The position numbers and the translations under genes were made by a program. From contig JAERST010000001.1 of NCBI GenBank assembly GCA_016845365.1, positions 79,666 to 143,665 of the forward strand: a stretch of DNA of 64,000 nucleotides, in the 5' to 3' direction. Origin of the DNA: Methanobacteriota archaeon. Lineage in GTDB: Archaea; Thermoplasmatota; Poseidoniia; Poseidoniales; Thalassarchaeaceae. The notes under the pieces were generated by a model that saw only the letters and a list, made by a program, of their open reading frames with translations, did not search any database and had not been told where the DNA came from. Below are positions 1 to 64,000 of this stretch, in pieces (the stretch's first letter is position 1; each line of letters starts with the position of its first letter).

Positions 1-9
1 CTCGTCGGC

Positions 10-1068
10 TTGGTTGGGGTGGGTAGCGCGGGATTCAAGCGGAATGGGCGTCCCGCGCTGAATGTGAAATTGCATTACGACTGGCGTTTGGCCCGCGTCG
101 TCGATGACGAGGGTGTCGTTCACGACGAGGTGGTTTGGACGGGCAAGCGCTCAGCTGGCGCGGTTGCTGACCGGTTGTGGGATTTGCAACGCGGGCGTTT
201 GAGCCCCGAGGCGAGGACGCTTGCTGAGCGATTTCCCGACGCGCAGGCCGATGCATTCGGAGCGATGTCCGATGCGGATTGGCCTGCGCTCGATGATGAA
301 GAATCAAAATTATTCGAGGCGGCTGCCCCACTGCTCGCAAAGCGAGGGGTTGCAGATGCGGCAGGTGATACCGACCGCCGCCTCGACATGCTCGTGTCCG
401 CCGCAGCAGAGTTGCGGGCGGCTTGGACGACGAGCGAGGCGCGTTGCGTAGAATGGACCGGACTATTCCTGTCCGAGGTCGATTTAGATGGGCAACGCGA
501 TGACATTCCTGCGGCGGTTGCTGGAGCCGATTCAATCGAGTCCGCCGCCACCGCTCTGGGTGTCAATCCGCCTGCACACTCGCCCTCGGAGGTCGAGTGG
601 CAGGCACTTTGCGACCACGCCACCGGCGTGGTCGAACTAACAGAGAGACTAGCTGCTCACGAGGACGCAATCCGCGACCTCGCCAACCAACACGTTCCGA
701 GCCTCGCAGCCCTCGTGGGCCCGCTCGGCGCCGCCCGACTAGTCACTCTCGCGGGCGGGCGGGAGCGCCTCGCCCGCATGCCATCCGGTTCACTGCAAGT
801 TCTCGGTGCGCACGCCGCAATGGCGGCGCACCGCCGTGGCGCAGCACCGCCGAAGCACGGAGCCATCCTGTTCAGCATGCCACAGATTTCCCGCTCCCCG
901 CGATGGGTCCGAGGAAAAATCGCTCGCTTCCTCGCGGGCAAGGCCTCCATCGCTGTTCGCTGCGACCATTTCGGCGGCGAGCCGTGGGGCGAGGAAAAGG
1001 TAGCAGAAATCCACAAGGAAACCGAGGCGATCAAGGCAAAATTCCCCAGACCTCCAAAGCGCAGGTGA
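10..1068 (+). CDS. nop5: Nop56/58 (Nop5) C/D-box sRNP core protein; N-terminus may lie upstream of the window
   Basis: Nop-domain signature LVGPLGAARLVTLAGGRERLARMPSGSLQVLGA...PKHGAILFSMPQI...RGKIARFLAGKASIAVRCD. Immediately followed by fibrillarin, the conserved archaeal nop5-flpA pair. Confidence 0.85.
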   Translation: MVGVGSAGFKRNGRPALNVKLHYDWRLARVVDDEGVVHDEVVWTGKRSAGAVADRLWDLQRGRLSPEARTLAERFPDAQADAFGAMSDADWPALDDEESKLFEAAAPLLAKRGVADAAGDTDRRLDMLVSAAAELRAAWTTSEARCVEWTGLFLSEVDLDGQRDDIPAAVAGADSIESAATALGVNPPAHSPSEVEWQALCDHATGVVELTERLAAHEDAIRDLANQHVPSLAALVGPLGAARLVTLAGGRERLARMPSGSLQVLGAHAAMAAHRRGAAPPKHGAILFSMPQISRSPRWVRGKIARFLAGKASIAVRCDHFGGEPWGEEKVAEIHKETEAIKAKFPRPPKRR

Positions 1069-1072
1069 GCGA

Positions 1073-1789
1073 ATGGCAAAGCCCACAAAACTCGCTTGGG
1101 GCATCCTCAGAGAGGGCCGAAACCTTTGGTCACGCAACGCCGTCAAAGGAGTCTCAGTTCGTGGCGAGCGGCGCAAAAAAGACGGGCGGAATGAGTGGCG
1201 CCGCTGGGACCCAACCCGCTCAAAAGTGGCTGCGAGCCTGCTCAAAACCAAGGGCTCAGCAGCGGCGCTATTGCCCGATTCGGGTTCGACCTGCCTCTAT
1301 CTTGGAGCATCCTCTGGTGGCACGGTCAGTCACATCCATGACAATGTCTGCGGGGCTGGAAACCATCACGGTGGGCAGGTCGTCGCCGTCGATATTTCTC
1401 CGAGGATGATGCGTGATTTGGTCAAACTTGCCGAGCGTCGCCCCGGCCTCGTTCCGGTGTTGGGCGACGCTCGAAATCCGCTCGCAATCGCTCCCTACTT
1501 ACGCGGCAAAGCCGATTGGTTGCATCAAGACCTCAGCATCGGCGACCAAGCCGAGACTTTCGTCCGAATGACTGGCGCCTTCCTCGCTGAAGGCGGAACC
1601 GCTCTCCTCTCACTCAAAGCCGCCAGCGAGCGCTGGATGGAAGGCGGCGATGACGCCAGATTCCAACACACCAAAGGCGTCATCGAAGAGTGCGAACACC
1701 TCGAACTCATCGAGGTCATCGATATCTCGGTATTCGAGGAACAACACGCTGTCTTCCACTGCATCAAAAAATCAAGCCATCTCGCCTGA
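1073..1789 (+). CDS. flpA: fibrillarin-like rRNA/tRNA 2'-O-methyltransferase
   Basis: 238 aa. SAM-MTase motif LYLGASSGGTVSHIHD and KLAERRPGLVPVLGDAR. GGTGA Shine-Dalgarno-like box 4 nt upstream of the ATG. Confidence 0.9.
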   Translation: MAKPTKLAWGILREGRNLWSRNAVKGVSVRGERRKKDGRNEWRRWDPTRSKVAASLLKTKGSAAALLPDSGSTCLYLGASSGGTVSHIHDNVCGAGNHHGGQVVAVDISPRMMRDLVKLAERRPGLVPVLGDARNPLAIAPYLRGKADWLHQDLSIGDQAETFVRMTGAFLAEGGTALLSLKAASERWMEGGDDARFQHTKGVIEECEHLELIEVIDISVFEEQHAVFHCIKKSSHLA

Positions 1790-2056
1790 ACTAATCAATA
1801 AGGCGAGCAAGCCGAAGTAGAGCACTAGAACGAGAAGCGCAATAATTCCCATAACGATACCAATCCAACCCACAACTTGCGCTGCTTTTGCCATTCCATG
1901 ATCGGGGTGACCAGGGTATTGACTAGTAGTCTCAATAGCAGTATTTGCCATCATCAAGCCAGGAATCGCTGTGCACAGTCCACATCCAAATGCGATGGAG
2001 AGGATTGAGAGAACTAGGGCGACCGTCGCTTGGGTTTCGGGGAATTGACCAACCAT
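1772..2056 (-). CDS. small membrane protein (DUF4190-like, two TM helices)
   Basis: 94 aa with two hydrophobic helices flanking YPGHPDHGMAKAAQ. Paralogous to the C-terminal half of 2195..2596. Confidence 0.5.
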   Translation of the reverse strand: MVGQFPETQATVALVLSILSIAFGCGLCTAIPGLMMANTAIETTSQYPGHPDHGMAKAAQVVGWIGIVMGIIALLVLVLYFGLLALLISSGEMA

Positions 2057-2194
2057 ACCTGGATTGCTAATCCCCTGAACATAGAGGACTTACTGCTGAT
2101 TCGCGGCCCCTGCCTGTCCCTTGTCGTCTGATTCCATCCTTAGCGAGGATTCTAACTTTGGATAATTAGATTCCTATTCTGAATTATGCGAAAA

Positions 2195-2596
2195 TCAGTA
2201 GGCATATGGGTCGGAAGCGAGAATTCCGATGAATACAACCATGAAGATTACAATCAGCGCTCCGATGATTAAACTGATGATATTGATGATGAAGGCTGCA
2301 TTCACCATTCCTTTGTCTGGATGACTTGGATTAGCAGCCATTATCTTGCGGTCACCAACCCCCAAAACCACTCCCGGAATTGAAAGACAGATATTGCAAC
2401 CTGGAAGAACCAAGAGCGAGAGAAGTGCCAAAATTCCGAGGACCAAACTTGCTATCGCATTGGTGGATTGCTGCATGCCCATCGCAACTTGTGGTCCGGC
2501 TTGATTGACGTAAATCGGTGCAGGTTCGCCGGAGAATGTTGCTGGTTCACCGGAGAGTTCCTTGTTTTCTGGTGGTGACTCTGTTGACTCGGTCAT
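2195..2596 (-). CDS. small membrane protein, paralog of 1772..2056 with a Pro/Glu-rich N-terminal tail
   Basis: ORF trimmed to the internal Met (ATG at 2596) because the longer form overlaps the fpg upstream region. Shares the motif NPSHPDKGMVNAA between two TM helices. Confidence 0.5.
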   Translation of the reverse strand: MTESTESPPENKELSGEPATFSGEPAPIYVNQAGPQVAMGMQQSTNAIASLVLGILALLSLLVLPGCNICLSIPGVVLGVGDRKIMAANPSHPDKGMVNAAFIINIISLIIGALIVIFMVVFIGILASDPYAY

Positions 2597-2745
2597 AGGT
2601 TTTGGTTGGAGGGGTCGACCTTGAATGCTTCTCCGGAATTGTGGTTGGATGGTTCTTCGGAATGCGGTTTGAATGCTTAAGCGAATTGTGGGAAATCGAT
2701 GGATATGCTCATCGCCCTGTGGAACTTGGTCTTGCCATGCCCGAG

Positions 2746-3585
2746 ATGCCGGAGGTTGAAACCGTGCGTCGTGGGCTCGTGCCACACTGGGTGGGCCGGC
2801 GGATTAGCTTCGTTGATTTACGCCGGCCCGACTTGCGTTTTCCTTTTCCCGATGGCTTCGAGGAGGGCTTGACCGGGGCTCGCGTGGAAGGCATCGGGCG
2901 AGCCTCGAAGTATCTGTTGATTCGGCTCGATAATGGCTTGACTTGGTTGAGTCATTTGGGGATGACTGGGGTTTGGACTATCGATGCTGCTGGGGATGGT
3001 AAACACGACCATGTCTATGTTGAGTTCGACGATGGTGCGCTGACTGCGACCTATACTGACCATCGTCGATTTGGGATTATGGATTTGTTCGAGACGGCGA
3101 GCGAGTTTGAACACAAATTGCTCGCTGGATTGGCCCCGGAACCGCTTACCGATGAGTTCACGCCCGAGTCACTGAAGGCAGGATTACACGGGCGGCGCAG
3201 CCCGATCAAGACCGTGCTGCTCGACCAGCGCGTGGTCGCTGGGCTCGGCAATATTTACGTCAGCGAAATCCTCCACCGCGCTGGTATTTCACCGCTCAAA
3301 TCCGCGGCGGAAGTGTCGGGGAAGAGTGGGCGTATCGTGGGCGCAGTACAGCGAATGTTCGAGCAAACGAACGAGGTGATTTTCGAGGCGATCGAGGCTG
3401 GCGGTTCGACGATTTCTGATTTCCGCGGAGTCGATGGCTCGGGTGATTTGGGCTACTTTCCGCACCAATTTACCGTATTCAATCGTGAGGGCGAAGGATG
3501 CAAACGCGAGGGTTGTGGAGGGACTGTTCGACGGATTGTTCAGTCTGGGCGTTCCACCTTTTACTGCCCTCGTTGCCAGCGCTGA
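2746..3585 (+). CDS. mutM: formamidopyrimidine/8-oxoguanine DNA glycosylase (Fpg/Nei family)
   Basis: Start placed at MPEVETVRRGL (catalytic Pro2/Glu3 of Fpg/Nei). C-terminal zinc finger CKREGCGGTVRRIVQSGRSTFYCPRCQ. Confidence 0.85.
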   Translation: MPEVETVRRGLVPHWVGRRISFVDLRRPDLRFPFPDGFEEGLTGARVEGIGRASKYLLIRLDNGLTWLSHLGMTGVWTIDAAGDGKHDHVYVEFDDGALTATYTDHRRFGIMDLFETASEFEHKLLAGLAPEPLTDEFTPESLKAGLHGRRSPIKTVLLDQRVVAGLGNIYVSEILHRAGISPLKSAAEVSGKSGRIVGAVQRMFEQTNEVIFEAIEAGGSTISDFRGVDGSGDLGYFPHQFTVFNREGEGCKREGCGGTVRRIVQSGRSTFYCPRCQR

Positions 3586-3599
3586 GTCGAAGCATTGGC

Positions 3600-4370
3600 T
3601 CAGGATAGAAGGCGTCCGACGACAGGGAGTTGCAACCTTACCGGAGTCATTCTGACGAGTAGCGGAAGACCCTTGTTCATCCAACCCGGAATGACCTCGC
3701 GCCGACCCCTCCGCATGGCTTTGACCGCTGCCTTTGCGACACTGCTAGCAGGAACTGCTCCGGCCATCTCGAGTTTGCCGAATTCGATACCGGCGACCTC
3801 TTGGAAGCCGGTGGCGACAAAGCCCGGGCATAGTGCGGTTACACTGACCTTTGAGCGCTTCAACTCGGCATGCAAAGCACGCGTGTACGAGAGAACGTAC
3901 GCCTTGGTTGCGCAATAAACTGCCATATTTGGGCCGGGCTGGTATCCTGCTACGGATGCAACATTGAGGATTCGGCCCGAGCCGCGCGCCTTCATCACAG
4001 CACTGTAATGGCGCGCGAGGTGAGTGAGAGCACGGACATTGAGGTCGATCATATTCAATTGGCCGGCTTGGTCGAGATTTGCGTGTTGACCCATGAAGCC
4101 AAAGCCGGCATTATTGACGAGAATGTCGACCTCGTCAGACTCCTTGATGACATTCTCGACGCCGACCTCGTCGGTGAGGTCGGAGATAACCACTTTCACC
4201 TCGATTCCATGAGCGCTCGCGAGTTCCTCGGCGAGCGCTTCGAGCGGAGCTCGGCGGCGCGCAGTGATTACCAAATCACAGCCCTGCGCGCCCAAAACTC
4301 GCGCAATCTCACGACCAATTCCGCTCGACGCGCCGGTGACCAGCGCCCTCTCCCGCTGCTTCGATATCAT
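3600..4370 (-). CDS. short-chain dehydrogenase/reductase (SDR)
   Basis: TGASSGIGREIA cofactor motif, NNAG, catalytic YCATKAYV (Y..K). 256 aa. Confidence 0.85.
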   Translation of the reverse strand: MISKQRERALVTGASSGIGREIARVLGAQGCDLVITARRRAPLEALAEELASAHGIEVKVVISDLTDEVGVENVIKESDEVDILVNNAGFGFMGQHANLDQAGQLNMIDLNVRALTHLARHYSAVMKARGSGRILNVASVAGYQPGPNMAVYCATKAYVLSYTRALHAELKRSKVSVTALCPGFVATGFQEVAGIEFGKLEMAGAVPASSVAKAAVKAMRRGRREVIPGWMNKGLPLLVRMTPVRLQLPVVGRLLS

Positions 4371-4561
4371 GACATTGCCATGAGCACCGGGTAATTCAAT
4401 TGATTCTACGAGGGGAGGGGGTGGTCAGAGTGAATATGAAAGTGAAATCGAAGCGAAAAAAACTGGCTCAAAAAACAACTCTTCAAATACCCTGAGATGC
4501 ATGTAAGATATTACCGCCGAGCGAAAACCGCTGGCAGGGCATTCTGACTCCTCGAACACGG

Positions 4562-5245
4562 ATGAACGAATGCCCAGTTCCAGCCCGATTCCTTCTCGGT
4601 TTCGAACATCTGGGGCTGAAAAAAATGGGTACTGACACAATAGGAAACCAAAGCTGGACACTGACCGTGGTTCGCGACTACAAGTCGGCGAACGATAACG
4701 ACATCGCGGAAGCAAAGTTCGCCTACGGGCGAACCGCTTCCGAGCTGGAAGACGAGGACCGTTGCTCGGCTCTCCTTCCAACTGGACTAATGCATCTTCT
4801 CACTCGAGCCGAACTAACCCGCGAGGCTCTCGAATCTGGCTTCATCGCGGAAATGTCGGCTCGCCCTCAGCGCGGCGAGGAATGGGTTTGCTTCGAGCGA
4901 GCCGCGGTGTGCACCCACGAAATCCCCGGTCTCCACTTCGGTCCAACCGTGGCTTTCTACGCCCTTGAGGACGGCGAGGAGTTCTTCGAAATGGTCGAAT
5001 TAGGTATGGCCAGAGAAGACACAACCCTGCCACTGCGAGTCTGGTTACGCGTTAGCGAAATGGACGGCGGAACGCTGGCATGGGTAATCGACTCCGAGCT
5101 TCTGAAAGGCGATGAAATGCACCAAACCTCCCTCGATGTGTGGTTCGACTTGGAAGAATTCACCTCAATGAAAGGTAAGGAACCGTGGAAGCGAAAGTCG
5201 CTTTCTTTGCCCGGCCCTCCTTCTCAGCCCTACGAATTCCGCTGA
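4562..5245 (+). CDS. hypothetical protein (alternative start ATG 4625, MGTDTIG)
   Basis: Long ORF in an otherwise empty interval; no motif recognised. Confidence 0.4.
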   Translation: MNECPVPARFLLGFEHLGLKKMGTDTIGNQSWTLTVVRDYKSANDNDIAEAKFAYGRTASELEDEDRCSALLPTGLMHLLTRAELTREALESGFIAEMSARPQRGEEWVCFERAAVCTHEIPGLHFGPTVAFYALEDGEEFFEMVELGMAREDTTLPLRVWLRVSEMDGGTLAWVIDSELLKGDEMHQTSLDVWFDLEEFTSMKGKEPWKRKSLSLPGPPSQPYEFR

Positions 5246-5290
5246 GCGCGCGCGAGAATGTTCATGGGCGTCCGGTTTTGGGCAGGATGT

Positions 5291-5926
5291 ATGTCTGAGC
5301 ATACTTTGCAACACAAGCTGATAGCCGAATTCATCGGGACCTTCTTTCTGGCGCTGACGATTTGTACCGCTGCCGTTCACGGTTCTGCGGGTGACTACGC
5401 TCCCTTCGCCATCGCCGCCACCCTCATGGTGATGATCTACGGACTTGGGCACGTCTCCGGGGCACACTTCAACCCAGCAGTTACTGTTGCAATTTGGTTG
5501 CGCGGCGCGTGTGAGAAGGATGAGGTCGCGCCGTACATCGCGGCACAGGTAATCGCTGGTGCTGCCGCGGCTCTGGTGTCTGCGAACGTTCTGTTCACAG
5601 AGGCTGATGTATCTGCTCTTGAGATGGAACTGGTTCCTGCAGTTGGGGCTGAATTCCTCTACACTTTCGCGCTCGTCTTCGTGATTCTGAATGTGGCGAC
5701 GAGCGAGGCGACCGCCGGCAATGGATACTACGGTGCGGCGATCGCTTTCGTGGTTCTTGCTGGTGCTCTGACCGTCGGTGGAATTTCTGGTGGTTCGTTC
5801 AACCCTGCTGTGACCGGTGCGCTGTTCACCAGCGGAGTCATCGAGGCTGCTGACCTGTGGATGCATCTAGTCCCACAATTCGTGGCTGGTGTCCTCGCTG
5901 TGTACGCCTTCCGTGCAACTCAGTGA
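5291..5926 (+). CDS. MIP-family channel (aquaporin/glycerol facilitator)
   Basis: Two NPA boxes (GAHFNPAVT and GGSFNPAVT) and six hydrophobic segments. Start placed at MSEHTLQHKLIAEFIGTFF. Confidence 0.85.
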   Translation: MSEHTLQHKLIAEFIGTFFLALTICTAAVHGSAGDYAPFAIAATLMVMIYGLGHVSGAHFNPAVTVAIWLRGACEKDEVAPYIAAQVIAGAAAALVSANVLFTEADVSALEMELVPAVGAEFLYTFALVFVILNVATSEATAGNGYYGAAIAFVVLAGALTVGGISGGSFNPAVTGALFTSGVIEAADLWMHLVPQFVAGVLAVYAFRATQ

Positions 5927-5935
5927 GTGTTTTTC

Positions 5936-6104
5936 CTCTCGCAGAGCACGCCGCGAGCGCAGCCACTGAGCACACGAGGCACACGGTCAGAATGTGCGCA
6001 CTGGCCGCTGGGCGACCACTGAACCCTTCACTTCGTGACGATTGAACAAGCCTCTTTCTGATACATCAAGCGACAGAAATGCCGCTTCAGTCATCGTTTT
6101 TCAC
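5936..6104 (+). repeat. intergenic repeat, family 1 copy A (GCACACGG-type module)
   Basis: ctctcgcagagcacg...gagcacacgaggcacacgg...cttcacttcgtgacgattgaa...gatacatcaagcgacagaaatgccgc aligns by eye with 6703..6880 and, in reverse, with 24638..24792. Confidence 0.7.
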
Positions 6105-6138
6105 CACGTAGAATAGTGGCGTTTTCACAACCATTATA

Positions 6139-6150
6139 CCCCCCCCCCCC
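6139..6150 (+). repeat. homopolymeric C12 tract 15 nt upstream of the 6166 ATG
   Basis: Twelve consecutive C directly read at 6139-6150. Confidence 0.95.
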
Positions 6151-6165
6151 TTCGGAAAGCCTGAG

Positions 6166-6579
6166 ATGCCGATGAAAAATGGAATTGTGTTTCTAATGCT
6201 TATGTGCGCGATGTTAAGTGGTTGTACGGGAGAAGAAGGCCCCTCAGCATACGCTGATGAAATTCATGTGTTTGTGGACGGGACCCTGAGCGATGAAACC
6301 ATATGTTCTGGTGCAGTTGTCATCAAGTCAGAATCGTATTATTCCTGCAGCTTTACATTGAATGAAGATGCATGGATCGGTATTGAACTTGTACTTGCAG
6401 ACGGAAGCCCACTTGTTGATTTAATCACCTTCGATGATTTGAACTATCAAGCGTGGTTAGATGACGACGAGTATTACTACATGGTTGATGTTACAGATTT
6501 CGAAACGAGTGGTGGGACTTATTCGTCCGAAGGTAATTTGGATGCTGGCGAATGGGTTGTAATCGTGTACAACCCTTGA
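6166..6579 (+). CDS. small secreted lipoprotein-like protein
   Basis: Signal peptide with lipobox MLSGC. Acidic, Tyr-rich 137-aa product. A+T-rich gene. Confidence 0.5.
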   Translation: MPMKNGIVFLMLMCAMLSGCTGEEGPSAYADEIHVFVDGTLSDETICSGAVVIKSESYYSCSFTLNEDAWIGIELVLADGSPLVDLITFDDLNYQAWLDDDEYYYMVDVTDFETSGGTYSSEGNLDAGEWVVIVYNP

Positions 6580-6583
6580 AATG

Positions 6584-6978
6584 ATGCCCGAGTCATCCAT
6601 TTTCAATCAGAGCGAGATTGAATGAAATCGGCGGCTCTGCCGCCCTCTTGTAGCGATGTCGCGGCCTCGGTCGGTCGGCTGCGAGCCTCCCACCGAATAC
6701 ATCTCTCGCTGAGCACGCTGCCCGCCCACCACCGAACATGCCTCACACGGAGCACACGGGGCACACGGTTAGACAGTGCGCACTGACCGCCTGGCGACCA
6801 TTTTTCCCTTCACTTCGTGACCATTGAATCGGTCTCTTATGGATACATCAAGCGATAGAAATGCCGCCCGAGTCTTTCACTATCAATCCAAGCGAGGGCG
6901 AGTTCAATCGGCGACGAAGTCGCCCTCTTTGAGCGCTGTCGGCGCCGAGTGGCGCCGACGGATGAAAGACTCGGGCGG
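6584..6978 (+). repeat. repeat-dense intergenic region: partial family-2 module, family-1 copy B (6703..6880), complete family-2 module (6864..6978)
   Basis: Family-1 alignment to 5936..6104. Three tandem 9-mers (a/g)GCACACGG at 6743-6768. Perfect 16-bp inverted repeat ccgcccgagtctttca (6864-6879) / tgaaagactcgggcgg (6963-6978) enclosing hairpins ggcgac-gaa-gtcgcc and gtcggcgcc-gagt-ggcgccgac. Confidence 0.7.
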
Positions 6979-9900
6979 TTACATGTTTCTTCTGAATTTG
7001 CCACCGGTTTCGAATAGTGCTTGAGTCACTTGCCCAACCGAGCAATATTCGACGATATCCATCATTACTTCGAACAGATTTCCACCATCTCTTGCGACCT
7101 GCTTGAGCCGAGCAAGCCCTTCCTCAGCCTTTGCCGCGTGCTCGGCTCGGAATGCCTCATTGCGCTCGATGACCATCATTCGTTCAGCTTCATCCGAGCG
7201 CGTAACATCAACATCGAAAGCATCGGCTTCATCAGCCGATAGGCTCGCAGCATCCGGATTGATGAAGGTGTTAACACCGACGATCGGCAACTCCCCAGAG
7301 TGCTTTCGATGCTCGTAAACCATCGATTCATCCTGAATGCGGTTGCGTTGGTAATTCACTTCCAATGAGCCTAGCACACCGCCGCGTCGATGCATCTCCT
7401 CGAAGATGCGCAGAATTTCCTCCTCGACTTGGTCGGTCAACCAAGTCGAGAGATGCGAGCCTTGCATCGGATTCTCATTGGCGAGCAATCCGTATTCCTT
7501 TGAGAGAATCATCTGGATCGCCATCGAATCGCGCACCGTCTCCTCGGTAGGAGTCCCAAACGCCTCATCGCGCGAATTCGTATGCAATGAGTTGGCATTG
7601 TCAGCCAGCGCGTAGAGAGCCTGTAAAGTCGTCCTGTAATCGTTGAAAGTGAACTCCTGAGCGTGCAGACTTCGCCCACTCGATTGAATGTGATATTTCA
7701 GCTGTTGACCGCGATGCCCAACCCCGTAGATATCCCGCATCGCGATCGCCCAAATCCTGCGCGCGACACGACCAATCACAGCGTATTCAGGGTCCATTCC
7801 ATTGGAGAAAAACCAACTGAAATTGCGCAGGAATTTGTCAGGGTCGAGCCCACGGGCTCGGAACAATTCGACATAAGTCAGGCCGTTGCTCAGCGTCAGC
7901 GCAGCCTGCGTAATCGGGTTCGCACCGGCCTCTGCAATATGGTAGCCCGAGATCGAGACGAAGTAGTGGTTGCGGACGTTGTTTTGGACGTAGAATTCAG
8001 CGACATCACCCATCATTCTGAGGGCCGTGTCGAGGTTGAAAACCAGTGTGTTTTGCCCCATCGATTCCTTGAGTTGGTCTGCCTGAACCGTACCGCGTAC
8101 CGTGCTCAACGCCGTCGCCTTCAACTCCGCCTTCTCCGCATCGTTCGGGGGCCGTCCGTTCTGCTGCTCAAATTGTCGAATCTGCTGGCGGATTGCGACG
8201 TTGAAGAATGCCGCCAGGTGCCACCAATAATTTCCATTGATGGTTTTCGAGGTGGACGTGTTCGGGGCGCACAAGTCGAACCCTTCGAAGAGCAGGTCCA
8301 TCTCGTCTACCGTGCTAATCGATACGCCGGATTCGCAGACTTTTCCGAAGATATCGAGTCGGGTTTGGGGGTCTCTACCGTAGAGGGATGGTGAATCGAA
8401 GGCCGTGCTGAGTCGGTTGAATGGCTGGCCTTCGGAGAGGAAGTGAAATCGCTTGTTGGTGCGCTCGGCGCTGCCTTCTCCAGCGAACATTCTGATTGGG
8501 ATTTCATCCTCGCGCTTGAAGGGGAAGACTCCTGCCGTGAAGGGGAATGCGCCGGGGACATTTTCGGCGCGAATCCACGCCATTTTCTCTCCCCAGTCTT
8601 GGGTGTCGGGGAGTGCCACTCTGGGCATGTCGAGGCCGCTGAGCGTCTCGGTTGTGGTTTCTACCGGGATGTCCTTGCCTCGAACCGTGTAGGATGCCTG
8701 TCCTGAGCGGTAGGCTGCTGCGCGCTCGTCGAACTCTTTGAGCATCTCCCAGGCACTTGCCGGGACTCGCTTGCGGACTTCTTCGGCTTCTGCTGTGAGG
8801 TCTGCTGCCGAGGTGAGTCGGTTGGACTTGCGCATTTGCTGGGCTGCGGCTTCGAGTTGCTGGACGAGGCGCACGTTGCGGGATGCTTCTTGCGTGCGCG
8901 CGTGGTAATCTCTTACTGACGCTGCAACTTCTGCGAGGTAGCCTTGGCGCTCGGGCGGGATGGGTGCCGAGCGGTGTGGGAGACCGTCGGGGCCGAGTCG
9001 TGCTTCTGCTGCTTCGAATGCTTGGCCGTGTTGTTCGTTTAGCTGGGTTGCGAGCTTTTGCCAGAGTTGGTCGACTCCGGCGTCTGCGAATTGGCTCGCT
9101 ATCGTCGGGATGACTGGCAGGTCCTCGTTCTTGGCGTCCCACATCTCGCGGTTGCGCTTGAATTGCTTGCGGATTTCTGTGAGTGCGTCCTCGGCTCCGG
9201 GGCGGTCGAATTTGTTGAGGACGACGATGTCTGCGAAGTCGAGGGCGGCTAACTTCTCGAGTTGGCTTGGTGCTCCGTATTCCCTTGTCGTGACGTACAT
9301 CGATAGGTCGGCTACCTCGGTTATCGCGTCGTTGCCTTGGCCTATTCCGCTGGTTTCTACGAGGATGAGGTCGAAGCCTACCGCTTGGCAGGCTTCGATT
9401 GCGCGGTCGATGCAATCGGCTATCTCTCGACCGCTTGCTCGGCTTGCGAATGAGCGCATGAATAGGTTATCGTCGGCGAGGCTATTCATGCGGATTCTGT
9501 CGCCGAGCAGGGCCCCACCGGTTCGCTTTCTGGTTGGGTCAGTGGCGAGCAGTGCTACCTTTGCTCCTGGATTGTCGCGCTGGATTCTGAGCATTAGCTC
9601 GTCAGTGAGGCTGGATTTTCCTGCGCCTCCGGTGCCGGTTAGGCCGACGACTGGGCTGGCTTTGCTTTGCTCGACTGAGCGCACTCGCTTGAGGACGGTT
9701 CGGAAATGCTCGTCGTCGGCATTTTCGGCAAGGGTCAGCAACTTTGCAACCGCTCCGTGTTGGTCGGCTGAAACTGGTCCTGAAAGTGAATTGAAGCGAG
9801 CGGAGGCGAGCAGGTCTGTTCCGCTCGCTTCGGCGATGGCATCGCCAACCATCCCGGTCAAGCCCATCTCTCGCCCGTCATCGGGCGAGTAGATTCGGGC

Positions 9901-10284
9901 GATTCCATCGTCGCGTAACTTCTTGATTTCCCACGGCAGGATTGTCCCGCCACCGCCTCCGCAAAGGAATACGTGGTCGAATCCTGCCTCATCGAGGAGT
10001 TCCTTGGTGTGGGTGAACATCTCGACCGCGCCGCCTTGGTAGGATGTGATTGCAATCGCATGAGCATCCTCCTGAATCGCTGCCCGCGCCACCTCATCGG
10101 CGCCGCGGTCGTGGCCGAGGTGGATGACTTCGCAACCCATCGATTGGAAGATTCGCCGGAAGATTCCGATTGCAGCATCATGTCCGTCGAAGATCGCCGC
10201 TGCGGTCACAACCCGCAGCGGCGTGCTCGGCTCAGCCTCCGCCTTCTCTGAAGGCGAATCTGGGGCCTGAGCCTCGCTCACCAT
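6979..10284 (-). CDS. icmF: IcmF-type fused acyl-CoA mutase (B12-binding domain - MeaB-like GTPase - mutase TIM-barrel domain)
   Basis: 1101 aa. N-terminal B12 domain (AAIFDGHDAAIGIF...ITSYQGG), P-loop GLTGTGGAGKSSL plus NKFD of the MeaB/ArgK GTPase, and a C-terminal methylmalonyl-CoA-mutase-like catalytic domain. This domain order is diagnostic of IcmF rather than a split MCM. Confidence 0.8.
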   Translation of the reverse strand: MVSEAQAPDSPSEKAEAEPSTPLRVVTAAAIFDGHDAAIGIFRRIFQSMGCEVIHLGHDRGADEVARAAIQEDAHAIAITSYQGGAVEMFTHTKELLDEAGFDHVFLCGGGGGTILPWEIKKLRDDGIARIYSPDDGREMGLTGMVGDAIAEASGTDLLASARFNSLSGPVSADQHGAVAKLLTLAENADDEHFRTVLKRVRSVEQSKASPVVGLTGTGGAGKSSLTDELMLRIQRDNPGAKVALLATDPTRKRTGGALLGDRIRMNSLADDNLFMRSFASRASGREIADCIDRAIEACQAVGFDLILVETSGIGQGNDAITEVADLSMYVTTREYGAPSQLEKLAALDFADIVVLNKFDRPGAEDALTEIRKQFKRNREMWDAKNEDLPVIPTIASQFADAGVDQLWQKLATQLNEQHGQAFEAAEARLGPDGLPHRSAPIPPERQGYLAEVAASVRDYHARTQEASRNVRLVQQLEAAAQQMRKSNRLTSAADLTAEAEEVRKRVPASAWEMLKEFDERAAAYRSGQASYTVRGKDIPVETTTETLSGLDMPRVALPDTQDWGEKMAWIRAENVPGAFPFTAGVFPFKREDEIPIRMFAGEGSAERTNKRFHFLSEGQPFNRLSTAFDSPSLYGRDPQTRLDIFGKVCESGVSISTVDEMDLLFEGFDLCAPNTSTSKTINGNYWWHLAAFFNVAIRQQIRQFEQQNGRPPNDAEKAELKATALSTVRGTVQADQLKESMGQNTLVFNLDTALRMMGDVAEFYVQNNVRNHYFVSISGYHIAEAGANPITQAALTLSNGLTYVELFRARGLDPDKFLRNFSWFFSNGMDPEYAVIGRVARRIWAIAMRDIYGVGHRGQQLKYHIQSSGRSLHAQEFTFNDYRTTLQALYALADNANSLHTNSRDEAFGTPTEETVRDSMAIQMILSKEYGLLANENPMQGSHLSTWLTDQVEEEILRIFEEMHRRGGVLGSLEVNYQRNRIQDESMVYEHRKHSGELPIVGVNTFINPDAASLSADEADAFDVDVTRSDEAERMMVIERNEAFRAEHAAKAEEGLARLKQVARDGGNLFEVMMDIVEYCSVGQVTQALFETGGKFRRNM

Positions 10285-10328
10285 GCAACTGCGACCTCCA
10301 AATCACAAATGAATGAACCGACGAGGAT

Positions 10329-10961
10329 TCAATCGGTCCGTAGGACCGATTCCTCGTCGTATTTCTCGAGGAATGCGTCTGAAAGCAAATTTAGCCGATT
10401 CTCCAAAGCAGCATCTTTGTAACCCGATTCAGCCAACACATCCTCGGCATCCTTAATCTCTCGAAGATGATCCATTTGACTCCCCACTTTTTGGACGGTT
10501 TCAGACCAGCGGCCGTATAGTTCGGTATTCTCGTAGACCGTGGCGAAGAAAGCATCGAGAGTTTTTTTCTCTGCCAATTCAGAACTTGTTTTTACTTCAA
10601 AACAATTCAATTCTTCATTAATTCCGATATGAGAACCAAAAGTCCCAATCGCGTTCCGATCATTTAGCCGTTCCAAGGCTTGAGTCATCAATGGAGTATC
10701 CTCGTTCTCGATAGTCCACCGGGATCTCGAACTTACTAGAAAATCAGATTTATCATGAAATTTAACTTCCATTTCCCATTTTTCAAAATCATTTTCAAAG
10801 GGCGTAATAAACGCTTGATTTCTATTATCTACAAGAATATCCCAATTTCTTTTTCGTAATTGAGTAGCCAATGATTTGAACCCCCGAATCTCCCCAGATG
10901 CACCTGATTGAACCATTGTACCGCTAAGAAATTCAAACTCCTCTCTTTTGGGTCTTTCCAA
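10329..10961 (-). CDS. hypothetical protein (A+T-rich gene at the island edge)
   Basis: 210-aa ORF with no motif recognised. Composition clearly differs from the neighbouring icmF. Confidence 0.5.
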   Translation of the reverse strand: MERPKREEFEFLSGTMVQSGASGEIRGFKSLATQLRKRNWDILVDNRNQAFITPFENDFEKWEMEVKFHDKSDFLVSSRSRWTIENEDTPLMTQALERLNDRNAIGTFGSHIGINEELNCFEVKTSSELAEKKTLDAFFATVYENTELYGRWSETVQKVGSQMDHLREIKDAEDVLAESGYKDAALENRLNLLSDAFLEKYDEESVLRTD

Positions 10962-11200
10962 GACCCGTATCTCTTTTCACTTTCATTTTGAGTGGTTATA
11001 AAGACACAACAAGGGGGTTTCTGAGAGGGTCGAGAATTCGCAAATTCCTGTCACGACGGGCCGACGAGGGGCACAGACAGGGCGAAAACTCGTTCCTTCA
11101 TATACACTGGAAGTAGATGATAGGTTATGCTGCAGAGCACAGAGACGAAAACACACGCGTCGATTGGGATGCACGCATCGGTTGAAGACAAGGAGGTAGT

Positions 11201-11419
11201 TTGGTGAGCGAAGTCACAACAGACGTGATGATCGCCGACCGTACGGGCCATACCACCCTCCAACTCACCCAGCAGGAGACCCTTGACAGGGTCGCTGGGA
11301 TGGAGGGTGCCTGGGTCTTCGCAGGAGACAGGATGGTGCAGCCAGCTGAGCTGGCGAACACCGACTGGGGTACTGTGGGGACTGTCAGGGTGGTGCCTGG
11401 ACTAGTCGGTGGTAACTGA
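11201..11419 (+). CDS. ubiquitin-like / ThiS-MoaD-like beta-grasp protein ending ...VVPGLVGG-N
   Basis: 72 aa (TTG 11201 or GTG 11204 start). AGGAGG at 11191-11196. The C-terminal diglycine is followed by a single Asn and then the stop codon. An E1::JAB gene lies 110 nt downstream. Confidence 0.6.
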   Translation: MVSEVTTDVMIADRTGHTTLQLTQQETLDRVAGMEGAWVFAGDRMVQPAELANTDWGTVGTVRVVPGLVGGN

Positions 11420-11436
11420 CGGTCTTCAACCGATCC

Positions 11437-11499
11437 GGCGACTCTGTCGCCGCAGATCCACGTAAGGCGCCGCACAGTTGGAGCAATCCGACTGTGCGG
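11437..11499 (+). promoter_or_regulatory. two hairpins in the Ubl-E1 spacer
   Basis: ggcgac-tct-gtcgcc (11437-11451) and ccgcacag-N14-ctgtgcgg (11470-11499), followed by GGAGAGTGA and the ATG at 11530. Confidence 0.3.
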
Positions 11500-11529
11500 T
11501 TGCCGCGAAAACATAGGAGAGTGAATTGA

Positions 11530-12738
11530 ATGAGGTCATATGAACAGAATGCTTGGACAAAGGGTGAGATTGTAATTACGGTAATTGGAGCCGGTGGAAT
11601 TGGCTCAAATCTTGTGCCGCACCTCGCGCGCGCGTTGCGTTGTGGTGAGTTGATCGGCAAGGTCGGTCCGGTGAGATTGCGAGTTATCGATGGTGATTAT
11701 GTTGAGGAACGCAATCTTCAGCATCAGAATTTCACATCGGAAAATGTCGATTCTTACAAGACCGAATCAATCGTCAGACCTCTTTGGAATTGTCATCATA
11801 CCTTATTCACAATCGAATCGATTCCCGAAAATGTTCGAACTCCAACTTTCATCGCGACTTCTGACCTCGTCCTCGTCGCTGTAGATTCGATGGAAGTTCG
11901 TCGTCTGGTTCATCGGTACGCAGACACTTGGTTGGACTTGCGCTGCCAAGGCGATGGTTACATCGCTCTTGACCACAGAGTTGACCCTGTAATCGTCTCA
12001 AAGCTCACGCCGCTGAATGGGGAGTCGACCTCTTGCCAATTGCCAGGGGCTCTCAAGTCTGGCAACATTCAGTTCGGCCATCTTCTCGCGGGGGCTCATG
12101 GTGCGCAGTGGGTACTGCAGTATCTCCGCTACTTCGCTGGTGAGGTGAACGCTCAACCTCCTGCGCCGCAGACTGCGAACATTACCTTCGGAACGCTCGG
12201 TCGCTTCGAACTACACTCTCCAAACCTCGAACCTCGCACAGACGTTGAACCGCAGATTCACAGCGATGATTTGTTGGAGATATTTGTCGAATCGGAGGAG
12301 CATGATTCCGTACCGATTCGGGAGACTCTTACGGCTCACGCAGTGAGCCGCGATTACCAGAGTCTGTGGAACCTCGCGGACCGTCTGGGCCGCGAGGTCA
12401 GCATCCTCTTCGATGCTGACGACAAGGTGTGGGTTGATGTTGGTACAGCCGGACAAGTCCGGCTAGCTCCTCCAGAGGGTGCGCGGATTCCGTTCAAGTT
12501 GTGGATTCACACGCATCCGCGCGATGCATATTGGAGCGCCACAGACCAAGATTCATTGCTCAGATTCAGCGGAATCCTGCAAGAGGCTCTGGTCCTCGGC
12601 CATGACCATCTGAAGAGGGCGGTCCATCTTGCCGAGCCGACAGATGAGTGCATCGAGAAAGGCTCGGCACTCGAATTCTGGACTGACGAGGAAATCACAC
12701 TCTACAGTGAGATGGAGGTAGTCGCAGATGGATCCTGA
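11530..12738 (+). CDS. E1-like (ThiF/MoeB/UBA adenylation domain) fused to a C-terminal JAB/MPN+ (JAMM) metallopeptidase
   Basis: N-half has GAGGIGS (GxGxxG), IDGDYVEERNLQHQ (DxDxV...NLxxQ) and VAVDS. C-half has E289 (GREVSILF) and H327-T-H329-PRDAYW-S336-AT-D339 (nt 12508-12546). No CxxC zinc pairs of the MoeB/UbaA type. Confidence 0.75.
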   Translation: MRSYEQNAWTKGEIVITVIGAGGIGSNLVPHLARALRCGELIGKVGPVRLRVIDGDYVEERNLQHQNFTSENVDSYKTESIVRPLWNCHHTLFTIESIPENVRTPTFIATSDLVLVAVDSMEVRRLVHRYADTWLDLRCQGDGYIALDHRVDPVIVSKLTPLNGESTSCQLPGALKSGNIQFGHLLAGAHGAQWVLQYLRYFAGEVNAQPPAPQTANITFGTLGRFELHSPNLEPRTDVEPQIHSDDLLEIFVESEEHDSVPIRETLTAHAVSRDYQSLWNLADRLGREVSILFDADDKVWVDVGTAGQVRLAPPEGARIPFKLWIHTHPRDAYWSATDQDSLLRFSGILQEALVLGHDHLKRAVHLAEPTDECIEKGSALEFWTDEEITLYSEMEVVADGS

Positions 12739-12967
12739 GATCTCCGCAGCCATGCTCCGAGTCCAGCGAGCGCTGGACGCTCGAGAGCCGAATCAAGTCG
12801 GCTTGAAAATTCCAGCTTTGGTCAATGCGATCATCGATGAGGAAGCAGATGAGGAACTCATCGATCTTGTCCGGTCAGCCATGAGTTCAAAAGAGACGCC
12901 TGTCACTATGCCTGAGGTGATTGAAGGGGTCCTTGGTCTGGTCCGCTGGCGTCAGTCCGCGGCCTAA
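12728..12967 (+). CDS. small acidic helical protein, overlaps the E1::JAB stop by 11 nt
   Basis: 79 aa with no Cys. The overlap suggests translational coupling. A hairpin follows at 12985-13000. Confidence 0.45.
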   Translation: MDPEISAAMLRVQRALDAREPNQVGLKIPALVNAIIDEEADEELIDLVRSAMSSKETPVTMPEVIEGVLGLVRWRQSAA

Positions 12968-12984
12968 GGCCGCGACGCGTGAGA

Positions 12985-13000
12985 GGCCCGGAAACGGGCC
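12985..13000 (+). terminator. GC hairpin ggcccg-gaaa-cgggcc after the Ubl/E1 operon; T-rich run about 100 nt downstream
   Basis: Perfect 6-bp stem with a GAAA loop read directly. Located 18 nt after the stop at 12967. Confidence 0.35.
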
Positions 13001-13172
13001 GAAAACCACCTGATGTGATGGGCAATACTGCCTACCATTATAGGCTAGTAGGGGGCCGGTGATAATCCGGCTCGGGGCAGGAACCTCTCGGAGCAGTTAT
13101 TTTTACCCCAATAATAAGACAAATCCGATATTTCCTGCAATTAGCCAACAAAAGAAATTAGAGGTCATTTAC

Positions 13173-14153
13173 ATGCCAAATTGCTATATTTGTAACAGTA
13201 TTGAAGTAAGAATCGAGAATGATTTGTTCATTTGTTCAGCCTGTGGGTTTGAACAGAATTTGAACTCAACAGAATCTGACTGGGAAAGCGGTCAACGAAT
13301 ACCGAACATCAATCAGTTGACCGCGGTAAATCCCAATCAACTTGGGGGGGCGAGAATCGATGCCAACCACCCCGACGCTCGGCGTAATAGAGTTCTTCGC
13401 CGCCTAATCAGAGCAGAACGAATTGCAGGCGATGGTCAATCCAAACGATTCCTCTCCGAGATACTCGATGAGGTGACTAAACTCGACCTTTCAATCGAGA
13501 TTAAGCAGCGAATCGTCAGGATGTTGCACGAGATAATCAGGTTGCATGGGAAAGGTCTGGGTTGGATTCGTCACCGACCACAGGGAGTGATGACCAAGGA
13601 GGAGTACGAATTGATGACGCGACGTGCATTCATATTGATAGCAATGCAGAAGCTAAACGAAATCGAAGTACCAATAAACGTGCTTCAATACGAGCAAGAA
13701 TGGCAGGTCGAGCCAATCTTCTTCAATCGTGTGAAGAAGGTTCTGGATAAGGCATTGAAATTGGCCGGGAACGGTGGCGCGGCACCCGAAAAGTGTGGAA
13801 TTCGCGAAGCCAATGAGAGGCGACGTCAACAACTCTTGAATCATTTGAACTCCTTGAGAGACTTGGTAGCAAAGCATCTCGGCCATTCGACCGCCAGCAG
13901 GGTTTACACTCAGTCCATTTCCTTACTCAAACAACTCGGCGAACCGATGGATGGTTCTGATTTTGAGAACCTCGGCGAGACTTGCAATATGAAGCCGACC
14001 AAGCTTATTCCCCAAGTCATTGATGCAGCAATGTACATCCTCAACATTCCTTCCCATGACATTCGTCAGGTACGCCGCGAACTCAATCTCCCGAACCGTC
14101 GAGTTCCAGATGCGATGAAGTGGCTGACATCTGCCGATGTAGAAGAAGAGTGA
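13173..14153 (+). CDS. divergent TFB/TFIIB-like protein (N-terminal zinc ribbon plus helical, cyclin-like body)
   Basis: Start placed at MPNCYICNS...FICSACGF (CxxC-x13-CxxC ribbon). At 326 aa it matches TFB length. Helical repeats such as LDLSIEIKQRIVRMLHEIIRLHGKG...AFILIAMQKLNEIEVPINVL resemble TFB cyclin-fold segments. Confidence 0.45.
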   Translation: MPNCYICNSIEVRIENDLFICSACGFEQNLNSTESDWESGQRIPNINQLTAVNPNQLGGARIDANHPDARRNRVLRRLIRAERIAGDGQSKRFLSEILDEVTKLDLSIEIKQRIVRMLHEIIRLHGKGLGWIRHRPQGVMTKEEYELMTRRAFILIAMQKLNEIEVPINVLQYEQEWQVEPIFFNRVKKVLDKALKLAGNGGAAPEKCGIREANERRRQQLLNHLNSLRDLVAKHLGHSTASRVYTQSISLLKQLGEPMDGSDFENLGETCNMKPTKLIPQVIDAAMYILNIPSHDIRQVRRELNLPNRRVPDAMKWLTSADVEEE

Positions 14154-14217
14154 ACCTCCTCTTCACGCCCTCGCGTTCTCGTAGACTCGCCGACCGGCCA
14201 CTAGCCGCGTTCGTGGT

Positions 14218-16125
14218 TCATTCGTCTAGAGGCCGGTTTAGGATCTCACCCAATTGTCCAACTCCTGGGTCCATGCGCTCAAAGTTGGCCCAAGCAGGAC
14301 CGGGCATCAGGCGCATCCTCTGTCTGATGGTAATCAGCGGTTCGAGTAACTCGCCGAATTGATGTACAAATTCACCTAAATCTCTCTGCGGGAATCTAAC
14401 TCGAGTGAACATGTCTCTCCTAGGTCGGCGTACGCCGTGTTCATTGACGTCCTCCACTCTCTCCCAACCAGCTGCTCGAAGCATAGTTTCACTGAGTTCA
14501 TGCTCCAATACGTTTCTAATCCTCAAGGTTGTGTCACATTCGGCAAATTCGATTCGGTACATATCATCACCCCTGCCATCAGCGAAAGCTAGTCTTGAGT
14601 TGAGAGGAAGGCGCAGAAGAACACTCCAAAATCGTGGGAAAATCACTGTAGCTCGAACTGCCATTCGTTCTGCCTGATTACGAGCTCGTATCTCTTCATC
14701 CAGCTCTTGGTCGTCCACTCTCGCTCGGTCCCGGTCTCTCCTCGCTCTATTCTCCACACGTTGGAAATTTTCATTCATAATCTGTCGAAGAACAGGCTGC
14801 AGAGTATCGATGTGAGCAGCGGAGCCGATATCATCGAGAAGACTGAGGATGACCGTACCAATCGCATCACCGAGGACTAAGGCTCGTAATTCATCAGTCT
14901 CTACTACGCAGAGGTGTTCTCGTGGGTGACTCGTTCGAGCGGAATGGCCATTGATTTCCCGTGGGCGAACTCTGAACCTACTCCCATGCGGGCCAGGACC
15001 TGGTGTAACGCTCCAGAGAACACCGGAAATGCCGCGTACCATGAATTGATTATTCTCTGAGTCAATTCGTACTTTCTCATTGTCGGTAATCGCACGAAGG
15101 AATTCGACGCCTCTCCGGTTCTCCTCATCCAAATGTAAGTCTGGAGGCGTCAGGAGACCATACTGCAAACATCGTAGGAATTGATGTTCGGGATGTGCGA
15201 CCGGTGAGAGTGCCCAGTTTAGTATCCTGGCGATCAGAATTGGGTCTGCAGGAAGTCTGCGAGTCATCCATTTCATTCCATTGCGCATTTTCAGCAATAA
15301 GCGTCCCTTCTTGATTGAGAAGCTGAGGCAAACAAGAGGCCTCCTTTCACCATAATTAGCATGTGAAATTGTCCCATCCCATCGTTTGAACCACTCGAGA
15401 TTCTCAATAAGGGAGCGGGGAATGCCGATTTCCATTCCTCGATTCATGCGGTTTAGGTAGGCTCTGTTAGGTTCTGTTCCCTCATCGAAGCGTGAAGGTT
15501 TGAGATAGAAGGTAACCGGATGATAAGAAATCTCTCTACCGTATTCCCCCTGCCTTCCTCTGAATTGTCGCAAACGCATCTGATTCGGAGAAAAACGCGA
15601 GGAAGCCACATTCATTGATACTAACAACGCCTTCCAATTGATTTGGTCAGCATCGTGGCGCTCTAGCATTTTCTCAAGTGTTAGGTATGGGACTGAGAGT
15701 GGAACTCCATCGAGCCAAAATTGATCATCGGCCCAAGTCAAGTAACTTCCATCTGGAAGAATGCCGCCACGTTGTAATCTCCTTCGCGCCGAAAAATCAT
15801 CCGAGAATATCCGTCCGCGCTCGATTTCAGCCTTCATCTCATCATCGAGCGCCCAAGGTTGAGGTGGATCGATTATCCAATGAGAGTCAGCAAGCTTCTG
15901 CGGATTGAGAACCCACCAGATATCGGTGCCTTCAGAGGAGTCGAGGGCAGACCAGAATTCACCCCTGTGGCCGCGCTCAAGTCGGATGCTAGCCGCGGCC
16001 TCATCCATCGAATTTTCATCGGGCATCAATTCCATCGAGCGCCCATGAAGGGCGGGAATGAGGATATGGCAAATATCACAGAAGGTATCTCCCGAGTCTA
16101 CTCCACAGCCTTTACACGAACTCAT
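14218..16125 (-). CDS. large Zn-knuckle protein, paralog A (635 aa), with a UBC-like H-P...C segment
   Basis: N-terminal CKGC-x9-CDIC-H. Internal TSHPREHLCVVETDELRALVLGDAIGTVILSLLDD (Cys406 codon at 14908-14910). Start overlaps the stop of the upstream paralog (ATGA at 16122-16125). Confidence 0.65.
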   Translation of the reverse strand: MSSCKGCGVDSGDTFCDICHILIPALHGRSMELMPDENSMDEAAASIRLERGHRGEFWSALDSSEGTDIWWVLNPQKLADSHWIIDPPQPWALDDEMKAEIERGRIFSDDFSARRRLQRGGILPDGSYLTWADDQFWLDGVPLSVPYLTLEKMLERHDADQINWKALLVSMNVASSRFSPNQMRLRQFRGRQGEYGREISYHPVTFYLKPSRFDEGTEPNRAYLNRMNRGMEIGIPRSLIENLEWFKRWDGTISHANYGERRPLVCLSFSIKKGRLLLKMRNGMKWMTRRLPADPILIARILNWALSPVAHPEHQFLRCLQYGLLTPPDLHLDEENRRGVEFLRAITDNEKVRIDSENNQFMVRGISGVLWSVTPGPGPHGSRFRVRPREINGHSARTSHPREHLCVVETDELRALVLGDAIGTVILSLLDDIGSAAHIDTLQPVLRQIMNENFQRVENRARRDRDRARVDDQELDEEIRARNQAERMAVRATVIFPRFWSVLLRLPLNSRLAFADGRGDDMYRIEFAECDTTLRIRNVLEHELSETMLRAAGWERVEDVNEHGVRRPRRDMFTRVRFPQRDLGEFVHQFGELLEPLITIRQRMRLMPGPAWANFERMDPGVGQLGEILNRPLDE

Positions 16126-17849
16126 CTTGCTTCCTCCAAGGCTTGGAGGTCGCCTCCGAATCTCTCGAATAATCGCTCGATTGCCTGCCGGAGATGTTCT
16201 TCGCTTTCATCCAATTCGCGTAGGTTTTCTTCCAACACATTTCGAGTAATTTCACGATTGTGTTCAACCACCTCTTCTCTCTCAAAATCGATATTATCCC
16301 AATCATAATCTTCCTCGTAATACTCATCTTCTTCGATCTCATCTTCATCCATCAAGAGCTCTTCATCGTCGGGGACTCCGTGGACATAATCGTCGACCAA
16401 ATGGTCCCACCAACACGGCGCTTCGACCCTCCTCTTCTGCCACCCCTTGTGCTTGCTCAGCAAATCCAGGAGGTGATGGAGAGTGATGATTCCCGTCTGA
16501 CTCTCGAGGTCGTTATGCAATGCCAAGAGATAGCTGGCGGCGACATCGCCGGTGGGGATGTCGTGTCCCGCTTGACTATCGATACAGATTTGCACGCCAC
16601 GTTCTATAGCATCTTCAAACATCGATTCGTGGGGAATCGCGTTGACGAGGAATTTCTTCGGGTCTGCTGTGGCAAGCAGAACATAGTGCAGACCGCTAGC
16701 CCCTTTGACTCGCAATCCGAGTTTGGTAGAGTCGACGCGCACTGGTTCCATCGAAGAGTGTTCACCGAGAGTCTCAACCGTCTTCTTGAGGAAGAGAACG
16801 GAATTCCGCTGACTCGAGGTTGGGACCCAGAATTCATCTTCTGAGTTCCAGCACCAAAACAAGTCATTCAACTTCTCAGAATGTTCTGTTCCTGGGGGCT
16901 CGAAGGTCCAAGCCATCAGCAAGCGCCAAACTCGAGGTTCGACCATCACAGGAATCGGGGTAGGCTTACCATCGACGAGCGCAAGTAGGCAAAAGCGCTC
17001 GTTGACAACGACGAGTTTGGGAGTGATGAAATGCCCAAGCAGGGTCACGATGGCGGCTTGACGGTCTTCTAGAATCTCCAGCCATGTTTCAGCAGCTCTG
17101 CCGCCTTGTTCCTCGATCAATTCGATATTTCCGTCAATCAATTCTCTGAGTGGTGCATCCCCACCGAGTTTATCTCTCTCGAGCAAGGTCAAAAATCGTA
17201 GGAATGGATGCATCAAATGTCTGACAGAGAAGTTGTCAGAGATTCCCATCATATGAGGCTCGACACCATGCCATGCATTGTGTCGGTACCACTCAGCCCA
17301 ATTGTCGATTGTCTCTGGATGGCAATCACGTAGGCAGCAAGACATCGCGAAGAGGAAATGTTTCCAATTTACAACCGACCCAACCCGAGCGGGATTTGAC
17401 ATCCATAGAGCGATGTCTCGCATCGGTAGTGGGCCCGGGAGTGTGATATCGTCAATCGAGATTTTGGAGTCGGCGCCAACTTTGAGAATGCTTCCTCCCG
17501 GCAGCGGCAGTCCGCCGTTACTGGTAATTCCGTGAAGGTTGAGAATCCGTCCGTACTGCCGCCACTGCTCAGCCGCTGCCTCGCTGAAATAAGGCGGTTG
17601 ACCACGCCGAGAGCGGAGAGCGCGAGGTAATTCGGAATCGATGGTCTCCGCCTCGGCGAGCATCATCAATCTCTGTTCATGAGTCAGCCCGCGGCCGGGT
17701 CTGAGAATCGCTTTCATTTCGGCTAAGTCGCCGGTCTGAGGGATATTTTGTTGGGACAATCCAGTGATTCCACGGGCAGTTAGGGAGCAGACCGCGCAGT
17801 CGTGAATGAAGTTAGAAGTAGCATGTCCACACCAGCAGAGATTAGGCAT
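16122..17849 (-). CDS. large Zn-knuckle protein, paralog B (575 aa), with a UBC-like segment and a hyper-acidic C-terminal region
   Basis: N-terminal CWC-x10-CAVC. Internal FLVNAIPHESMFEDAIERGVQICIDSQ...VAASYLLALHNDL (Cys422 codon at 16584-16586). Acidic DDEELLMDEDEIEEDEYYEEDYDWDNIDFEREE. Collinear similarity to the 635-aa protein. Confidence 0.65.
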   Translation of the reverse strand: MPNLCWCGHATSNFIHDCAVCSLTARGITGLSQQNIPQTGDLAEMKAILRPGRGLTHEQRLMMLAEAETIDSELPRALRSRRGQPPYFSEAAAEQWRQYGRILNLHGITSNGGLPLPGGSILKVGADSKISIDDITLPGPLPMRDIALWMSNPARVGSVVNWKHFLFAMSCCLRDCHPETIDNWAEWYRHNAWHGVEPHMMGISDNFSVRHLMHPFLRFLTLLERDKLGGDAPLRELIDGNIELIEEQGGRAAETWLEILEDRQAAIVTLLGHFITPKLVVVNERFCLLALVDGKPTPIPVMVEPRVWRLLMAWTFEPPGTEHSEKLNDLFWCWNSEDEFWVPTSSQRNSVLFLKKTVETLGEHSSMEPVRVDSTKLGLRVKGASGLHYVLLATADPKKFLVNAIPHESMFEDAIERGVQICIDSQAGHDIPTGDVAASYLLALHNDLESQTGIITLHHLLDLLSKHKGWQKRRVEAPCWWDHLVDDYVHGVPDDEELLMDEDEIEEDEYYEEDYDWDNIDFEREEVVEHNREITRNVLEENLRELDESEEHLRQAIERLFERFGGDLQALEEAR

Positions 17850-17975
17850 AATCAGATATCAACGTCGAGAGTATTTGAACTCGGAATTGGCGAACCCCTT
17901 TCCACACCTCGCACAGCGGGAATTCTCCACCCGCGCCGGGTGAGTATTGAAGGTAGGAGGCACATTCGATAGTCG

Positions 17976-18440
17976 ATGGCCGATCCGACTGAGGCACACA
18001 TCTGCCCGCGCGATGGCTCCCCCCTCGTGCCTCCAGCAGAGTCGGATCGCTCGGCTTACATCCGCCACGGAATCCACCACTGCGACACGTGCGCGGGCAT
18101 GCTTCTCAATGCCGAGGCCGCCGAGGACGCCATCTGTGCAACCAAGCTCGAAGAGATGCACGAAGGCTTCACTGAAGAGGGAACGCCAGTCGACATCGAT
18201 TGCCCATTCTGCGATGCGCAGATGCGAGTCCGCAATTTTGCTTTCCAGCGCATCGATGGCAGCCTCACCGAGCCGATTGAAATCGACGGCTGCCCAAATT
18301 GCACATCGTTTTGGTTAGACGCGGGCGAACTCCACAGATTGTCACCGCCCGCGAACGGCGATCGCACAGCTCGCGTCGAGGCCAACGCGCTCGCCGTCGT
18401 CCTCGAAATTCTCTTCCAATTGCCAATCGTCCTACTCTGA
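17976..18440 (+). CDS. double zinc-ribbon protein (zf-TFIIB / PF13453-like)
   Basis: CPRDGSPL...HHCDTCAGMLL and CPFCDAQM...CPNCTSFWLDAGELHRL; the C..C-WLD-GEL pattern is typical of this family. Divergent from the giant-paralog operon. Confidence 0.6.
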   Translation: MADPTEAHICPRDGSPLVPPAESDRSAYIRHGIHHCDTCAGMLLNAEAAEDAICATKLEEMHEGFTEEGTPVDIDCPFCDAQMRVRNFAFQRIDGSLTEPIEIDGCPNCTSFWLDAGELHRLSPPANGDRTARVEANALAVVLEILFQLPIVLL

Positions 18441-18529
18441 TGCGAAGTGCATAATCACGCACCGACCGACCAATCGTTCTGCTCTGACCGGCACGCGCAC
18501 AGGACCGACCAGTCTTTCGGAGAAGTCCC

Positions 18530-19102
18530 TCAGAGAATTCCCGTCGCAAGAAGCGCAGCGAAGAAGAACATCAGCACACCCATCGCGCCATCAATCAAGT
18601 GAGCCCGCGCACGCAATTTGTCCACAGCCCCAGAATCCGAGAGCACGGTCGCAACACCGACATACCAAGTCCCATCGATTGCCAGCCCAAGAGCACCCAT
18701 CCCAACAAGGGTCTGAAAACTCGCCCCCGGCTCAATGAAAGGAGCATAAATCGCCATCATCCAAGCCAAAATCTTCGGATTGAACAGCGCGATCAAGAAT
18801 CCTTGAACAAAACCCGCCCGTTCAGCATGACCATGGCTCTCAGCAGACAATTCCGCCGGCGGACCAGCCCGCGCATGCCTCAGAAAAACAAACCCGAGAT
18901 AGATCAGAAGAAGCATCCCGCCCCAGCGAAGCACCTCCTCGGTGGCGGGATGAGCGGCAAGAGCAATCGACAGCCCAGCCGCAGTCGAGAAGGCGTAAAT
19001 CCCGAAACCAATCCCATGACCAATCCCAGTAGCAACACCCATCCGCTTACCGCCAGCCATGGTATTTCGAATCACCACAGCAACCGAAGGACCAGGAGAC
19101 AT
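18530..19102 (-). CDS. LysE/RhtB-family amino-acid exporter (true start probably upstream, see findings)
   Basis: SPGPS...GIGHGIGFGIYAFSTAAGL, typical of the LysE family, with multiple TM helices. Confidence 0.75.
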   Translation of the reverse strand: MSPGPSVAVVIRNTMAGGKRMGVATGIGHGIGFGIYAFSTAAGLSIALAAHPATEEVLRWGGMLLLIYLGFVFLRHARAGPPAELSAESHGHAERAGFVQGFLIALFNPKILAWMMAIYAPFIEPGASFQTLVGMGALGLAIDGTWYVGVATVLSDSGAVDKLRARAHLIDGAMGVLMFFFAALLATGIL

Positions 19103-19209
19103 CGCTCCCAGAATTAGGACCGCAGCAAGCCCAAGCCAAGCCTCAGGAGTCAGCTCGAAGCCCCCAATTTACAGGCCGAAATGCAGGCAGGCAACGCCAG
19201 CCCAAGACC

Positions 19210-21003
19210 TCAAGCATCAGCGTACATGCTGTCGATGACATCAGCCCAATTCTCGCGAATTTGCTTCCGGCGAATCTTCAGAGTCGGAGTCAATTCACCA
19301 TCATCGACGGTCAAGTCGCGAGGCAAAATTGCGAACTTCTTCAATTGCTCAGGATTGCTGAACTGACCATTCAACTCGTCAACGGCAGCTTGAATCTCAG
19401 CTCGAACTTCAGCACTGCCGGTGAAATCAGACAGCGAGGAACCCAAGGATTCCAACATAGCCAATTGTTCAGCAGGGTCCTTCGGGATATCGTTCGGGTC
19501 TTGGCCGAACTTGTCGCGAATAATCGCCCCAGCATCGAGAGTAAACAACGCACTGCAGTACTTTCGTCCGTCCCCAACGAGGAAACATTGGGAGATAATT
19601 GGAATCGATTTCATCGTCTCCTCGATGACGAGCGGTGCGATATTCTTGCCTCCGCTCGAGACATAAATCTCCTTCTTGCGACCGGTGATGAAAACGAAGC
19701 CATCATCATCGATTCGGCCGACATCACCAGAATGCAACCAACCGTCCGAATCAATCGTCTCAGCGGTCGCCTCCGGATTGTTGTAGTAACCCTTCATCAC
19801 GTGGTCACCGCGCATCAGAATCTCACCGTCGCCAGCGATCATCATCTCGGTGCCCGGGAAGGCCTTTCCAACCGAGCCGATGCGCATTGCGCCCGGCGCG
19901 TTCAACGTTGCACCAGCAGTATCCTCAGTCATCCCGTAACCCTCGAAAATCGGAATGTCAAGAGAGTGGAATAAGCGCAGAATATCGTGATTAATCGGCG
20001 CCGCGCCAGTAATCGCAAAGCGGCAATTAGCAAAGCCGATTTTCGCCTTCAACTTCCCCTTAATCTTGCCATTGATTCCTGGAATCTTCAGCAGAATTCT
20101 AAGAATAGCCTTAGCATCTAACGCCGCCTTCACATTCGAGTAAATCTTCTCGTAGATTCGTGGAACACCGATGAATAGGTGAGGCTGAACCTCCTTCGCA
20201 TAATCCACAACGTGAATCGGCGAATCAACAACGTGCATGTGCATCGCCTGTCGAACGCAATAGCCGCAGTCGACCAATTGCCCGAAAACGTGCGCCAGCG
20301 GCAACCAAGAGACGTATTTTTCGCCCTGCTCATACGTGAAAATTTGCGCAACAGCGTCCAATTCGAACTCCATATTGCGGTGCGTCAACATGACTCCCTT
20401 CGGATTCCCAGTCGTCCCGCTCGTGTAAATCAGAGAAGCCACATCGTCTCCCTGAATCGCGTCCGCTCGCTCCGTAACCACCGAATCAGCAAGCGAATTG
20501 CCCTTCGAGTAAAATTCGGACCAACTCATCATCTTTGGATGGTCCAAAACCTCGACCCCGTCGAACACAATAACATGCTCGACCGAATCCAAGTTCGCCA
20601 GCGCCTCGTGGAGTCGATGGACTGGCATCTTCGAAGTATCGCCCCCGTCCATCGGGTTGTCACCAACAAAGACAATCCTCGACTCCGAGTTGCCGACAAC
20701 CCACTCAACCTCTTCCGGAGAACAGGTGTGGTAGACCCCGACGACCGCCCCTCCGGCCATTTGACCAGCAGCGTAGCAGGTGTACCACTCCGAGCGATTG
20801 TAGGAGTAAATCGAGAGATTTTCGCGAGCCTCGTAGCCTAAAGCGATGAGCGACTTTGCGATATTCATTGCATTTGCATTGTACTCACCCCAGCTCATCG
20901 TCTCCCAATCGCCAGCATCATTCTTCCAAGAAATCGCGGGCTCGTTCTCGTATTCTGCTGCATTCTTCATCAGATGTTGCGGTATGAACATGGAATCAAC
21001 CAA
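19210..21003 (-). CDS. long-chain acyl-CoA synthetase (AMP-forming ligase)
   Basis: AMP-binding signature IYTSGTTGNPKGVMLTHRN, plus GYGMTE and a GWLHSGDVGRIDDDGF..GRKK tail. Confidence 0.85.
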   Translation of the reverse strand: MVDSMFIPQHLMKNAAEYENEPAISWKNDAGDWETMSWGEYNANAMNIAKSLIALGYEARENLSIYSYNRSEWYTCYAAGQMAGGAVVGVYHTCSPEEVEWVVGNSESRIVFVGDNPMDGGDTSKMPVHRLHEALANLDSVEHVIVFDGVEVLDHPKMMSWSEFYSKGNSLADSVVTERADAIQGDDVASLIYTSGTTGNPKGVMLTHRNMEFELDAVAQIFTYEQGEKYVSWLPLAHVFGQLVDCGYCVRQAMHMHVVDSPIHVVDYAKEVQPHLFIGVPRIYEKIYSNVKAALDAKAILRILLKIPGINGKIKGKLKAKIGFANCRFAITGAAPINHDILRLFHSLDIPIFEGYGMTEDTAGATLNAPGAMRIGSVGKAFPGTEMMIAGDGEILMRGDHVMKGYYNNPEATAETIDSDGWLHSGDVGRIDDDGFVFITGRKKEIYVSSGGKNIAPLVIEETMKSIPIISQCFLVGDGRKYCSALFTLDAGAIIRDKFGQDPNDIPKDPAEQLAMLESLGSSLSDFTGSAEVRAEIQAAVDELNGQFSNPEQLKKFAILPRDLTVDDGELTPTLKIRRKQIRENWADVIDSMYADA

Positions 21004-21071
21004 AGGTTGTATGACGATGATTCACTTAAGGAGATTCTCTATGGTGATAAATTGCCGCTGATTCATGCGTT

Positions 21072-21818
21072 TCAAGGCAATACTGCTCTGACATTTGCGC
21101 GCCAATCGGCCCCGCCGTTGCGGTTGGCGAGGGGAGAGGCGGGGCTTGGATGCCAGCAGGTTGTGACCTCGACATCGGTGTTGGATAGGGCTGCAGCAGC
21201 ACGTTTTTCGGAGTAGCGGCCTACTCCGATTACGCGCTCGATGTCGAGTATATCGACCACCTCGCGGAGGTGGTCGTCGCACCTCTCGAGCAGGGCGCGA
21301 GCGGTGGGACCAGCGATTTTGTCGGGCGTGATATTGGTTGCTCTCTCGCCCGCGAATAGCATCAGCGGGCAATGATTGACGATGAAAACCCGCTGAAAAA
21401 TTGACGCGGCATCGCCATAATGGTCAGCCAAAAGGCCCCAAAGGCGAGTGCCGCTGACTTCCTCTTTTGGCCAATCGAGCCCGCTCACGGCTCGCTTGGG
21501 GTGCGGATTCCGCGGCTGGTCAACTGGGAGATCGCGGATTCCGAGCAAGTCCCGCACGACGCTGGTTGCGGCGAATGGAATCCCCATTTGCCCCATCCCG
21601 TGCGGGCCTGGATTCATTCCAAGAAGCAGTGTTTTCGCACCGCCGCCAGCCGCCATTTCGACAAAGGCCCGGTGCGGCTCCCACGCGTAAGAGAGGGGAT
21701 TGTACACAGCATCGACCGAACCCTCTGCCACCAGTGCGTCGGCAAAGGGTTCGACCTCGTCGCGCAGTCGAGTGGAAGCGGCGACCATCCGCGCGACGAT
21801 ATCACCCGTCTCCGACAT
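21072..21818 (-). CDS. SMUG1-like (family 3) uracil-DNA glycosylase
   Basis: Motif 1 LLLGMNPGPHGMGQMGIPFA and motif 2 CWHPSPASPLANR closely match the SMUG1 signatures GMNPGPFGMAQTGVPF / HPSPRNPQAN. Confidence 0.8.
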   Translation of the reverse strand: MSETGDIVARMVAASTRLRDEVEPFADALVAEGSVDAVYNPLSYAWEPHRAFVEMAAGGGAKTLLLGMNPGPHGMGQMGIPFAATSVVRDLLGIRDLPVDQPRNPHPKRAVSGLDWPKEEVSGTRLWGLLADHYGDAASIFQRVFIVNHCPLMLFAGERATNITPDKIAGPTARALLERCDDHLREVVDILDIERVIGVGRYSEKRAAAALSNTDVEVTTCWHPSPASPLANRNGGADWRANVRAVLP

Positions 21819-21826
21819 CGGCTCAC

Positions 21827-22336
21827 CTACTGCTTGACATCGCCGACTGTCGCGCCCGAGATGCTCTGCAACTCGGCCGGAGAAATCGGAAATACGGTCT
21901 TGGCCGAGCCACCAGCTCCCCAGACCGTCTCGTAGAGAAATAGGTCCTCATCCATCAGAACGGTGCAGGGTTTGGTGTGACCAAATGGAGGCACACCACC
22001 GGGTGCATAACCGGTATTTTCGAGGATGTATTCAGCATCGGTCATGCTCGGTTTGTAGCCGAGCAATCGCTTGATTTTCCGCTTTCGATTCACCCGATTC
22101 GCACCGCTGGTGATAACCACAACCGCACCCTCCTCGCCCGCGAAAACAATCGATTTAGCGATGTGAGCTACATCGCAGCCGAGTTGGTTAGCCGCATCCT
22201 CGCTCGTGCGCGTACCATCTTCGTAGAGGTGAGTGTCCGGCTCGTAACCGATTTGCGCGCACTGGGCAAGCCACAACTCATGCCCATCCATGCCTCCCGA
22301 TAGTGGCAGCCCGACTTCATCATTGGGGCATCGCAT
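21827..22336 (-). CDS. ybaK: YbaK/EbsC-type aminoacyl-tRNA deacylase domain protein (alternative start at 22291)
   Basis: IAKSIVFAGEEGAVVVITSGANRVNRKRKIKRLLG...GYAPGGVPPFGH. Confidence 0.7.
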   Translation of the reverse strand: MRCPNDEVGLPLSGGMDGHELWLAQCAQIGYEPDTHLYEDGTRTSEDAANQLGCDVAHIAKSIVFAGEEGAVVVITSGANRVNRKRKIKRLLGYKPSMTDAEYILENTGYAPGGVPPFGHTKPCTVLMDEDLFLYETVWGAGGSAKTVFPISPAELQSISGATVGDVKQ

Positions 22337-22363
22337 TGAAGCGACGAACCCCGAGGCCGAAGC

Positions 22364-23137
22364 GTGGACAGACTGCTCGAACCGCTGATGATTCGGCGCG
22401 TCGGCGTCGCGATGGCGACTGTTTGGGCGGCGACGCTCGCAACCGTCTACGCGATATGGTTAAGCGACGGTTGCCAAGCATTCATGCCATTCATTTCGGA
22501 CACGGATGTCTATCCGGGAACCGACCTCGCCTTCACCATCGGACTCACCCTCGCCGGCGCCTTGATGCTGCTCAGCTCATGGCAAATCGGAACCTACAGA
22601 GGTCATTGGCTCGAAGCCTCAGGCGTCGAGCCAAAATGGGTCACAGTCAATCGATTTGGAATGATGGCCGGAATGGCCGCCGCCATCTGCGTTATCTGGA
22701 TAGCCGACACTCCGTGGAATGAGAATCTCTACCTCCACATTGCCCAAGCCTTCGTCATCTTCGGCGGTGGACTCACCTTCATCTTCTGCCAAACTCTCCT
22801 AACAGATCCGATGGCTCAAATCGAGCCGCGATTCGAGTCACTGAAGAAGCCGCGGCTCACCTTCCTCATCCTGACGATAGCGAGCATCTGTCTAATCTTC
22901 CTCAACTTCCTCAAGATGTCAGCAGCGACAGACGACATCTCATTCACGGGCATCCGCTCGATAATGGACGCACATTTCACCGAGGTCGAAACCTGCACCA
23001 CACTCACCCACCAAGCCCTCTCCGAGGCCGCTTTCTTCGAATGGACGATGACCGCCGGCCTCGGCCTCTCACTCCTAACAGTCCTGCCAGAAATCTCCAT
23101 CCTGACATCATCCACCTCCGACGATTCAGAGGAGTGA
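22364..23137 (+). CDS. multi-pass membrane protein, unknown function
   Basis: 257 aa with about six hydrophobic helices and an acidic C-terminus. Confidence 0.5.
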   Translation: MDRLLEPLMIRRVGVAMATVWAATLATVYAIWLSDGCQAFMPFISDTDVYPGTDLAFTIGLTLAGALMLLSSWQIGTYRGHWLEASGVEPKWVTVNRFGMMAGMAAAICVIWIADTPWNENLYLHIAQAFVIFGGGLTFIFCQTLLTDPMAQIEPRFESLKKPRLTFLILTIASICLIFLNFLKMSAATDDISFTGIRSIMDAHFTEVETCTTLTHQALSEAAFFEWTMTAGLGLSLLTVLPEISILTSSTSDDSEE

Positions 23138-23170
23138 CGACACCCAAAGGGTGTCGGCCCCAAAGCACCG

Positions 23171-24634
23171 TTGAGTTCATCACCAAAGCGCCGACCAGCG
23201 CGCCCCATGCAGTGGCCCATCGGCCCGTACGGAACGGCGATGTTCGCTCTCCTCGCGCTCACCATACCAGTCCAGCGCTTCCTCTCTCGCGACGAGCCCC
23301 ACATGCGCGTTCGCCTCGCAGAAATCCCCCGCGAAATCCGCGAGAAGGGCTACTGGTGGCACATCGCCTTGTACGCTGCAATGTTCATCTTCAAGGCCTG
23401 GATTGACCACCATAACGAGCCGATGAAAGCCCGCGTTGGGGGTTATACACATTGGATTCACGACATTGAAGGGGCGTGGACAGCGACCGTGCAGGAGGCG
23501 TTTTTGAACGACCTTTTGACCGATGTTTTGAGCGCACATTACCTCTTCATGTACCTCTTTATGATCTGGTTTTCGCCGATGTATTACATCCTCACGAAGG
23601 ACGAAATCATGGCCGACAAAGCCGCTCTCAACTACTTCGTAATCTACCTCCTCGCCGTGCCTCTTTACCTCTTCATGAACGTCGAGGTGACCAGCAGTTA
23701 TCTGCCCGGAGTCGATGCACTGCTCTACCATGACGCGTTCACGTTGGAGTTTTTCACAGCCAATGACCCGATGGATAATTCCGTGCCCAGCCTCCACATT
23801 GGGCTACCGATTTCCCTCCTGATTCTCAACAGACTACACTGCCGTTCTCAAGGGATTTCTATCAAGGAATGGCGGCACCGAGAATTCGACATTTTTGTGA
23901 TGGCGAATGTGGCGATTTACGCATTCTCAATTCAGTATCTCGGCATCCACTGGGTTGTGGATATCTTGCCGGGATTGTTGATGGCGGTGATTTGTGCCGC
24001 ATTCTGCCACGCGGTGCAGCCGGTGGTTCGAGCGCGAGGGGAAAATGGCTGGTCCAGTCTTCTTCCAGATAAGCGCCAGACGGCTGTCGCGCTCGTCTCG
24101 ATGTTATTGTTCAGCGGTTGGTTGGTCGTCGGCGCGGTCGATGGACCGGGCGCCGACGAAGACCTGCCGAACTATCGGTTCGGGCAGGGCGATGTGAATT
24201 TGGATACCATCGAGGTCCACTCATTGTGGGATCCGGTTGATGTCGATGTGGTGAATGTTGGCGAGTGGACCGTCGAAGTGATGTTGGTGAAATTGGATGT
24301 GGTCGAGCCTCATGCGAGTCGAGGCCACATCGATTGGGATGCTTTCGCCAGCTATGGTGAAGTGCATGCTCTGAAGGCTGGCGAAGCTGTGGAATTCGAG
24401 GTATTGACCGAGAGCCTGCGCGATATCTCATACGTTCTGATGCGGCTCTCACCCGCCGACCCAGCAACACCTACAGATGGGGTCGGCGAATTACGAATCA
24501 CACCGCACTACGTCGATGACGAACTCATCTGGAGTGCGGTGCTCGCAAGTTGGCCGGCCTTCATCATCTTCGGAATTTCTGTCGAAGGCCTCATCTTCCG
24601 AGAGGTAGAGGAAGCGGATGCTTCTACTCTGTGA
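23171..24634 (+). CDS. PAP2-superfamily (PAP2_3 / IPC-synthase-like) membrane protein with a soluble C-terminal domain of about 150 aa
   Basis: NSVPSLHIGLP (PSGH-like) and GIHWVVDILPG (HxxxD) in a polytopic membrane domain. The start codon is uncertain. Confidence 0.5.
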   Translation: MSSSPKRRPARPMQWPIGPYGTAMFALLALTIPVQRFLSRDEPHMRVRLAEIPREIREKGYWWHIALYAAMFIFKAWIDHHNEPMKARVGGYTHWIHDIEGAWTATVQEAFLNDLLTDVLSAHYLFMYLFMIWFSPMYYILTKDEIMADKAALNYFVIYLLAVPLYLFMNVEVTSSYLPGVDALLYHDAFTLEFFTANDPMDNSVPSLHIGLPISLLILNRLHCRSQGISIKEWRHREFDIFVMANVAIYAFSIQYLGIHWVVDILPGLLMAVICAAFCHAVQPVVRARGENGWSSLLPDKRQTAVALVSMLLFSGWLVVGAVDGPGADEDLPNYRFGQGDVNLDTIEVHSLWDPVDVDVVNVGEWTVEVMLVKLDVVEPHASRGHIDWDAFASYGEVHALKAGEAVEFEVLTESLRDISYVLMRLSPADPATPTDGVGELRITPHYVDDELIWSAVLASWPAFIIFGISVEGLIFREVEEADASTL

Positions 24635-24637
24635 ATT

Positions 24638-24792
24638 AACCACAGAGGCACAGAGAACGCAGAGTGTAATCGACATACTCGTCGGCGAGCAATGTCACGC
24701 TGTGTGCCTTGTGTGCTCCGTGTGATGCTTGCTCGGTGGTGGGTGGGCAGCGAGCACAGCGGCTGCGTCCGCCGCGTTCTCAGCGAGAGGTC
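24638..24792 (-). repeat. intergenic repeat, family 1 copy C (reverse orientation, with an internal inverted part)
   Basis: The reverse complement reads cctctcgctgagaacgc...gctgcccacccaccaccgagcaagcatcacacggagcacacaaggcacac, matching 6703-6770. Lies between convergent genes. Confidence 0.65.
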
Positions 24793-24821
24793 ACGGACAG
24801 CGCCTGGAGATCGACGCAGTT

Positions 24822-25229
24822 TCACAGGTAGATGTGCGACAGGATGCCTCCGATGAAGAGGCCTGAGACCGTTCCGAGTCCAATCCATAAACCCACTCGG
24901 AACGGTGGATAATTCCGCTGCCAAATGACAGTGCTCTGATGAATCCAAAGCAGAATCATCGGGATGAACCAAACGAAGAAAATCAACTGCGGCAAGAAAG
25001 CAAAGAGCGCTCCAACATACATCCCGCCGATCAACTCAGCCTTGCGCCCGTCGCCAGCCTGAGGGTAGAAGGCAAATTGCAGCACCAATATCATAGTCAG
25101 CAGAAAGGGCGCAAGCAAGGAACCCTCGGTGAAGAAGGAATGCTCAACAAGATACGGAAGGGCCGCAGCGACCATTCCAAGAAGCAAGGGACCGAAGACC
25201 AACGTGCGCGGAAGAGAGTCCCACTTCAT
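24822..25229 (-). CDS. small four-helix membrane protein
   Basis: 135 aa, almost entirely hydrophobic helices. Confidence 0.5.
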   Translation of the reverse strand: MKWDSLPRTLVFGPLLLGMVAAALPYLVEHSFFTEGSLLAPFLLTMILVLQFAFYPQAGDGRKAELIGGMYVGALFAFLPQLIFFVWFIPMILLWIHQSTVIWQRNYPPFRVGLWIGLGTVSGLFIGGILSHIYL

Positions 25230-25335
25230 GGCGCTGGGGCCTCCTCAACACCAATGAACACTGCGAATCCAACCCCAGAACGCCAACTCGATTCATCCGA
25301 AAGGTATTCTTTAGATTTCCAGACCTCACAGGTTC

Positions 25336-26250
25336 ATGGCGGACGGTCAGAAGGGTCAGATTGTAGCGGGTTGCCTTGCTCCTCACCCCCCTCATCTCGT
25401 ATACGCGGACAACCCCCCCGAGAACGAGGCCTACTCCGAAGGTGGTTGGGAAACCCTGCGCTGGGGCTATCAACGCCTGGCTCGTAAATTGAAGAATATC
25501 GATTACGACGCTATCGTCATTTTCACGCCGCATTGGCAGACCTATATCGGGACTCATTTCCTAGGTCTGCCCCAATTCAAATCAAAGTCCGTCGACCCGG
25601 TTTTTCCCAATCTATTCCGCTACAATTACGATCTGACGGTCGACGTCGAATTAGCCCAAGCGATGCACGATGAGGCAGCCGCGCAGGGCATCATCACCAA
25701 GATGATGAAAAATCCAGATTTCAGAGTCGATTACGGCACCATAACCAGTTGCCATCTGCTAAACCCAGAATGGGACAAGCCAATCGTGACGATTTCCAGT
25801 AATCGCAACACCCACTATTACTCGCCTGAAGTCATGGTCGAGCAGGCGACCGCGCTTGGCCGAGCTTGTGCAAAAGCCATCGAGGAGAGCGGCAAGCGCG
25901 TCGTGCTCGTAGCCAGCCACTCACTTTCCCACAGGCACTTTGTGGAGGAAGCACCACTGCCCGAGGACATGAGTCGGGAGCATATCTACAACCATAGCCA
26001 GTACGTTTGGGACATGAAAATAATCGAAATGATGCGCGAGGGCAAGAGCCGCGAAGTCATCGATATCATGCCAGAATTTACCGAGCAAACAATCGCAGAA
26101 ACCGAGGGCGGCGGCCTCATTTGGATGCTCGGAGCGATGGGTTATCCAGAATTCCCCGCCGAGATTTACGGCTACCAATCGGTCATCGGAACAGGCAATG
26201 TCGTCGCTTGCTGGGACCCGAATGACGAGACGCGGGAGTACGTCCTGTAG
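25336..26250 (+). CDS. class III extradiol ring-cleavage dioxygenase, LigB/AmnB-like catalytic subunit
   Basis: N-terminal IVAGCLAPHPPHLVY (His ligands), ...FTPHW..., ...ASHSLSHRHF...; 304 aa. Confidence 0.7.
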   Translation: MADGQKGQIVAGCLAPHPPHLVYADNPPENEAYSEGGWETLRWGYQRLARKLKNIDYDAIVIFTPHWQTYIGTHFLGLPQFKSKSVDPVFPNLFRYNYDLTVDVELAQAMHDEAAAQGIITKMMKNPDFRVDYGTITSCHLLNPEWDKPIVTISSNRNTHYYSPEVMVEQATALGRACAKAIEESGKRVVLVASHSLSHRHFVEEAPLPEDMSREHIYNHSQYVWDMKIIEMMREGKSREVIDIMPEFTEQTIAETEGGGLIWMLGAMGYPEFPAEIYGYQSVIGTGNVVACWDPNDETREYVL

Positions 26251-26258
26251 GTGATTGA

Positions 26259-27194
26259 ATGAGCGAATCAAACGAACCTGAGATCCTCTTCGGCATCTAC
26301 TGCCCACCTCATCCTCAACCGCTTCTTTCTCCCGACGCCAGCGCCGGATATGGCAAGTTGCGAGCGGCATTCGATGAGTGCCGTCGGCGGATTGAGGAGA
26401 GCGAGGCGGACATCATCCTAGTTTATTCGACGACTTGGGCGAGCATCATTGGGCATCAAATTCAGGCGCTCGAGAAGGCGGTTTGGACCCACGTCGACGA
26501 TGATTTCCATTATCTGGGCAGCATGCCGTACGAATTTGCGATGGATACTGAGTTTGCCCACGCGATGAAGGCGAATTGTGAGAAGCGTGGGCTGGAAGCG
26601 CGAACCGTCGAATACGAAGGATTCCCAATCGATACGGGTTCGGTAGTTGCTTTGCAATTGCTGAATCCTGAGAATCGGATTCCTGCTTGCATTCTTTCGA
26701 GCAATATGTATGCGAATCGAGCCGAGACGATTGTTCTCGGAAAGGCGGCTCGCGATACCTTGGCGGCTCAAGGCAAGAAGGCGGTCGTCGTCGTTGTCTC
26801 GAGTCTCTCGAATCGTATGTTTACCGAGCATATCGATCCTGCAGAGGACCGCATTCACTCGCAGAAAGATGATGATTGGAATCGCAAGATTCTCGAGTTC
26901 TTCGGAGATGGACGATTGGAGGATTTGAGTCAATTGAGTCGAGATATTCACGGTCAGATTCGTGTTCAGAAAGTCGTCGCCTACAAGCCAGCTTGGTGGA
27001 TGGCGGCGACGATGGGCCAGCACAATAACTACGATGGAGAAGTGCTGGCTTACGAAGCGCTTCACGGCAGCGGCGGAGCGGTCATCACCCTCACGCCGGC
27101 GAGCGGTTCGGTCGGCGACAAGGAATTCGATGAGGACGATGTCGAGTTTTATCGTGGCGACCGAAACGTGCTCGATAAGGGGATGTTGGAATGA
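26259..27194 (+). CDS. LigB-family paralog (AmnA-like non-catalytic partner subunit?)
   Basis: Collinear with 25336..26250 (ILFGIYCPPHPQPLL, VYSTTWASIIGH, VVSSLSNRMF), but the first His-His pair is degenerate. Confidence 0.6.
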   Translation: MSESNEPEILFGIYCPPHPQPLLSPDASAGYGKLRAAFDECRRRIEESEADIILVYSTTWASIIGHQIQALEKAVWTHVDDDFHYLGSMPYEFAMDTEFAHAMKANCEKRGLEARTVEYEGFPIDTGSVVALQLLNPENRIPACILSSNMYANRAETIVLGKAARDTLAAQGKKAVVVVVSSLSNRMFTEHIDPAEDRIHSQKDDDWNRKILEFFGDGRLEDLSQLSRDIHGQIRVQKVVAYKPAWWMAATMGQHNNYDGEVLAYEALHGSGGAVITLTPASGSVGDKEFDEDDVEFYRGDRNVLDKGMLE

Positions 27195-27856
27195 GCGAGG
27201 ATGCACAGACAGAGCCGGAGGATGAAGGCTCGACTTTCATGCATCGTCTGGAGATGATTCTCGACCTCATCGAAGCACCCGATGAGGTCATCGATGCGAT
27301 TTACGAAAATTATGGCAAATCGATGGTTAGCGCCGCTGGCGGCGCCGTCGGCGCAGCGGCTGGAGTCGCTGTCGCCGGTCCAGTCGGTGGAATGTTAGGC
27401 GGAGTCGTCGGAAAGCGAACGGCTGGCAAATTAACCAATGAGGACGGCCCAATCATGTCGGAAAATGCTCCCCAGGCCGTCGGTGCATATCCGCACGCTT
27501 TCCGCGTTGGAAATCTGATTTTTGTTAGCGGAATCGGACCGCGCCAGCCCGAGACCGATGAGATTCCTGGCGGGCCGATTCGCGACGCGGATGGTAATCC
27601 ACTCGATTACGACATCCGTGCCCAAACCAAGGCTGTCATCGAGAATATCAAGACGATTCTCGAAGATGCTGGCTCATCCCTCGACAAGGTGGTTGATTGC
27701 CACTCATTCCTTGTCGATATGGACCGCGATTTCGCTGGATACAACGAGGTCTACGCTGAGTATTTCTCAGATATCAGATGCGCTCGCACGACCGTTGCCG
27801 TGCGAGCCCTCCCGACCCCAATCGCGGTCGAACTCAAGGTCATCGCCAAGGCCTAA
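27191..27856 (+). CDS. RidA/YjgF/L-PSP family deaminase with an N-terminal extension of about 85 aa
   Basis: C-terminal APQAVGAYPHAFRVGNLIFVSGIGP...TKAVIENIKTILEDAGSSLDKVV...ARTTVAVRALPTPIAVELKVIA. ATGA overlap with the upstream gene. The extension contains a Gly/Ala-rich hydrophobic stretch. Confidence 0.8.
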   Translation: MSEDAQTEPEDEGSTFMHRLEMILDLIEAPDEVIDAIYENYGKSMVSAAGGAVGAAAGVAVAGPVGGMLGGVVGKRTAGKLTNEDGPIMSENAPQAVGAYPHAFRVGNLIFVSGIGPRQPETDEIPGGPIRDADGNPLDYDIRAQTKAVIENIKTILEDAGSSLDKVVDCHSFLVDMDRDFAGYNEVYAEYFSDIRCARTTVAVRALPTPIAVELKVIAKA

Positions 27857-27900
27857 TTTGGGCGATTTCAGGCCTAATTTCGGCGATCTCAAATCGCACT

Positions 27901-28278
27901 TCAAGAATCGGCGAAGACCTTGTAATCCTCACTCAAGGGAGTTGCTCCCGTCTCGGTTAGAATGACTTGTCCATCCTTGAATCGGTGAAAACTCAGAACC
28001 GCTTCTGATGTGGAGCCATTGGCAAAATGCACAATCGAATGTTCGACGCCGACATCATCATTCTCAAACAGGATTCGGTAATTTTCTACCTTTATCCCTC
28101 CGCTACCTGCGAAACCAATCATATCTGATTTTGTAATCTCAGTGCCGGAGGCATGGGAAATGAATCGATAATCGTCGTGGAAAAGTTGCTTCATAATTTC
28201 AATATCGAGGTTTTCAAACGCCTCGCGCATCATCTCTAATTTACTCATTGAATCGGAGAGATGTCCAACGCGTATCAT
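27901..28278 (-). CDS. SnoaL/NTF2-like small protein
   Basis: Trimmed to Met28 to avoid overlap with the upstream gene. Carries an LFHDDYRFISHASG...VLSFHRFKDGQV pattern. Confidence 0.4.
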   Translation of the reverse strand: MIRVGHLSDSMSKLEMMREAFENLDIEIMKQLFHDDYRFISHASGTEITKSDMIGFAGSGGIKVENYRILFENDDVGVEHSIVHFANGSTSEAVLSFHRFKDGQVILTETGATPLSEDYKVFADS

Positions 28279-28312
28279 GGTTTCGTAGCGAATTTGGCCC
28301 AGCCAAAATCCT

Positions 28313-29332
28313 TCAATTCCCGTCGCCAATTCGTTCCACAGTACATCCGGCCGGTGCACTCACAGGATTGCAAGCCACCGGCCCATTCGGCACCTCGACC
28401 CAGTAATCGATGCCATCGACCGGTGCCGGATAATCGGTAGAAACCGAGTGCGCGCCAACCGCAAAGGCAGCATCGCGCCTCGCCGTATCATTATCATCAG
28501 CCTCACCATCTTCGGCATTATCCGCACGCGAGCGAACGATGTAACCCTCCTCGACCAAGCGAGTGATCTCTTCGCCCATCCCCAAAGGGTTAGTCTCAGA
28601 ATAAATCGCAGCGGTATCGCTCGCCTCATCATTCATCGTAAACATCAGCGAGCCATTCAACCCGGGATACGCAGAAACGTAAGCATCCCGCACATCCCCA
28701 TCAGCGAGCAGAATGAACATCGCCTTCCCGCGAGAATCATCCAACAAAGGCCAACCAACCTCGGTCACAGCCTCGCGCAAAGTCGCAGACTCTCCCCTAA
28801 CATCTTCGGGAGTAATCGTTTTCTCACGAGGCCAAAATTCTGCGATTTCGGCCTCGATTTTCTCGAGCATCTCCTGTAATTCAAGCACAACCGTCTCGTC
28901 GGTGCTCGACCTCACCCATTCCTTCGGCTCAACCCATATCATCAGAGGGACATGAGAGGGGTTGTCGTTCGACCAAGAAAGCAGGGTGCCAAGGCATTCT
29001 TCGAAGGTTGCGCAATTGCTGCGGAAATCGTATTGATTATGGTAGACATACAACTGCCCACGCGGGTCCCACCAAACGTCCAACTCAAACTGCCTAACGT
29101 GGTACTCCTCCGCTTGCACGTCCAATGGTTCGTGTGAATAATCGTAAGCGCGAATGGTCGGCCCGAACGGCTTCAAGTGGTAGGAATTGTGCGTGCCGAG
29201 AACCTGAATGTGATTGATTCTGAGTGGCTCGGGGGCGTCTGAGGCGGCGCCGCCGGGGCTGAAAATGTCGATGCAACCGGCGGCGGGTGCGCTGAGCATC
29301 AGCAAACACAGGGCGAGCGCGGTGGACCTCAT
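28313..29332 (-). CDS. secreted PI-PLC-like phosphodiesterase (lipobox signal peptide)
   Basis: Signal peptide ...SAPAAGC. Catalytic-type motif HIQVLGTHNSYH. Confidence 0.65.
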   Translation of the reverse strand: MRSTALALCLLMLSAPAAGCIDIFSPGGAASDAPEPLRINHIQVLGTHNSYHLKPFGPTIRAYDYSHEPLDVQAEEYHVRQFELDVWWDPRGQLYVYHNQYDFRSNCATFEECLGTLLSWSNDNPSHVPLMIWVEPKEWVRSSTDETVVLELQEMLEKIEAEIAEFWPREKTITPEDVRGESATLREAVTEVGWPLLDDSRGKAMFILLADGDVRDAYVSAYPGLNGSLMFTMNDEASDTAAIYSETNPLGMGEEITRLVEEGYIVRSRADNAEDGEADDNDTARRDAAFAVGAHSVSTDYPAPVDGIDYWVEVPNGPVACNPVSAPAGCTVERIGDGN

Positions 29333-29418
29333 TCTCGATTGAGCGAGATTGGCTCGACGGGATGAAAGGTTCGTTGATTAACAACGAGTCGAGGTTGCGA
29401 CGATGAGTGGCTCCCGGA

Positions 29419-29472
29419 GGATGAATCGTTCCCAGGGGATGGATCGTTCGCAGGGGAAGAATCGTTCGCAGA
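29419..29472. repeat. three tandem 18-nt direct repeats
   Basis: GGATGAATCGTTCCCAGG / GGATGGATCGTTCGCAGG / GGAAGAATCGTTCGCAGA, located 87-140 nt upstream of the PI-PLC-like start at 29332. Confidence 0.9.
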
Positions 29473-29501
29473 GTTAGCACCGGATTCGCTGGATGAGCGA
29501 A

Positions 29502-29990
29502 TCAGTGGTGGTGGCCGCCAGGGCCGTGGACGTGACCGTGGGAAAGCTCCTCGGCCTCGGCTGCGCGGACATCGACTACCTCGACGCTGAATCGCAGCGT
29601 CTTGCCAGCCATCTGGTGGTTGAAGTCGACGGTGACGATGTCGTCTTCGACCGCGGTGATTGTGAATGGTAGCGGACCTTGGTCGGTCTGAGCTGCCATC
29701 ATGACGCCAATCTCGATTGGCATCTCAGGAGGGAATTGGTCGCGAGGAACTTGCTGGATTGCTCCATCGTCGCGCTCGCCGTATGCACGGTCTGGGGTGA
29801 GTGTGAACTCACGCTTCTCGCCGACTGCGGCTCCCATCATTTCTTCCTCAAATCCAGGAATCATCTGGTTGTGGCCAACCAGATAGTGAAGGGGCTGGCG
29901 CCCCTCGCTGCTGTCGAATACTTCTCCATCGGGGAATGTACCTGTGTAGTGTACTGCCGCGACCATGTCCTTCTCGATGACTGCTGTCAT
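29502..29990 (-). CDS. slyD: FKBP-type peptidyl-prolyl isomerase, SlyD-like, with a His-rich tail
   Basis: VHYTGTFPDGEVFDSS...LVGHNQMIPGFEEEM, an IF-domain insert, and a C-terminal HGHVHGPGGHHH. Start trimmed to MTAVIEKD. Confidence 0.85.
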   Translation of the reverse strand: MTAVIEKDMVAAVHYTGTFPDGEVFDSSEGRQPLHYLVGHNQMIPGFEEEMMGAAVGEKREFTLTPDRAYGERDDGAIQQVPRDQFPPEMPIEIGVMMAAQTDQGPLPFTITAVEDDIVTVDFNHQMAGKTLRFSVEVVDVRAAEAEELSHGHVHGPGGHHH

Positions 29991-30132
29991 GGCTCGGTCG
30001 CGGCGCGCACCCCTTCTAACTCTGATGGTTGGGAGAAATACGAATTTTCTAGTCAGCACAGCGTTATTCGTCGAATTCAGAGGTACGCTGGAACGAAGTA
30101 ACGTTCAACACAGTCGGTTTGTTGGCGCGACC

Positions 30133-31797
30133 ATGCCCAATCGAAGTCCCAAGGACTTGGTCGGAATTGTTCTGCAGCCATTGGAGATGGTCACGGAGAC
30201 CTTCGAGAGGCGCTTGGGCTTGTTCGCGGTAGTCATCATCTCGCTGCCTGTCGGCTCTGGATTGTTCATCTTGCCTTCCTTGGCGATGAAGGAGATGGGC
30301 GGAGGGGTGCCGATCGGTGGTGTTTGGTTGGCTTATCTCATATCCGCCCTCGTCGTCCTTCCCGGAGCCCTTTCGAAGGCTGAGTTGGCTGCTTCGATGC
30401 CGACTTCGGGTGGCTCGTATGTGTATATTCAACGAACCTATGGTCCATTACTTGGAACGATTTCTGGTCTTGGATTATGGGCTAGTTTCATGCTGAAGTC
30501 GGCATTCGCTCTGATTGGATTCAAGGCTTATCTTTGGGTGATGGAGGACCTTGTTGGGGTTTCCATCAATATCGAATACGCAGCCTTGGTTTTACTTCTG
30601 TTAATCGTCTGGATTAACATTCTCGGGGTCAAGAAAATCAAGACGGTTCAGACCCCGATTATTCTGCTATCGATGGGTTTCTTGCTAGCGATTTGTTTCT
30701 GGGCGATGGCAACCATGCCGATGAATTGGGATAATGTGTTCAGTCGTGAGGCATTTGGAACGGATTGGAATGCCATCGCCAAAACTTCGGCCTTCGTTCT
30801 CGTCGCATATGCCGGTGTGACAAAGGTCGCCGCCGTCGGTGGAGAGATCAAGAAACCAGGTAAGAATCTGCCATACGGGATTTTGCTATCTCTGCTCTTC
30901 TCCGCCGCCCTCTACATCTTCGTCACCATGGTGATGGCGGCGACATTGGAGCCATCCGCCTACATGGCGGCAGATGGCCACCACGCACGCGAGGACCCAG
31001 TCTACATCTTTGCGCAAGCCGTAGGAGGCGATTTGGTGGGAGAAGCCGCCGCAATTCTCGCAATCGCAACGGTGACCTCGATGGCGCTTGCAGGAATCAT
31101 GGCCTCCTCACGATTCCCATTCGCCATGGCGCGTGACCAACTCCTTCCTCAGATTCTTGAAGACGTCCACGCGCGCTACGAAACTCCTCACTGGGCAATC
31201 CTTCTGACCGGGGGCTCAATGGCTGCTGCGATCACTTTCCTGCCGGTGCACGATGTCGCAGAACTCGCCTCAGGATTCCAGATCATGATATTCGTCGCAA
31301 TCAATGCCTGCGTCATCGTTCTGCGACGCTCATTGAAGTCTCATAATTGGTACAAACCAGAGTGGAAATCCCCGCTATACCCCGCAGTTCAGTTCTTCGG
31401 CATCATCTCTGGTACCTTCCTTTTCGTGATGATGGGAGAGAAGGCTTTCATCGGCGGAGCAGCGGCTGTAATCCTCGGATTCATCATCTTCAAGACCTAC
31501 GGAGAGAGACATTTCTCGACTGAAATCACCCCTTGGGAGACTTTCCGATTGATGTTCAGAGACCCTGACGAGGCCGAACACCGCCGCCGTCTCGCAGCAT
31601 TCCACGCCGCCGACCGAGGCCGAAACAACCACCTAACGCTCTACGAATTCATCGGCGCGATGGAAGCCTTGGAGTGCTGCGATGAAGGACCAGACGCTCT
31701 GCGCGAATATTTCCATGCGGCTGACGAGGATGAGGACGGAGTAATCGATATCGAGACCTTCCTCAATAGTGTGGAAATCCACGGCTCATCAGAGTAA
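30133..31797 (+). CDS. APC-superfamily amino-acid permease fused to a C-terminal EF-hand pair
   Basis: About 12 TM helices (SGGSYVYIQRTYGP motif). C-terminal DEDEDGVIDIETF is a canonical EF-hand loop (31723-31758), preceded by a degenerate one (DRGRNNHLTLYEF). Confidence 0.8.
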   Translation: MPNRSPKDLVGIVLQPLEMVTETFERRLGLFAVVIISLPVGSGLFILPSLAMKEMGGGVPIGGVWLAYLISALVVLPGALSKAELAASMPTSGGSYVYIQRTYGPLLGTISGLGLWASFMLKSAFALIGFKAYLWVMEDLVGVSINIEYAALVLLLLIVWINILGVKKIKTVQTPIILLSMGFLLAICFWAMATMPMNWDNVFSREAFGTDWNAIAKTSAFVLVAYAGVTKVAAVGGEIKKPGKNLPYGILLSLLFSAALYIFVTMVMAATLEPSAYMAADGHHAREDPVYIFAQAVGGDLVGEAAAILAIATVTSMALAGIMASSRFPFAMARDQLLPQILEDVHARYETPHWAILLTGGSMAAAITFLPVHDVAELASGFQIMIFVAINACVIVLRRSLKSHNWYKPEWKSPLYPAVQFFGIISGTFLFVMMGEKAFIGGAAAVILGFIIFKTYGERHFSTEITPWETFRLMFRDPDEAEHRRRLAAFHAADRGRNNHLTLYEFIGAMEALECCDEGPDALREYFHAADEDEDGVIDIETFLNSVEIHGSSE

Positions 31798-31902
31798 GAC
31801 GACCCCATCATCAGCCAATCAATCGCCCTCAGCCCACGAAATCCACCGTCGGTTGATTGAAGGCGAGCACCACGCTCGCAAACTCCCCGAGGTGCTCCCA
31901 AG

Positions 31903-32718
31903 ATGGCAATCGCGAGCCGCGCCAAGAAGGTCACAACCCACACCCTTCAGGAAATGAAGGAGGCGGGCGAGAAGATCACCATGCTGACCTCGTACGACTA
32001 CTCGCTAGCCCGCCTAGTCGACGCCGCCGGCATCGATGTAATCCTCGTCGGCGACTCAGCATCAAACGTCATGGCGGGCAATGAAACCACAGTCCCAATC
32101 ACCCTCGACCACATGATTTACCACGCTCAGTGCGTCGTCAACGGAGTCGACCGAGCCCTAGTCGTAGTCGACATGCCATTCGGCAGTTACCAAGGCGATT
32201 CCAAGACGGCGCTAGACTCAGCAATCCGCATCATGAAGGAATCCGGCGGCCACGCCGTCAAACTCGAAGGAGGCGCAGAAGTCGCAGAATCCATCGAACG
32301 AATAGTCAGCGCAGGCATCCCAGTCCAAGGTCACCTCGGACTCACACCCCAATCAATCTACAAGTTCGGCACCTACACAGTCCGTGCCAAGGAGGAGGCG
32401 GAAGCCGCTAAACTCCTCGAGGACGCGAAGGCGATTGAGGCCGCAGGATGCTTCTCAATCGTCTTCGAAAAAATTCCCGCCAACCTCGCAGCCGAGGTCA
32501 GCGCTCAGCTAAATATCCCCACAATCGGCATAGGAGCTGGCCCGGATTGTGACGGACAGGTTTTGGTTTTGCACGATATGTTAGGCATCACTAAGGATTT
32601 CAGTCCACGATTCCTTCGTCGATACGCAGATCTCGGTGAGTCAATCGACGGCGCAGTCAAGCAATACATCGCAGACGTTCGCAGCAAAGATTTCCCAAGC
32701 GCGGATGAGTCCTATTGA
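31903..32718 (+). CDS. panB: 3-methyl-2-oxobutanoate hydroxymethyltransferase
   Basis: [33 protein letters not shown]...[10 protein letters not shown]...VKLEGG. Confidence 0.9.
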
Positions 32719-32781
32719 AGCCCGCTCGCGCGTCGTAGGCAACCTTCAAGGACACTCGATTCCCGATGCTGAGGGACGACC

Positions 32782-33738
32782 ATGAGCGAGATGTGGGTTG
32801 AGCGACATCGCCCGCGGACAGTGGCCGACATCAAAGGTCAGAGAGCGGTGGTCGACCGGCTCAAGGCATACGCTGAGAAACGCACCTTTCCTCACCTTCT
32901 ATTCGCTGGACCTCCTGGTACTGGAAAGACGACTGCAGCGCTTGCACTCACTCGCGATGTCTTCGGTGAAAGTTACCGAATGAACCTCTTGGAAATGAAC
33001 GCGAGTGACGAGCGCAAGCTCGAATCGATTCGAACCAAAGTCAAGGGATTCGCCAAGACGGCCCCGGTTCCGGGGACGTCTTTCAAAGTGATTTTTCTCG
33101 ACGAAGCCGACGCCTTGACACCGGACGCCCAAGGCGCGCTTCGTCGAATAATGGAGCAACATTCGCAGACTTGCCGATTCATTCTCTCTTGCAATTATTC
33201 ATCGAAAATCATCGAAGCGATTCAATCACGCTGCGCGGTTTTCAGATTTCGCCCACTTGCCGAAGACCAAGTGGGCGAGATGATTAGCAGCGTGGCGGCC
33301 GCCGAAGATATCACGCTCGAACAAGAGGCGGCCGATGCAATCGTCCACGTTAGCCTCGGCGACCTACGCAAAGCCATCACCGCTTTGCAGGTCGCCGCCT
33401 CGCTGTCGTCAACGGTAACTCGCGACCTCATCTACGAGACGACAGCGACCGCCCCGCCAGAGGAACTTCACGGCTACTTGCTCGCCTGCCGAGAAGATGG
33501 ATTCCAACCGGCTCGGCGCAGGCTCAAGGGCCTTCTCGACAAGTATGGATTGGCGGGCACGGATATGGTCAACCAACTTCATCGAGGGCTCGGTGATGTC
33601 ACATTCCTCGATGAAAAGCAAAAACTCGCCGTCACCGAAGCGATGGCCGAGACAGACTTCCGCATGGTCGAAGGTGGCGGCGAAGCCCTGCAACTCGATG
33701 CAATGACAGCAACGATTTGCTCACTTCTCAGAAATTGA
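32782..33738 (+). CDS. rfcS: replication factor C small subunit
   Basis: WVERHRPRTVADIKGQ, Walker A FAGPPGTGKTT, DEAD box IFLDEADALT, SRC motif QSRCAVFRF. Confidence 0.9.
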   Translation: MSEMWVERHRPRTVADIKGQRAVVDRLKAYAEKRTFPHLLFAGPPGTGKTTAALALTRDVFGESYRMNLLEMNASDERKLESIRTKVKGFAKTAPVPGTSFKVIFLDEADALTPDAQGALRRIMEQHSQTCRFILSCNYSSKIIEAIQSRCAVFRFRPLAEDQVGEMISSVAAAEDITLEQEAADAIVHVSLGDLRKAITALQVAASLSSTVTRDLIYETTATAPPEELHGYLLACREDGFQPARRRLKGLLDKYGLAGTDMVNQLHRGLGDVTFLDEKQKLAVTEAMAETDFRMVEGGGEALQLDAMTATICSLLRN

Positions 33739-33786
33739 GCCTCGACCGCCAATCCGATCCCCCGACCGCTAAATCAGCCGGTCGCA

Positions 33787-34671
33787 TCAAGAGGTCGCAA
33801 CTTGAACGATGACAATCGTGTAAGTCCGCTCCCAGACATTCTCTTCCCAAGGATCGCCAACCTCGGACAATCGAATCTTGATTTGGTGCTCACCCGGACC
33901 CATCGTACCGAGGTCCCAAGCCAGCCCGATGTCCAAATCATGTGTCGCAACCAGAGAATTTCCACTCTTAGAAACACGTTCCCAAGCCTCGACAGAATCG
34001 AACGCAGCCCGATCATCAACCAAATTAGAAGCCGTATCATTAGCCAATTCGTCGACCATGGCCCCATGATACCAATGACTCACAACTACCGTCGCAACCT
34101 CTGCATCGACATTGTCACGAATAGCCATCCCCAGAGTTACATCAACCGTATTCTGGTCCAATTTGATGGTGTAAGTTCCACCATTCCAAGTGGTATCCAC
34201 AACACCCTCGGTCTCGGCGATGTCAATCCCACCCGCCAGCGTCGGCGGAGCAATATCAGCGAGCGGCGGGTTCACCAAAAGGAAAGAGATCGCGAGCCAA
34301 GTGAAGACGTAGAGAAAACTGGCTCGAAACCAATTACCTTTGTCATAACGGTCCGACCATTTGTTCGGAATAACCGCCCGGTGAAGCGTAGGTAGAATGA
34401 CCACGAGGGAGAGCGGGAGGACCCAGAGAATCTTCTCGGGTTGCGTCAAAGTTGGCATGAAAACATAGCGCATCAATAGCCCAATCGACAGTCCCAAAAT
34501 GATGACTAACCACATCGAAAAGGCGTCGGCCTTCTCCTTCTCAAATGCCTCAACGGGGTCGAAAGGCTCGATTTTTCGGCTCTTTTTATCCTCCGCCTTG
34601 TCAGCCTGACCCTTCGGTCTCTTCTTGCCTGAATAGGCGCTTGCGCGCAGGGCGGAGTCGACGTCGACCAC
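33787..34671 (-). CDS. membrane-anchored protein with an extracytoplasmic C-terminal domain, unknown function
   Basis: Lys-rich N-terminus, 3-4 TM helices, then a soluble domain of about 150 aa. Confidence 0.45.
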   Translation of the reverse strand: MVDVDSALRASAYSGKKRPKGQADKAEDKKSRKIEPFDPVEAFEKEKADAFSMWLVIILGLSIGLLMRYVFMPTLTQPEKILWVLPLSLVVILPTLHRAVIPNKWSDRYDKGNWFRASFLYVFTWLAISFLLVNPPLADIAPPTLAGGIDIAETEGVVDTTWNGGTYTIKLDQNTVDVTLGMAIRDNVDAEVATVVVSHWYHGAMVDELANDTASNLVDDRAAFDSVEAWERVSKSGNSLVATHDLDIGLAWDLGTMGPGEHQIKIRLSEVGDPWEENVWERTYTIVIVQVATS

Positions 34672-34776
34672 GCCACGGCGACGTGCCGGTGTTCATCAAG
34701 GGTATGGGCGGGGTCGAGTCGCGGAATCCTTTGGATTCCGAGAAATGGTTATGCGATTCGGGGGGTTGGTTCGGCT

Positions 34777-36027
34777 GTGGAGAAGCGAAGTTCCCTGTTC
34801 TCGCCTGTACTGATTACGGGTTGTGTGATACTTCTGATCGGCTTTGCCATCCGCGCTTCCTTCGGAGTTTTCCAGATTCCGATTCAGGATGATTACGGCT
34901 GGGCGCGGACAGAGTTCAGTCTTGCGATTGCGATTCAGAATCTTGCTTGGGGCTTCGGAGCGCCGTTTTTTGGAGCGATGGCCGAGAAGATGGGAGACCG
35001 CAAGGCGATAATTCTCGGCGCGATTTTGTATTCGCTCGGACTGGTTTTGTCGACTGGCGCGACCAGTGCTTGGCAGATTCAAGCGCTTGAGGTGATGGTC
35101 GGATTCGGAATCGCTGGAACTGGTTTTGGGGTGATTTTGGCGATTGTTGGGCGAGCGAGTGCTCCCGAGCACCGCTCGATGAGTATGGCGATTGCCACCG
35201 CGGCCGGCTCGGCGGGTCAAGTCGTCGGGCCGATAGCCGCGGTTTGGTTGCTCGAAATTATGGTCTGGCAATCGGTATTCTTGGTCTTCGCCGCATCGAT
35301 TCTCGCAGTCCTACTGATGTTACCATTCCTGCGAGCACCCGACGTCGCTGGCAAGGAAGACCTCGAAGAGAGCCTTTCAGACGTCCTCAAGTTGGCTTTC
35401 AAGGACCCATCTTACTCGATGATATTCGTCGGCTTCTTCTCGTGCGGTTACCAACTCGCATTCATCACCGCACACTTCCCCGCTCTTGTCACCGAGATGA
35501 GCGCACCGATAGACCCGCTCAGTTGGTGCGGCGACCTCGGCATCGAATCCACCGCAGTGCTCGGTGGATTCGCAATTTCAGTAATCGGATTAGCAAATAT
35601 TCTCGGAACATTAGCATCTGGCTGGGCCGGTAAAAGGTACAGCCGCAAATGGTTGCTTTCAGGCATTTATGCAGGCCGCGCTATCGCCGCGGCCTGGTTC
35701 ATCATGACCCCAATCACCGCCAATACGATCCTCGTCTTCTCATTCGCGATGGGCTTCCTGTGGCTGGCGACCGTGCCGCTCACCAGCGGTCTCATCGCCC
35801 ACATCTACGGCTTGCGTTACATGGCGACGCTGTACGGAATCGTGTTCTTTTCGCACCAGATGGGCAGCTTCGTGGGGGTCTACCTCGGGGGTGTGCTCTA
35901 CGACATGACCGGGAGTTACACGACGGTTTGGTGGCTCGGTATCGCAGTGGGGGTTTTCTCCGCGCTGGTGCACATTCCGATCCGCGAGGAGTCCAGATTC
36001 TCAGTTCCTCAAGTAGCTCCAGCTTGA
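34777..36027 (+). CDS. MFS transporter
   Basis: 416 aa with 12 predicted helices and the typical MFS loop GAMAEKMGDRKAI. Confidence 0.75.
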   Translation: MEKRSSLFSPVLITGCVILLIGFAIRASFGVFQIPIQDDYGWARTEFSLAIAIQNLAWGFGAPFFGAMAEKMGDRKAIILGAILYSLGLVLSTGATSAWQIQALEVMVGFGIAGTGFGVILAIVGRASAPEHRSMSMAIATAAGSAGQVVGPIAAVWLLEIMVWQSVFLVFAASILAVLLMLPFLRAPDVAGKEDLEESLSDVLKLAFKDPSYSMIFVGFFSCGYQLAFITAHFPALVTEMSAPIDPLSWCGDLGIESTAVLGGFAISVIGLANILGTLASGWAGKRYSRKWLLSGIYAGRAIAAAWFIMTPITANTILVFSFAMGFLWLATVPLTSGLIAHIYGLRYMATLYGIVFFSHQMGSFVGVYLGGVLYDMTGSYTTVWWLGIAVGVFSALVHIPIREESRFSVPQVAPA

Positions 36028-36111
36028 CCCGCTCCCGCTACGCATCTCACCTCTCAAATTGCCCTTGCTCGACTGCAACGCTCAAATGGGGGTCGTCGGT
36101 GGCGCGGCATA

Positions 36112-36260
36112 GCCGGGGTGGCGTAGTTGGTAGCGCGTCGGACTCATAGGGTACAGTTGACGGGATTTTTCCTGTCGACGCGATCGATGAGCGCACAAGC
36201 CTAGCCGAGAATGTCTGAGACATCCGAAGGTCGCGGGTTCGAGTCCCGCTCCCGGCACCA
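36112..36260 (+). tRNA. tRNA with CAT anticodon (elongator Met or Ile2) carrying a 73-nt intron at 37/38; CCA encoded
   Basis: Manual fold: acceptor GCCGGGG/TCCCGGC, D-arm GCGT-AGTTGGTA-GCGC, anticodon stem TCGGA/TCCGA, loop CTCATA|intron 36149-36221|A, T-arm GCGGG-TTCGAGT-CCCGC, then ACCA. G1:C72 and a non-GGG anticodon stem argue against an initiator. Confidence 0.85.
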
Positions 36261-36307
36261 CACACTCAATCGATTCCAGTGGTGCCGGTCGCGGTTCGGG
36301 CTCTGAC

Positions 36308-36341
36308 GGCGAGTCGGGCTGGCCAAGCCAGCCGACTCGCC
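36308..36341. terminator. long GC hairpin between the tRNA and the convergent gene
   Basis: ggcgagtcgggctgg-ccaag-ccagccgactcgcc (14 bp with one bulge). Confidence 0.4.
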
Positions 36342-36409
36342 TCGCTAATCCTAAGATTCACTTCTTCTATTGATATCGTAATCCTTAGAAGGAGTTTTAG
36401 AAATCTCAA

Positions 36410-37546
36410 TCACTCCACGTTTACTACCGGAATCAGTTGGTAGTAAATCACATATCGATACAAGTAGTCTTCATCCATGTCTATATGGTGATGGCCTGCT
36501 ATTGTGATGATAGTCTCCTCACTTCCCCCTACCATTCCGTGTCCGCAATAATAGTAGTCTCCGTAGGCAAACTTTGTCGTTTGATCGTTATACCAACTGA
36601 AGGTATCCCAGTATCCAGTTCCGGGGCGGAAGCTACTATTTCCAGATCCACCGCTATTCCATCGATATAACGACTCAGAGGCATAACTTCCGCCACCGCC
36701 GTAATTCCTGTATAGACAGGCAAATGCATAGCCCTCAGGTACTGTGATTTCAGCAAGGATTAGATCGCTGGTTCCCGAAGTGTCCTGAAGAAAATTCTCG
36801 TCGCAGACAACTCTAACGTGGTAATCATAGTCAGGCGCCGGATAGTAGTCGTAGGCTGCTTCCTGGAGCATGTTGGCAATAGTTTGGTTATACTGATCGA
36901 CCCAAGCATTCCAGTAGTTACTACTATCCTCCCAGTATGACACTTCAAAACTGCTGTTTGATGATTGGCTCCCAACCAGATAGTAGTCACTACACTGGAT
37001 GTTGAAAATATCAGTTCTCTCAGAGTTTGTAAGATAATCATAATACTCATACTCATAATCAATTGAACTGTTCCTGTAGTCCGGATCGGGCTCCGGTTGA
37101 GGTAGAACATCAGCAACAGTAAATGTGATATCAATCATGTAGATGATGCCACCGGTACTTCCATTGACACCTACAACAGAGCCTCCAAGTGAGTAGTTGG
37201 AGGATGAATAGTCATATTCTTCGTAGTAATTGTGTACCTCACCACCATCTAGGTTTGTGGTATTATTGTAGTGATTACTAGTGATATCTTGGTACGTGCT
37301 ATCATCGATTACGTACGTCGTATTATTGTGATAGTGAATCTCTTGATTCACAGTTACAGTCGTGTTATTGATGAAGTCTTGGAGGTTGTCTTCGATCATC
37401 TGATTCAGCGTATCAGTATCAATTCCAATTCCCCCATCTCCATCGGGGTCGCCGGAAGTACATCCGGCAAGACTGGCGGTCAGCATCAGTAGAACCATGG
37501 GCAGCGCGATTGCTCTCATTGACCGCCGAACCACGGAGGGTGCCAT
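36410..37546 (-). CDS. secreted Asn/Tyr/Asp-rich lipobox protein, unknown function
   Basis: Signal peptide ...LTASLAGC. Many N-x-T/S sequons (NNTT, NYS, NGS, NSS). A+T-rich gene. Confidence 0.55.
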   Translation of the reverse strand: MAPSVVRRSMRAIALPMVLLMLTASLAGCTSGDPDGDGGIGIDTDTLNQMIEDNLQDFINNTTVTVNQEIHYHNNTTYVIDDSTYQDITSNHYNNTTNLDGGEVHNYYEEYDYSSSNYSLGGSVVGVNGSTGGIIYMIDITFTVADVLPQPEPDPDYRNSSIDYEYEYYDYLTNSERTDIFNIQCSDYYLVGSQSSNSSFEVSYWEDSSNYWNAWVDQYNQTIANMLQEAAYDYYPAPDYDYHVRVVCDENFLQDTSGTSDLILAEITVPEGYAFACLYRNYGGGGSYASESLYRWNSGGSGNSSFRPGTGYWDTFSWYNDQTTKFAYGDYYYCGHGMVGGSEETIITIAGHHHIDMDEDYLYRYVIYYQLIPVVNVE

Positions 37547-37567
37547 AAATTTGAGGCCGGCGCAGAT

Positions 37568-37891
37568 TCAATCATTGGCTGCGCTCTCTCGAGCACGCTC
37601 GACTTTCTTCCACGAACCGCCATTGTAGGCTTCTACCCCAGCACTTTGCAACATCTTTGCCGCATTACCAGACCTTCCACCAGTTGCACAGCAGGTGATG
37701 ATGACCTTGTTTTGTTTCTTCAACCCATTAATTTTGGATTGGAAATTTTGCACCGGAATATTCCTCGAGTCCTTGCCATGACCGCGACTATACTCATTTT
37801 GACTTCGAACGTCGATTATTACCGCACCATTCCGAATCAACTCTGCCAAATCGGGACCACCGCCCCCAAGAATCTTGTTTAGAAAACTCAT
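37568..37891 (-). CDS. single-domain rhodanese sulfurtransferase
   Basis: VIIDVRSQNEYSRGH...ITCCATGGRSGNAAKML (active-site Cys loop). Start trimmed to MSFLNKIL. Confidence 0.8.
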   Translation of the reverse strand: MSFLNKILGGGGPDLAELIRNGAVIIDVRSQNEYSRGHGKDSRNIPVQNFQSKINGLKKQNKVIITCCATGGRSGNAAKMLQSAGVEAYNGGSWKKVERARESAAND

Positions 37892-38009
37892 GAAAATCAC
37901 TCCTCTGCTACCTTGCCGCCAAGACCTCAACGGCATGGCTCGGTATTCTGTGTGAGGTTCACCTCGTCCAAAACTATGCCGATTTGACCGAAGGCGTCCC
38001 GGGAAAATG

Positions 38010-38393
38010 TCAATCGTCGTTATCCGAGTGAAGAACGCATTTGTTCCCTTCACTATCGAGAATAATTCCGCGGAAACCATGCTCGCCGATTTGGTGCACC
38101 GGCTCGACGATGAGTCCTCCTAATTCTTCGACCAAACCCATCGCTTCGGCGAGCCGACCATTGCAATTATGGTAGATGAGCGGACCTTTTTGTGTAATCA
38201 AATCCGCATGAGGAATCAAAGTTCCACCGTTGCCATCATGATGGTCGAGAACGGTGAAAGAGAAATTCTCCATCTCGATCACATGACACTCGATATCGAG
38301 CACGCCACCGTAGAATCTGTTCGCGCGCTCGAGGTCAACAACAGGAATATCGACCCAAACAATCCTATTCTTCTCGGAGTTGAAGCCTGGCAT
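38010..38393 (-). CDS. VOC/glyoxalase-family protein, copy 1
   Basis: 127 aa with IVWVDIPVVDLERANRFYGGVL typical of the VOC fold. Differs at 6 of 127 residues from the copy at 41930..42313. Confidence 0.8.
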   Translation of the reverse strand: MPGFNSEKNRIVWVDIPVVDLERANRFYGGVLDIECHVIEMENFSFTVLDHHDGNGGTLIPHADLITQKGPLIYHNCNGRLAEAMGLVEELGGLIVEPVHQIGEHGFRGIILDSEGNKCVLHSDNDD

Positions 38394-38448
38394 GAAGCCG
38401 CCTCAACTCCGTCTTTCAAAGAAGTGCCGACGCACCGGTCAGCCCCAA

Positions 38449-39504
38449 CTATTCTTCTGGTTCGACGTCCTTTGAGTATTGACTGATGAAATCCCAAACG
38501 ATGTAACTAGACTGAACCAAACCTTGGGTTCCGATGAAGACATTTCCGAAGAGGGTCCCATCGTCGAAGTCATTCGCGTAAGGATTGTGCTGGCCAGCAT
38601 AAATTGTCATCAAGCGAACCGAGGTGCCATTATCACAGTCATCAAAACCCTGAATGGAATACAGTCCATTTAACTCGAAAGTCTCCAACGAACCCGAACA
38701 GCCATTGTGACTTCCCCATTCATACATATTCTCAATTGCACCGGTGTCATACGATTCAGGATTTGTCCACATTTCTCGATTAAACGGAACACTTTCCGCA
38801 CTGGTTTCGTAAAGTACGACTTGATCTAGAAATCCGTGAACTTCCATAATCGGAATAGGAGAGTACGAATCCACAGGTTCGGTCAGAAGGTAAAATGCCA
38901 TACATCCGACAGCGGCGAAGATATGGCTCGATTCCATTGCCAATCTCTGCGCCATCGAACAACCATTCGACCAGCCTGATGCGTAGATTCGGTTTTCGTC
39001 AATATTGTGAATTTCAAGTGAGACGTTGACGAGTTGCTCGATGAAGCCGACGTCGTCTACATCGTCGCGAGCCGAGTGTGCGCAACACCAACCCGAGTTC
39101 CAAGCTTGATTTTGCTCAAGATCCCACTCGCCGTTATTCCCCACTGCTCCATCTGGATAAATCACGATTGCACCTTCCTCGTCGGCGATGTCGTCGAAGG
39201 AAGAGAGCCCCATCTGTTCAGAAGAAGTCGAGGCATAGCCGTGCAGGTCGATAATGAGGGGTACGGGTTCGTTTGGGTCAAGATTGTCAGGGATATGTGT
39301 CAGCCAGCACCTTGTCAGATTATCGTGTTCAATGCAGGTGAAATCTCCGTCCTGAAAGTAGGGTAATGGCTCTTCAGGCTCATCATTTGCATCTGAAGAA
39401 TCGCCATCGCCTACAGTACATCCTGCGAGGCTGGTGGTCAGCAGGAGCAGAACCGTGGCTGGGACGAAAGCCTTCACTGGTTGCCCAGCCTCGAAGCAAC
39501 GCAA
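38449..39504 (-). CDS. secreted PHB-depolymerase-family esterase (LpqC-like)
   Basis: Lipobox ...TSLAGC. LIIDLHGYASTS, AIVIYPDG, and nucleophile elbow IYASGWSNGCSMAQRLA. Confidence 0.7.
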   Translation of the reverse strand: MRCFEAGQPVKAFVPATVLLLLTTSLAGCTVGDGDSSDANDEPEEPLPYFQDGDFTCIEHDNLTRCWLTHIPDNLDPNEPVPLIIDLHGYASTSSEQMGLSSFDDIADEEGAIVIYPDGAVGNNGEWDLEQNQAWNSGWCCAHSARDDVDDVGFIEQLVNVSLEIHNIDENRIYASGWSNGCSMAQRLAMESSHIFAAVGCMAFYLLTEPVDSYSPIPIMEVHGFLDQVVLYETSAESVPFNREMWTNPESYDTGAIENMYEWGSHNGCSGSLETFELNGLYSIQGFDDCDNGTSVRLMTIYAGQHNPYANDFDDGTLFGNVFIGTQGLVQSSYIVWDFISQYSKDVEPEE

Positions 39505-39539
39505 TAAATCCTGTCACTGCGCAGTGTTAGCAATCGCCC

Positions 39540-40742
39540 TCAGGCCTCAACCTGCCGCTGAGCACTGCGCTCTGAGAGAACCAACCAGCCCACCGAAGCG
39601 GCAGCTAGCAGCAAACCTGGCGTCATAGCATACTGCACGTATTCCCAACCCCACTCGTGCAGAATCACGCCAGAAGCCAGAGAGGCCGCCGCGACCAAGC
39701 CTGCGACGAGGGTGTCATTCACACCCTGCATCTTCGCTCGTTCCTCTTCGGTATGAGCGGTAGTGAGCAGACTTGTCGAGCCGATGAAAGCGAAATTCCA
39801 ACCGAGGCCGAGCGCAATCAATCCTGCATAAAAGAACTCGAGTTCCACACCGTAAGATGCGATAGCGGCCGAGGCTGCAAGAATCAGCAAACCGCTAGAA
39901 ATTACTTTGACATGGCCGAATCTATTGATGAGAGAGCCGGTGAAGAAACTCGGAGCAAACATCGCTACGATGTGCCATCGAACCACATCAGCAGCCATTG
40001 CCGTGGTGAAGCCATGAGTTGACATTGCGAGACTGGTCGAGGTCATCACTAGAGTCATGGAAGCGTAGGAAATCATCCCGCAGAGCACTGCCACAAATGC
40101 CGTTGGTTGCCTCAGAATTTGCCGCACAGGACGACCGACCTGCACCCCCTTTGGCTTAGGTTCTGAGGTAGGGATATCGAGGAAAAATAGACCGAACGAG
40201 CCGACGACATTGATCACCATGACAGCCAGAAATGCGCCTGCATACTGAGTCGAGCCGATCGCATCGGCCGTTTGGCGGACGATTTCTGGGCCGATGATTG
40301 CACTGACTAATCCTCCTGCTAAAACTAGTGAAATCGCCTTCGGTTTGAACTCTTCAGAAGCCATATCGGCGGCGGCGAATCTGAAGTATCCCGCCGTCGA
40401 TCTGAAGATACCAATGAAGGCGGAACCAATGAGTAGCACCTCGAATCTACCTATGTATAGACCGAGGGCACAGAATCCGCCGCCGAGGAATCCTGCGGCT
40501 GCGCCGAGGAGGAATCCGTTTCGCCTGCCGAATCGCCCCATAAAGAGGGAAATTGGGCTGGCGAAAATCATTGAAGTCAGCAAAGTAACCGAGATTGGGA
40601 GTGTTGCAAGAGCCTTTGCGCCGGCTAGAGCGTAGCCGGCGAGGCCGCCAAGAATCATGTTGATTGAGCCTTGGCTGCCAAGAATCGCTTGAGTGTAGAA
40701 AAGGACCGCAACATTCCGTTTGGCGATGCGCTCATCACTCAT
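39540..40742 (-). CDS. MFS transporter
   Basis: 400 aa with 12 helices and a GRFGRRNGFL loop motif. Confidence 0.75.
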   Translation of the reverse strand: MSDERIAKRNVAVLFYTQAILGSQGSINMILGGLAGYALAGAKALATLPISVTLLTSMIFASPISLFMGRFGRRNGFLLGAAAGFLGGGFCALGLYIGRFEVLLIGSAFIGIFRSTAGYFRFAAADMASEEFKPKAISLVLAGGLVSAIIGPEIVRQTADAIGSTQYAGAFLAVMVINVVGSFGLFFLDIPTSEPKPKGVQVGRPVRQILRQPTAFVAVLCGMISYASMTLVMTSTSLAMSTHGFTTAMAADVVRWHIVAMFAPSFFTGSLINRFGHVKVISSGLLILAASAAIASYGVELEFFYAGLIALGLGWNFAFIGSTSLLTTAHTEEERAKMQGVNDTLVAGLVAAASLASGVILHEWGWEYVQYAMTPGLLLAAASVGWLVLSERSAQRQVEA

Positions 40743-40820
40743 CGAATGGAGAGCGTGCGCCGAACCTCCATCAATGTGCTTCTCAATATCTCCAAATTTC
40801 AGGAGAGCCGGCGGCTCGGG

Positions 40821-41828
40821 TCAATGGTTATGTTCGTCCGAGCCGACCGAATCGTCATCTTCGCTTTCAGAGCCGTCGCCTGAGGAATCTTCGCCAGAGT
40901 CACCGTGCCCATCGTGTCCACCCGAGTCATCGGAGCCGCCGTCGGAGCCGTTGTCAGAGCCATCGTCTGAGGAATCTTCGCCAGAGTCTCCGTGCCCATC
41001 GTGGCCAGCGTGCCCTCCATCCTCGGGCCCGTGCATCGCATCCATCCAGCACTGCTCAGCCTCGTCGTGGATGGGGCCGTCCTCGCTCAGGCATGGATGG
41101 TGGTTGGCGAATACGTCGTATTGCTGTAGCCAAGGTTCGAGAATCCACGCATGCACCATCCAGAAATCGCCGAGAATCACATTCGTGCCTTGACGTTGGT
41201 CGCAGGTTTCGTCGTCGATATCCTCACCCATCGTTAGGAAAGAGGCGTTGTTGAAGCAGAGGCTCTCGTGTCGGTGCCACCAGTCGTTATCGCCCGCGAA
41301 GCCGTAGGGGGGGTTTTGGGGGTCTGACTTGACGTACCAGGCGAAGCCCACGAGTTCGGAGTCAGGGTCGGTGCCTGCATACATCAGGAATTCCGGTTTG
41401 TCGTACTCAAAAACGCGGTCCATTCTGGTTCCCGGGAACTCTGGGTCCTCCCGGTCAAAGTCTTGGTTTCCGTCCATCCAGAAGTCATTGAGGCGCACAT
41501 GGTGGGTTCCCATTCCTTCGACGTAATCCACCGCCATGTGCCAGCCGTCTGCTTCGGCGGCGCTGATGTTGGGCCACTGCATGGCCCATTCGAGTGCCGC
41601 CGCGAATTGCAAAGTTACGATTGAGCAGTCGGTCTGCGAGAATTCGCCTTTCGTCGAATTCTCGTAGACCGGGTCGATGTGGTGCCCTCCGGTGCCGCTC
41701 GAGTTGCAGAACCACGGTGGAGTGAATTCGGGTTCTGGTTCTTCTTCGTCTTCGCTATCGGGGGCGAGGCAGCCGGCCGTTGGAGCGAGCAGCATTAGGC
41801 CGGCTAGAAGCAGAACCAGGCTTTTCAT
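40821..41828 (-). CDS. secreted lipobox protein with a His/Asp/Ser/Gly-rich repetitive C-terminal tail
   Basis: Signal peptide ...APTAGC. The tail carries GHDGHGDSGEDSS.DGS twice, encoded by near-identical DNA segments about 87 nt apart. Confidence 0.55.
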   Translation of the reverse strand: MKSLVLLLAGLMLLAPTAGCLAPDSEDEEEPEPEFTPPWFCNSSGTGGHHIDPVYENSTKGEFSQTDCSIVTLQFAAALEWAMQWPNISAAEADGWHMAVDYVEGMGTHHVRLNDFWMDGNQDFDREDPEFPGTRMDRVFEYDKPEFLMYAGTDPDSELVGFAWYVKSDPQNPPYGFAGDNDWWHRHESLCFNNASFLTMGEDIDDETCDQRQGTNVILGDFWMVHAWILEPWLQQYDVFANHHPCLSEDGPIHDEAEQCWMDAMHGPEDGGHAGHDGHGDSGEDSSDDGSDNGSDGGSDDSGGHDGHGDSGEDSSGDGSESEDDDSVGSDEHNH

Positions 41829-41929
41829 CGATAAAGCGAGCCGTGTGTTTCGATAATAACGCGATTGGCTCGTCGCATTTGTCAGGATTGATTGGAATCG
41901 GCGGAAATCAGTTGTCAGCCAAAGAATTT

Positions 41930-42313
41930 TCAGTCGTCATTATCCGAGTGAAGAACACATTTATTCCCTTCACTATCCAAGATTATTCCACGAAAACCAT
42001 GCTCGTCGATTTGGTGCACCGGCTCGACGATGAGGCCACCTAAATCTTCGACTAAGCCCATCGCTTCGGCGAGCCGACCATTGCAATTGTGATAGACGAG
42101 CGGTCCCTTTTGTGTAATCAAATCGGCATGAGGAATCAGAGTTCCACCGTTGCCATCGTGATGGTCGAGCACGGTGAAAGAGAAATTTTCCATCTCAATT
42201 ACATGGCATTCGATACCGAGCACGCCACCGTAGAAACGGTTCGCGCGCTCGAGGTCAACAACAGGAATATCGACCCCAACAATCCTATTCTTCTCGGAGT
42301 TGAAGCCAGTCAT
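41930..42313 (-). CDS. VOC/glyoxalase-family protein, copy 2
   Basis: See copy 1. The DNA duplication spans 41930-42356. Confidence 0.8.
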   Translation of the reverse strand: MTGFNSEKNRIVGVDIPVVDLERANRFYGGVLGIECHVIEMENFSFTVLDHHDGNGGTLIPHADLITQKGPLVYHNCNGRLAEAMGLVEDLGGLIVEPVHQIDEHGFRGIILDSEGNKCVLHSDNDD

Positions 42314-42469
42314 GCGTCCGCCTCAACTCCGTCTTTCAAAGAAGTGCCGACGCACCATCCACCACCATCCAGCATCATCCTGCAACCCCACTCAACCCCA
42401 TTCATCTGCCCCTTCTTCGCGGCCATCCGGTGCGTCGCATTCATGGAGTGAATCTCCTCCTCACGCTTC

Positions 42470-43816
42470 ATGGGAGACTGGCCCAGCCCGGGGACGCCGG
42501 TGAAGGTGGTCGTCAAGACGTGGTCGGGGAAGGTCGAGCACGAGGGTTTGGCTCTGCCGCCGGCGGGTCCGAATTTGGTGACGCTGAAGTTGGCAAATGG
42601 CTACAATGTGAGCTATCCAGAGGCTTACGTCGAATCGGTCGAGGTCCTCGATGAGGTGGAAATGGCCGAGGAAGAGGCCCCCACCCCAATCGAACAGGAC
42701 GACTCTCTCCCCCTCGTTCACCTAATCCACACAGGCGGGACCATCGCTAGCAAGGTGGACTATGCAACGGGTGCGGTTGTCGCGAGGTTCGAGCCGCATG
42801 AGCTGCTGGAATCGGTGCCGGAATTGCGCTCGGTGGCTCGTCTTCGGGTTGTCAAGTTGGGCAATATGTGGTCTGATGATATTCGGCCTCGGCATTGGAA
42901 TCGGATGCTTCGGGCGACTGAGGAAGCATTTGCCGAGGGCGCTGTTGGTGTTGTGATTACTCATGGTACGGATACGCTTCATCTGAGTGCGGCGGCCATG
43001 GCCTATGGTTGGGCTGGAAATGGTGGCCGTCCGCCGGGGCGGATTGTGGTTACTGGGTCGCAACGCTCGCCGGACCGCGGTTCGAGCGATGCTGCTGAGA
43101 ATTTGGTTGCGGCAGTTCATTGGGCCGCGCACGGTCCTGAGCCGAGCGGTTATCGGGATTCGAGCGTGGTGATTTTGCATGCTGATTCTTCGGATGGGCG
43201 CTGTGCTGTCTTGCCCGGTGTTGCTTGCCGCAAGTACCACTCTTCGAGGCGTGATGCCTTCAAGCCGATCAATCAGGGTCCGCTGGCTTGGGTGCTGAAT
43301 GATGGTAGTGGGCCGAGCATCGAGATGGCCGAACACGAGCCTGCCGATGCTCGGGTCGAGGCGATTGCGCCGATGCTGTTTGATGAGGATGTGCGAATCG
43401 CCCAATTCATCGCTGATTCTCACTTGCAACCTGAATTAGTCAAGGCTGGAATCGAGGGTGATTTCGATGCACTGCTCTTCCATGGGACGGGGCTCGGGCA
43501 TCTGCCGATAGCCGACCCGCAGGAGGATTCGCAGGAGAATACGATTCTGCGTTTGATGCTGGAGGATTACTGCGCCAATGATGGTGTGGTGGTTGTGGTG
43601 GCGCAGACGATTCACGGCCCGATGAACATGAATGTGTACGCGAAGGGCCGTGAACAACAAGCGATGGGAATCATCGGTCATGGCTCGCTTTGCCCGCCGA
43701 GTTCGGCTTTGGTTAAGCTGCACCATTTGTTGAGCCGAGGCGGTGGGCGCGAGACGGTCGCCGCAGGTTGGCTCGACGACCTCTGCGGCGAGAATCCAAA
43801 CGATTCGATGGAGTGA
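42470..43816 (+). CDS. gatD: Glu-tRNA(Gln) amidotransferase subunit D
   Basis: N-terminal AANH-like extension plus an asparaginase fold (IHTGGTIASKVDYATGAV, VITHGTDT). Confidence 0.85.
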   Translation: MGDWPSPGTPVKVVVKTWSGKVEHEGLALPPAGPNLVTLKLANGYNVSYPEAYVESVEVLDEVEMAEEEAPTPIEQDDSLPLVHLIHTGGTIASKVDYATGAVVARFEPHELLESVPELRSVARLRVVKLGNMWSDDIRPRHWNRMLRATEEAFAEGAVGVVITHGTDTLHLSAAAMAYGWAGNGGRPPGRIVVTGSQRSPDRGSSDAAENLVAAVHWAAHGPEPSGYRDSSVVILHADSSDGRCAVLPGVACRKYHSSRRDAFKPINQGPLAWVLNDGSGPSIEMAEHEPADARVEAIAPMLFDEDVRIAQFIADSHLQPELVKAGIEGDFDALLFHGTGLGHLPIADPQEDSQENTILRLMLEDYCANDGVVVVVAQTIHGPMNMNVYAKGREQQAMGIIGHGSLCPPSSALVKLHHLLSRGGGRETVAAGWLDDLCGENPNDSME

Positions 43817-43869
43817 ATCGGAGGCTTGGGATGACCGAGCCTGAGCGGACTTTGGTCGGGTGTTGAGAG

Positions 43870-44958
43870 ATGGCTGGACCGAGTGATTCCTTCCGTTTTC
43901 CGCGCACGGGCCACGAGGTGCCGAATCGTGCGGTCGTGGCGGCGATGACCAACAAACAAAGCCACGAGGATGGGAGGCTTTCAGATGCTGAGATCGAGTG
44001 GCTGCGCCGTCGTGCCGAGGGTGGCTTTGGTATCGTCACAACTGCGGCTTCGCACGTTGTTCGCGAGGGTCAAGGATGGGAGGGCGAAATGGGCGTCTGG
44101 GGCGACCATCAATTGCCCGGGCTCGAGCGGATGGCTGCTGGAATACAGGCTCACGGTGCTCTCGCTTTGGCGCAGATTTTCCACGGCGGGATGCGCTGTC
44201 CTCAGCGCTTGACTGGGGTTCAGCCGGTTTCTGCCAGCGTCAATGAGACGAGCGATTCGGATTCGGGGGCGACTCGCGCGTTGGAGGGTTCGGAGGTTGA
44301 AGCGCTCGTCGAGGCCTTCGCGGACGCGGCTGTGCGATGCGAGAAGGCCGGCTTCGATGGAGTCGAAATTCACGGTGCCCACGGATATCTCATCTGCCAA
44401 TTCCTCGGCACCGGAACGAACCGGCGTAGCGACGGCTGGGGCGGTTCGTTGGAGAATCGCGCGCGCTTCCTGCTGGAGATTATATCGCGCGTGCGAGAAA
44501 AGACGGGCGAGAATTTCCTCGTCGGAGTTCGCATCTCGCCCGAGTACAGAAAAATCGGCGTAACTCTGGAGGATTCGCTCGACCTCGTCGACCTCATCGT
44601 CGATGCAGGAGTCGACTACTTGCACATCTCCTGCTGGGATTGCTTCGCTCCGCCAGCCCACGCCGATGATTCGCGAATGTTGACCGAGATTTTCGCTGAG
44701 CGACTGGCTTCTCGGCTTCCCTTGATTTCATCGGGCGCCATCTGGTCGACGGCGCAGGCCCAAGAGGTGATGGAACAGGGTGCGGACTTGCTGGCGGTGG
44801 CGCGCTCAGCAATCGGTCATGCGGATTGGGCGAGCCATTTGGGTGAGGCCGACTACGAACCAACTCGACCGCCCTTTACTGCTGAACATCTCGAATCCCA
44901 AGGGCTCAGTCCGGTCTTCGTAGAGTACATGCGCGCCTGGCGGGGCTTCGTCGAGTGA
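43870..44958 (+). CDS. Old Yellow Enzyme-family NADH:flavin oxidoreductase
   Basis: NRAVVAAMT..., GFDGVEIHGAHGYLICQFL, RxSP. Confidence 0.8.
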   Translation: MAGPSDSFRFPRTGHEVPNRAVVAAMTNKQSHEDGRLSDAEIEWLRRRAEGGFGIVTTAASHVVREGQGWEGEMGVWGDHQLPGLERMAAGIQAHGALALAQIFHGGMRCPQRLTGVQPVSASVNETSDSDSGATRALEGSEVEALVEAFADAAVRCEKAGFDGVEIHGAHGYLICQFLGTGTNRRSDGWGGSLENRARFLLEIISRVREKTGENFLVGVRISPEYRKIGVTLEDSLDLVDLIVDAGVDYLHISCWDCFAPPAHADDSRMLTEIFAERLASRLPLISSGAIWSTAQAQEVMEQGADLLAVARSAIGHADWASHLGEADYEPTRPPFTAEHLESQGLSPVFVEYMRAWRGFVE

Positions 44959-45047
44959 ACGCAGGTTCGTCGAGTGAACCTCACAGACAGCCAAACACCT
45001 CCAATGCCGGGGTCATCTTTATGGTCGCGAACTAGGTTTTCGAGTCA

Positions 45048-45473
45048 ATGGAAGTACACGGTGGCCCCGAATACGTAGGAAGACCTGCACAGATGATTGG
45101 ATTCCCTGATGCGGTAAAGAAAGCAGTTTTGGAGAATTATGTCAATTTCAGTGGCAGGGCATCGCGCTCCGAATACTGGTGGTTCCAACTGGCAGTATTC
45201 ATCTTGGGAATCATCACTGCAGTTCTCGACGGCATAATTTTCGGCTTCGAATTTGATGATCCAACCGTTCTCTCATGGATTGCTCAAATTGGTTTGTTTT
45301 TGCCCTCGCTCGCTCTTGTTGTTCGGAGACTGCATGACTTAGGCCGAAGTGGCTGGTGGTTCTTGATTGCCTTTGTTCCCTGTATTGGAATCATCGTCTT
45401 GTTCGTCTTCTTGGTCCAGGACGGACAACCTCACCACAATGAATACGGCGAAGTTCCCACGAACACTCTGTGA
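45048..45473 (+). CDS. DUF805-family inner-membrane protein
   Basis: FSGRASRSEYWWFQL...RRLHDLGRSGWW. Confidence 0.75.
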   Translation: MEVHGGPEYVGRPAQMIGFPDAVKKAVLENYVNFSGRASRSEYWWFQLAVFILGIITAVLDGIIFGFEFDDPTVLSWIAQIGLFLPSLALVVRRLHDLGRSGWWFLIAFVPCIGIIVLFVFLVQDGQPHHNEYGEVPTNTL

Positions 45474-45522
45474 GTCCCAGCCCCCGCTTCTATGAATAAC
45501 CGCGAGCGGCTTCGAGTATGTC

Positions 45523-47073
45523 ATGGCGGGCGCATCGCACTCCGATGACTTGGACGCGATGCGCCGCGACGCGGTGAATGCTGCCGACCGGATTAGCATG
45601 GAAGAACTGCGTAAATCCGGTCGCCAAACCGCCCGAGAACGCATCTCAATGCTCCTCGATGCTGACTCATTCGTCGAAGTCGACGCCTTCGTCCAGCATC
45701 GCTCGGGTGACTTCAACATGCATCTCCACCGACCATTAGGCGACGGCGTCGTAGCCGGCCACGGCAAGATCGACGGTCGCCGCGTAGTCTGCTTCGCGCA
45801 GGATTACGCCGTCTTCGACGGCACAATGGGAGAGATGCACGCGCGAAAAATCGCCAAAGTCGCCGAGTTCGCCGAGAAAGCCCAACTCCCACTAATCGGC
45901 ATCTGGGACGGCGATGGCCAACGCGTCCAAGACGGCGTCCCAGCACTCGGCGCCACAGGCGAACTCCTCGACATCCTCGTCGCCTGCTCCGGCCGCATCC
46001 CGACATTCTCCATCATCCTCGGAACAGTCGCAGGTGTCAGTGCGCTCGCGGCCGGCCTCTCTGACTTCGTCATCCTCTCCGACGACCACGGCCAGATGTT
46101 CATGCGCTCGCCGCATTTCATCCCCGAAATCGCCAGCGGCGAATTAGACCAACAAAGCCTCGGCGGAGCCGACGCCCACGCCTCGCGCTCGGGCGTCGCC
46201 TGCATGGTAGCAGAAGACGAAGAGGATGCGATTCTAACCGCCTGCGAAATCCTCGCATATCTGCCGGACCACACGCTCGCCGAAGCGAATCTCCTACCGA
46301 GCCCTGACCCGGCAAACCGAGTCTGCGACAACCTCATCGACATCGTTCCAGCAGACTCGAACCGACCATACGACATCAGAAAAGTCGTCGAAGAAATAGT
46401 CGATGAAGGGCGATTCCTCGAACTCTTCGCAACCTACGCTGAGAACATAATAATTGGATTCGCCCGACTCGACGGCCAATCGGTTGGAATCGTCGCGAAT
46501 CAACCGAAAGTGCTCGCGGGCTGCCTCGACATCGACGCCTCAATCAAGGCAGCCCGATTCATCCGAACCTGTGATATTTTCAACATACCAGTTGTGACCT
46601 TTGTCGACGTGCCCGGTTTCTTGCCAGGGACCGTTCAGGAGTGGGGAGGCATCATTCGGCATGGGGCAAAACTGCTGTACGCGTACGCTGAGGCAACGGT
46701 TCCGAAGCTAACGGTGGTAACGCGCAAGGCATACGGTGGGGCCTACCTCGCAATGTCCTGCAAACACCTCCGCTCCGACTACAACATCGCCTGGCCGACA
46801 GGGGAATTGGCAGTCATGGGGGCTGAAGGTGCTGTGAATATCATTCATCGACGCGAATTGGCCGAGGCCGCTGACCCGGCCTCGACTCACGTTGAATTGG
46901 TGGATGAATATCGCCGCAAGTTTGGTGATCCATACGTCGCTGCTCGCAACGGCTGGCTGGATGATGTCATCGAGCCGGGCGAGACGCGACGCAAATTGAT
47001 TCAGGCGCTTCGCCCGCTACGCAGCAAGCGCGAATGGGTGCCGCCGAAGAAGCACGGTAACATTCCACTTTGA
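45523..47073 (+). CDS. pccB: acyl-CoA (propionyl-CoA) carboxylase carboxyltransferase beta subunit
   Basis: 516 aa with the carboxyltransferase N and C halves (GRLTARERISxLLD-like RQTARERISMLLD; GGAYLAMSCKHL...). Confidence 0.9.
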   Translation: MAGASHSDDLDAMRRDAVNAADRISMEELRKSGRQTARERISMLLDADSFVEVDAFVQHRSGDFNMHLHRPLGDGVVAGHGKIDGRRVVCFAQDYAVFDGTMGEMHARKIAKVAEFAEKAQLPLIGIWDGDGQRVQDGVPALGATGELLDILVACSGRIPTFSIILGTVAGVSALAAGLSDFVILSDDHGQMFMRSPHFIPEIASGELDQQSLGGADAHASRSGVACMVAEDEEDAILTACEILAYLPDHTLAEANLLPSPDPANRVCDNLIDIVPADSNRPYDIRKVVEEIVDEGRFLELFATYAENIIIGFARLDGQSVGIVANQPKVLAGCLDIDASIKAARFIRTCDIFNIPVVTFVDVPGFLPGTVQEWGGIIRHGAKLLYAYAEATVPKLTVVTRKAYGGAYLAMSCKHLRSDYNIAWPTGELAVMGAEGAVNIIHRRELAEAADPASTHVELVDEYRRKFGDPYVAARNGWLDDVIEPGETRRKLIQALRPLRSKREWVPPKKHGNIPL

Positions 47074-47805
47074 TCATAATTCTGAGAGGATTTGACCCAG
47101 ACTTGGGAGTTCGTCAGCGATGCTTGGGGCGTAGAGTCGCTTCCAAGCCTCGAGATGCTGAGCCGCGACCATGATTACTGCGAAGTCTTCACTGGTCGCG
47201 TCCTCTCCGTAGGAAATCGAGACCTGCCGCTTTGCCGGCAGGTCGACTGAATCGCCGCCGCCAGCGGCGGCGTCTAAATCGATGGCGAGGTCGGCTTCGA
47301 GACCTTCGCCATCGGCAATAATCGCTTCATCCCAAGGGCCGCTGAGCAATGCTCGCCGGCCTTCAACAGGGATGATTCGGCCGCCCTCAGCGGCCCACGC
47401 GGCGGCAATCGCTCGCGCTGCAGAACCTCCGCCGCGCATCCGCAATATACTGCCATTCGGCTCAACACCGATGTGGCGACAAGCAGCAACAAAGCCAACC
47501 CCATCGGTGCTCGTCCCAGACCAAACACCATCAATCCGCTTCAACTGATTAACCGCATTCACGCCCTCTGGCCCAGAAACCCCGAGCCGCGCTTGAGGAG
47601 AGTGTTTCAGCGGCGCGGTACAACTCAGCCAGAGGTCGCCGTCGAGCCGCTCGATATTCCCCTCAAACTCAGCCATCGAGCCCGCCTCGACGAAAACACA
47701 CTGAGCATCAAGCCCAACTTCCCCGCCCACGAGTGTGAACAGACGAGGGGTCAACGAGTGTGCGATGGGGTAGCCAGCGATTCCCCAGTAAGCCGGAGCA
47801 GACAC
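47074..47805 (-). CDS. aroE: shikimate 5-dehydrogenase (GTG start)
   Basis: YWGIAGYPIAHSLTPRLF (G.IG.PI.HS.SP motif). The ORF was trimmed to the in-frame GTG at 47805 because the upstream part overlaps fhs. Confidence 0.65.
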   Translation of the reverse strand: MSAPAYWGIAGYPIAHSLTPRLFTLVGGEVGLDAQCVFVEAGSMAEFEGNIERLDGDLWLSCTAPLKHSPQARLGVSGPEGVNAVNQLKRIDGVWSGTSTDGVGFVAACRHIGVEPNGSILRMRGGGSAARAIAAAWAAEGGRIIPVEGRRALLSGPWDEAIIADGEGLEADLAIDLDAAAGGGDSVDLPAKRQVSISYGEDATSEDFAVIMVAAQHLEAWKRLYAPSIADELPSLGQILSEL

Positions 47806-47868
47806 TATGCGGCGCTCCGAATTCTCCGCAATGAAGGTTTCAAGTCGGTTGGGACGGCGCCAAAGACG

Positions 47869-49584
47869 ATGGACAGCGACCTCGATATCGCTCGACGAGC
47901 CACGATTCGCCCTATTGAAGAGGTGGCGGACACGCTCGGACTTGCTCGCAGTGACTTGATTTTGCAAGGGCCTGCAATCGCGAAAGTTTCGTGGGATCGA
48001 TTGAAGGAAGCTGGAAATGAAGAGCAAGGTTTCCTGATTTTGGTTACAAGCGTCAACCCGACACCATTCGGCGAAGGAAAGACGGTGACGACAATCGGAT
48101 TGAATCAGGGTTTGAATCGACGCGGGCACAATGCGACCTGTGTGATTCGTGAGCCGTCGATGGGGCCGGTTTTCGGAATCAAGGGGGGTGCTGCGGGGGG
48201 AGGCTTCTCGCAGGTGCTGCCGATGGAGGAAATCAACCTCCACTTCACCGGTGACCTACACGCTGTTACGATGGCGCACAACCTTTGCTCGGCCATGCTC
48301 GATAATCACCTCCACAGGGGTAACACGCTAGATTTGGATTTGAATCGGATTTTGTGGCCGCGGGTGATTGACATGAACGATCGGAGCCTTCGCGAGGTGA
48401 CGATTGGACTTGGCGGGAAGGCGAACGGAATTGTTCGGACTGATCGCTTCGATATTACCGCGGCCAGCGAGGTCATGGCGATTCTCGTTTTGTCGAAGGA
48501 TTACGCCGATTTGCGGGCGAGGCTGGGCCGGATTGCGATTGGGGTTTCACGTTCTGGTGGACTTGTGACCGCCGATGACCTCGGCTGTGCTGGTGCCATG
48601 GCTTTGCTTCTGCGCAATGCTTTGTTGCCTAATTTGGTTCAGACTCTGGAGGGTGACCCTGCCTTCATTCATGGTGGGCCATTTGCTAATATCGCGCACG
48701 GGAATTCTTCAATTATTGCTGATTCGCTTGCGCTTTCGTGCGCGGATTATGTGGTTACTGAGGCTGGATTCGGTGCCGATATGGGTGCTGAGAAGGCTTT
48801 GCAGATTAAGGCTGAAGCGGCTGGAAAGGTGCCTGATTGTGTGGTCATCAATGTCACCGTTCGTTCGATGAAATTGCATGGTGATGGCTTCTCGACCGGT
48901 GGTGGAAAGCGGCCGCCGGTTGAGGAATTGGAGGCTGAGAATGTCGATGCTACTCGTGCCGGTGCTGCTAGCAATTTGAGGCGGCACGTTCGCAATTTGT
49001 CTGATACTGGGATTCCGGTTATCGTCTCGATTAATCGCTTTGCTAGTGATACCGATGCTGAGATTGCGGCGATTCGCGAGGAGGCTGTTGCCGCTGGAGC
49101 TCGCGATGTGGTTCTGTTCGAAGGTCACGCCAAAGGCGGGACGGGTGCTGGTGAGCTGGCCGATGCGGTTGTTGCTGCATGTGCTGCGCATGATGGGGCG
49201 GGCCGTCCTTACTCGCCGATTGTCGAGCCGGGACTGCCCGCCGACCAGACGATTTTGCGTGTAGCGACCAATGTTTACGGGGCACACACGGTTGACTTCT
49301 CACCGCAGGCTCACAAGACTCTGGAGTCGTTGCGCGAGTGGGGGCTTGACACGCTTCCGGTTTGCATGGCCAAGACTCAATATTCGTTTAGCCACGAGCC
49401 CACCGCGCTCGGTTCTCCTACTGGATTTACAATGCCGATTCGTGAATTGCGGCTCAATTCTGGGGCTGGGTTCATCGTTGCGATTTGTGGTTCGATGATG
49501 ACTATGCCTGGTTTGCCGATTCGGCCAGCCGCCATGGATATGGATATGGACGAGGATGGCCGCCTGACCGGCGTCTTTAGTTGA
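47869..49584 (+). CDS. fhs: formate-tetrahydrofolate ligase
   Basis: Start at MDSDLDIARRATIRPIEEVA. Motifs TSVNPTPFGEGKTVTTIGL and EAGFGADMGAEK. Confidence 0.9.
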   Translation: MDSDLDIARRATIRPIEEVADTLGLARSDLILQGPAIAKVSWDRLKEAGNEEQGFLILVTSVNPTPFGEGKTVTTIGLNQGLNRRGHNATCVIREPSMGPVFGIKGGAAGGGFSQVLPMEEINLHFTGDLHAVTMAHNLCSAMLDNHLHRGNTLDLDLNRILWPRVIDMNDRSLREVTIGLGGKANGIVRTDRFDITAASEVMAILVLSKDYADLRARLGRIAIGVSRSGGLVTADDLGCAGAMALLLRNALLPNLVQTLEGDPAFIHGGPFANIAHGNSSIIADSLALSCADYVVTEAGFGADMGAEKALQIKAEAAGKVPDCVVINVTVRSMKLHGDGFSTGGGKRPPVEELEAENVDATRAGAASNLRRHVRNLSDTGIPVIVSINRFASDTDAEIAAIREEAVAAGARDVVLFEGHAKGGTGAGELADAVVAACAAHDGAGRPYSPIVEPGLPADQTILRVATNVYGAHTVDFSPQAHKTLESLREWGLDTLPVCMAKTQYSFSHEPTALGSPTGFTMPIRELRLNSGAGFIVAICGSMMTMPGLPIRPAAMDMDMDEDGRLTGVFS

Positions 49585-49597
49585 TGGAAGTGAGGAA

Positions 49598-50656
49598 TTG
49601 CGCCAACTGAAAGCCTCCGAAGAGGGTGTCCGGCTGCGCATCGACGATGCTGATGACCTCTGGACTCTGGCGCAGATTTGTCGGGCCGGAGCAAATCTTG
49701 GGATGCTTTCTCATCGACGTGATTCTACTACAGGAACACAGGAAGGCGGCCGAGCGAAGTCGGCCGAGCGCAAGCCAATGTGGATTGAAATCGAAGTTGT
49801 CGAGTGCGCCTTTCAGCCATTCAGCGACAATCTTCGCGTACACGGAGTGATTTCAGAGGCGAAGATAGACACCGGATCGCACCACACTCACTTGGTATCA
49901 CCAGGTGACGAGGTCGAGGTATCTTTCGAGGGAGGTCTTCCAGAGGTTGACCGCGCGTTGATTCGAACCGCTCTGGCTGCGGGGGCTCAACCAAAGTCGG
50001 GGCTTGTGGTGGTCGAGAACGATGAGGTGCTAATCTTCGAGGTATCGGCTCACGGAATCCGCGACGTGTCATCATTTTCCATGCGCGGGGGCGGCAAGCG
50101 CGCTGACGATTCTACAGGGGTTCGGCGCGGATTTTTCGAGCGTGTTGCTCGTGAGACTAAACTCGTGTTTCCGGACCGAATTCCATTGGTCATCTGCGGT
50201 CCGGGGATGGCGCGCGAGCAGTTTGAAGGGATGCTTCGCGCGCTCGGTGCGCAGAATCAGATTCTCAATGCTGCGACTTCAATCGGTGGTCGCGCAGCTG
50301 CGAATGAGGTGCTCGCCGGAGGGGCTGCTGATGCGGTTCTTGGCGAGCACGAATTGGTTCGTCAGGTTCGCGCTATCGAGGATGGATTGACGCGGATTTC
50401 TATCAGCGGTGCAGTGTCCTACGGTGCTGCTGCCATCGCTGATGCTGCCGAACAAGGTGCTGTTGAGACCTTGGTGATCGATGCCTCGCTTTTGCGCTCG
50501 GAGGATAGGTCGCTTCGTGCGCATTGGGAAGGCGTTACTTCTGCTGTTGCGACCAATCGCGGTGAGGTAATTCAGGCCTCGGTCGACCACGATGCTGGGC
50601 AACAGCTCATCGGAATGGGCGGTGCTATCGCCTTGCTTCGCTGGAAGGTCGATTGA
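49598..50656 (+). CDS. pelA: Pelota (mRNA surveillance / ribosome rescue factor)
   Basis: N-terminal Sm-like domain (IDDADDLWTLAQI) plus eRF1 domains 2 and 3. 352 aa. Confidence 0.85.
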   Translation: MRQLKASEEGVRLRIDDADDLWTLAQICRAGANLGMLSHRRDSTTGTQEGGRAKSAERKPMWIEIEVVECAFQPFSDNLRVHGVISEAKIDTGSHHTHLVSPGDEVEVSFEGGLPEVDRALIRTALAAGAQPKSGLVVVENDEVLIFEVSAHGIRDVSSFSMRGGGKRADDSTGVRRGFFERVARETKLVFPDRIPLVICGPGMAREQFEGMLRALGAQNQILNAATSIGGRAAANEVLAGGAADAVLGEHELVRQVRAIEDGLTRISISGAVSYGAAAIADAAEQGAVETLVIDASLLRSEDRSLRAHWEGVTSAVATNRGEVIQASVDHDAGQQLIGMGGAIALLRWKVD

Positions 50657-51277
50657 ATGGAAACCGCCGTTCGGTGCGTCGGTTTTGGGGCCGGTTCGGT
50701 TCCTGATGTTCTCGCTTCTGCCGAATCTGCTTCGGTTGATTTTGTCGTGGTTGCTGACCTGTCTGATTTCAGTCATGGTGAGATTGATTGGCGAGGCCGA
50801 CTGGAGCATGCGCATTGGTTGGTTTTGTCGGCCTCGACTGTGCTCGCGGGAGATAATGCCCGTAGCGCGCAAGGCGCGGGCATGACCTTCGCTGAATTCG
50901 AAGGCCCGCGCGTTGTGATGATTGTTGATGAGCCCGAAGACCCAACTCGGCTGGCCGAGGCTTGGGGCTTCGTCATCGAGCGCATCCGCCAGATTCACAT
51001 TTTGTTTCTGAGCGAGGATGCGCTACCGCTCATCGCCGCTCTCGAAGAGATGGACGAAGACCAACTTCTTCGAGAGATTCGACTCCGCGGAATGGTGCCT
51101 CAAGTCATCGCTTGTGAGCCGGCCAACAACGCCGTCCGAATCGAACATTCCCTCGGCGCTCATGCCGGCTCGACCGCGGCCGATTCAACCGCTGGATGGC
51201 TCGGCCGCTACCTCTGCGAATTGCCGCGGCAAGGCCCGGGAGCAGACGGTATCGCCGCCGCCGCAAATCGCTGCTAA
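50657..51277 (+). CDS. hypothetical protein, starts directly after the pelota stop codon
   Basis: The ATG abuts the TGA of pelA. No confident motif. Confidence 0.4.
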   Translation: METAVRCVGFGAGSVPDVLASAESASVDFVVVADLSDFSHGEIDWRGRLEHAHWLVLSASTVLAGDNARSAQGAGMTFAEFEGPRVVMIVDEPEDPTRLAEAWGFVIERIRQIHILFLSEDALPLIAALEEMDEDQLLREIRLRGMVPQVIACEPANNAVRIEHSLGAHAGSTAADSTAGWLGRYLCELPRQGPGADGIAAAANRC

Positions 51278-51402
51278 TCAGCGAATTTTTCCACCCGAAT
51301 CCTTTGGATTCGCTTCACTTTTACTTTCACTTCTCCACACCTCTCCCGAATACCCCTTTAGTAGGGACACCCCTTCGGCCCGACCCGCGAGGAGCGAAGC
51401 CT

Positions 51403-52590
51403 ATGCCACTCAGACTCGGACCAGCCGGTGTTCCGCTCTCTTGCAAGGGCCGAACTATCGTTGAAGGAATGGACGATATCACGGTTCTCGGACTTGAAAC
51501 TATGGAGATTCAAACCGTCCGTCAGGTTCAGCCGCATCACTTCGATCAGTATTGGCAGGCTGGCATTCTCAGCCACAAAGCCGAGTTCGAAATGAACGTG
51601 CACGGGCCGTACTATGGGGAACTCTTGGGGAGCATGCGGGAGCGCAATCGAACGCTGTCGAAGATGGAGTCGAGCATGCAGGTCGGGAAGATTGTGAATG
51701 CTCGGCACATGGTGTGTCATGTTGGGCCATACGGCGAATACGACCCCGGTACCGAGGCCAACGAACAGGTTGCCAATGTCTTCGCAGGTGTTGTTGACCG
51801 CGTCCGCTCGATCTGGGGTAACGAAGAGGAAGAGGAGGAATACTCCGCCTTCCCTTGGGTTCACGAGGCGGAGCCGACCCTCGTGGGCATCGAGACGTCG
51901 GGTCAGCAGGAACTCTGGGGCACAGTCGAAGAGGTCCTCGAGGTCGTCAACCACGTCGAAGGAACCGTTCCAGTCCTGAACATGGCTCACATCCACGCTC
52001 GTGGTCACGGTCGCCTGAAGACGTCCGAAGATTATGCTGAGTTATTCGACCAAGTTCGCGAGACCATCGGCGGCAAGAAATTCTACTGCCACTTTGCCGG
52101 GGTTGAGCACCGAATGGGTAATGCTCAGCACTATACTCAAATCAAGAAATCTGACCTCAAATTCGAGCCGTTTGCTGAATATTTGGCCGAAGAGGGCGAT
52201 TGGATGGATATCACAATCATTTCTGATTCGCCATTGCTCGAGCACGATGCGATGTACATGGCTCAGCACTACGAAAAGGCGCGCCAGCGCCTGCTTGAGA
52301 TTCGTGCTCGCGATGAGCGCCGATTGAAGCTCGCGGCCGAGGCTGGAATCGATGTCGAGGAATTGGCTCGGCGCGAGAAGGAGCAGGCTGAGGCGCGAAA
52401 GAAATCGCTTGAATCCGAGAAGGATAAGAAGGTCGCCGCTCAAGAGAAGAAGGAAGCAATCGCTGCCAAGGTGGCTGAGAAGAAAGCGGCCGACGAGAAG
52501 GCTGCAAAGAAGCCGGCCACCAAGAAGGACGATGGCAAGATGATGTCAATCGATGGCGATGATGACGAAGATTTCGACGACTTATTCTAA
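51403..52590 (+). CDS. AP-endonuclease-2 / endonuclease IV-like TIM-barrel protein with a Lys/Glu-rich tail
   Basis: Start at MPLRLGPAGVP. Metal-ligand-like blocks VHGPYY, CHVG, IETSG, NMAHIHARG, CHFAGVEH. A charged tail of about 90 aa ends DDDEDFDDLF. Confidence 0.6.
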   Translation: MPLRLGPAGVPLSCKGRTIVEGMDDITVLGLETMEIQTVRQVQPHHFDQYWQAGILSHKAEFEMNVHGPYYGELLGSMRERNRTLSKMESSMQVGKIVNARHMVCHVGPYGEYDPGTEANEQVANVFAGVVDRVRSIWGNEEEEEEYSAFPWVHEAEPTLVGIETSGQQELWGTVEEVLEVVNHVEGTVPVLNMAHIHARGHGRLKTSEDYAELFDQVRETIGGKKFYCHFAGVEHRMGNAQHYTQIKKSDLKFEPFAEYLAEEGDWMDITIISDSPLLEHDAMYMAQHYEKARQRLLEIRARDERRLKLAAEAGIDVEELARREKEQAEARKKSLESEKDKKVAAQEKKEAIAAKVAEKKAADEKAAKKPATKKDDGKMMSIDGDDDEDFDDLF

Positions 52591-52591
52591 T

Positions 52592-52713
52592 CCGACTTGT
52601 TCTGATTGGGTCGGCTCCCTAGAGCCGACCATCGCTCGATGGTGTCGTCGCCCGAGGGCGGTCGACTCCGATTGAATTCGAACTCGCTCTGATTTCTGGT
52701 CAGAACAAGTCGG
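52592..52713 (-). repeat. family-2 structured element closed by a 14-bp inverted repeat, abutting a stop codon
   Basis: ccgacttgttctga (52592-52605) / tcagaacaagtcgg (52700-52713). Internal hairpin ggtcggctc-ccta-gagccgacc. The reverse complement carries aatcagagcgagttcgaattcaatcgg, like 6885-6910. Confidence 0.65.
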
Positions 52714-52823
52714 GCAATTCATTCGATCTTACTGAGTGAGAGGATATGCCGTTGTCGGATATGGTTTGTTTTCGACTGCCATCGGGGTTCACGACATTCC
52801 TCACCGTGTGTGGGAGTGAATGG

Positions 52824-52899
52824 TGGTGGGACTGGCCGGACTTGAACCAGCGGCCTCCGCATCTTCAGTGCGGCGCTCTCCCAGCTGAGCTACAGTCCC
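52824..52899 (-). tRNA. tRNA-Phe (GAA), CCA encoded
   Basis: Manual fold of the reverse complement: GGGACTG-TA-GCTC-AGCTGGGA-GAGC-G-CCGCA-CTGAAGA-TGCGG-AGGCC-GCTGG-TTCAAGT-CCGGC-CAGTCCC-A-CCA. Confidence 0.9.
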
Positions 52900-52954
52900 C
52901 GTAGCGCTCTCGCCACTCCGCCTTCCACTTCAATTCTTCCGAGGCGGAGTCGTC

Positions 52955-53782
52955 TCATTCGACGCCGTCGAGGACGCTGGTTTGCATTTTGTTGAGGGTG
53001 GCGACGCCCGCTGTTGCTGCCTCGAGAAGGGCGTCGAGTTCCTCGCGGGTGTAGGTGAATTCTTCGCCTGTTCCTTGGACCTCGACGAACTTTCCGTCGG
53101 CGGTCATGACCACGTTCATGTCGACGTCGGCATTGCTATCGAGGATGTAGTCGAGGTCTGTGTAAACCTCGCCTTCGATTAGACCGACGCTGATTGCGGC
53201 GAGGTCGTGCGGCAGGACTGCATTTTCGTGCGCTGCCGCCTCTTCTGCTGAGAGGGTAGGTGCTTCGACTCCAGCCTTGACTTGGTCATGGGTTAGTCGC
53301 TTGTCTGCTGGTAGGCATCGGCCTGCGGCGATTAGCCGGCGAATGCAAAGGCGCAGGGCGATATTTGCGGCTGTGATTGAAGCGCAGCGTGTTCCGCCAT
53401 CTGCGTTGAGTACATCGCAATCTACGGTTATGGCGATTGGGCCGAGCGCCTCGAGGTCGATGGCTCCGCGAAGGCTGCGAGCGACGAGGCGCTCGATCTC
53501 CTGCGTTCGACCCTTTGCTCCATTGCGCTCTCGGCGGAAGCGAGAATCGGTCGAACCGGGCAGGAGGGAATACTCCGCGTGAACCCAGCCACGGTCGGCA
53601 TCACGAGGGAACCATCGTGGAAGGGATGCTGCGACGGTTGCGCAGGCGAGCACCATTGTGTCGCCCTGTCGGTAGAGCACCGATGCATCGGCGTTCGGAG
53701 TAAAATCGAGGCTGACGTCGATATCTCTGATTTCGTCCGCCGCTCTATCCGATGCGATCTCGCCCGACTTCATCTTGGCCAT
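52955..53782 (-). CDS. rph: ribonuclease PH (bacterial type) with an internal insertion
   Basis: GWVHAEYSLLPGST..RFRRE, GRTQEIERLVARSLR, DCDVLNADGGTRCASITAA. 275 aa, against about 240 for a typical RNase PH. Confidence 0.8.
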   Translation of the reverse strand: MAKMKSGEIASDRAADEIRDIDVSLDFTPNADASVLYRQGDTMVLACATVAASLPRWFPRDADRGWVHAEYSLLPGSTDSRFRRERNGAKGRTQEIERLVARSLRGAIDLEALGPIAITVDCDVLNADGGTRCASITAANIALRLCIRRLIAAGRCLPADKRLTHDQVKAGVEAPTLSAEEAAAHENAVLPHDLAAISVGLIEGEVYTDLDYILDSNADVDMNVVMTADGKFVEVQGTGEEFTYTREELDALLEAATAGVATLNKMQTSVLDGVE

Positions 53783-53857
53783 GGCTCGTCGGCCTGAGTC
53801 GCCCGTTAATATGTAACGCGGGATTAATCCCCGCCCGCACGCGAGGCAAATCGGCGC

Positions 53858-54403
53858 TCAACGACGAGCGTGCGGGGGGCGAAATGCGTCGATGACGGAT
53901 GCATCGGTGGTGATGTACGGGCCGCCGATGAGGTCGATGCAGTAGGGAACGGCGGCGAATATTTCGTCGAGAATTTCTCTAATTGACCGAGGCGAGCCGG
54001 GCAGATTGAGAATTAGGCTCGAGCCTCGAATTCCTGCTGTCTGGCGAGAGAGAACTGCCGTTGGGACATGCTTGAGAGAAATTGCTCGCATCTGCTCACC
54101 GAATCCTGGCAACATACGCTCGCAAACGGCTTCAGTCGCCTCCGGAGTCACGTCCCGTGGTGCTGGGCCTGTGCCTCCGGTGGTGATAATCAGCGAGCAG
54201 CCCTCCTCGCAGAGGTCGATTAGGGCCTGCTCGATGGATTGTTGTTCATCTTCGACGAGGCGGCGTGAGACGCGCCAAGGTGAGGTCAGCGCCTCGTCGA
54301 GAAAGGCTTCAATCGCCGGCCCGCTGAGATCTTCATACTCGCCGGCGCTAGCCCTGTCGGAGGCCGTCAGAACGCCAATTCGACAGGGCTCACCAGCGCT
54401 CAT
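53858..54403 (-). CDS. mog: molybdopterin adenylyltransferase MogA/MoaB family
   Basis: IGVLTASDRASAGEYEDLSGP...LIITTGGTGPAPRDVTPEAT. Confidence 0.85.
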   Translation of the reverse strand: MSAGEPCRIGVLTASDRASAGEYEDLSGPAIEAFLDEALTSPWRVSRRLVEDEQQSIEQALIDLCEEGCSLIITTGGTGPAPRDVTPEATEAVCERMLPGFGEQMRAISLKHVPTAVLSRQTAGIRGSSLILNLPGSPRSIREILDEIFAAVPYCIDLIGGPYITTDASVIDAFRPPHARR

Positions 54404-54642
54404 CGCTCCGCCACAACAGCGCTGGGATGAAAACCCAGTCGGTCCGAAATCCTCGCCTCGGGATGGCTATCTTCAAAGACCTCCGAGACTGGAAGTGTGT
54501 CCCCGGAGGCGATGTGGTGTCGAGCCTACCCCAACCCACACTGAGCAGCATCGCGCTCACGGACGTTTCGCAATCACGCGATTCGGCTGGAACCTTGGTT
54601 CAAGTAGGCTCGATACATTGCCTCTGAACGATAGGTGAGCCG

Positions 54643-56334
54643 ATGAGTGAAGATGGAAGATATGCAGCACAGATTGCTGTTGTGAAACAGGAGTGCGAAG
54701 GCGCGGATGAAGCGGAGATAATCAAGGAGTTTAGACGGTACGAGGAGGAGTTCCTGATTCCCCCGGAAGATGCTCTACGCTCGGTGGTTCGCAAGTTCCA
54801 AATCGCTGCGGGAAAGGATGTCTCGCAAATTTCCACCCAACGCAGGGCTGCGCCGGCTGAGAAGAAGGCTACTCGGTTCTCCGAGTTAGGAGAGGAAGAC
54901 AAGAATGTCACCATCGAAGTAGCCGTTGTCTCCTATATTCCGAAAATCCAGACCGTGCGTGGCGAAGAACGCCAAATCGCCTACGGCTGGATTGAGGACA
55001 GTCCGTGGGAGGGCGAGCGCGAGCGCTGGGACTTCACGGACTGGGGTGACCATGCAGAGAATTTGACGCCCGGCTCAGTTGTTCGACTCGAGGGCGTATC
55101 AGTCAATTTCTGGAATGACCGCCGCTCGATCAACATCAATCGTCCGAGCCGGGTTACGGTTCTGAAAGAAGGCGGTCAGCCGGTAACCAAGATTTCCGAC
55201 GAACCAGTCCCGATTGCCGATGCTGGGAAGGCGGAAGGAATCGTCAGCATCGTCGCTCGTATTCTCTCAAAGAAGGACGACCAGATTGTCAAGAAGGACG
55301 GTAGCGGAACACTCGACATCGTCCGCGGTCGCCTCGCCGACCCCTCGGGAACGATTGGATTCATCTCGTGGCGCGAGTTCAATCACGAGGTCGGCTCATT
55401 GGTCAAGATTGACCGCGCGCAGGTTCGCCGATTCCGCGATACGCCGGAAATCAACATCGGCGACCTTACCAAAATTGAGCCATTCCATGACAATGCATTC
55501 GCGAGTATGGATGACCTCAAATCGGCCACTCGCTCAAAGATTGCGGACCTGCGCGACGGAGCTCGAGATATCGAAATCACCGTCCAAGTCGAGAATTGGC
55601 AGGCTCGTACCTTCACCAATGCCAATGGGGAGGAGAGGACTGTTCGCAGCGGCGATGTGATGGATCCAACCGGCCGCTGCCGTCTGACTTCATGGGGTGA
55701 ATTGAATCCCGAGCCTGGCTCATTCCTACACCTAACTGGGGCTCGAGTTCAATTTTGGCAGGGCTCGCCCGACCTTGTCATCGACTCGGCAGAGCAGGTC
55801 ATCGACCTCGCCGACCCACCTTGGGAGAAAATCGACCCCGCGGACCATTGGGTCGAGGTCGACCTTACTACTCTGCTCAATGGAGGCTCGCGACGAGGAA
55901 TCAGAACCTCTGGAACCATCGTCGCAATCGGCAATAATTCGGGAATCATCGAGCGTTGCCCAGAGTGCCGAAGAGTTCTGCGCGACGGGGCTTGTGCCGA
56001 CCACGGGCCGCAGCGCGGAACCGAGGATGTTCGGCTGCGCTTCGTTCTCGACGACGGCGTCTCAAACTCCTCGCTCCTCATCGGAAAAGAGGCAACTGAG
56101 GCATTCACAGGAATGGACCAAGATCAGATCAAGGACGCGATTAATGCCAATACGCACGCGGGATATATCTCGACTCTCCGCGAGCGATTCCTCGCCCGCA
56201 AACTGAATGTCAACGGGCGAGCGATGGTCGACGGACAAGGAGCCATCCTGATGGCTGATTCCGTCGAACTGGACACGACGACTGCCGAAGAAGCAGCCAG
56301 AGACGTCATGTCTCGCTGGGGGGTGATTTTGTGA
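54643..56334 (+). CDS. rpa: replication protein A (multi-OB-fold ssDNA-binding protein with a zinc finger)
   Basis: Repeated OB-fold-like blocks and a CPECRRVLRDGACADHG zinc motif. 563 aa. Confidence 0.75.
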   Translation: MSEDGRYAAQIAVVKQECEGADEAEIIKEFRRYEEEFLIPPEDALRSVVRKFQIAAGKDVSQISTQRRAAPAEKKATRFSELGEEDKNVTIEVAVVSYIPKIQTVRGEERQIAYGWIEDSPWEGERERWDFTDWGDHAENLTPGSVVRLEGVSVNFWNDRRSININRPSRVTVLKEGGQPVTKISDEPVPIADAGKAEGIVSIVARILSKKDDQIVKKDGSGTLDIVRGRLADPSGTIGFISWREFNHEVGSLVKIDRAQVRRFRDTPEINIGDLTKIEPFHDNAFASMDDLKSATRSKIADLRDGARDIEITVQVENWQARTFTNANGEERTVRSGDVMDPTGRCRLTSWGELNPEPGSFLHLTGARVQFWQGSPDLVIDSAEQVIDLADPPWEKIDPADHWVEVDLTTLLNGGSRRGIRTSGTIVAIGNNSGIIERCPECRRVLRDGACADHGPQRGTEDVRLRFVLDDGVSNSSLLIGKEATEAFTGMDQDQIKDAINANTHAGYISTLRERFLARKLNVNGRAMVDGQGAILMADSVELDTTTAEEAARDVMSRWGVIL

Positions 56335-57287
56335 TGTCCCAACCAGCACGCCGCAGTCGCCAGACCGCTATCCGCCTCTTCGCGCAGGAATACATGGATG
56401 CGAATCTGCCCGAGGAAGGAGCCGGCGAATACGACCCCTCCTTCGTAATCACCAAACTAGGAGCCAAGGTCAACCGCGCTCTGGTTGGTGGAGTCATCGA
56501 CCGAGTGGAGCGCCGCGAGGCGGACTCGGGCTCATTCTACACCGCTCACCTGCGCGACCCGACTGGAACCCATCGCTTCGAGGTCGCATCATTCCAGCCG
56601 GAATTGCACGCAGATATCGAGGAGATTCTCAACCGCTTCGAGGCGGGCGACCGCTTCCTAATGCTCATCGTCGGTCGCGCCCGATGGTTCGAGACCGAGG
56701 ACGGCGGAGTCTACACCTCATTCCGCGCCGAGGAATTCACCATCGTCGACAAGGAACGCTACACCCATTGGTTGGTCGAGACGGCCGAAGCCACCCTTCG
56801 CCGTCTCGATGCTTTCGAGGCCTCGATGGAATCCGACCTGACTCCAGCTGCCCTCGAGGCCTCGGGAGTCCCCGCAGATTTGACCGACGGAATGATTCTT
56901 GCACGAGGTCATTACGGAGAATTTGACACTGAAAATTACCGAGTCGGAGTCTTGCAGGGTCTGTCTATGGCGACCGGTTCAGACATCGTTATCGAAGCTC
57001 CACCGGCCACCCAACCAACTCTTGCCGAGACACCTTCCGACTCCGCCGAATCCGGCGAATCTGCTCCAGCCGCCGCAGCACCAACAGGAGATGTGGGCGA
57101 AATCCTCCTTGAGACGATTCGAGCCAAGGATTCGGGTGACGGCGTGGATTACGATTCACTGGTCCACGCTGCAGTAATGGCTGGCCACAGCCGCGAAGCG
57201 GCCGAAGATGCAATCGATAATCTGCGAGACATCGAGGGTTCAATCATCGAGCCAAGATTCAGTTTCTTCCGCCTAACGCCTGAGTAA
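56334..57287 (+). CDS. RPA-associated OB-fold protein (COG3390-like)
   Basis: The ATG overlaps the rpa stop (TGATG). OB-fold segment VITKLGAKVNRALVGGVIDRVERRE...YTAHLRDPTG. Confidence 0.55.
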   Translation: MSQPARRSRQTAIRLFAQEYMDANLPEEGAGEYDPSFVITKLGAKVNRALVGGVIDRVERREADSGSFYTAHLRDPTGTHRFEVASFQPELHADIEEILNRFEAGDRFLMLIVGRARWFETEDGGVYTSFRAEEFTIVDKERYTHWLVETAEATLRRLDAFEASMESDLTPAALEASGVPADLTDGMILARGHYGEFDTENYRVGVLQGLSMATGSDIVIEAPPATQPTLAETPSDSAESGESAPAAAAPTGDVGEILLETIRAKDSGDGVDYDSLVHAAVMAGHSREAAEDAIDNLRDIEGSIIEPRFSFFRLTPE

Positions 57288-58292
57288 TCAGCGCAGGCCA
57301 GTAATCAATTGCTCAGCCTCGGTCATCTTGGCTCGAATGCGAGAAATAGCATCCGAATCCGCGACAGAGGTTCGAGGTGCACTTACCGGCGTCGCCCCGA
57401 CCTGTTGGAAGACGACATCGCGAGCCCCCTTTGCTTCGGCTAAGCGAGCAGCGACGAGTAGCAGACGAGTTTGAACAACCTCATCATCAATTGGCCAGCC
57501 ACGCCTAGCTGAAATGCGCAAGAACAAATCCTCTTCAGGCGCAGACCATCGACCCCCGTGGCTGTTCAGAATAGTACCAATCATCCGCTCGATATCCCCT
57601 ATCATCCCAGCCAGAATCTGCAATGCCGAGGAGTCGCCCTTCCCCTCAGATTTCGAGAGCATATCTGTTGCATCCTCCAGCAAATGTGCAGGCACAGGCG
57701 CAAGGAAATCAACCGGCTCATCAGGAACCTCGATTACAATCACATCATCATCATCAATATCTTGCTCAACCACAGGCGAATGAACCGCCACAGGAGAATC
57801 ACCCTTCACATCGGGCAAACCATTTCGTCGCAGAGAGCGCTTGATTTGCCCCCAACCGCGGCCTTGACTAGCCAAAACTCCGGCAACTCGCCCCATCAGA
57901 ACGGTGCGGGTTCCAGTCAATTGCAACTCCAATTTCCGACAAAGGGAATGCAATTTCTCTCGCTCCATCTCGGCGAGATTCTCAACAGTCAAACGCCGAG
58001 AGTCATGATTGAGATGCAACCACAGGCGCTGCCGACGCTCTTTGTGAGAGCCTGACGACTTGATCCCGAAAATCTTCAATGTCTCACCAAGTTCCTGATG
58101 CGACATCGCTTGAATCCCATCCCAACTCAAATCGTAATCTCCCATAACTTGAGTTCGAATCAATCGAGCGCGTACGACTTCGACGGAGCCATTCTTTGGC
58201 AATCCTGCAGATTCAGCGCGCTCGCGCAACTCGACCAAGCGAGCCCGATACAATTGGTCGAGCAATACCCGGTCAACAGACATCAGAACCAC
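57288..58292 (-). CDS. protein with three SAP-like helix-extended-helix motifs
   Basis: LVELRERAESAGLPKNGSVEVVRARLI; LGETLKIFGIKSSGSHKERRQRLWLHL; LHSLCRKLELQLTGTRTVLMGRVAGVL. Confidence 0.55.
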   Translation of the reverse strand: MVLMSVDRVLLDQLYRARLVELRERAESAGLPKNGSVEVVRARLIRTQVMGDYDLSWDGIQAMSHQELGETLKIFGIKSSGSHKERRQRLWLHLNHDSRRLTVENLAEMEREKLHSLCRKLELQLTGTRTVLMGRVAGVLASQGRGWGQIKRSLRRNGLPDVKGDSPVAVHSPVVEQDIDDDDVIVIEVPDEPVDFLAPVPAHLLEDATDMLSKSEGKGDSSALQILAGMIGDIERMIGTILNSHGGRWSAPEEDLFLRISARRGWPIDDEVVQTRLLLVAARLAEAKGARDVVFQQVGATPVSAPRTSVADSDAISRIRAKMTEAEQLITGLR

Positions 58293-58466
58293 CGATTCAA
58301 CCCAAGCCGCAACTCAGCCGTATTATCGCTTGCCCATCGGAATCGCACGACGAGCGCGATTCTGAACCACTCAATCATCCGCCGAATCAACGGCCAACAT
58401 CCGCCGAATCAGCAGGCAACTTCCCCCGAATCAGCGGCCAACAACCGCCGTCAGCGGCAGCATCAA

Positions 58467-59537
58467 TCATTTTTCGAGGTCAATCCAAGCAGAAGTAGCC
58501 GGTCCCTCGCGCGGATGAGCTGGCAAATCAGAGCCAACACTCTCGATCATTTTGTCCCAATCGTGCGAAAGCGAGACGGTCGCACTCTCAACATTCGCAA
58601 GCGCAACCACGCGCTCAGCAGAAAGCGTGTGCCAACCGTTGTCTGAAATCAATTCTATTCGAATCTCGACGTGAACATCTGAGAAAACCATATCTCCCTC
58701 AGGGTCATGGAATGTAGATTCCATCGCCAAATCGAAATTTTCCTCGGCCTGACGCATCAATGCACCGACTTGGCGATGACGAACCAACAAAGCGACCCTG
58801 TCGAGTAAAGCGGCACTCAGACCACCAATCAGATTGTCGTGCACCCACCAAACAGTTTCACCCTCGACCTCCGACAAGCGGTCCACTAGGGTTCGTGGGT
58901 AACCCGTCCGAGCAATCAACACAATCAGGTCAGCATAAGGAACTGGAAGGTATCGGTCACCCTCACGCTCAGCAGGGTCAACCCCCAAAACGTGGCGTCG
59001 AGCACTGCTCCGAATGGAATCGTAAACCTCTCGCGAAGTCACGAACCCGTCTATCTCGCCACGCCTCCGTAAGTCCTCCATCCAACGCGCAACCCCAAGG
59101 GAATCCTCAGGCAAATCATCCATCGAATGAATTCCAGCGAAGGCAGTAGGCGAAAGCACCCTCAAGCCTCGACGAGACCGCCGAAGCTGACGACGAATAA
59201 TTCGCTCAGCACACAGAATGATTCCACCCTTCGGCTGATACCAAACCTTGTCCTCGCTCACCAAAACGCGAGCAAGCCGGTGTGGAGTCCGAGCACCAAC
59301 AACCTGACACCCAGCAGAAAGCACGTCAATTTGACGACCGTGAATCAGCGCAGCAGGAACCGCAAGAAGGTCGACTTCACCCTCTCCAAGAATTGCCAAA
59401 CCCTCCTCCAAAGAGGACACGGCGGCCAATTCTAACTCGAGTTCGGCCGCCGCCTCACTCGCTGAAAAATCTTCCAGACGCCTCGATGTGATGCAGTGCG
59501 GGTGGTCCAGAGTAGCGACATTGAGTCGGTTTTCCAC
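58467..59537 (-). CDS. hypothetical protein (GTG start at 59537 or 59546; the longer ORF overlaps idsA)
   Basis: The long ORF was trimmed because its first ~98 codons are antisense to idsA. No confident motif. Confidence 0.4.
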   Translation of the reverse strand: MENRLNVATLDHPHCITSRRLEDFSASEAAAELELELAAVSSLEEGLAILGEGEVDLLAVPAALIHGRQIDVLSAGCQVVGARTPHRLARVLVSEDKVWYQPKGGIILCAERIIRRQLRRSRRGLRVLSPTAFAGIHSMDDLPEDSLGVARWMEDLRRRGEIDGFVTSREVYDSIRSSARRHVLGVDPAEREGDRYLPVPYADLIVLIARTGYPRTLVDRLSEVEGETVWWVHDNLIGGLSAALLDRVALLVRHRQVGALMRQAEENFDLAMESTFHDPEGDMVFSDVHVEIRIELISDNGWHTLSAERVVALANVESATVSLSHDWDKMIESVGSDLPAHPREGPATSAWIDLEK

Positions 59538-59626
59538 AGCGTCCACCTCAGGGGGGGAGCACGCAACGTGCCCAGCCGCGGGGCCGCACACCCGTTGATA
59601 TAGGCAACCCCTCACGACGAAACGCC

Positions 59627-60607
59627 ATGGTCTCACTTCGAAACGCTCGCCGCAGCCTAGAGCAGCGTCGCGACCGAGTAGAGGAAGCACTGGAGAATCT
59701 AGTGCAAGAGCGCTTGACCAAGAGCGACGCGCCTGCGATGAGCCTTGCTCGCGATATTCTGCTGGCGGGAGGCAAGAGGATTCGGCCGGTATTGGCTTTG
59801 GTAGCATACGAGGCCGCCGGCGGCGATGACGTTGATTCGGTGATGGATTTGGCACTCGCCGCCGAGTTAATTCACACAGCAACTTTGGTTCACGACGATA
59901 TTTACGACCAGTCGAAGACACGCAGGGGAGTTCCTACTCTGCACTCTTCTCATGGGATTTCGCATGGGATAATCGCAGGAGACTACCTTTTCGTGCTTGG
60001 TTTTTCATTGGGTGGCAGGTGTGAGGAGAGAATCGTAAATCGTATGGGGGAATCCGCTGCGAACATCGCTACTGGAGAGCTATTGCAACACAAGCACATT
60101 GGCGACCTCGGGACGACTCCAGAGGATTACTATGCGATTATCGATGGCAAAACCGCAGGGCCATTCGCGAGTGCCTGTGCTTGCGCGGCGATGTTCGCCG
60201 AGGCTTCTGAGGGCGTCGTTGAAACTCTCAGCGAGTTTGGTTGGGAGGTCGGCAGGGCCTTCCAATTGGTCGACGATTTGTTGGATTTGACCGGCGACCC
60301 TTCGATGGGCAAGCCGCGTGGGACTGATGTTCACGATGGCAAGATGACCCTGCCGATTATTCACGCTCTGACGATGCTTCATGGTGTTGAGCGTGAGCAA
60401 CTCGCCGATGTATTGCAGAATTTCAGTGATGACCGCTGGGGCGAGTTGACCGAATTATTGGAGAGTGCTGGTTCATTCGATTATACTCGACAATTGATTC
60501 AAAATCACATCGAAAGAGCGCACGCCTCGCTTGATATTTTGCCAGATTCCGAGGCGAAATCACTGATGATTGAACTCGCTAAGCGATCTCAGCGTCGCCG
60601 AATCTGA
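59627..60607 (+). CDS. idsA: polyprenyl (geranylgeranyl) diphosphate synthase
   Basis: FARM LVHDDIYD and SARM FQLVDDLLD. Confidence 0.85.
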   Translation: MVSLRNARRSLEQRRDRVEEALENLVQERLTKSDAPAMSLARDILLAGGKRIRPVLALVAYEAAGGDDVDSVMDLALAAELIHTATLVHDDIYDQSKTRRGVPTLHSSHGISHGIIAGDYLFVLGFSLGGRCEERIVNRMGESAANIATGELLQHKHIGDLGTTPEDYYAIIDGKTAGPFASACACAAMFAEASEGVVETLSEFGWEVGRAFQLVDDLLDLTGDPSMGKPRGTDVHDGKMTLPIIHALTMLHGVEREQLADVLQNFSDDRWGELTELLESAGSFDYTRQLIQNHIERAHASLDILPDSEAKSLMIELAKRSQRRRI

Positions 60608-60647
60608 GGTGTCAGGCTGGCGAGCGCCGAAATTGGTGGGCGAGAAA

Positions 60648-61778
60648 ATGGTTGAGCGAGGCGAGTCGACGCAAGGCGAGTCTGAGCGAACCGACTGGGA
60701 TGTCATCGTGATAGGCGGTGGGCCTGCCGGTTCGACGGCCGCCCGTTACGTGGCCGAGGGAGGGCGCGACGTTCTGGTCATCGATGGGCGTGAATCCATC
60801 GGCTCGCCTCTGCAATGTGGCGAATTGGTGCCGACCAATGATGAGATGCGTCGGCTTTGCCCCGATGTTCCTGACCTCGATGATTTACTGCAAACTCCCG
60901 AGCGGGCGATATCGCTACGCATGAGCGAAATGCACCTTGTTCCTCCTTCGGGCAAGCCACTTCGTTACCCCTTCGAGGGACTGATGCTCAACCGTGTCGC
61001 TCACGACGAATGGTTGGTCGAGCTGGCGAAATCGAAGGGGGCAGAATATCTGACGAGCGCACGCGTAGAGTCGGTTGAAGGCGAGCGCGTCGTACTGCGC
61101 GATGGACGTGAGTTTAGCGCGCGAGTCATCGTCGGCGCAGGCGGGCATAATGACCCACTGCGCCGCAGTCATTGGAATGAATCAAGCCTCAAAATCCCCG
61201 TAAAATTCGTCTTGATGAACGGCGATTTTGGCGATGCAGTCGAACTCCATTTCGGAGGCATGGCTCCGGGAGGTTACGCGTGGATGTTCCCCAAATCAGG
61301 TGGTGCGAATATTGGCGTAGGTATCCAGAATAAGTTTGCTAAGGGGCGTTCATTGAATCTCTTCACAGAGGATTTCGTCGGGCGCTATTCGGGTGAAATC
61401 ACGTTCACCGGTGCGGGTTCTCTCCCAATGTCGGGAACCATCGATTCCTTCGTCAAGGGAAACCACCTACTCGTTGGCGACGCCGCGGGAATGGTCCTGC
61501 CCTCAAACGGGGCTGGGATAACCATCGCCATGATCGGTGGGCGAATCGCTGGCAAAGCGATAGTCGCCCACCTCGATTCCGGCGCATCACTTCACGAATA
61601 CGAGGCTGAGTGGAAGCGACAGATGGGTGCCGTGATGCGCAATTCGAAGCGCTCATTCCGAATTGGCAGCTGGATTATGCGACTTCCGGATTGGGTGCTA
61701 AACCTCGCCTTCAATCCGCTGACCAAGCCATTCGTCTGGCGCTTCGTCACCTGCCGAAAACCATTCTTCATCTACTAA
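60648..61778 (+). CDS. geranylgeranyl reductase family flavoprotein (archaeal lipid saturation)
   Basis: WDVIVIGGGPAGSTAARYVAEGGRDVLVID FAD fold, plus LVGDAAG. Directly downstream of idsA. Confidence 0.85.
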   Translation: MVERGESTQGESERTDWDVIVIGGGPAGSTAARYVAEGGRDVLVIDGRESIGSPLQCGELVPTNDEMRRLCPDVPDLDDLLQTPERAISLRMSEMHLVPPSGKPLRYPFEGLMLNRVAHDEWLVELAKSKGAEYLTSARVESVEGERVVLRDGREFSARVIVGAGGHNDPLRRSHWNESSLKIPVKFVLMNGDFGDAVELHFGGMAPGGYAWMFPKSGGANIGVGIQNKFAKGRSLNLFTEDFVGRYSGEITFTGAGSLPMSGTIDSFVKGNHLLVGDAAGMVLPSNGAGITIAMIGGRIAGKAIVAHLDSGASLHEYEAEWKRQMGAVMRNSKRSFRIGSWIMRLPDWVLNLAFNPLTKPFVWRFVTCRKPFFIY

Positions 61779-61793
61779 TTAGATAGGATGCAC

Positions 61794-62579
61794 TCATCTG
61801 GAACTGTAATGCTGCTCATTAGCGATTTCCATCATCCCTGACATTAGTGCAGCAATATATTCCATCTCTGGCTCATAAACCACCCCAAGTCCACCGATTG
61901 GTAAAATAAATTCATCATCTATTACTACAGCAAGGGAGTTTGTCCCCATTGGGCCATCCATAGTGCAAACTCCTGTCATACTGGAATCGCCAATTCTCCA
62001 AGGAAGACCTCCATATTGCCAATGTCCTCTCCAAAAAACCCCTAAATTGGTAATCATTAGTCCATTTTTAGGAGCGAAAATAGCCGTTTTTTCATCTAAT
62101 ATAGCGAATACATCTGTTTCCTTAAACATACCATTTACGCGGAATCGGTCATTGGAAATCCCATTATTGAGTTTCTTTGCAGGAATATTAGGTGCTAGAT
62201 ATAGATTGCAATTCTTTACCGGCCTCTGTCCCATAAGGCTGACTTTAGGAAAATCTGGAGCAGTTGATAGCACAGTATTTACTGAATCATCAAAGACTAA
62301 TTCTTGAATATCTTCCTGCAAGAATAATTGATGATCAATGTCTTCACCATCTGGAGTAAGGAAAAATGTCCATTCTGAATATTTTGACAACATATGTTGA
62401 CCTAATTCATCTGGATCTTCGAATGGGTCTTGGAAATCTGCAACGGGACCTAATTCGAAAACAGCTTGGCATTGAGGACCTTGCATCACGTTAATGTAAT
62501 GATAGATTTGGTAGCTGAGTTTCATTAATTCTTCTTCACTTGGTTCATCCTCGCTCGGTGAATCCTCAGCAGCGACCAT
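61794..62579 (-). CDS. hypothetical protein in the A+T-rich terminal segment
   Basis: 261-aa ORF with an acidic N-terminus and no motif recognised. Confidence 0.45.
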   Translation of the reverse strand: MVAAEDSPSEDEPSEEELMKLSYQIYHYINVMQGPQCQAVFELGPVADFQDPFEDPDELGQHMLSKYSEWTFFLTPDGEDIDHQLFLQEDIQELVFDDSVNTVLSTAPDFPKVSLMGQRPVKNCNLYLAPNIPAKKLNNGISNDRFRVNGMFKETDVFAILDEKTAIFAPKNGLMITNLGVFWRGHWQYGGLPWRIGDSSMTGVCTMDGPMGTNSLAVVIDDEFILPIGGLGVVYEPEMEYIAALMSGMMEIANEQHYSSR

Positions 62580-62833
62580 ACCATGTGTTACTCATGGATA
62601 GAAATAAGGATGTTGCCGGCATCTAATTCTGATTGACATTTCAGACAATCACAATATAATCAATTATCAGACAAATCAATGGGTTTGCAGCCCGCCGTTT
62701 CACAGGGTACCCTTTAGATCGAGATAAATCGATGATAAATCAGAGGGTTTCTGGCAACATATTCCAAACCTATTGCATTGTATTGTAAGTAATTTTGGAG
62801 ATTATGATATGGTATTGCAACTGATGACTCCGC

Positions 62834-64000
62834 ATGGAATCAGTCATTAGAGGTGCTCGGAATGTCAAAAGAAAACCAGTTAGAAGCATCGGAGTAATCA
62901 TAATCATCGGATTTTCACTCGCGATTTTCCTGACATCGAGCATCGTTGCATCAAGCATTGAGGCACAAGCAGCAGCTCTGGAAGATAGCCTCGGTAGGAA
63001 GGTAATTATCACCAGTTCGGACGCGAGTTTCGACAGTTCTGCTTCAATTGACGAAGATATTCTCAGCCTTACCAATAACATAAGTGCGATTGAATCCGTT
63101 CAAACATTTGTAACGGATATCGATAGGTCCGGAATTAATGATCTTCTTGCTCAAGGAGGTCCTCCTAATCCAGAGGCCCTACGAGCAGCGGTTAGGTTCA
63201 TTTCTGGCCAGAACCTAAGTTCGGAGTTGGAAGGATTTGTTTCTGAAGAGTTGGTTTTAGTAAATGGCAGAATGCTCAATGATTCTGATGCCGGTTTGAA
63301 CAACGTATTGTTAGGAGTAGATAGCGCTCTCGCAAATGGGATTTTAGTAGGCGACTCTATTCAACTGAATGGTATTTCTCTAAATGTAGTCGGCTTAGTT
63401 TCTGGAGATGTTTTTCAGACAAACGCTACAATTTTGATGAGTGTCGAAATGGCACAAATAATTACAGAAACATCAGGATTTGACAAGGTCGTTGTGACAA
63501 TTGAATCAATAGAATTGGTCGATGATGTGATGAATATTTTGCAATCTGAATATGGTGATGAGTTGACAATTCAGACTGCATCGGAACAGGAGGGAGATGA
63601 TATCGCTCAATCAATTGATACGATTGGTGGAAACGCAGATTTAGGCGCGATGGCTGCCCTTTTTGCCTCTATGTTAGTTGTAGGTTTCATAATGGTAATC
63701 ATTACCAAAGAAAGGGTAAATGAAATTGGTGTTCTGAAAGCCATTGGCCTACCTAATACTAAAATTGTGACACAGTTTTTGAGTGAGTCAATTTTCATGG
63801 CCTCATTAGGATTTTTAGTTTGTATTGTAATAACTTTAGTGGCAGGTCCAATGATGCAAACGATGCTAATTGAATCTAGTTCTGATAATTCATCATCAAG
63901 TGAACAGGGATCAAGTCCGCAGTTCTCACCTGGTCAAATCCTCAACCCAACACCTGAATCATCATCAATGGATTCAATCACTTCGTTGGAGTTCTCTGTG
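62834..64000 (+). CDS. FtsX/MacB-like ABC transporter permease, 3'-truncated by the window end
   Basis: Not in the ORF track because no stop falls in the window. I translated it by hand from ATG 62834 with no stop through 64000. It has an N-terminal TM helix (SIGVIIIIGFSLAIFL), a large extracytoplasmic domain, then the FtsX core ERVNEIGVLKAIGLPNTKIVTQFLSESIFMA. Confidence 0.7.
   Translation, partial: MESVIRGARNVKRKPVRSIGVIIIIGFSLAIFLTSSIVASSIEAQAAALEDSLGRKVIITSSDASFDSSASIDEDILSLTNNISAIESVQTFVTDIDRSGINDLLAQGGPPNPEALRAAVRFISGQNLSSELEGFVSEELVLVNGRMLNDSDAGLNNVLLGVDSALANGILVGDSIQLNGISLNVVGLVSGDVFQTNATILMSVEMAQIITETSGFDKVVVTIESIELVDDVMNILQSEYGDELTIQTASEQEGDDIAQSIDTIGGNADLGAMAALFASMLVVGFIMVIITKERVNEIGVLKAIGLPNTKIVTQFLSESIFMASLGFLVCIVITLVAGPMMQTMLIESSSDNSSSSEQGSSPQFSPGQILNPTPESSSMDSITSLEFSV

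Follow-up and report, generated by a model that had tools for sequence, protein, structure and literature searches.

Results

The window, the whole 64,000-nucleotide stretch of DNA that was analysed, contains a real gene of 402 codons running from ATG to stop at positions 11530–12738 (+), which was recognised from the ORF call, its homologues and an AF2 model (pLDDT 84.9, pTM 0.74 for the whole protein) and is referred to here as the E1-JAMM gene. Its product has 216 homologues, with a length of about 400 residues in all of the matches listed. The relatives are proteins of Candidatus Poseidoniales and an intron-containing tRNA is present within the window, showing that the host is archaeal. 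A few related loci carry bacterial labels (Verrucomicrobia, Acidimicrobiaceae, Phycisphaerae and others); they lie on short MAG contigs with the same cluster, and the labels are regarded as probable binning errors. An E1 adenylation domain fused in cis to an apparently active JAMM peptidase had been proposed for the protein in the initial annotation, and this reading was upheld by a Pfam ThiF match and five invariant metallopeptidase ligands; the residues named in it (C169 in GESTSC169QLPG, E289, H327, H329, S336 and D339, with H327 to D339 encoded by nucleotides 12508–12546) were found where it had placed them.

The N-terminal half (residues ~1–232; 11530–12225, +) was assigned to an E1-like adenylation domain by Pfam, Foldseek and hhalign. 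The Pfam ThiF model (PF00899) matched residues 16–131 with E = 5.6e-14 and 52.3 bits (cutoff 28.1), the best Foldseek matches were UBA5, ThiF, MccB, Cap2 and MoeB (E ~1e-10 to 1e-8, 235–260 columns), and the hhalign alignment to ThiF/MoeB (probability 95%, E = 2e-8) spanned the crossover loop. The motifs G20xG22G23xG25, D54/D56, N62-x-x-H65-Q66, K77, D119, R124, R138 and C139 were recognised in this half. In 34 homologues with identity down to 42%, the Rossmann nucleotide loop G20xG22G23xG25 was invariant, as were C169, E289, H327, H329, S336 and D339; D54, K77 and D119 were likewise invariant in the E1 half. Furthermore, no complete family member of the 53 related loci, fused or split, had lost C169 or a JAMM ligand. 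The codon of C169 ('SCQ') occupies 12034–12036 (+), and the alignment of this invariant residue with ThiF C184 and MoeB C187 maps it to the E1 crossover-loop cysteine, a position class that includes the catalytic Cys of minimal E1s, e.g., UBA5 C250 (PMC11601596).

The lack of MoeB-type zinc CxxC pairs, noted in the initial annotation for this protein, proved to hold for the family: none of 52 distinct E1 sequences contained a CxxC, and in the hhalign alignment the first CxxC of ThiF/MoeB falls within a segment deleted from E1-JAMM. The scores against NCBIfam equivalog models were all far under the cutoffs (ThiF 37–44 bits versus 159–275, MoeB 22–31 versus 266–449, UbaA 23 versus 450), and among solved E1s ranked by sequence profile MccB came first (E = 5e-8) and MoeB low. 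Judged by these comparisons the protein falls outside the housekeeping MoeB, ThiF and UbaA groups. The N-terminal Arg-finger helix is absent from the E1 half, and in this E1 family the ATP-binding Arg of 'NLxRQ' is replaced by an invariant His (H65), so that adenylation activity cannot be assumed.

The C-terminal half (residues ~245–402; 12262–12738, +) was assigned, from PDB profiles, a domain model and Foldseek, to a divergent JAMM/Prok-JAB metallopeptidase domain with an N-terminal three-helix extension. The predicted catalytic glutamate E289 (codon 12394–12396, +) is invariant and, in the model, opens a beta strand. The predicted metal-binding motif H327-x-H329-x6-S336-x-x-D339 (12508–12546, +) is also invariant and, as had been pointed out, its spacer is one residue shorter than in the canonical HxHx7Sx2D; the HMM alignments to CsRpn11 and AMSH-LP needed a one-residue gap at this spacer. 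Of 27 fused forms, 25 have the x6 spacer; among the split paralogues both x6 and the canonical x7 occur (the latter in 13). The conservation check that was run on the five ligands thus extended the earlier observation to the 34 homologues.

Pfam detected no JAB domain in the window protein itself, and the assignment therefore needed family-level evidence. The Prok-JAB model (PF14464, cutoff 25) gave 24.8 (E = 2e-5, locus L039), 18 and 13.4 bits with homologous stand-alone paralogues. In the PDB profile search all 16 matches of the JAB half were JAMM enzymes, the best being the archaeal CsRpn11 (6fjv, E = 0.004). Foldseek with the whole AF2 model returned E1 matches only; the JAB half was then modelled as a separate domain (pLDDT 90.4), in which HxH closes a strand and SxxD opens a helix. 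The first Foldseek match of this model was the bacterial JAB deubiquitinase 8tyx_B, which is weak (probability 0.87, E = 0.011, TM 0.34), followed by Rpn11 and fold-related cytidine deaminases, none with E < 1e-3. Of the two checks foreseen in the initial annotation for this half, the profile search thus returned JAMM enzymes throughout but the fold comparison gave a weak match. The C-terminal half is predicted to be a divergent, fully liganded JAMM/Prok-JAB metallopeptidase.

The genomic context had been passed over in the initial annotation, and yet a cognate gene for a ubiquitin-like (Ubl) precursor lies 110 nt 5′ of the E1-JAMM gene (11201–11419, +) within a conserved cluster. It encodes 72 residues ending in …VRVVPGLVGG-N, shows weak profile similarity to ubiquitin, is invariably linked to E1 and is kept upstream of it in nearly all of 54 loci. 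Across the loci the Ubl C-terminus reads PGL[VTIQ]GG and is followed by zero to two variable residues or a 17-residue tail, or else is part of a tandem Ubl-Ubl fusion; the residues after the GG vary (F, L, I, E, Q, Y, N, C, LC, LY or the 17 residues) and the GG itself is kept. On sequence grounds, a variable tail behind a conserved GG is what marks a precursor that undergoes processing. In a profile search against the PDB, 20 of the 24 matches of the Ubl were ubiquitin, in register to the terminal GG, with E ~0.3–1.5 only for single ubiquitin; the polyubiquitin match (2.5e-9) was discarded as separate evidence, because its E-value sums nine identical repeats. With hhalign the probability was 22% against Ub/NEDD8 (E = 9e-4), 6% against MoaD and 0.6% against ThiS. 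The C-terminal half of the 72-residue protein thus appears ubiquitin-like, and a beta-grasp fold is predicted from this weak profile similarity.

Including that of the window, 54 loci across Ca. Poseidoniales keep the cluster. An E1-JAB fusion is encoded in 31 of them and neighbouring separate genes for E1 and JAB in 21, and the fusion is therefore not a defining trait of the cluster. Polyproteins occur in sister clusters, Ubl-Ubl-E1 in L046, L048, L050 and L052 and Ubl-Ubl-Cys-domain in L029 and L030 (the Cys-domain is described below); together with E1-JAB, these gene fusions are read as a sign that the modules belong to one pathway. The polyproteins, and the tails that vary after the GG, point more directly to a maturase than to an eraser, so that of the 'eraser/maturase' role suggested initially the second part is the better grounded. 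Certain paralogous Ubls lack any tail and terminate in a bare Gly; their clusters (L039, L043) nevertheless retain the JAB, which argues that tail trimming is not its only role.

Downstream of the E1-JAMM gene, and overlapping its stop by 11 nt, starts the gene of p79 (12728–12967, +), a small acidic protein, by inspection probably helical, which had no Pfam match. Its family has 35 members in the loci, conserved directly 3′ of the JAB in both fused and split clusters. The next gene, p364 (13059–14153, +; probable true start M39 at 13173), encodes a TFIIB/TFB-type N-terminal zinc ribbon with four invariant Cys, matched in the PDB profile search by Pyrococcus TFB (1pft, E = 9.5e-4) and BRF2 (8ity_V, E = 3e-3). 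It is found in most clusters and is a candidate for a cluster regulator or target. Divergently transcribed from the Ubl gene is p210 (10329–10961, –), a fast-evolving protein without a Pfam match that was found in 18 window-type loci, where its identity is 23–54% as compared with 78–92% for the flanking IcmF. It may be an accessory component restricted to the window-type cluster. A role of p210 as E2 was rejected because the orthologue in L001 has no Cys at all.

Throughout family-level divergence the cluster occupies one fixed chromosomal position, between IcmF and LysE housekeeping genes, and it appears to be vertically inherited. Its proteins diverge much faster than the flanks: between the window and L001 the identity is 80% for IcmF, 26% for p364, 28% for p635 and 25% for p210. 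Paralogous clusters and Cys-domain copies have multiplied within genomes. Viral origin or carriage was rejected, as IMG/VR viral contigs contained zero relatives. A search of the literature on ubiquitin-like systems in Poseidoniales turned up nothing specific, and the gene cluster is previously undescribed.

Two paralogous genes on the opposite strand complete the cluster of the window, p635 (14218–16125, –) and p575 (16122–17849, –), related with an hhalign probability of 99.7% (E = 1e-26). Both proteins possess an N-terminal CxxC…CxxC and a Cys-domain, in which the invariant Cys is C406 of p635 (codon 14908–14910) and C422 of p575 (codon 16584–16586; 'QICIDSQAGHDIPTGDVAASYLLALHNDL'). The Cys-domain is common to p635 and a stand-alone family, p278 (hhalign probability 90%, E = 2e-6). 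Its invariant residues are G, C, D and D, its motif is 'hC[IV][DVH]…GD.h..hhLAL.[ND]D', and the Cys is invariant across the paralogues at a mean identity of 26%. One to three copies are present per cluster, the domain accompanies E1 in every cluster variant, and in L029 and L030 it is fused to a di-Ubl. HMM searches gave no Pfam or PDB match. The domain is rare: an exhaustive search of 1.84 billion representative proteins returned 162 clusters, none of which could be annotated, and a large-database profile search gave 10 matches only, all likewise unannotated.

A UBC-type E2 was not detectable in the cluster. The statement of the initial annotation that no discrete E2 gene is present thus stands as regards a recognisable UBC-fold E2 but left aside the adjacent p635 and p575 with their undescribed invariant-Cys domain. 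Homology of this domain to UBC/E2 was tried and rejected, the hhalign probability against eight canonical E2s being 0.2–1.2%. By eye, 'ICIDxx…GDxxxSxxLALxxDL' of the Cys-domain recalls 'ICLDIL…WSPAxxIxxVLLSIxxLL'. As a guess from association, the Cys-domain is the best E2-like candidate; it could equally be a substrate.

Discussion

The peptidase-E1 fusion is not new in itself, since it is established in bacteria (BubCD, 6A-MBL) and was noted in one methanogen. The view of the initial annotation that E1-JAB fusions had been noted only computationally is outdated: crystal structures and demonstrated cleavage of a Ubl precursor are available for bacterial BubCD, a JAB-E1 protein (Ye et al. 2024, PMC11601596), the 6A-MBL E2-E1-JAB protein is part of an antiphage system that has been validated (PMC13276650), and a Jab-E1 fusion in the archaeal methanogen RC-I was recorded in 2010 (Makarova & Koonin, PMC2948915). 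The RC-I protein resembles that described here in being archaeal and in having Jab and E1 domains, as known from comparative genomics; compared by description, it differs in that Jab is written first and in being a single-genome observation 'shared with bacteria'.

In Type I Bub, as in the Poseidoniales cluster, a minimal E1 resembling ThiF and UBA5 shares its polypeptide with a JAB/JAMM peptidase, the Ubl is made as a precursor or fusion to be cut after a conserved Gly, with polyUbl forms, and the Ubl is fused to the carrier that would follow it (Ubl-E2 in Bub and, with a candidate carrier, Ubl-Ubl-Cys-domain in L029/L030). However, the order is reversed, with E1 N-terminal and JAB C-terminal in the Poseidoniales protein, whose crossover-loop Cys is invariant, whereas BubCD lacks it and works via oxyester intermediates. 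There is no UBC-fold E2, Pfam gave neither DUF6527 (the BubE serine protease) nor any other match among the neighbours, and the archaeal host and fixed locus contrast with Bub as a sporadic, regulator-associated defence operon. The E1-then-JAB order and an E1 without rhodanese are shared with 6A-MBL 'cap2_3' (operon type 6a, Iyer et al. 2006, PMC1779556), from which the present protein differs in having no N-terminal E2 domain, as it begins ~12 residues before Rossmann beta-1, no metallo-beta-lactamase neighbour and a separate Ubl gene; the NCBIfam cap2_3 model (NF058523) scored 20.3 bits versus a cutoff of 320. CBASS Cap2/Cap3 and Bil (BilABCD) have an E2-E1 fusion (Cap2) or a tandem IAD-AAD-CYS E1 (BilD) beside separate JAB and UBC E2 proteins, and CBASS has a CD-NTase in addition; the present protein has a single adenylation domain, and no CD-NTase or UBC was detected; PADLOC E1-E2 models gave at most 21 bits, over the Rossmann core only. 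Of the curated E1 families, PRTRC/operon-6d ThiF scored highest with the N-terminal half (TIGR03736; 52.9 bits, far under the cutoff of 144.75). PRTRC-type E1s are reportedly associated with Ubl, JAB and E2 and lack zinc sites and rhodanese. They are, however, carried by mobile elements of Proteobacteria, together with ParB and the PRTRC proteins A–F, none of which is present here.

Among archaea, a Ubl with an E1 and a JAMM is known from SAMPylation (SAMP1-3, UbaA, HvJAMM1) and from the Caldiarchaeum Ub operon (Ub, E1, E2, RING, Rpn11) (PMC3082918, PMC6043591). SAMPylation works without an E2, and in Caldiarchaeum the Ub precursor is processed by CsRpn11, the best sequence match to the JAB half. 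In both systems, in contrast to the protein studied here, E1 and JAMM are separate, their genes being unlinked or merely adjacent. Moreover, UbaA is a MoeB-type E1 with zinc CxxC, and its model fell as far below the cutoff as given above, while the canonical UBC E2 and RING E3 of Caldiarchaeum are absent from the cluster.

The E1-JAMM protein is probably the central enzyme of a Ubl system specific to Candidatus Poseidoniales, in which it would trim, adenylate and thioesterify the Ubl. The JAMM domain would take off the residue(s) beyond the Gly-Gly of the Ubl and, in sister clusters, would split the polyproteins (Ubl-Ubl-E1, Ubl-Ubl-Cys-domain) at every GG. The E1 domain of the same polypeptide would then bind the matured Ubl and adenylate its C-terminal Gly with ATP, and attack of Cys169 on the adenylate would give an E1~Ubl thioester. 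Transfer of Ubl to protein targets might be direct, as in the E2-independent archaeal SAMPylation, or, as we would rather guess, might proceed through p635 and p575, which would act as E2-like carriers by means of their invariant Cys. The JAMM domain probably also reverses the conjugates. With maturase and activator fused, the Ubl may be channelled directly from trimming to adenylation. A precedent for the proposed mechanism is bacterial BubCD, a JAB-E1 fusion by which a Ubl-E2 pre-protein is cut immediately behind the conserved Gly before activation of the Ubl (PMC11601596). Biologically, the system may serve in regulation, as a modification specific to the lineage, or in conflict or defence.

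Concerning the role rather than the mechanism, the cluster may be an antiviral or conflict system like Bil, Bub, CBASS Cap2/Cap3 and 6A-MBL, with Ubl put on viral or host proteins upon infection and the fast-evolving Cys-domain paralogues serving as specificity factors. We regard this as possible though unlikely. The repertoire of Ubl, E1, JAB, polyUbl and peptidase-E1 fusion matches that of bacterial defence operons (PMC11601596, PMC1779556), the weak PADLOC and NCBIfam matches go to Cap2-type E1s only, and the fast divergence relative to the flanks (p364 26% versus IcmF 80%) and the multiplication of clusters and Cys-domain copies fit such a role. The fixed, apparently vertically inherited position between IcmF and LysE does not, nor do the zero copies on IMG/VR viral contigs, and no defence neighbours, mobile-element hallmarks or effector domains (nucleases, TIR, pore-formers) were found. 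A sulfur-carrier pathway would involve no conjugation at all: the Ubl would be a ThiS/MoaD/CysO-like carrier whose Gly-Gly is unmasked by the JAB (cf. Mec+ for CysO and QbsD for QbsE) and adenylated by the E1 for thiocarboxylate formation, and C169, like its ThiF counterpart, would form an acyl-disulfide or persulfide. The lack of a UBC E2 beside a minimal single-domain E1, the positional homology of C169 to ThiF C184 and the well-known sulfur-transfer operons with Ubl, E1 and JAB (PMC1779556) agree with this. It is nevertheless improbable, as no rhodanese, sulfur-metabolism, cofactor or siderophore genes occurred in any cluster variant, the Ubl profile is nearer ubiquitin than MoaD or ThiS, the HMM scores are far below the ThiF, MoeB and UbaA equivalog cutoffs, and the Ubl-Ubl polyproteins, several Cys-domain paralogues and TFB-like gene misfit a metabolic pathway.

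It is very improbable that one half is a pseudo-enzyme, i.e., that a catalytically dead JAB or E1 is a mere Ubl-binding scaffold. The shortened JAMM spacer and the missing Pfam match of the JAB half, as well as the His for Arg at the ATP site and the lack of an Arg finger in the E1, are what such a protein might show; dead enzymes, however, normally lose catalytic residues, and the JAMM ligands, G-loop, Mg-site Asp, Lys and C169 are invariant in more than 50 widely diverged fused and split versions. Moreover, the tailed Ubl precursors and polyproteins require an active peptidase and the cluster has no other. RiPP-like peptide maturation, with an E1-like domain modifying the precursor C-terminus (cf. 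MccB, PaaA) and the JAB as a leader or tail peptidase, is scarcely credible: MccB was the best sequence-profile match among solved structures and one of the first structural matches, but that match spans only the generic Rossmann core (residues 9–118), and the N-terminal peptide-clamp domain of MccB/PaaA is absent, since the protein starts ~12 residues ahead of beta-1. The candidate substrate is a conserved 70-residue domain ending in GG and tandem-fused to E1, not a short hypervariable core peptide, and no transporter or immunity genes lie within the cluster.

Returning to the Ubl system proposed above, a more tentative extension, which we put forward with considerable doubt, is that Ca. Poseidoniales possess a full unrecognised ubiquitination-like pathway. 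The Cys-domain of p635, p575 and p278 would then be a non-UBC class of Ubl carrier (E2-like or an E2/E3 hybrid) loaded by the zinc-less E1-JAMM, and the TFB-like zinc-ribbon protein would be a target or regulator, linking Ubl modification to transcription initiation.

Bacteria are now known to have Ubl/E1/JAB systems, peptidase-E1 fusions among them, mostly as antiphage modules, and the known archaeal systems are SAMPylation and the eukaryote-like operons of Caldiarchaeum and Asgard. The Poseidoniales cluster would be a third archaeal type, lineage-wide in Marine Group II and chromosomally fixed, with a zinc-less E1, Ubl polyproteins, a rare Cys-domain and no recognisable E2. The fused E1-JAMM offers a compact model of coupled Ubl maturation and activation by the proposed thioester chemistry, complementing the oxyester-based BubCD. 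Candidatus Poseidoniales are among the most abundant planktonic archaea. If it is true that the Cys-domain carries Ubl, E2-like function arose more than once, and protein regulation or virus defence would become accessible in this uncultured group, which matters for the ocean carbon cycle.

Domain Assignment of the E1-JAMM Protein

The open reading frame at 11530-12738(+) encodes, from ATG to stop, a protein of 402 amino acid residues, E1-JAMM. A search of 5.8 billion proteins returned 216 relatives; among the 120 matches listed almost all were of about 400 residues, with a query coverage of 85-100%. In an alignment of 34 relatives with identity down to 42%, the invariant residues of the E1 half included G20, G22, G23 and G25 of the nucleotide loop, D54, D56, N62, H65, Q66, K77, D119, R124, R138 and C169. 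E289, H327, H329, S336 and D339 were invariant in the C-terminal half; this is the JAMM ligand set named in the initial annotation, whose residue positions proved exact (H327-D339, nt 12508-12546).

No JAB domain was detected in E1-JAMM by Pfam search. A profile of the C-terminal half, compared with all PDB sequences, gave 16 matches, 16/16 being JAMM/MPN+ isopeptidases, namely archaeal CsRpn11 (6fjv, E = 0.004), AMSH-LP, Sst2 and STAMBP. Each alignment covered HxH…S..D and required a gap of one residue, confirming the x6 H-to-S spacer, recognized from the start as one residue short; 13 split JAB paralogues carry the canonical x7 spacer. In the AlphaFold model of the isolated domain (pLDDT 90.4) HxH ends a strand and SxxD opens the next helix. 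The best Foldseek match of this model in the PDB was weak (8tyx_B, a bacterial JAB deubiquitinase with its Ubl bound; prob 0.87, E = 0.011, TM 0.34), followed by Rpn11 and fold-related cytidine deaminases, with no match at E < 1e-3. Stand-alone JAB paralogues of related loci matched Pfam Prok-JAB directly, the one of L039 with E = 2e-5 and 24.8 bits (cutoff 25). Taken together, the profile matches, the domain model, the Foldseek match and the paralogues lead us to assign the C-terminal half to the JAMM domains of Prok-JAB type, in line with the JAMM peptidase first read there: it is divergent and minimal, has its full set of ligands, and is extended at its N-terminus by three helices.

Residues 16-131 matched Pfam ThiF (E = 5.6e-14, 52.3 bits; gathering score 28.1), and the full-length model (pLDDT 84.9, pTM 0.74) matched UBA5, ThiF, MccB, Cap2 and MoeB in alignments of some 240-260 columns. 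Profile-profile comparison of the E1 half with E. coli ThiF/MoeB (prob 95%, E = 2e-8) aligned the invariant C169 on ThiF C184 and MoeB C187, the crossover-loop cysteine, one of the options originally offered for this residue. SCQ is present in every family E1. The first CxxC of the ThiF/MoeB zinc site lies in a segment deleted from E1-JAMM and no CxxC occurs in any E1 of the family, so that the absence of MoeB-type pairs noticed in the window protein holds throughout. All family E1s have N..HQ in place of the canonical NLxRQ, and since E1-JAMM starts about 12 residues ahead of beta-1, it lacks the Arg-finger helix found at the N-terminus of MoeB/ThiF. Both the absence of the Arg finger and the His-for-Arg replacement at the ATP site are unusual, and adenylation activity of E1-JAMM is a prediction.

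Because its scores were far under the respective cutoffs of the NCBIfam equivalogs ThiF, MoeB, UbaA and MoeZ, E1-JAMM is classed as other than a housekeeping enzyme. Its best NCBIfam score was for PRTRC_ThiF (52.9 bits, cutoff 144.75). Among solved structures compared with the E1 half, MoeB was outranked by MccB, by the uncharacterised ThiF-type protein 9egc and by the adenylation domains of UBA6, UBA3 and UBA5.

The Predicted Cognate Ubiquitin-like Protein

The initial annotation had overlooked a putative cognate ubiquitin-like protein (Ubl) gene and a cluster whose gene order is kept in relatives. The Ubl, a 72-residue ORF at 11201-11419(+), lies 110 nt upstream of E1-JAMM and ends in …VRVVPGLVGG-N. 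It is conserved (55 domain matches over the related loci), the C-terminus being PGL[VTIQ]GG plus 0-2 variable residues (F, L, I, E, Q, Y, N, C, LC, LY); other forms have a 17-residue tail after GG or are tandem repeats within larger proteins. Ubiquitin accounted for 20 of the 24 PDB matches of the Ubl profile, in register at the terminal GG; single ubiquitin gave E only ~0.3-1.5, the tiny polyubiquitin E-values being sums over identical repeats. The hhalign probabilities were 22% for Ub/NEDD8, 6% for MoaD and 0.6% for ThiS. Ubl precursors are typically recognised by a conserved GG that is followed by a dispensable tail of variable sequence, in the neighbourhood of E1 and JAB, and the small protein fits this pattern by sequence.

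In a JAB-upstream variant of the cluster the Ubls end in a single Gly with neither GG nor tail ('…MPRIVFG*', '…MPQIQYG*'; L039 6192-6401, L043 6161-6370, L038 5773-5991). L038 ends at the contig edge; L039 and L043 keep JAB despite the bare Gly, which argues that JAB does more than precursor trimming.

Gene Cluster, Distribution and Variants

The shared gene order is IcmF(-), p210(-), Ubl(+), E1-JAB(+), p79(+), p364(+), p635(-), p575(-), Zn-ribbon protein(+) and LysE(-), also on contigs whose E1-JAMM relatives share just ~47% identity. A scan of species-representative genomes gave 48 loci, almost all from Candidatus Poseidoniales (Marine Group II), with both Thalassarchaeaceae and Poseidoniaceae represented; no relatives were found on viral contigs. 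Six short MAG contigs with a Poseidoniales-type cluster (L017, L028, L031, L033, L034, L038) are labelled Verrucomicrobia, Vicinamibacteraceae, Acidiferrobacter, Phycisphaerae, Acidimicrobiaceae and Gammaproteobacteria, which probably reflects binning contamination and not horizontal transfer. The archaeal assignment of the window is sound in view of the Poseidoniales relatives and of a tRNA at 36112-36257(+) (Rfam, 146 nt, 56.9 bits; not called by ARAGORN), in all likelihood an archaeal tRNA gene with an intron.

Family HMMs were mapped over the 53 fetched loci and the window. E1 and JAB are fused in 31/54 and separate adjacent genes in 21/54, while 2/54 end at a contig edge. The window type is Ubl, E1-JAB, p79, p364 and two Cys-domain genes. 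L031, L032, L034 and L035 have Ubl, Cys-domain (p278), E1, JAB, p79, p364, Cys-domain; L046, L048 and L052 have Cys-domain, Ubl-Ubl-E1, JAB, p79, as does L050, in which the upstream Cys-domain gene was not detected; L029 and L030 have Cys-domain, Ubl-Ubl-Cys-domain, E1, JAB; and L039 and L043 have Ubl, JAB, a 74-residue protein, Cys-domain, E1, the similar L040 contig stopping upstream of JAB. PGLVGG stands at every junction of the Ubl polyproteins, and a peptidase is needed for release of the units. Some Poseidoniales genomes have two cluster variants in close proximity: a fused and a split type (L016 and L043) lie ~20 kb apart on one contig, JAOMRN010000001.1. L009 has two tandem Ubl genes (7-222 and 335-550). 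The sequences indicate that the system was duplicated and diversified within Poseidoniales genomes.

The flanks are housekeeping genes (Fpg, SDR, IcmF, LysE, acyl-CoA synthetase). The 1101-residue IcmF-type mutase (6979-10284(-)), whose orthologues combine B12-binding, MeaB and methylmalonyl-CoA mutase domains, is a stable flank marker with 78-92% identity over the loci. A 154-residue protein with several Cys pairs at the far edge (17976-18440(+)) shows 55-90% identity, and its orthologues give weak or faint Pfam Zn_ribbon_TFIIB matches; it may be part of the system or of the flank. Between the window and locus L001 identities were 80% for IcmF, 58% for LysE, 47% for E1-JAB and Ubl, 40% for p79 (12728-12967(+)), 31% for p575, 28% for p635, 26% for p364 and 25% for p210 (10329-10961(-)); sequence change is much more rapid in the cluster proteins than in their flanks.

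p364 (13059-14153(+), probable start 13173) has four invariant Cys in a TFIIB/TFB-type N-terminal zinc ribbon and a TFB-like length, and matched Pyrococcus TFB (1pft, E = 9.5e-4) and BRF2 (E = 3e-3) in the PDB. No cyclin repeats were detectable in it, and it could represent a strongly diverged TFB paralogue inside the Ubl cluster. The small, acidic p79 is translationally coupled to JAB and had no detectable relatives in a Pfam search. Its place is held in L039 by the 74-residue protein (6997-7221), probably helical by inspection, with its own GG-plus-one terminus (…ESLGGV).

The Invariant-Cys Domain

p635 (14218-16125(-)) and p575 (16122-17849(-)) are paralogous (hhalign prob 99.7%, E = 1e-26) and share a domain of ~100-110 residues with the stand-alone p278/p254 family (prob 84-90%, E ~1e-6). 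Only a Gly, a Cys and two Asp are invariant over 14 paralogues of mean identity 26%, within the motif hC[IV][DVH]…GD.h..hhLAL.[ND]D. This Cys-domain is rare and undescribed, given its occurrence in just 162 clusters when 1.84 billion representative proteins were searched exhaustively with its HMM, and the lack of a match in PDB and Pfam searches. By eye the motif resembles an E2 active site; profile-profile comparison with canonical E2s gave a non-significant prob of ~1%, and homology to UBC E2s is not claimed.

The Cys-domain always accompanies this E1, and in L029 and L030 it is fused behind di-Ubl, exactly where bacterial BubAB places the E2 behind Ubl. It is our leading candidate for the role of E2-like carrier or of dedicated substrate. 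The earlier statement that no discrete E2 is present thus stands for a recognisable UBC E2, and is to be qualified by this candidate carrier.

All p635 and p575 proteins start with CxxC-x(8-14)-CxxC. Many p635 orthologues conserve RRLQRGG-x-LPDGS(H/Y)L(S/T)W at residues ~113-133, where LQRGG, reminiscent of the ubiquitin C-terminal tail, may be a JAB cleavage site or a mere turn.

Proposed Mechanism and Relation to Known Systems

The loci display the domain identities, invariant catalytic residues, precursor-type Ubl termini and fusions joining Ubl, E1, JAB and Cys-domain. JAB would trim the Ubl tail or cut Ubl polyproteins, E1 would adenylate the exposed Gly, C169 would form a thioester with Ubl, and Ubl would pass to the Cys of the Cys-domain or straight to lysines. 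JAB may also deconjugate, as suggested by its retention beside bare-Gly Ubls. The closest experimentally characterised precedent is BubCD, in which the JAB domain cuts a Ubl-E2 pre-protein after a conserved Gly and the E1 domain then activates Ubl (PMC11601596).

E1-JAB fusions had been regarded in the initial annotation as noted only computationally, and in bacteria. For bacteria, such fusions with either domain first were already predicted in 2006 (PMC1779556), the structure of BubCD was solved and its activity assayed (PMC11601596), an E2-E1-JAB protein is part of 6A-MBL, an antiphage system that has been validated (PMC13276650; NCBIfam NF058523), and an archaeal Jab-E1 fusion was recorded in the methanogen RC-I in 2010 (PMC2948915); that view is therefore superseded and the fusion is not new as a concept. 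Membership tests placed the E1-JAMM cluster outside Bub, 6A-MBL, Bil, CBASS, PRTRC and UbaA/SAMP, and no description of the Poseidoniales Ubl system was found in the literature. What appears to be new is the combination of features: the E1-then-JAB order without an E2 domain, a zinc-less E1 in which the crossover Cys is kept, a rare invariant-Cys domain and a TFB-like protein without recognisable UBC E2 or E3, Ub-like precursors and polyproteins encoded by the cluster, and a family that is lineage-wide in one archaeal order and chromosomally fixed.

What the first reader, a model, noticed from the sequence alone, without database searches (positions are those of the whole stretch)
14218..17849. 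Two translationally coupled giant paralogs with a Cys4 knuckle and a UBC(E2)-like active-site segment
Seen: the 575-aa and 635-aa proteins are collinear paralogs. Examples of matching segments: LPLPGGSILKVGADSKISIDDITLPGPLPMRDIALWM...VNWKHFLFAMSC vs LPDGSYLTWADDQFWLDGVPLSVPYLTLEKML...INWKALLVSMNV, and LGLRVKGASGLHYVL vs FMVRGISGVLWSV. Both start with a four-Cys cluster (CWC-x10-CAVC / CKGC-x9-CDIC). Both keep one internal Cys in the same context: AIPHESMFEDAIERGVQIC(422)IDSQ...DVAASYLLALHNDL and TSHPREHLC(406)VVETD...AIGTVILSLLDDI. Established: UBC-fold E2s have HPN-x(6-7)-IC(L)D(I)L followed about 15 residues later by a helix such as VLLSI.SLL.DP. Inference: this is pattern-level only, not an alignment statistic. 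These proteins may carry a divergent E2-like domain (about nt 16470-16742 and 14806-15063). That would supply the missing E2, or act as E2/E3 hybrids or as dedicated targets, for the adjacent Ubl/E1::JAB pair. The 575-aa protein also has an extreme acidic/aromatic stretch (DEDEIEEDEYYEEDYDWDNIDFEREE).
Basis: partly seen in the sequence, partly recalled or inferred. Interest (0 to 1): 0.75.

Follow-up and report, generated by a model that had tools for sequence, protein, structure and literature searches.

The report
Archaeal ubiquitin-like cassette with paired Cys proteins
Two neighbouring, related proteins of a marine Group II archaeon belong to an undescribed protein superfamily with one never-changing cysteine. 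They sit in a conserved gene cassette with a ubiquitin-like protein and its activating enzyme, so they may be its missing conjugating enzymes, but this is not proven.

Summary
The 635-aa (A, 14218-16125 -) and 575-aa (B, 16122-17849 -) proteins overlap by ATGA and are true paralogs (profile-profile E 4e-21 over 414 columns). Both keep an N-terminal Cys4 zinc knuckle. Each keeps one Cys (A C406, B C422) that is invariant across four or more subfamilies.

The window comes from a Marine Group II archaeon (Poseidoniales). A and B lie in a strictly syntenic cassette: Ubl ending GG+N, E1::JAMM fusion, a 79-aa protein, a TFIIB-like zinc-ribbon protein, then B and A.

The E2 reading is only partly supported.
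- For: the AlphaFold model of A (pLDDT 76) has UBC-like element order at residues 334-458 (helix, four strands, Cys loop, helices). 42 of the top 50 Foldseek PDB hits are E2/UEV folds.
- Against: no hit is significant (E >= 1.4, TM <= 0.37). No sequence or profile method links the domain to any E2 family. The "HP" motif is not conserved. Distant relatives pair with the TFIIB-like protein at loci lacking E1/Ubl.

A, B and the zinc-ribbon protein evolve far faster (47/48/32% identity) than the flanking genes (91%), which hints at a conflict system. Nothing in Pfam, NCBIfam, PADLOC or the searched papers describes these families. My best reading is a new E2-like (possibly E2/E3-hybrid) pair, at confidence about 0.45.

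The parts
16122..17849 (-). Protein B (575 aa), a Cys-domain superfamily member and first gene of the B-A pair
   Evidence: ORF. 23 homologue clusters, none with a Pfam domain. Alignment A2. Paralogous to A.
14218..16125 (-). Protein A (635 aa), a Cys-domain superfamily member whose start overlaps B's stop (ATGA)
   Evidence: ORF. 33 homologue clusters. Alignment A1. AlphaFold2 model with pLDDT 75.9. Overlap shown.
16069..16116 (-). A N-terminal Cys4 zinc knuckle (CKGC-x8-CDIC, residues 4-19)
   Evidence: C4, C7, C16 and C19 are nearly invariant. Coordinates verified.
17787..17837 (-). B N-terminal zinc knuckle (CWC-x8-H-x-CAVC, residues 5-21)
   Evidence: C5, C7, H16, C18 and C21 are invariant. 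Coordinates verified.
14752..15126 (-). A core domain (residues 334-458), predicted helix, four strands, Cys loop, helices (UBC/UEV-like topology). Invariant C406 is at nt 14908-14910.
   Evidence: Secondary-structure elements of the model. Foldseek hit list dominated by E2/UEV chains but not significant. Superfamily motif G-SG...C...LPxGD...LLxD.
16440..16817 (-). B core domain (residues 345-470), homologous to the A core. Invariant C422 is at nt 16584-16586.
   Evidence: hhalign A against B. Same element order in a low-confidence model. Alignment.
16272..16373 (-). B acidic/aromatic tract (residues 493-526, PDDEELLMDEDEIEEDEYYEEDYDWDNIDFEREE)
   Evidence: Composition conserved in orthologues.
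11201..11419 (+). Ubl precursor (72 aa) ending PGLVGG-N
   Evidence: ORF. PG[LI]xGG plus 1-2 extra residues is invariant in 7 relatives. No Pfam or PDB sequence match, so the beta-grasp fold is inferred, not shown.
11530..12738 (+). E1 (ThiF-type adenylation domain) fused to a C-terminal JAB/JAMM peptidase (402 aa)
   Evidence: Pfam ThiF 5.6e-14 over residues 16-131. Profile against PDB hits MccB, UBA6, NAE and Uba4 for residues 10-130, and Rpn11-like and AMSH-LP for 324-371 at E 0.014-0.04. Invariant E289, H327, H329, S336, D339 (JAMM motif) plus C139 and C169.
12728..12967 (+). Conserved 79-aa helical protein whose start overlaps the E1::JAB stop by 11 nt
   Evidence: Alignment A6. Always present between E1::JAB and the zinc-ribbon gene.
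13173..14153 (+). TFIIB-like zinc-ribbon protein (about 326 aa from the conserved Met; the ORF opens at 13059), convergent with A
   Evidence: Alignment A7. Profile against PDB: Brf2/TFIIIB50 N-terminus E 0.0013 and P. furiosus TFIIB Zn ribbon E 0.0045. Pfam Zn_Ribbon_TF 2.7e-9 in the L044 relative. Accompanies Cys-domain proteins even where E1/Ubl are absent.
10329..10961 (-). Conserved 210-aa protein of unknown function, divergent from the Ubl gene. Possible cassette member.
   Evidence: Present as a 187-200-aa gene at the same place in L001, L003, L004 and L038. 53% identity to the L001 copy. No family hit.
17976..18440 (+). 154-aa double zinc-ribbon protein (PF13453), divergent from B. Possible cassette member.
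   Evidence: Pfam Zn_ribbon_TFIIB 4.1e-10. An equivalent gene is called in L003 and L004, and an ORF of matching size and position is seen in L038.

Best explanation
A and B are a translationally coupled pair of fast-evolving paralogs from an undescribed archaeal protein superfamily.

Each has three conserved parts:
- an N-terminal single-zinc Cys4 knuckle;
- a conserved LP(D)G beta-hairpin module;
- a core of about 125 residues predicted as helix, four-stranded sheet, loop with an invariant Cys, then helices (UBC/UEV-like).

They belong to a gene cassette fixed between icmF and lysE in Marine Group II archaea. Its core genes are the Ubl precursor, the E1::JAB fusion, p79, the TFIIB-like zinc-ribbon protein, and B and A. 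Two conserved flanking genes of unknown function (a 210-aa protein and a 154-aa double zinc-ribbon protein) may also belong to it.

Proposed mechanism:
1. The JAB domain trims the residue after the Ubl's Gly-Gly (inferred by analogy with Bil and Caldiarchaeum Rpn11).
2. The ThiF-type domain adenylates the Ubl (domain shown, activity inferred).
3. The Ubl is passed as a thioester to C406 and/or C422 of an A-B complex (inferred).
4. The A-B complex acts as an E2 or E2/E3 hybrid. Its variable flanking domains choose the targets.

The TFIIB-like protein is either the cassette's regulator or a substrate. The rapid divergence of A, B and the zinc-ribbon protein relative to the flanking genes suggests a conflict-related (possibly antiviral) role.
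For: - Paralogy and coupling.
- Invariant Cys across families A, B, C and D and in the type-2 cassette protein.
- UBC-like element order with good local pLDDT.
- 42 of the top 50 Foldseek PDB hits are E2/UEV chains. Viral E2s also appear.
- Strict linkage: every locus with at least 3 kb downstream of A carries p79 and E1/JAB, plus Ubl where the flank allows.
- Both cassette types carry two superfamily members, which fits a heteromeric pair.
- No canonical E2 is encoded in the cassette.
- The Ubl has an invariant GG followed by extra residues. JAMM and E1 motifs are invariant.
- Rates against L001: IcmF 91%, Ubl 84%, E1::JAB 68%, A 48%, B 47%, ZnR 32%.
- Precedents: a JAB-E1 fusion, diverged E2s that are hard to recognise, and E2s proposed to recognise targets directly, in bacterial Bub/Bil systems (PMC11601596). 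A JAB peptidase pre-processes the Ubl in Bil (PMC10557695).
Against: - No Foldseek hit is significant (E >= 1.4, TM to target <= 0.37, rmsd 5-9 A). The aligned query region is not reported.
- A second helix-plus-four-strand segment (residues 244-323) exists in the model, so the hits could map there.
- The model of B is unreliable.
- hhalign against eukaryotic E2s gives probability below 1%.
- Pfam and PDB-sequence profile searches find no E2/UEV/RWD family.
- There is no HPN motif.
- Distant relatives pair with the TFIIB-like protein, or stand alone, at loci without E1/Ubl.
- The Ubl's beta-grasp fold was not verified.
- No biochemical data exist.
Confidence: 0.45

Rival explanations
1. A and B are non-catalytic partners of the system: scaffolds, Ubl-binding UEV-like adaptors, or the dedicated substrates that get modified. 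The invariant Cys would be structural or regulatory, and the E1 would conjugate the Ubl directly, as in the E2-independent archaeal SAMP/UbaA system.
For: - No significant E2 similarity and no HPN motif.
- UEV-type (non-catalytic) folds such as Mms2, UEV1 and VPS37A are among the best Foldseek hits.
- Fast evolution is typical of adaptors or targets.
- E2-independent Ubl conjugation is established in archaea (SAMPs; abstracts of PMC2948915 and PMC4895103, listed).
Against: - The Cys is one of four invariant positions in sequences that share less than 20% identity, and it lies in a predicted loop with no conserved Cys/His partners for metal binding.
- A purely structural role rarely gives such exclusivity.
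- The E1 scores far below the UbaA equivalog cut-off (23 against 450 bits).
Confidence: 0.25
2. The conserved partnership is really between the Cys-domain proteins and the TFIIB-like zinc-ribbon protein, for example a transcription-linked regulatory or conflict module. In Poseidoniales the Ubl/E1::JAB genes would be a secondary add-on that modifies or regulates this module, and A/B would not serve as its E2.
For: - L042, L043 and L044 carry Cys-domain protein(s) plus the zinc-ribbon protein but no E1, JAB, Ubl or p79.
- The zinc-ribbon protein is always convergent with A.
- It matches TFIIB/Brf N-terminal ribbons.
Against: - E1 and Ubl could be encoded elsewhere in those genomes. Only up to 10 kb of flank was seen.
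- Family C occurs without the zinc-ribbon protein too.
- In Poseidoniales the linkage to Ubl/E1 holds in both cassette types.
Confidence: 0.15
3. The cassette is a sulfur-carrier pathway. The E1 would make a Ubl thiocarboxylate, the JAB would trim the carrier (as in QbsE/QbsD and CysO/Mec+; this comparison is from my own knowledge), and the invariant Cys of A/B would carry a persulfide.
For: - The best named E1 matches are ThiF/MoeB-type adenylyltransferases.
- A rhodanese gene lies about 1.4 kb from the start of gene B in L001 and L002.
Against: - No biosynthetic enzyme (ThiG, MoaE, CysM, tRNA thiolase) is in any cassette.
- The rhodanese gene is absent from the window's and L004's versions of the region.
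- The Ubl matches no ThiS/MoaD model.
- The presence of a TFIIB-like protein, cassette duplication and rapid divergence fit poorly with metabolism.
Confidence: 0.08

Closest known systems
Canonical UBC-fold E2 enzymes and UEV variants (Pfam UQ_con; e.g. UBE2D2, Ubc13-Mms2)
   Same: - Predicted order of elements (helix, four antiparallel strands, loop with Cys, short helix, long helix) and spacings.
- E2/UEV chains dominate the weak Foldseek hits.
- Occurrence as a pair recalls Ubc13-Mms2.
- Genomic company of a Ubl and an E1.
   Different: - No detectable sequence or profile similarity.
- No HPN motif.
- TM to target <= 0.37.
- The domain is embedded in 575-635-aa proteins with a zinc knuckle and other unknown domains.
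- Both paralogs keep the Cys, whereas a UEV has lost it.
Bacterial Ubl-conjugation operons: Bub (6E/DUF6527), Bil, and CBASS Cap2/Cap3
   Same: - Operon logic of Ubl + E1 + JAB + a diverged E2.
- A JAB-E1 fusion exists in type I Bub (BubCD).
- The Ubl precursor is trimmed by a JAB peptidase in Bil.
- No E3 is encoded, and the E2 is proposed to select targets.
- Association with transcription regulators (PMC11601596; PMC10557695).
- The E1 domain weakly matches PADLOC Cap2 'E1-E2' models (E 1.8e-5).
   Different: - Fusion order here is E1 then JAB.
- No PADLOC model matches A, B, the Ubl or the zinc-ribbon protein.
- There is no DUF6527 protease and no CD-NTase.
- The host is archaeal.
- The cassette sits at a fixed chromosomal locus across the order rather than being sporadic.
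- The candidate E2 is four times larger and comes as a paralogous pair.
Caldiarchaeum subterraneum-type eukaryote-like operon (Ub, E1, E2, small RING E3, Rpn11)
   Same: An archaeal operon with a GG-ended modifier that needs C-terminal processing by a JAMM peptidase. The JAB region here weakly matches CsRpn11 (6fjv, E 0.014).
   Different: - No recognisable UQ_con E2 and no RING.
- The E1 is a short ThiF-type domain fused to JAB.
- The Ubl has no sequence match to ubiquitin.
Haloferax SAMP / UbaA / HvJAMM1 system
   Same: An archaeal Ubl with a C-terminal GG, a ThiF/MoeB-type E1 and a JAMM deconjugase. A transcription factor (TBP2) is a known SAMP target (abstract of PMC4895103, listed), which parallels the TFIIB-like gene here.
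   Different: - The SAMP system has no E2-like partner, and its genes are dispersed.
- The E1 here scores far below the UbaA model cut-off.
- Two dedicated Cys proteins are linked here.

Membership tests
UBC-fold E2 (ubiquitin-conjugating enzyme superfamily) | UBC fold: N-terminal helix, four-stranded antiparallel sheet, crossover helix and C-terminal helices | tested here: inconclusive
   The AlphaFold2 model of A shows matching element order at residues 334-458 with pLDDT 80-90. 42 of the top 50 Foldseek PDB hits are E2/UEV chains, but E >= 1.4, TM to target <= 0.37, and the aligned region is not reported. The model of B is unreliable.
UBC-fold E2 (ubiquitin-conjugating enzyme superfamily) | Catalytic Cys in the loop between strand 4 and the crossover helix, conserved in the family | tested here: met
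   C406 (A) and C422 (B) are invariant in both families and across 37-87 superfamily representatives. In the model, C406 lies 15 residues after strand 4 and 12 before helix 418-430. The position is from a model only.
UBC-fold E2 (ubiquitin-conjugating enzyme superfamily) | HPN motif about 7-10 residues before the Cys | tested here: not met
   The 'HP' in SHPREHLC of A is not conserved among orthologues. The loop is variable in length and sequence. Non-canonical E2 relatives can lack other defining features, such as the catalytic Cys (Bub BubB, PMC11601596) and the C-terminal helix pair (BubB and Cap2). This failure therefore weakens membership in the canonical family, not E2-like function.
UBC-fold E2 (ubiquitin-conjugating enzyme superfamily) | Sequence or profile match to UQ_con or another E2/UEV/RWD model | tested here: not met
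   - Pfam: no hit for A, B or families C and D.
- Profile against PDB sequences: no E2.
UBC-fold E2 (ubiquitin-conjugating enzyme superfamily) | Forms an E1-dependent thioester with its Ubl | not testable with these tools
   This needs biochemistry.
Prokaryotic Ubl-E1-E2-JAB conjugation operons (Iyer/Aravind classes; Bil, Bub, CBASS type II) | Operon encoding a GG-ended Ubl, a ThiF-type E1 and a JAB peptidase | tested here: met
   Ubl with invariant GG plus 1-2 residues. ThiF domain. JAMM motif E289/H327/H329/S336/D339 invariant. Synteny holds in every informative locus.
Prokaryotic Ubl-E1-E2-JAB conjugation operons (Iyer/Aravind classes; Bil, Bub, CBASS type II) | Match to the curated models of the named systems (PADLOC; NCBIfam 6A-MBL, PRTRC) | tested here: not met
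   Only the E1 domain gives sub-threshold hits: PADLOC Cap2 E1-E2 at 1.8e-5, PRTRC_ThiF at 52.9 against a 144.75-bit cut-off, and 6A-MBL cap2_3 at 20 against 320 bits. A, B, the Ubl, p79 and the zinc-ribbon protein give nothing except one sub-threshold chance-level PADLOC hit for B (REase_II, E 0.0067, 14 bits, 20 residues).
Archaeal SAMP/UbaA (E2-independent) system | UbaA-type E1 and ThiS/MoaD-family SAMP | tested here: not met
   SAMPActivE1UbaA scores 23.2 bits against a 450-bit cut-off. The Ubl has no ThiS/MoaD Pfam match.

The most novel reading that the evidence does not exclude
Marine Group II archaea, among the most abundant archaea of the surface ocean, carry a previously unrecognised ubiquitin-like conjugation machine. 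In it, a pair of fast-evolving, roughly 600-aa proteins with a cryptic UBC-like Cys domain act as combined E2/E3 enzymes. The machine is controlled by, or aimed at, a TFIIB-like factor. It sits in a hypervariable island and serves as an archaeal counterpart of the bacterial Bil/Bub antiviral Ubl systems. The Cys domain would define a new, sequence-orphan branch of the E2 superfamily.
Probability: 0.3. Interest if true: 0.85.

Novelty: new variant of a known kind. Interest (0 to 1): 0.66.

Why it matters
- Ubl-E1-JAB operons with diverged E2s are known in bacteria and in a few archaea. This cassette's candidate E2s, its Ubl, its 79-aa protein and its TFIIB-like partner match no curated family and no paper in the searched library.
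- If the Cys domain is a true E2, it adds a sequence-orphan branch to the E2 superfamily. It would also give a dedicated conjugation system in an ecologically dominant, uncultured archaeal order. Both bear on how E1-E2(-E3) cascades arose before eukaryotes.
- The contrast between a highly conserved modifier and very fast-evolving A, B and zinc-ribbon proteins, at a locus whose flanks are 91% identical, makes a concrete and testable case for an archaeal conflict system.
- If the domain is not an E2, the superfamily is still a conserved unknown with a single invariant Cys that is worth characterising.

Tried and rejected
- Pfam, NCBIfam and PADLOC scans of A, B and their neighbours gave nothing informative for A or B.
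This was tried with family-specific alignments and with an 87-sequence superfamily alignment. The short or greedy alignments did place Cys on Cys and the crossover helix on the crossover helix.
- A profile of the core domain against PDB sequences and Pfam at E <= 10 gave only chance hits (penton protein, Cry toxins, RS4NT).
- Foldseek with the B model returned noise because the model is poor.
- Foldseek against BFVD found nothing significant.
- A scan of IMG/VR viral contigs for relatives found none, so there is no evidence of a viral origin.
- A search for a third paralog in the window found none.
- phmmer of the zinc-ribbon protein and of E1::JAB against PDB found nothing. Profiles were needed (then 64, 79).
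- The bacterial promoter/terminator scan was at chance level and is irrelevant to an archaeon.
- A Cys-protease reading was considered. H380 is conserved in A, C and D but not in B, and the predicted fold is not papain-like. It was set aside as less likely.

Full report
**What is there**

The two ORFs exist as described: B at 16122-17849 (-), 575 aa, and A at 14218-16125 (-), 635 aa. B's TGA and A's ATG overlap as ATGA. Relatives L001 and L003 show the same 4-nt overlap.

Pairwise BLASTP sees only a 110-residue match (25% identity, E 2e-4), exactly around the internal Cys. Profiles built from 22 A-orthologues and 17 B-orthologues align over 414 columns with probability 99.4% and E 4.4e-21. The collinear paralogy is therefore real.

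Both N-terminal zinc knuckles are conserved: A has C4/C7/C16/C19, and B has C5/C7/H16/C18/C21. C406 of A and C422 of B are invariant. The acidic/aromatic tail of B is conserved in composition.

**Where it comes from**

A scan of species-representative genomes with the A alignment returned 32 loci. Nearly all are from Candidatus Poseidoniales / Thalassarchaeaceae (Marine Group II archaea). A few MAGs with bacterial labels carry the same archaeal cassette and are probably mis-binned. An intron-containing tRNA in the window fits an archaeon.

**The cassette**

Between icmF (6979-10284) and lysE (18530-19102) lie:
- a 210-aa unknown protein (10329-10961 -);
- a 72-aa Ubl ending PGLVGG-N (11201-11419 +);
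- an E1::JAB fusion (11530-12738 +);
- a 79-aa protein overlapping its stop (12728-12967 +);
- a TFIIB-like zinc-ribbon protein (13173-14153 +);
- A and B, convergent with the above;
- a divergent 154-aa double zinc ribbon (17976-18440 +).

The E1 part is a ThiF domain (Pfam 5.6e-14). Its profile hits MccB, UBA6, NAE and Uba4 in the PDB. The C-terminal part carries an invariant JAMM signature (E289, H327-x-H329, S336, D339) and weakly matches archaeal Rpn11 and AMSH-LP.

The Ubl keeps PG[LI]xGG followed by 1-2 extra residues in all seven relatives compared. It matches no Pfam or PDB sequence, so its beta-grasp fold is inferred from size, terminus and context.

The zinc-ribbon protein's N-terminus matches Brf2 and the Pyrococcus TFIIB ribbon. 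A relative reaches Pfam Zn_Ribbon_TF at 2.7e-9.

**Linkage**

All contigs fetched through exact-protein look-ups show the same order, from 48% down to 28% identity of A. I ran an HMM sweep over six-frame ORFs of all loci. Wherever at least 3 kb follows A, p79 and E1/JAB are present, along with Ubl where the flank allows.

There are two cassette types.
- Type 1 is the window's arrangement.
- Type 2 (e.g. the single-cell genome locus L027) has no B upstream of A. Its E1 and JAB are separate genes, and it has two Ubl ORFs. A 404-aa protein between E1 and Ubl has its own CxxC-x10-CxxC knuckle and the motif DYLCIDPGEDFGLWPGDSVAALLMCLHDD. This protein matches the core profile (E 4.9e-6).

Each cassette type therefore encodes two members of the superfamily.

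**The superfamily**

An exhaustive profile search found 165 representatives (E <= 1e-3). They include a family of about 430 aa (C) and a family of 750-850 aa (D). In a 37-sequence alignment spanning all groups, only G45, C86, D100 and D112 are invariant. The signature is G-x-SG ... h-C-h ... LPxGD ... LLxD. No member has any Pfam match.

Family C (L040) stands alone among housekeeping genes. Family D and a distant A/B-like pair (L042-L044) sit beside the TFIIB-like protein, with no E1, JAB, Ubl or p79 in up to 10 kb. The association with the zinc-ribbon protein is therefore wider than the one with Ubl/E1.

**Is the core an E2-like domain?**

Evidence for:
- The AlphaFold2 model of A (22-sequence alignment, mean pLDDT 75.9, 80-90 in the core) runs H334-347, E352-355, E360-364, E369-375, E384-391, a loop with C406, H411-414, H418-430 and further helices. 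From my knowledge of UbcH5, this matches the UBC order and spacings, with the Cys at the catalytic position.
- Foldseek of the full model against the PDB gives no hit below E 0.001. Even so, 42 of the 50 best hits are UBC E2 or UEV chains (Mms2, UBE2G2, UBE2A, UBE2S, UbcH5, VPS37A-UEVL), with alignments of 72-161 columns.
- BFVD again returns giant-virus E2s among weak hits.

Evidence against:
- E-values are 1.4-4.6, TM normalised to target is 0.23-0.37, and rmsd is 5-9 A.
- The aligned query residues are not reported. A second helix-plus-four-strand stretch (244-323) could be responsible.
- The model of B is poor (pLDDT 54.8), and its hits are noise with only a few E2s.
- hhalign against eight eukaryotic E2s gives probability below 1%, although the residual alignments are in register.
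- Profile searches against PDB sequences and Pfam find no E2-type family.

I put a UBC/UEV-like fold at roughly 55% and a catalytic E2-like role at roughly 45%. Published bacterial cases show that genuine E2s can be this diverged. BubB superposes on UBE2D2 at 3.8 A over 104 residues and even replaces the Cys by Ser (PMC11601596).

**Evolutionary rate**

| Compared with | IcmF | Acyl-CoA synthetase | LysE | Ubl | E1::JAB | p79 | p210 | A | B | ZnR |
|---|---|---|---|---|---|---|---|---|---|---|
| L001 | 91% | 92% | 83% | 84% | 68% | 57% | 53% | 48% | 47% | 32% |

The same ordering holds against L003, L007 and L038. The cassette's G+C (50-52%) is also lower than that of most of the surrounding sequence, although the windows abutting it on both sides are only 52-56%.

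This is a conserved modifier with rapidly diverging putative specificity components, at a fixed locus. That pattern is typical of conflict systems. It parallels Bil and Bub, where E2s are thought to pick targets directly and transcription regulators accompany the operon. No relatives were found in IMG/VR.

**Literature**

Full-text searches found no paper linking Poseidoniales or Marine Group II to a ThiF/JAMM/Ubl cassette.
- Grau-Bove et al. reported RING and UCH domains in one MGII single-cell genome, but not these genes (PMC4327156).

**Verdict**

The E2 interpretation is plausible and partly supported, but unproven. The cassette is best filed as a new variant of prokaryotic Ubl-conjugation operons, built from orphan protein families. 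It does not meet the sequence-based membership criteria of canonical E2s or of any curated bacterial system.

Noticed in passing
window 36112-36257 (+): Rfam finds a tRNA spanning 146 nt (56.9 bits) that ARAGORN does not report. It is probably an intron-containing archaeal tRNA, which fits the archaeal origin of the window.
   Followed up: no
window 17976-18440 (+): A 154-aa protein with two zinc ribbons (Pfam PF13453, 4.1e-10) is divergently transcribed from B. An equivalent gene sits at the same place in L003 and L004, and an ORF of matching size and position is seen in L038. It may belong to the cassette.
   Followed up: partly
window 10329-10961 (-): A 210-aa protein with no family match lies divergent from the Ubl gene. 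It is conserved at this position in relatives (53% identity to L001), and its role is unknown.
   Followed up: partly
L027 9917-16917: A second cassette type in a Poseidoniales single-cell genome. It has A without B, separate JAB (13708-14205) and E1 (14202-14906) genes, a 404-aa Cys-domain protein (14887-16101) and two tandem Ubl ORFs. Some MAGs appear to carry both cassette types.
   Followed up: partly
L044 8194-14557; L043 1759-6267; L042 514-4741: Distant Cys-domain proteins (a 572+667-aa pair, or single 794-845-aa proteins) lie next to a TFIIB-like zinc-ribbon gene but without E1/JAB/Ubl nearby. Between them sits a roughly 300-aa protein with a predicted signal peptide and a thioredoxin-like WCxNC motif.
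   Followed up: partly
window 62001-64000: G+C drops to 0.40, against 0.50-0.60 elsewhere in the window. The cause was not examined.
   Followed up: no
L014, L020, L021, L025 (record titles): Contigs carrying this archaeal cassette are binned into MAGs labelled Acidiferrobacter, Verrucomicrobia and Acidimicrobiaceae. This is probably mis-binning of Marine Group II contigs.
   Followed up: no
window 11125-11514 (-): A 129-aa ORF lies antisense to the Ubl gene. It is probably spurious, because the highly conserved Ubl frame is on the other strand.
   Followed up: no
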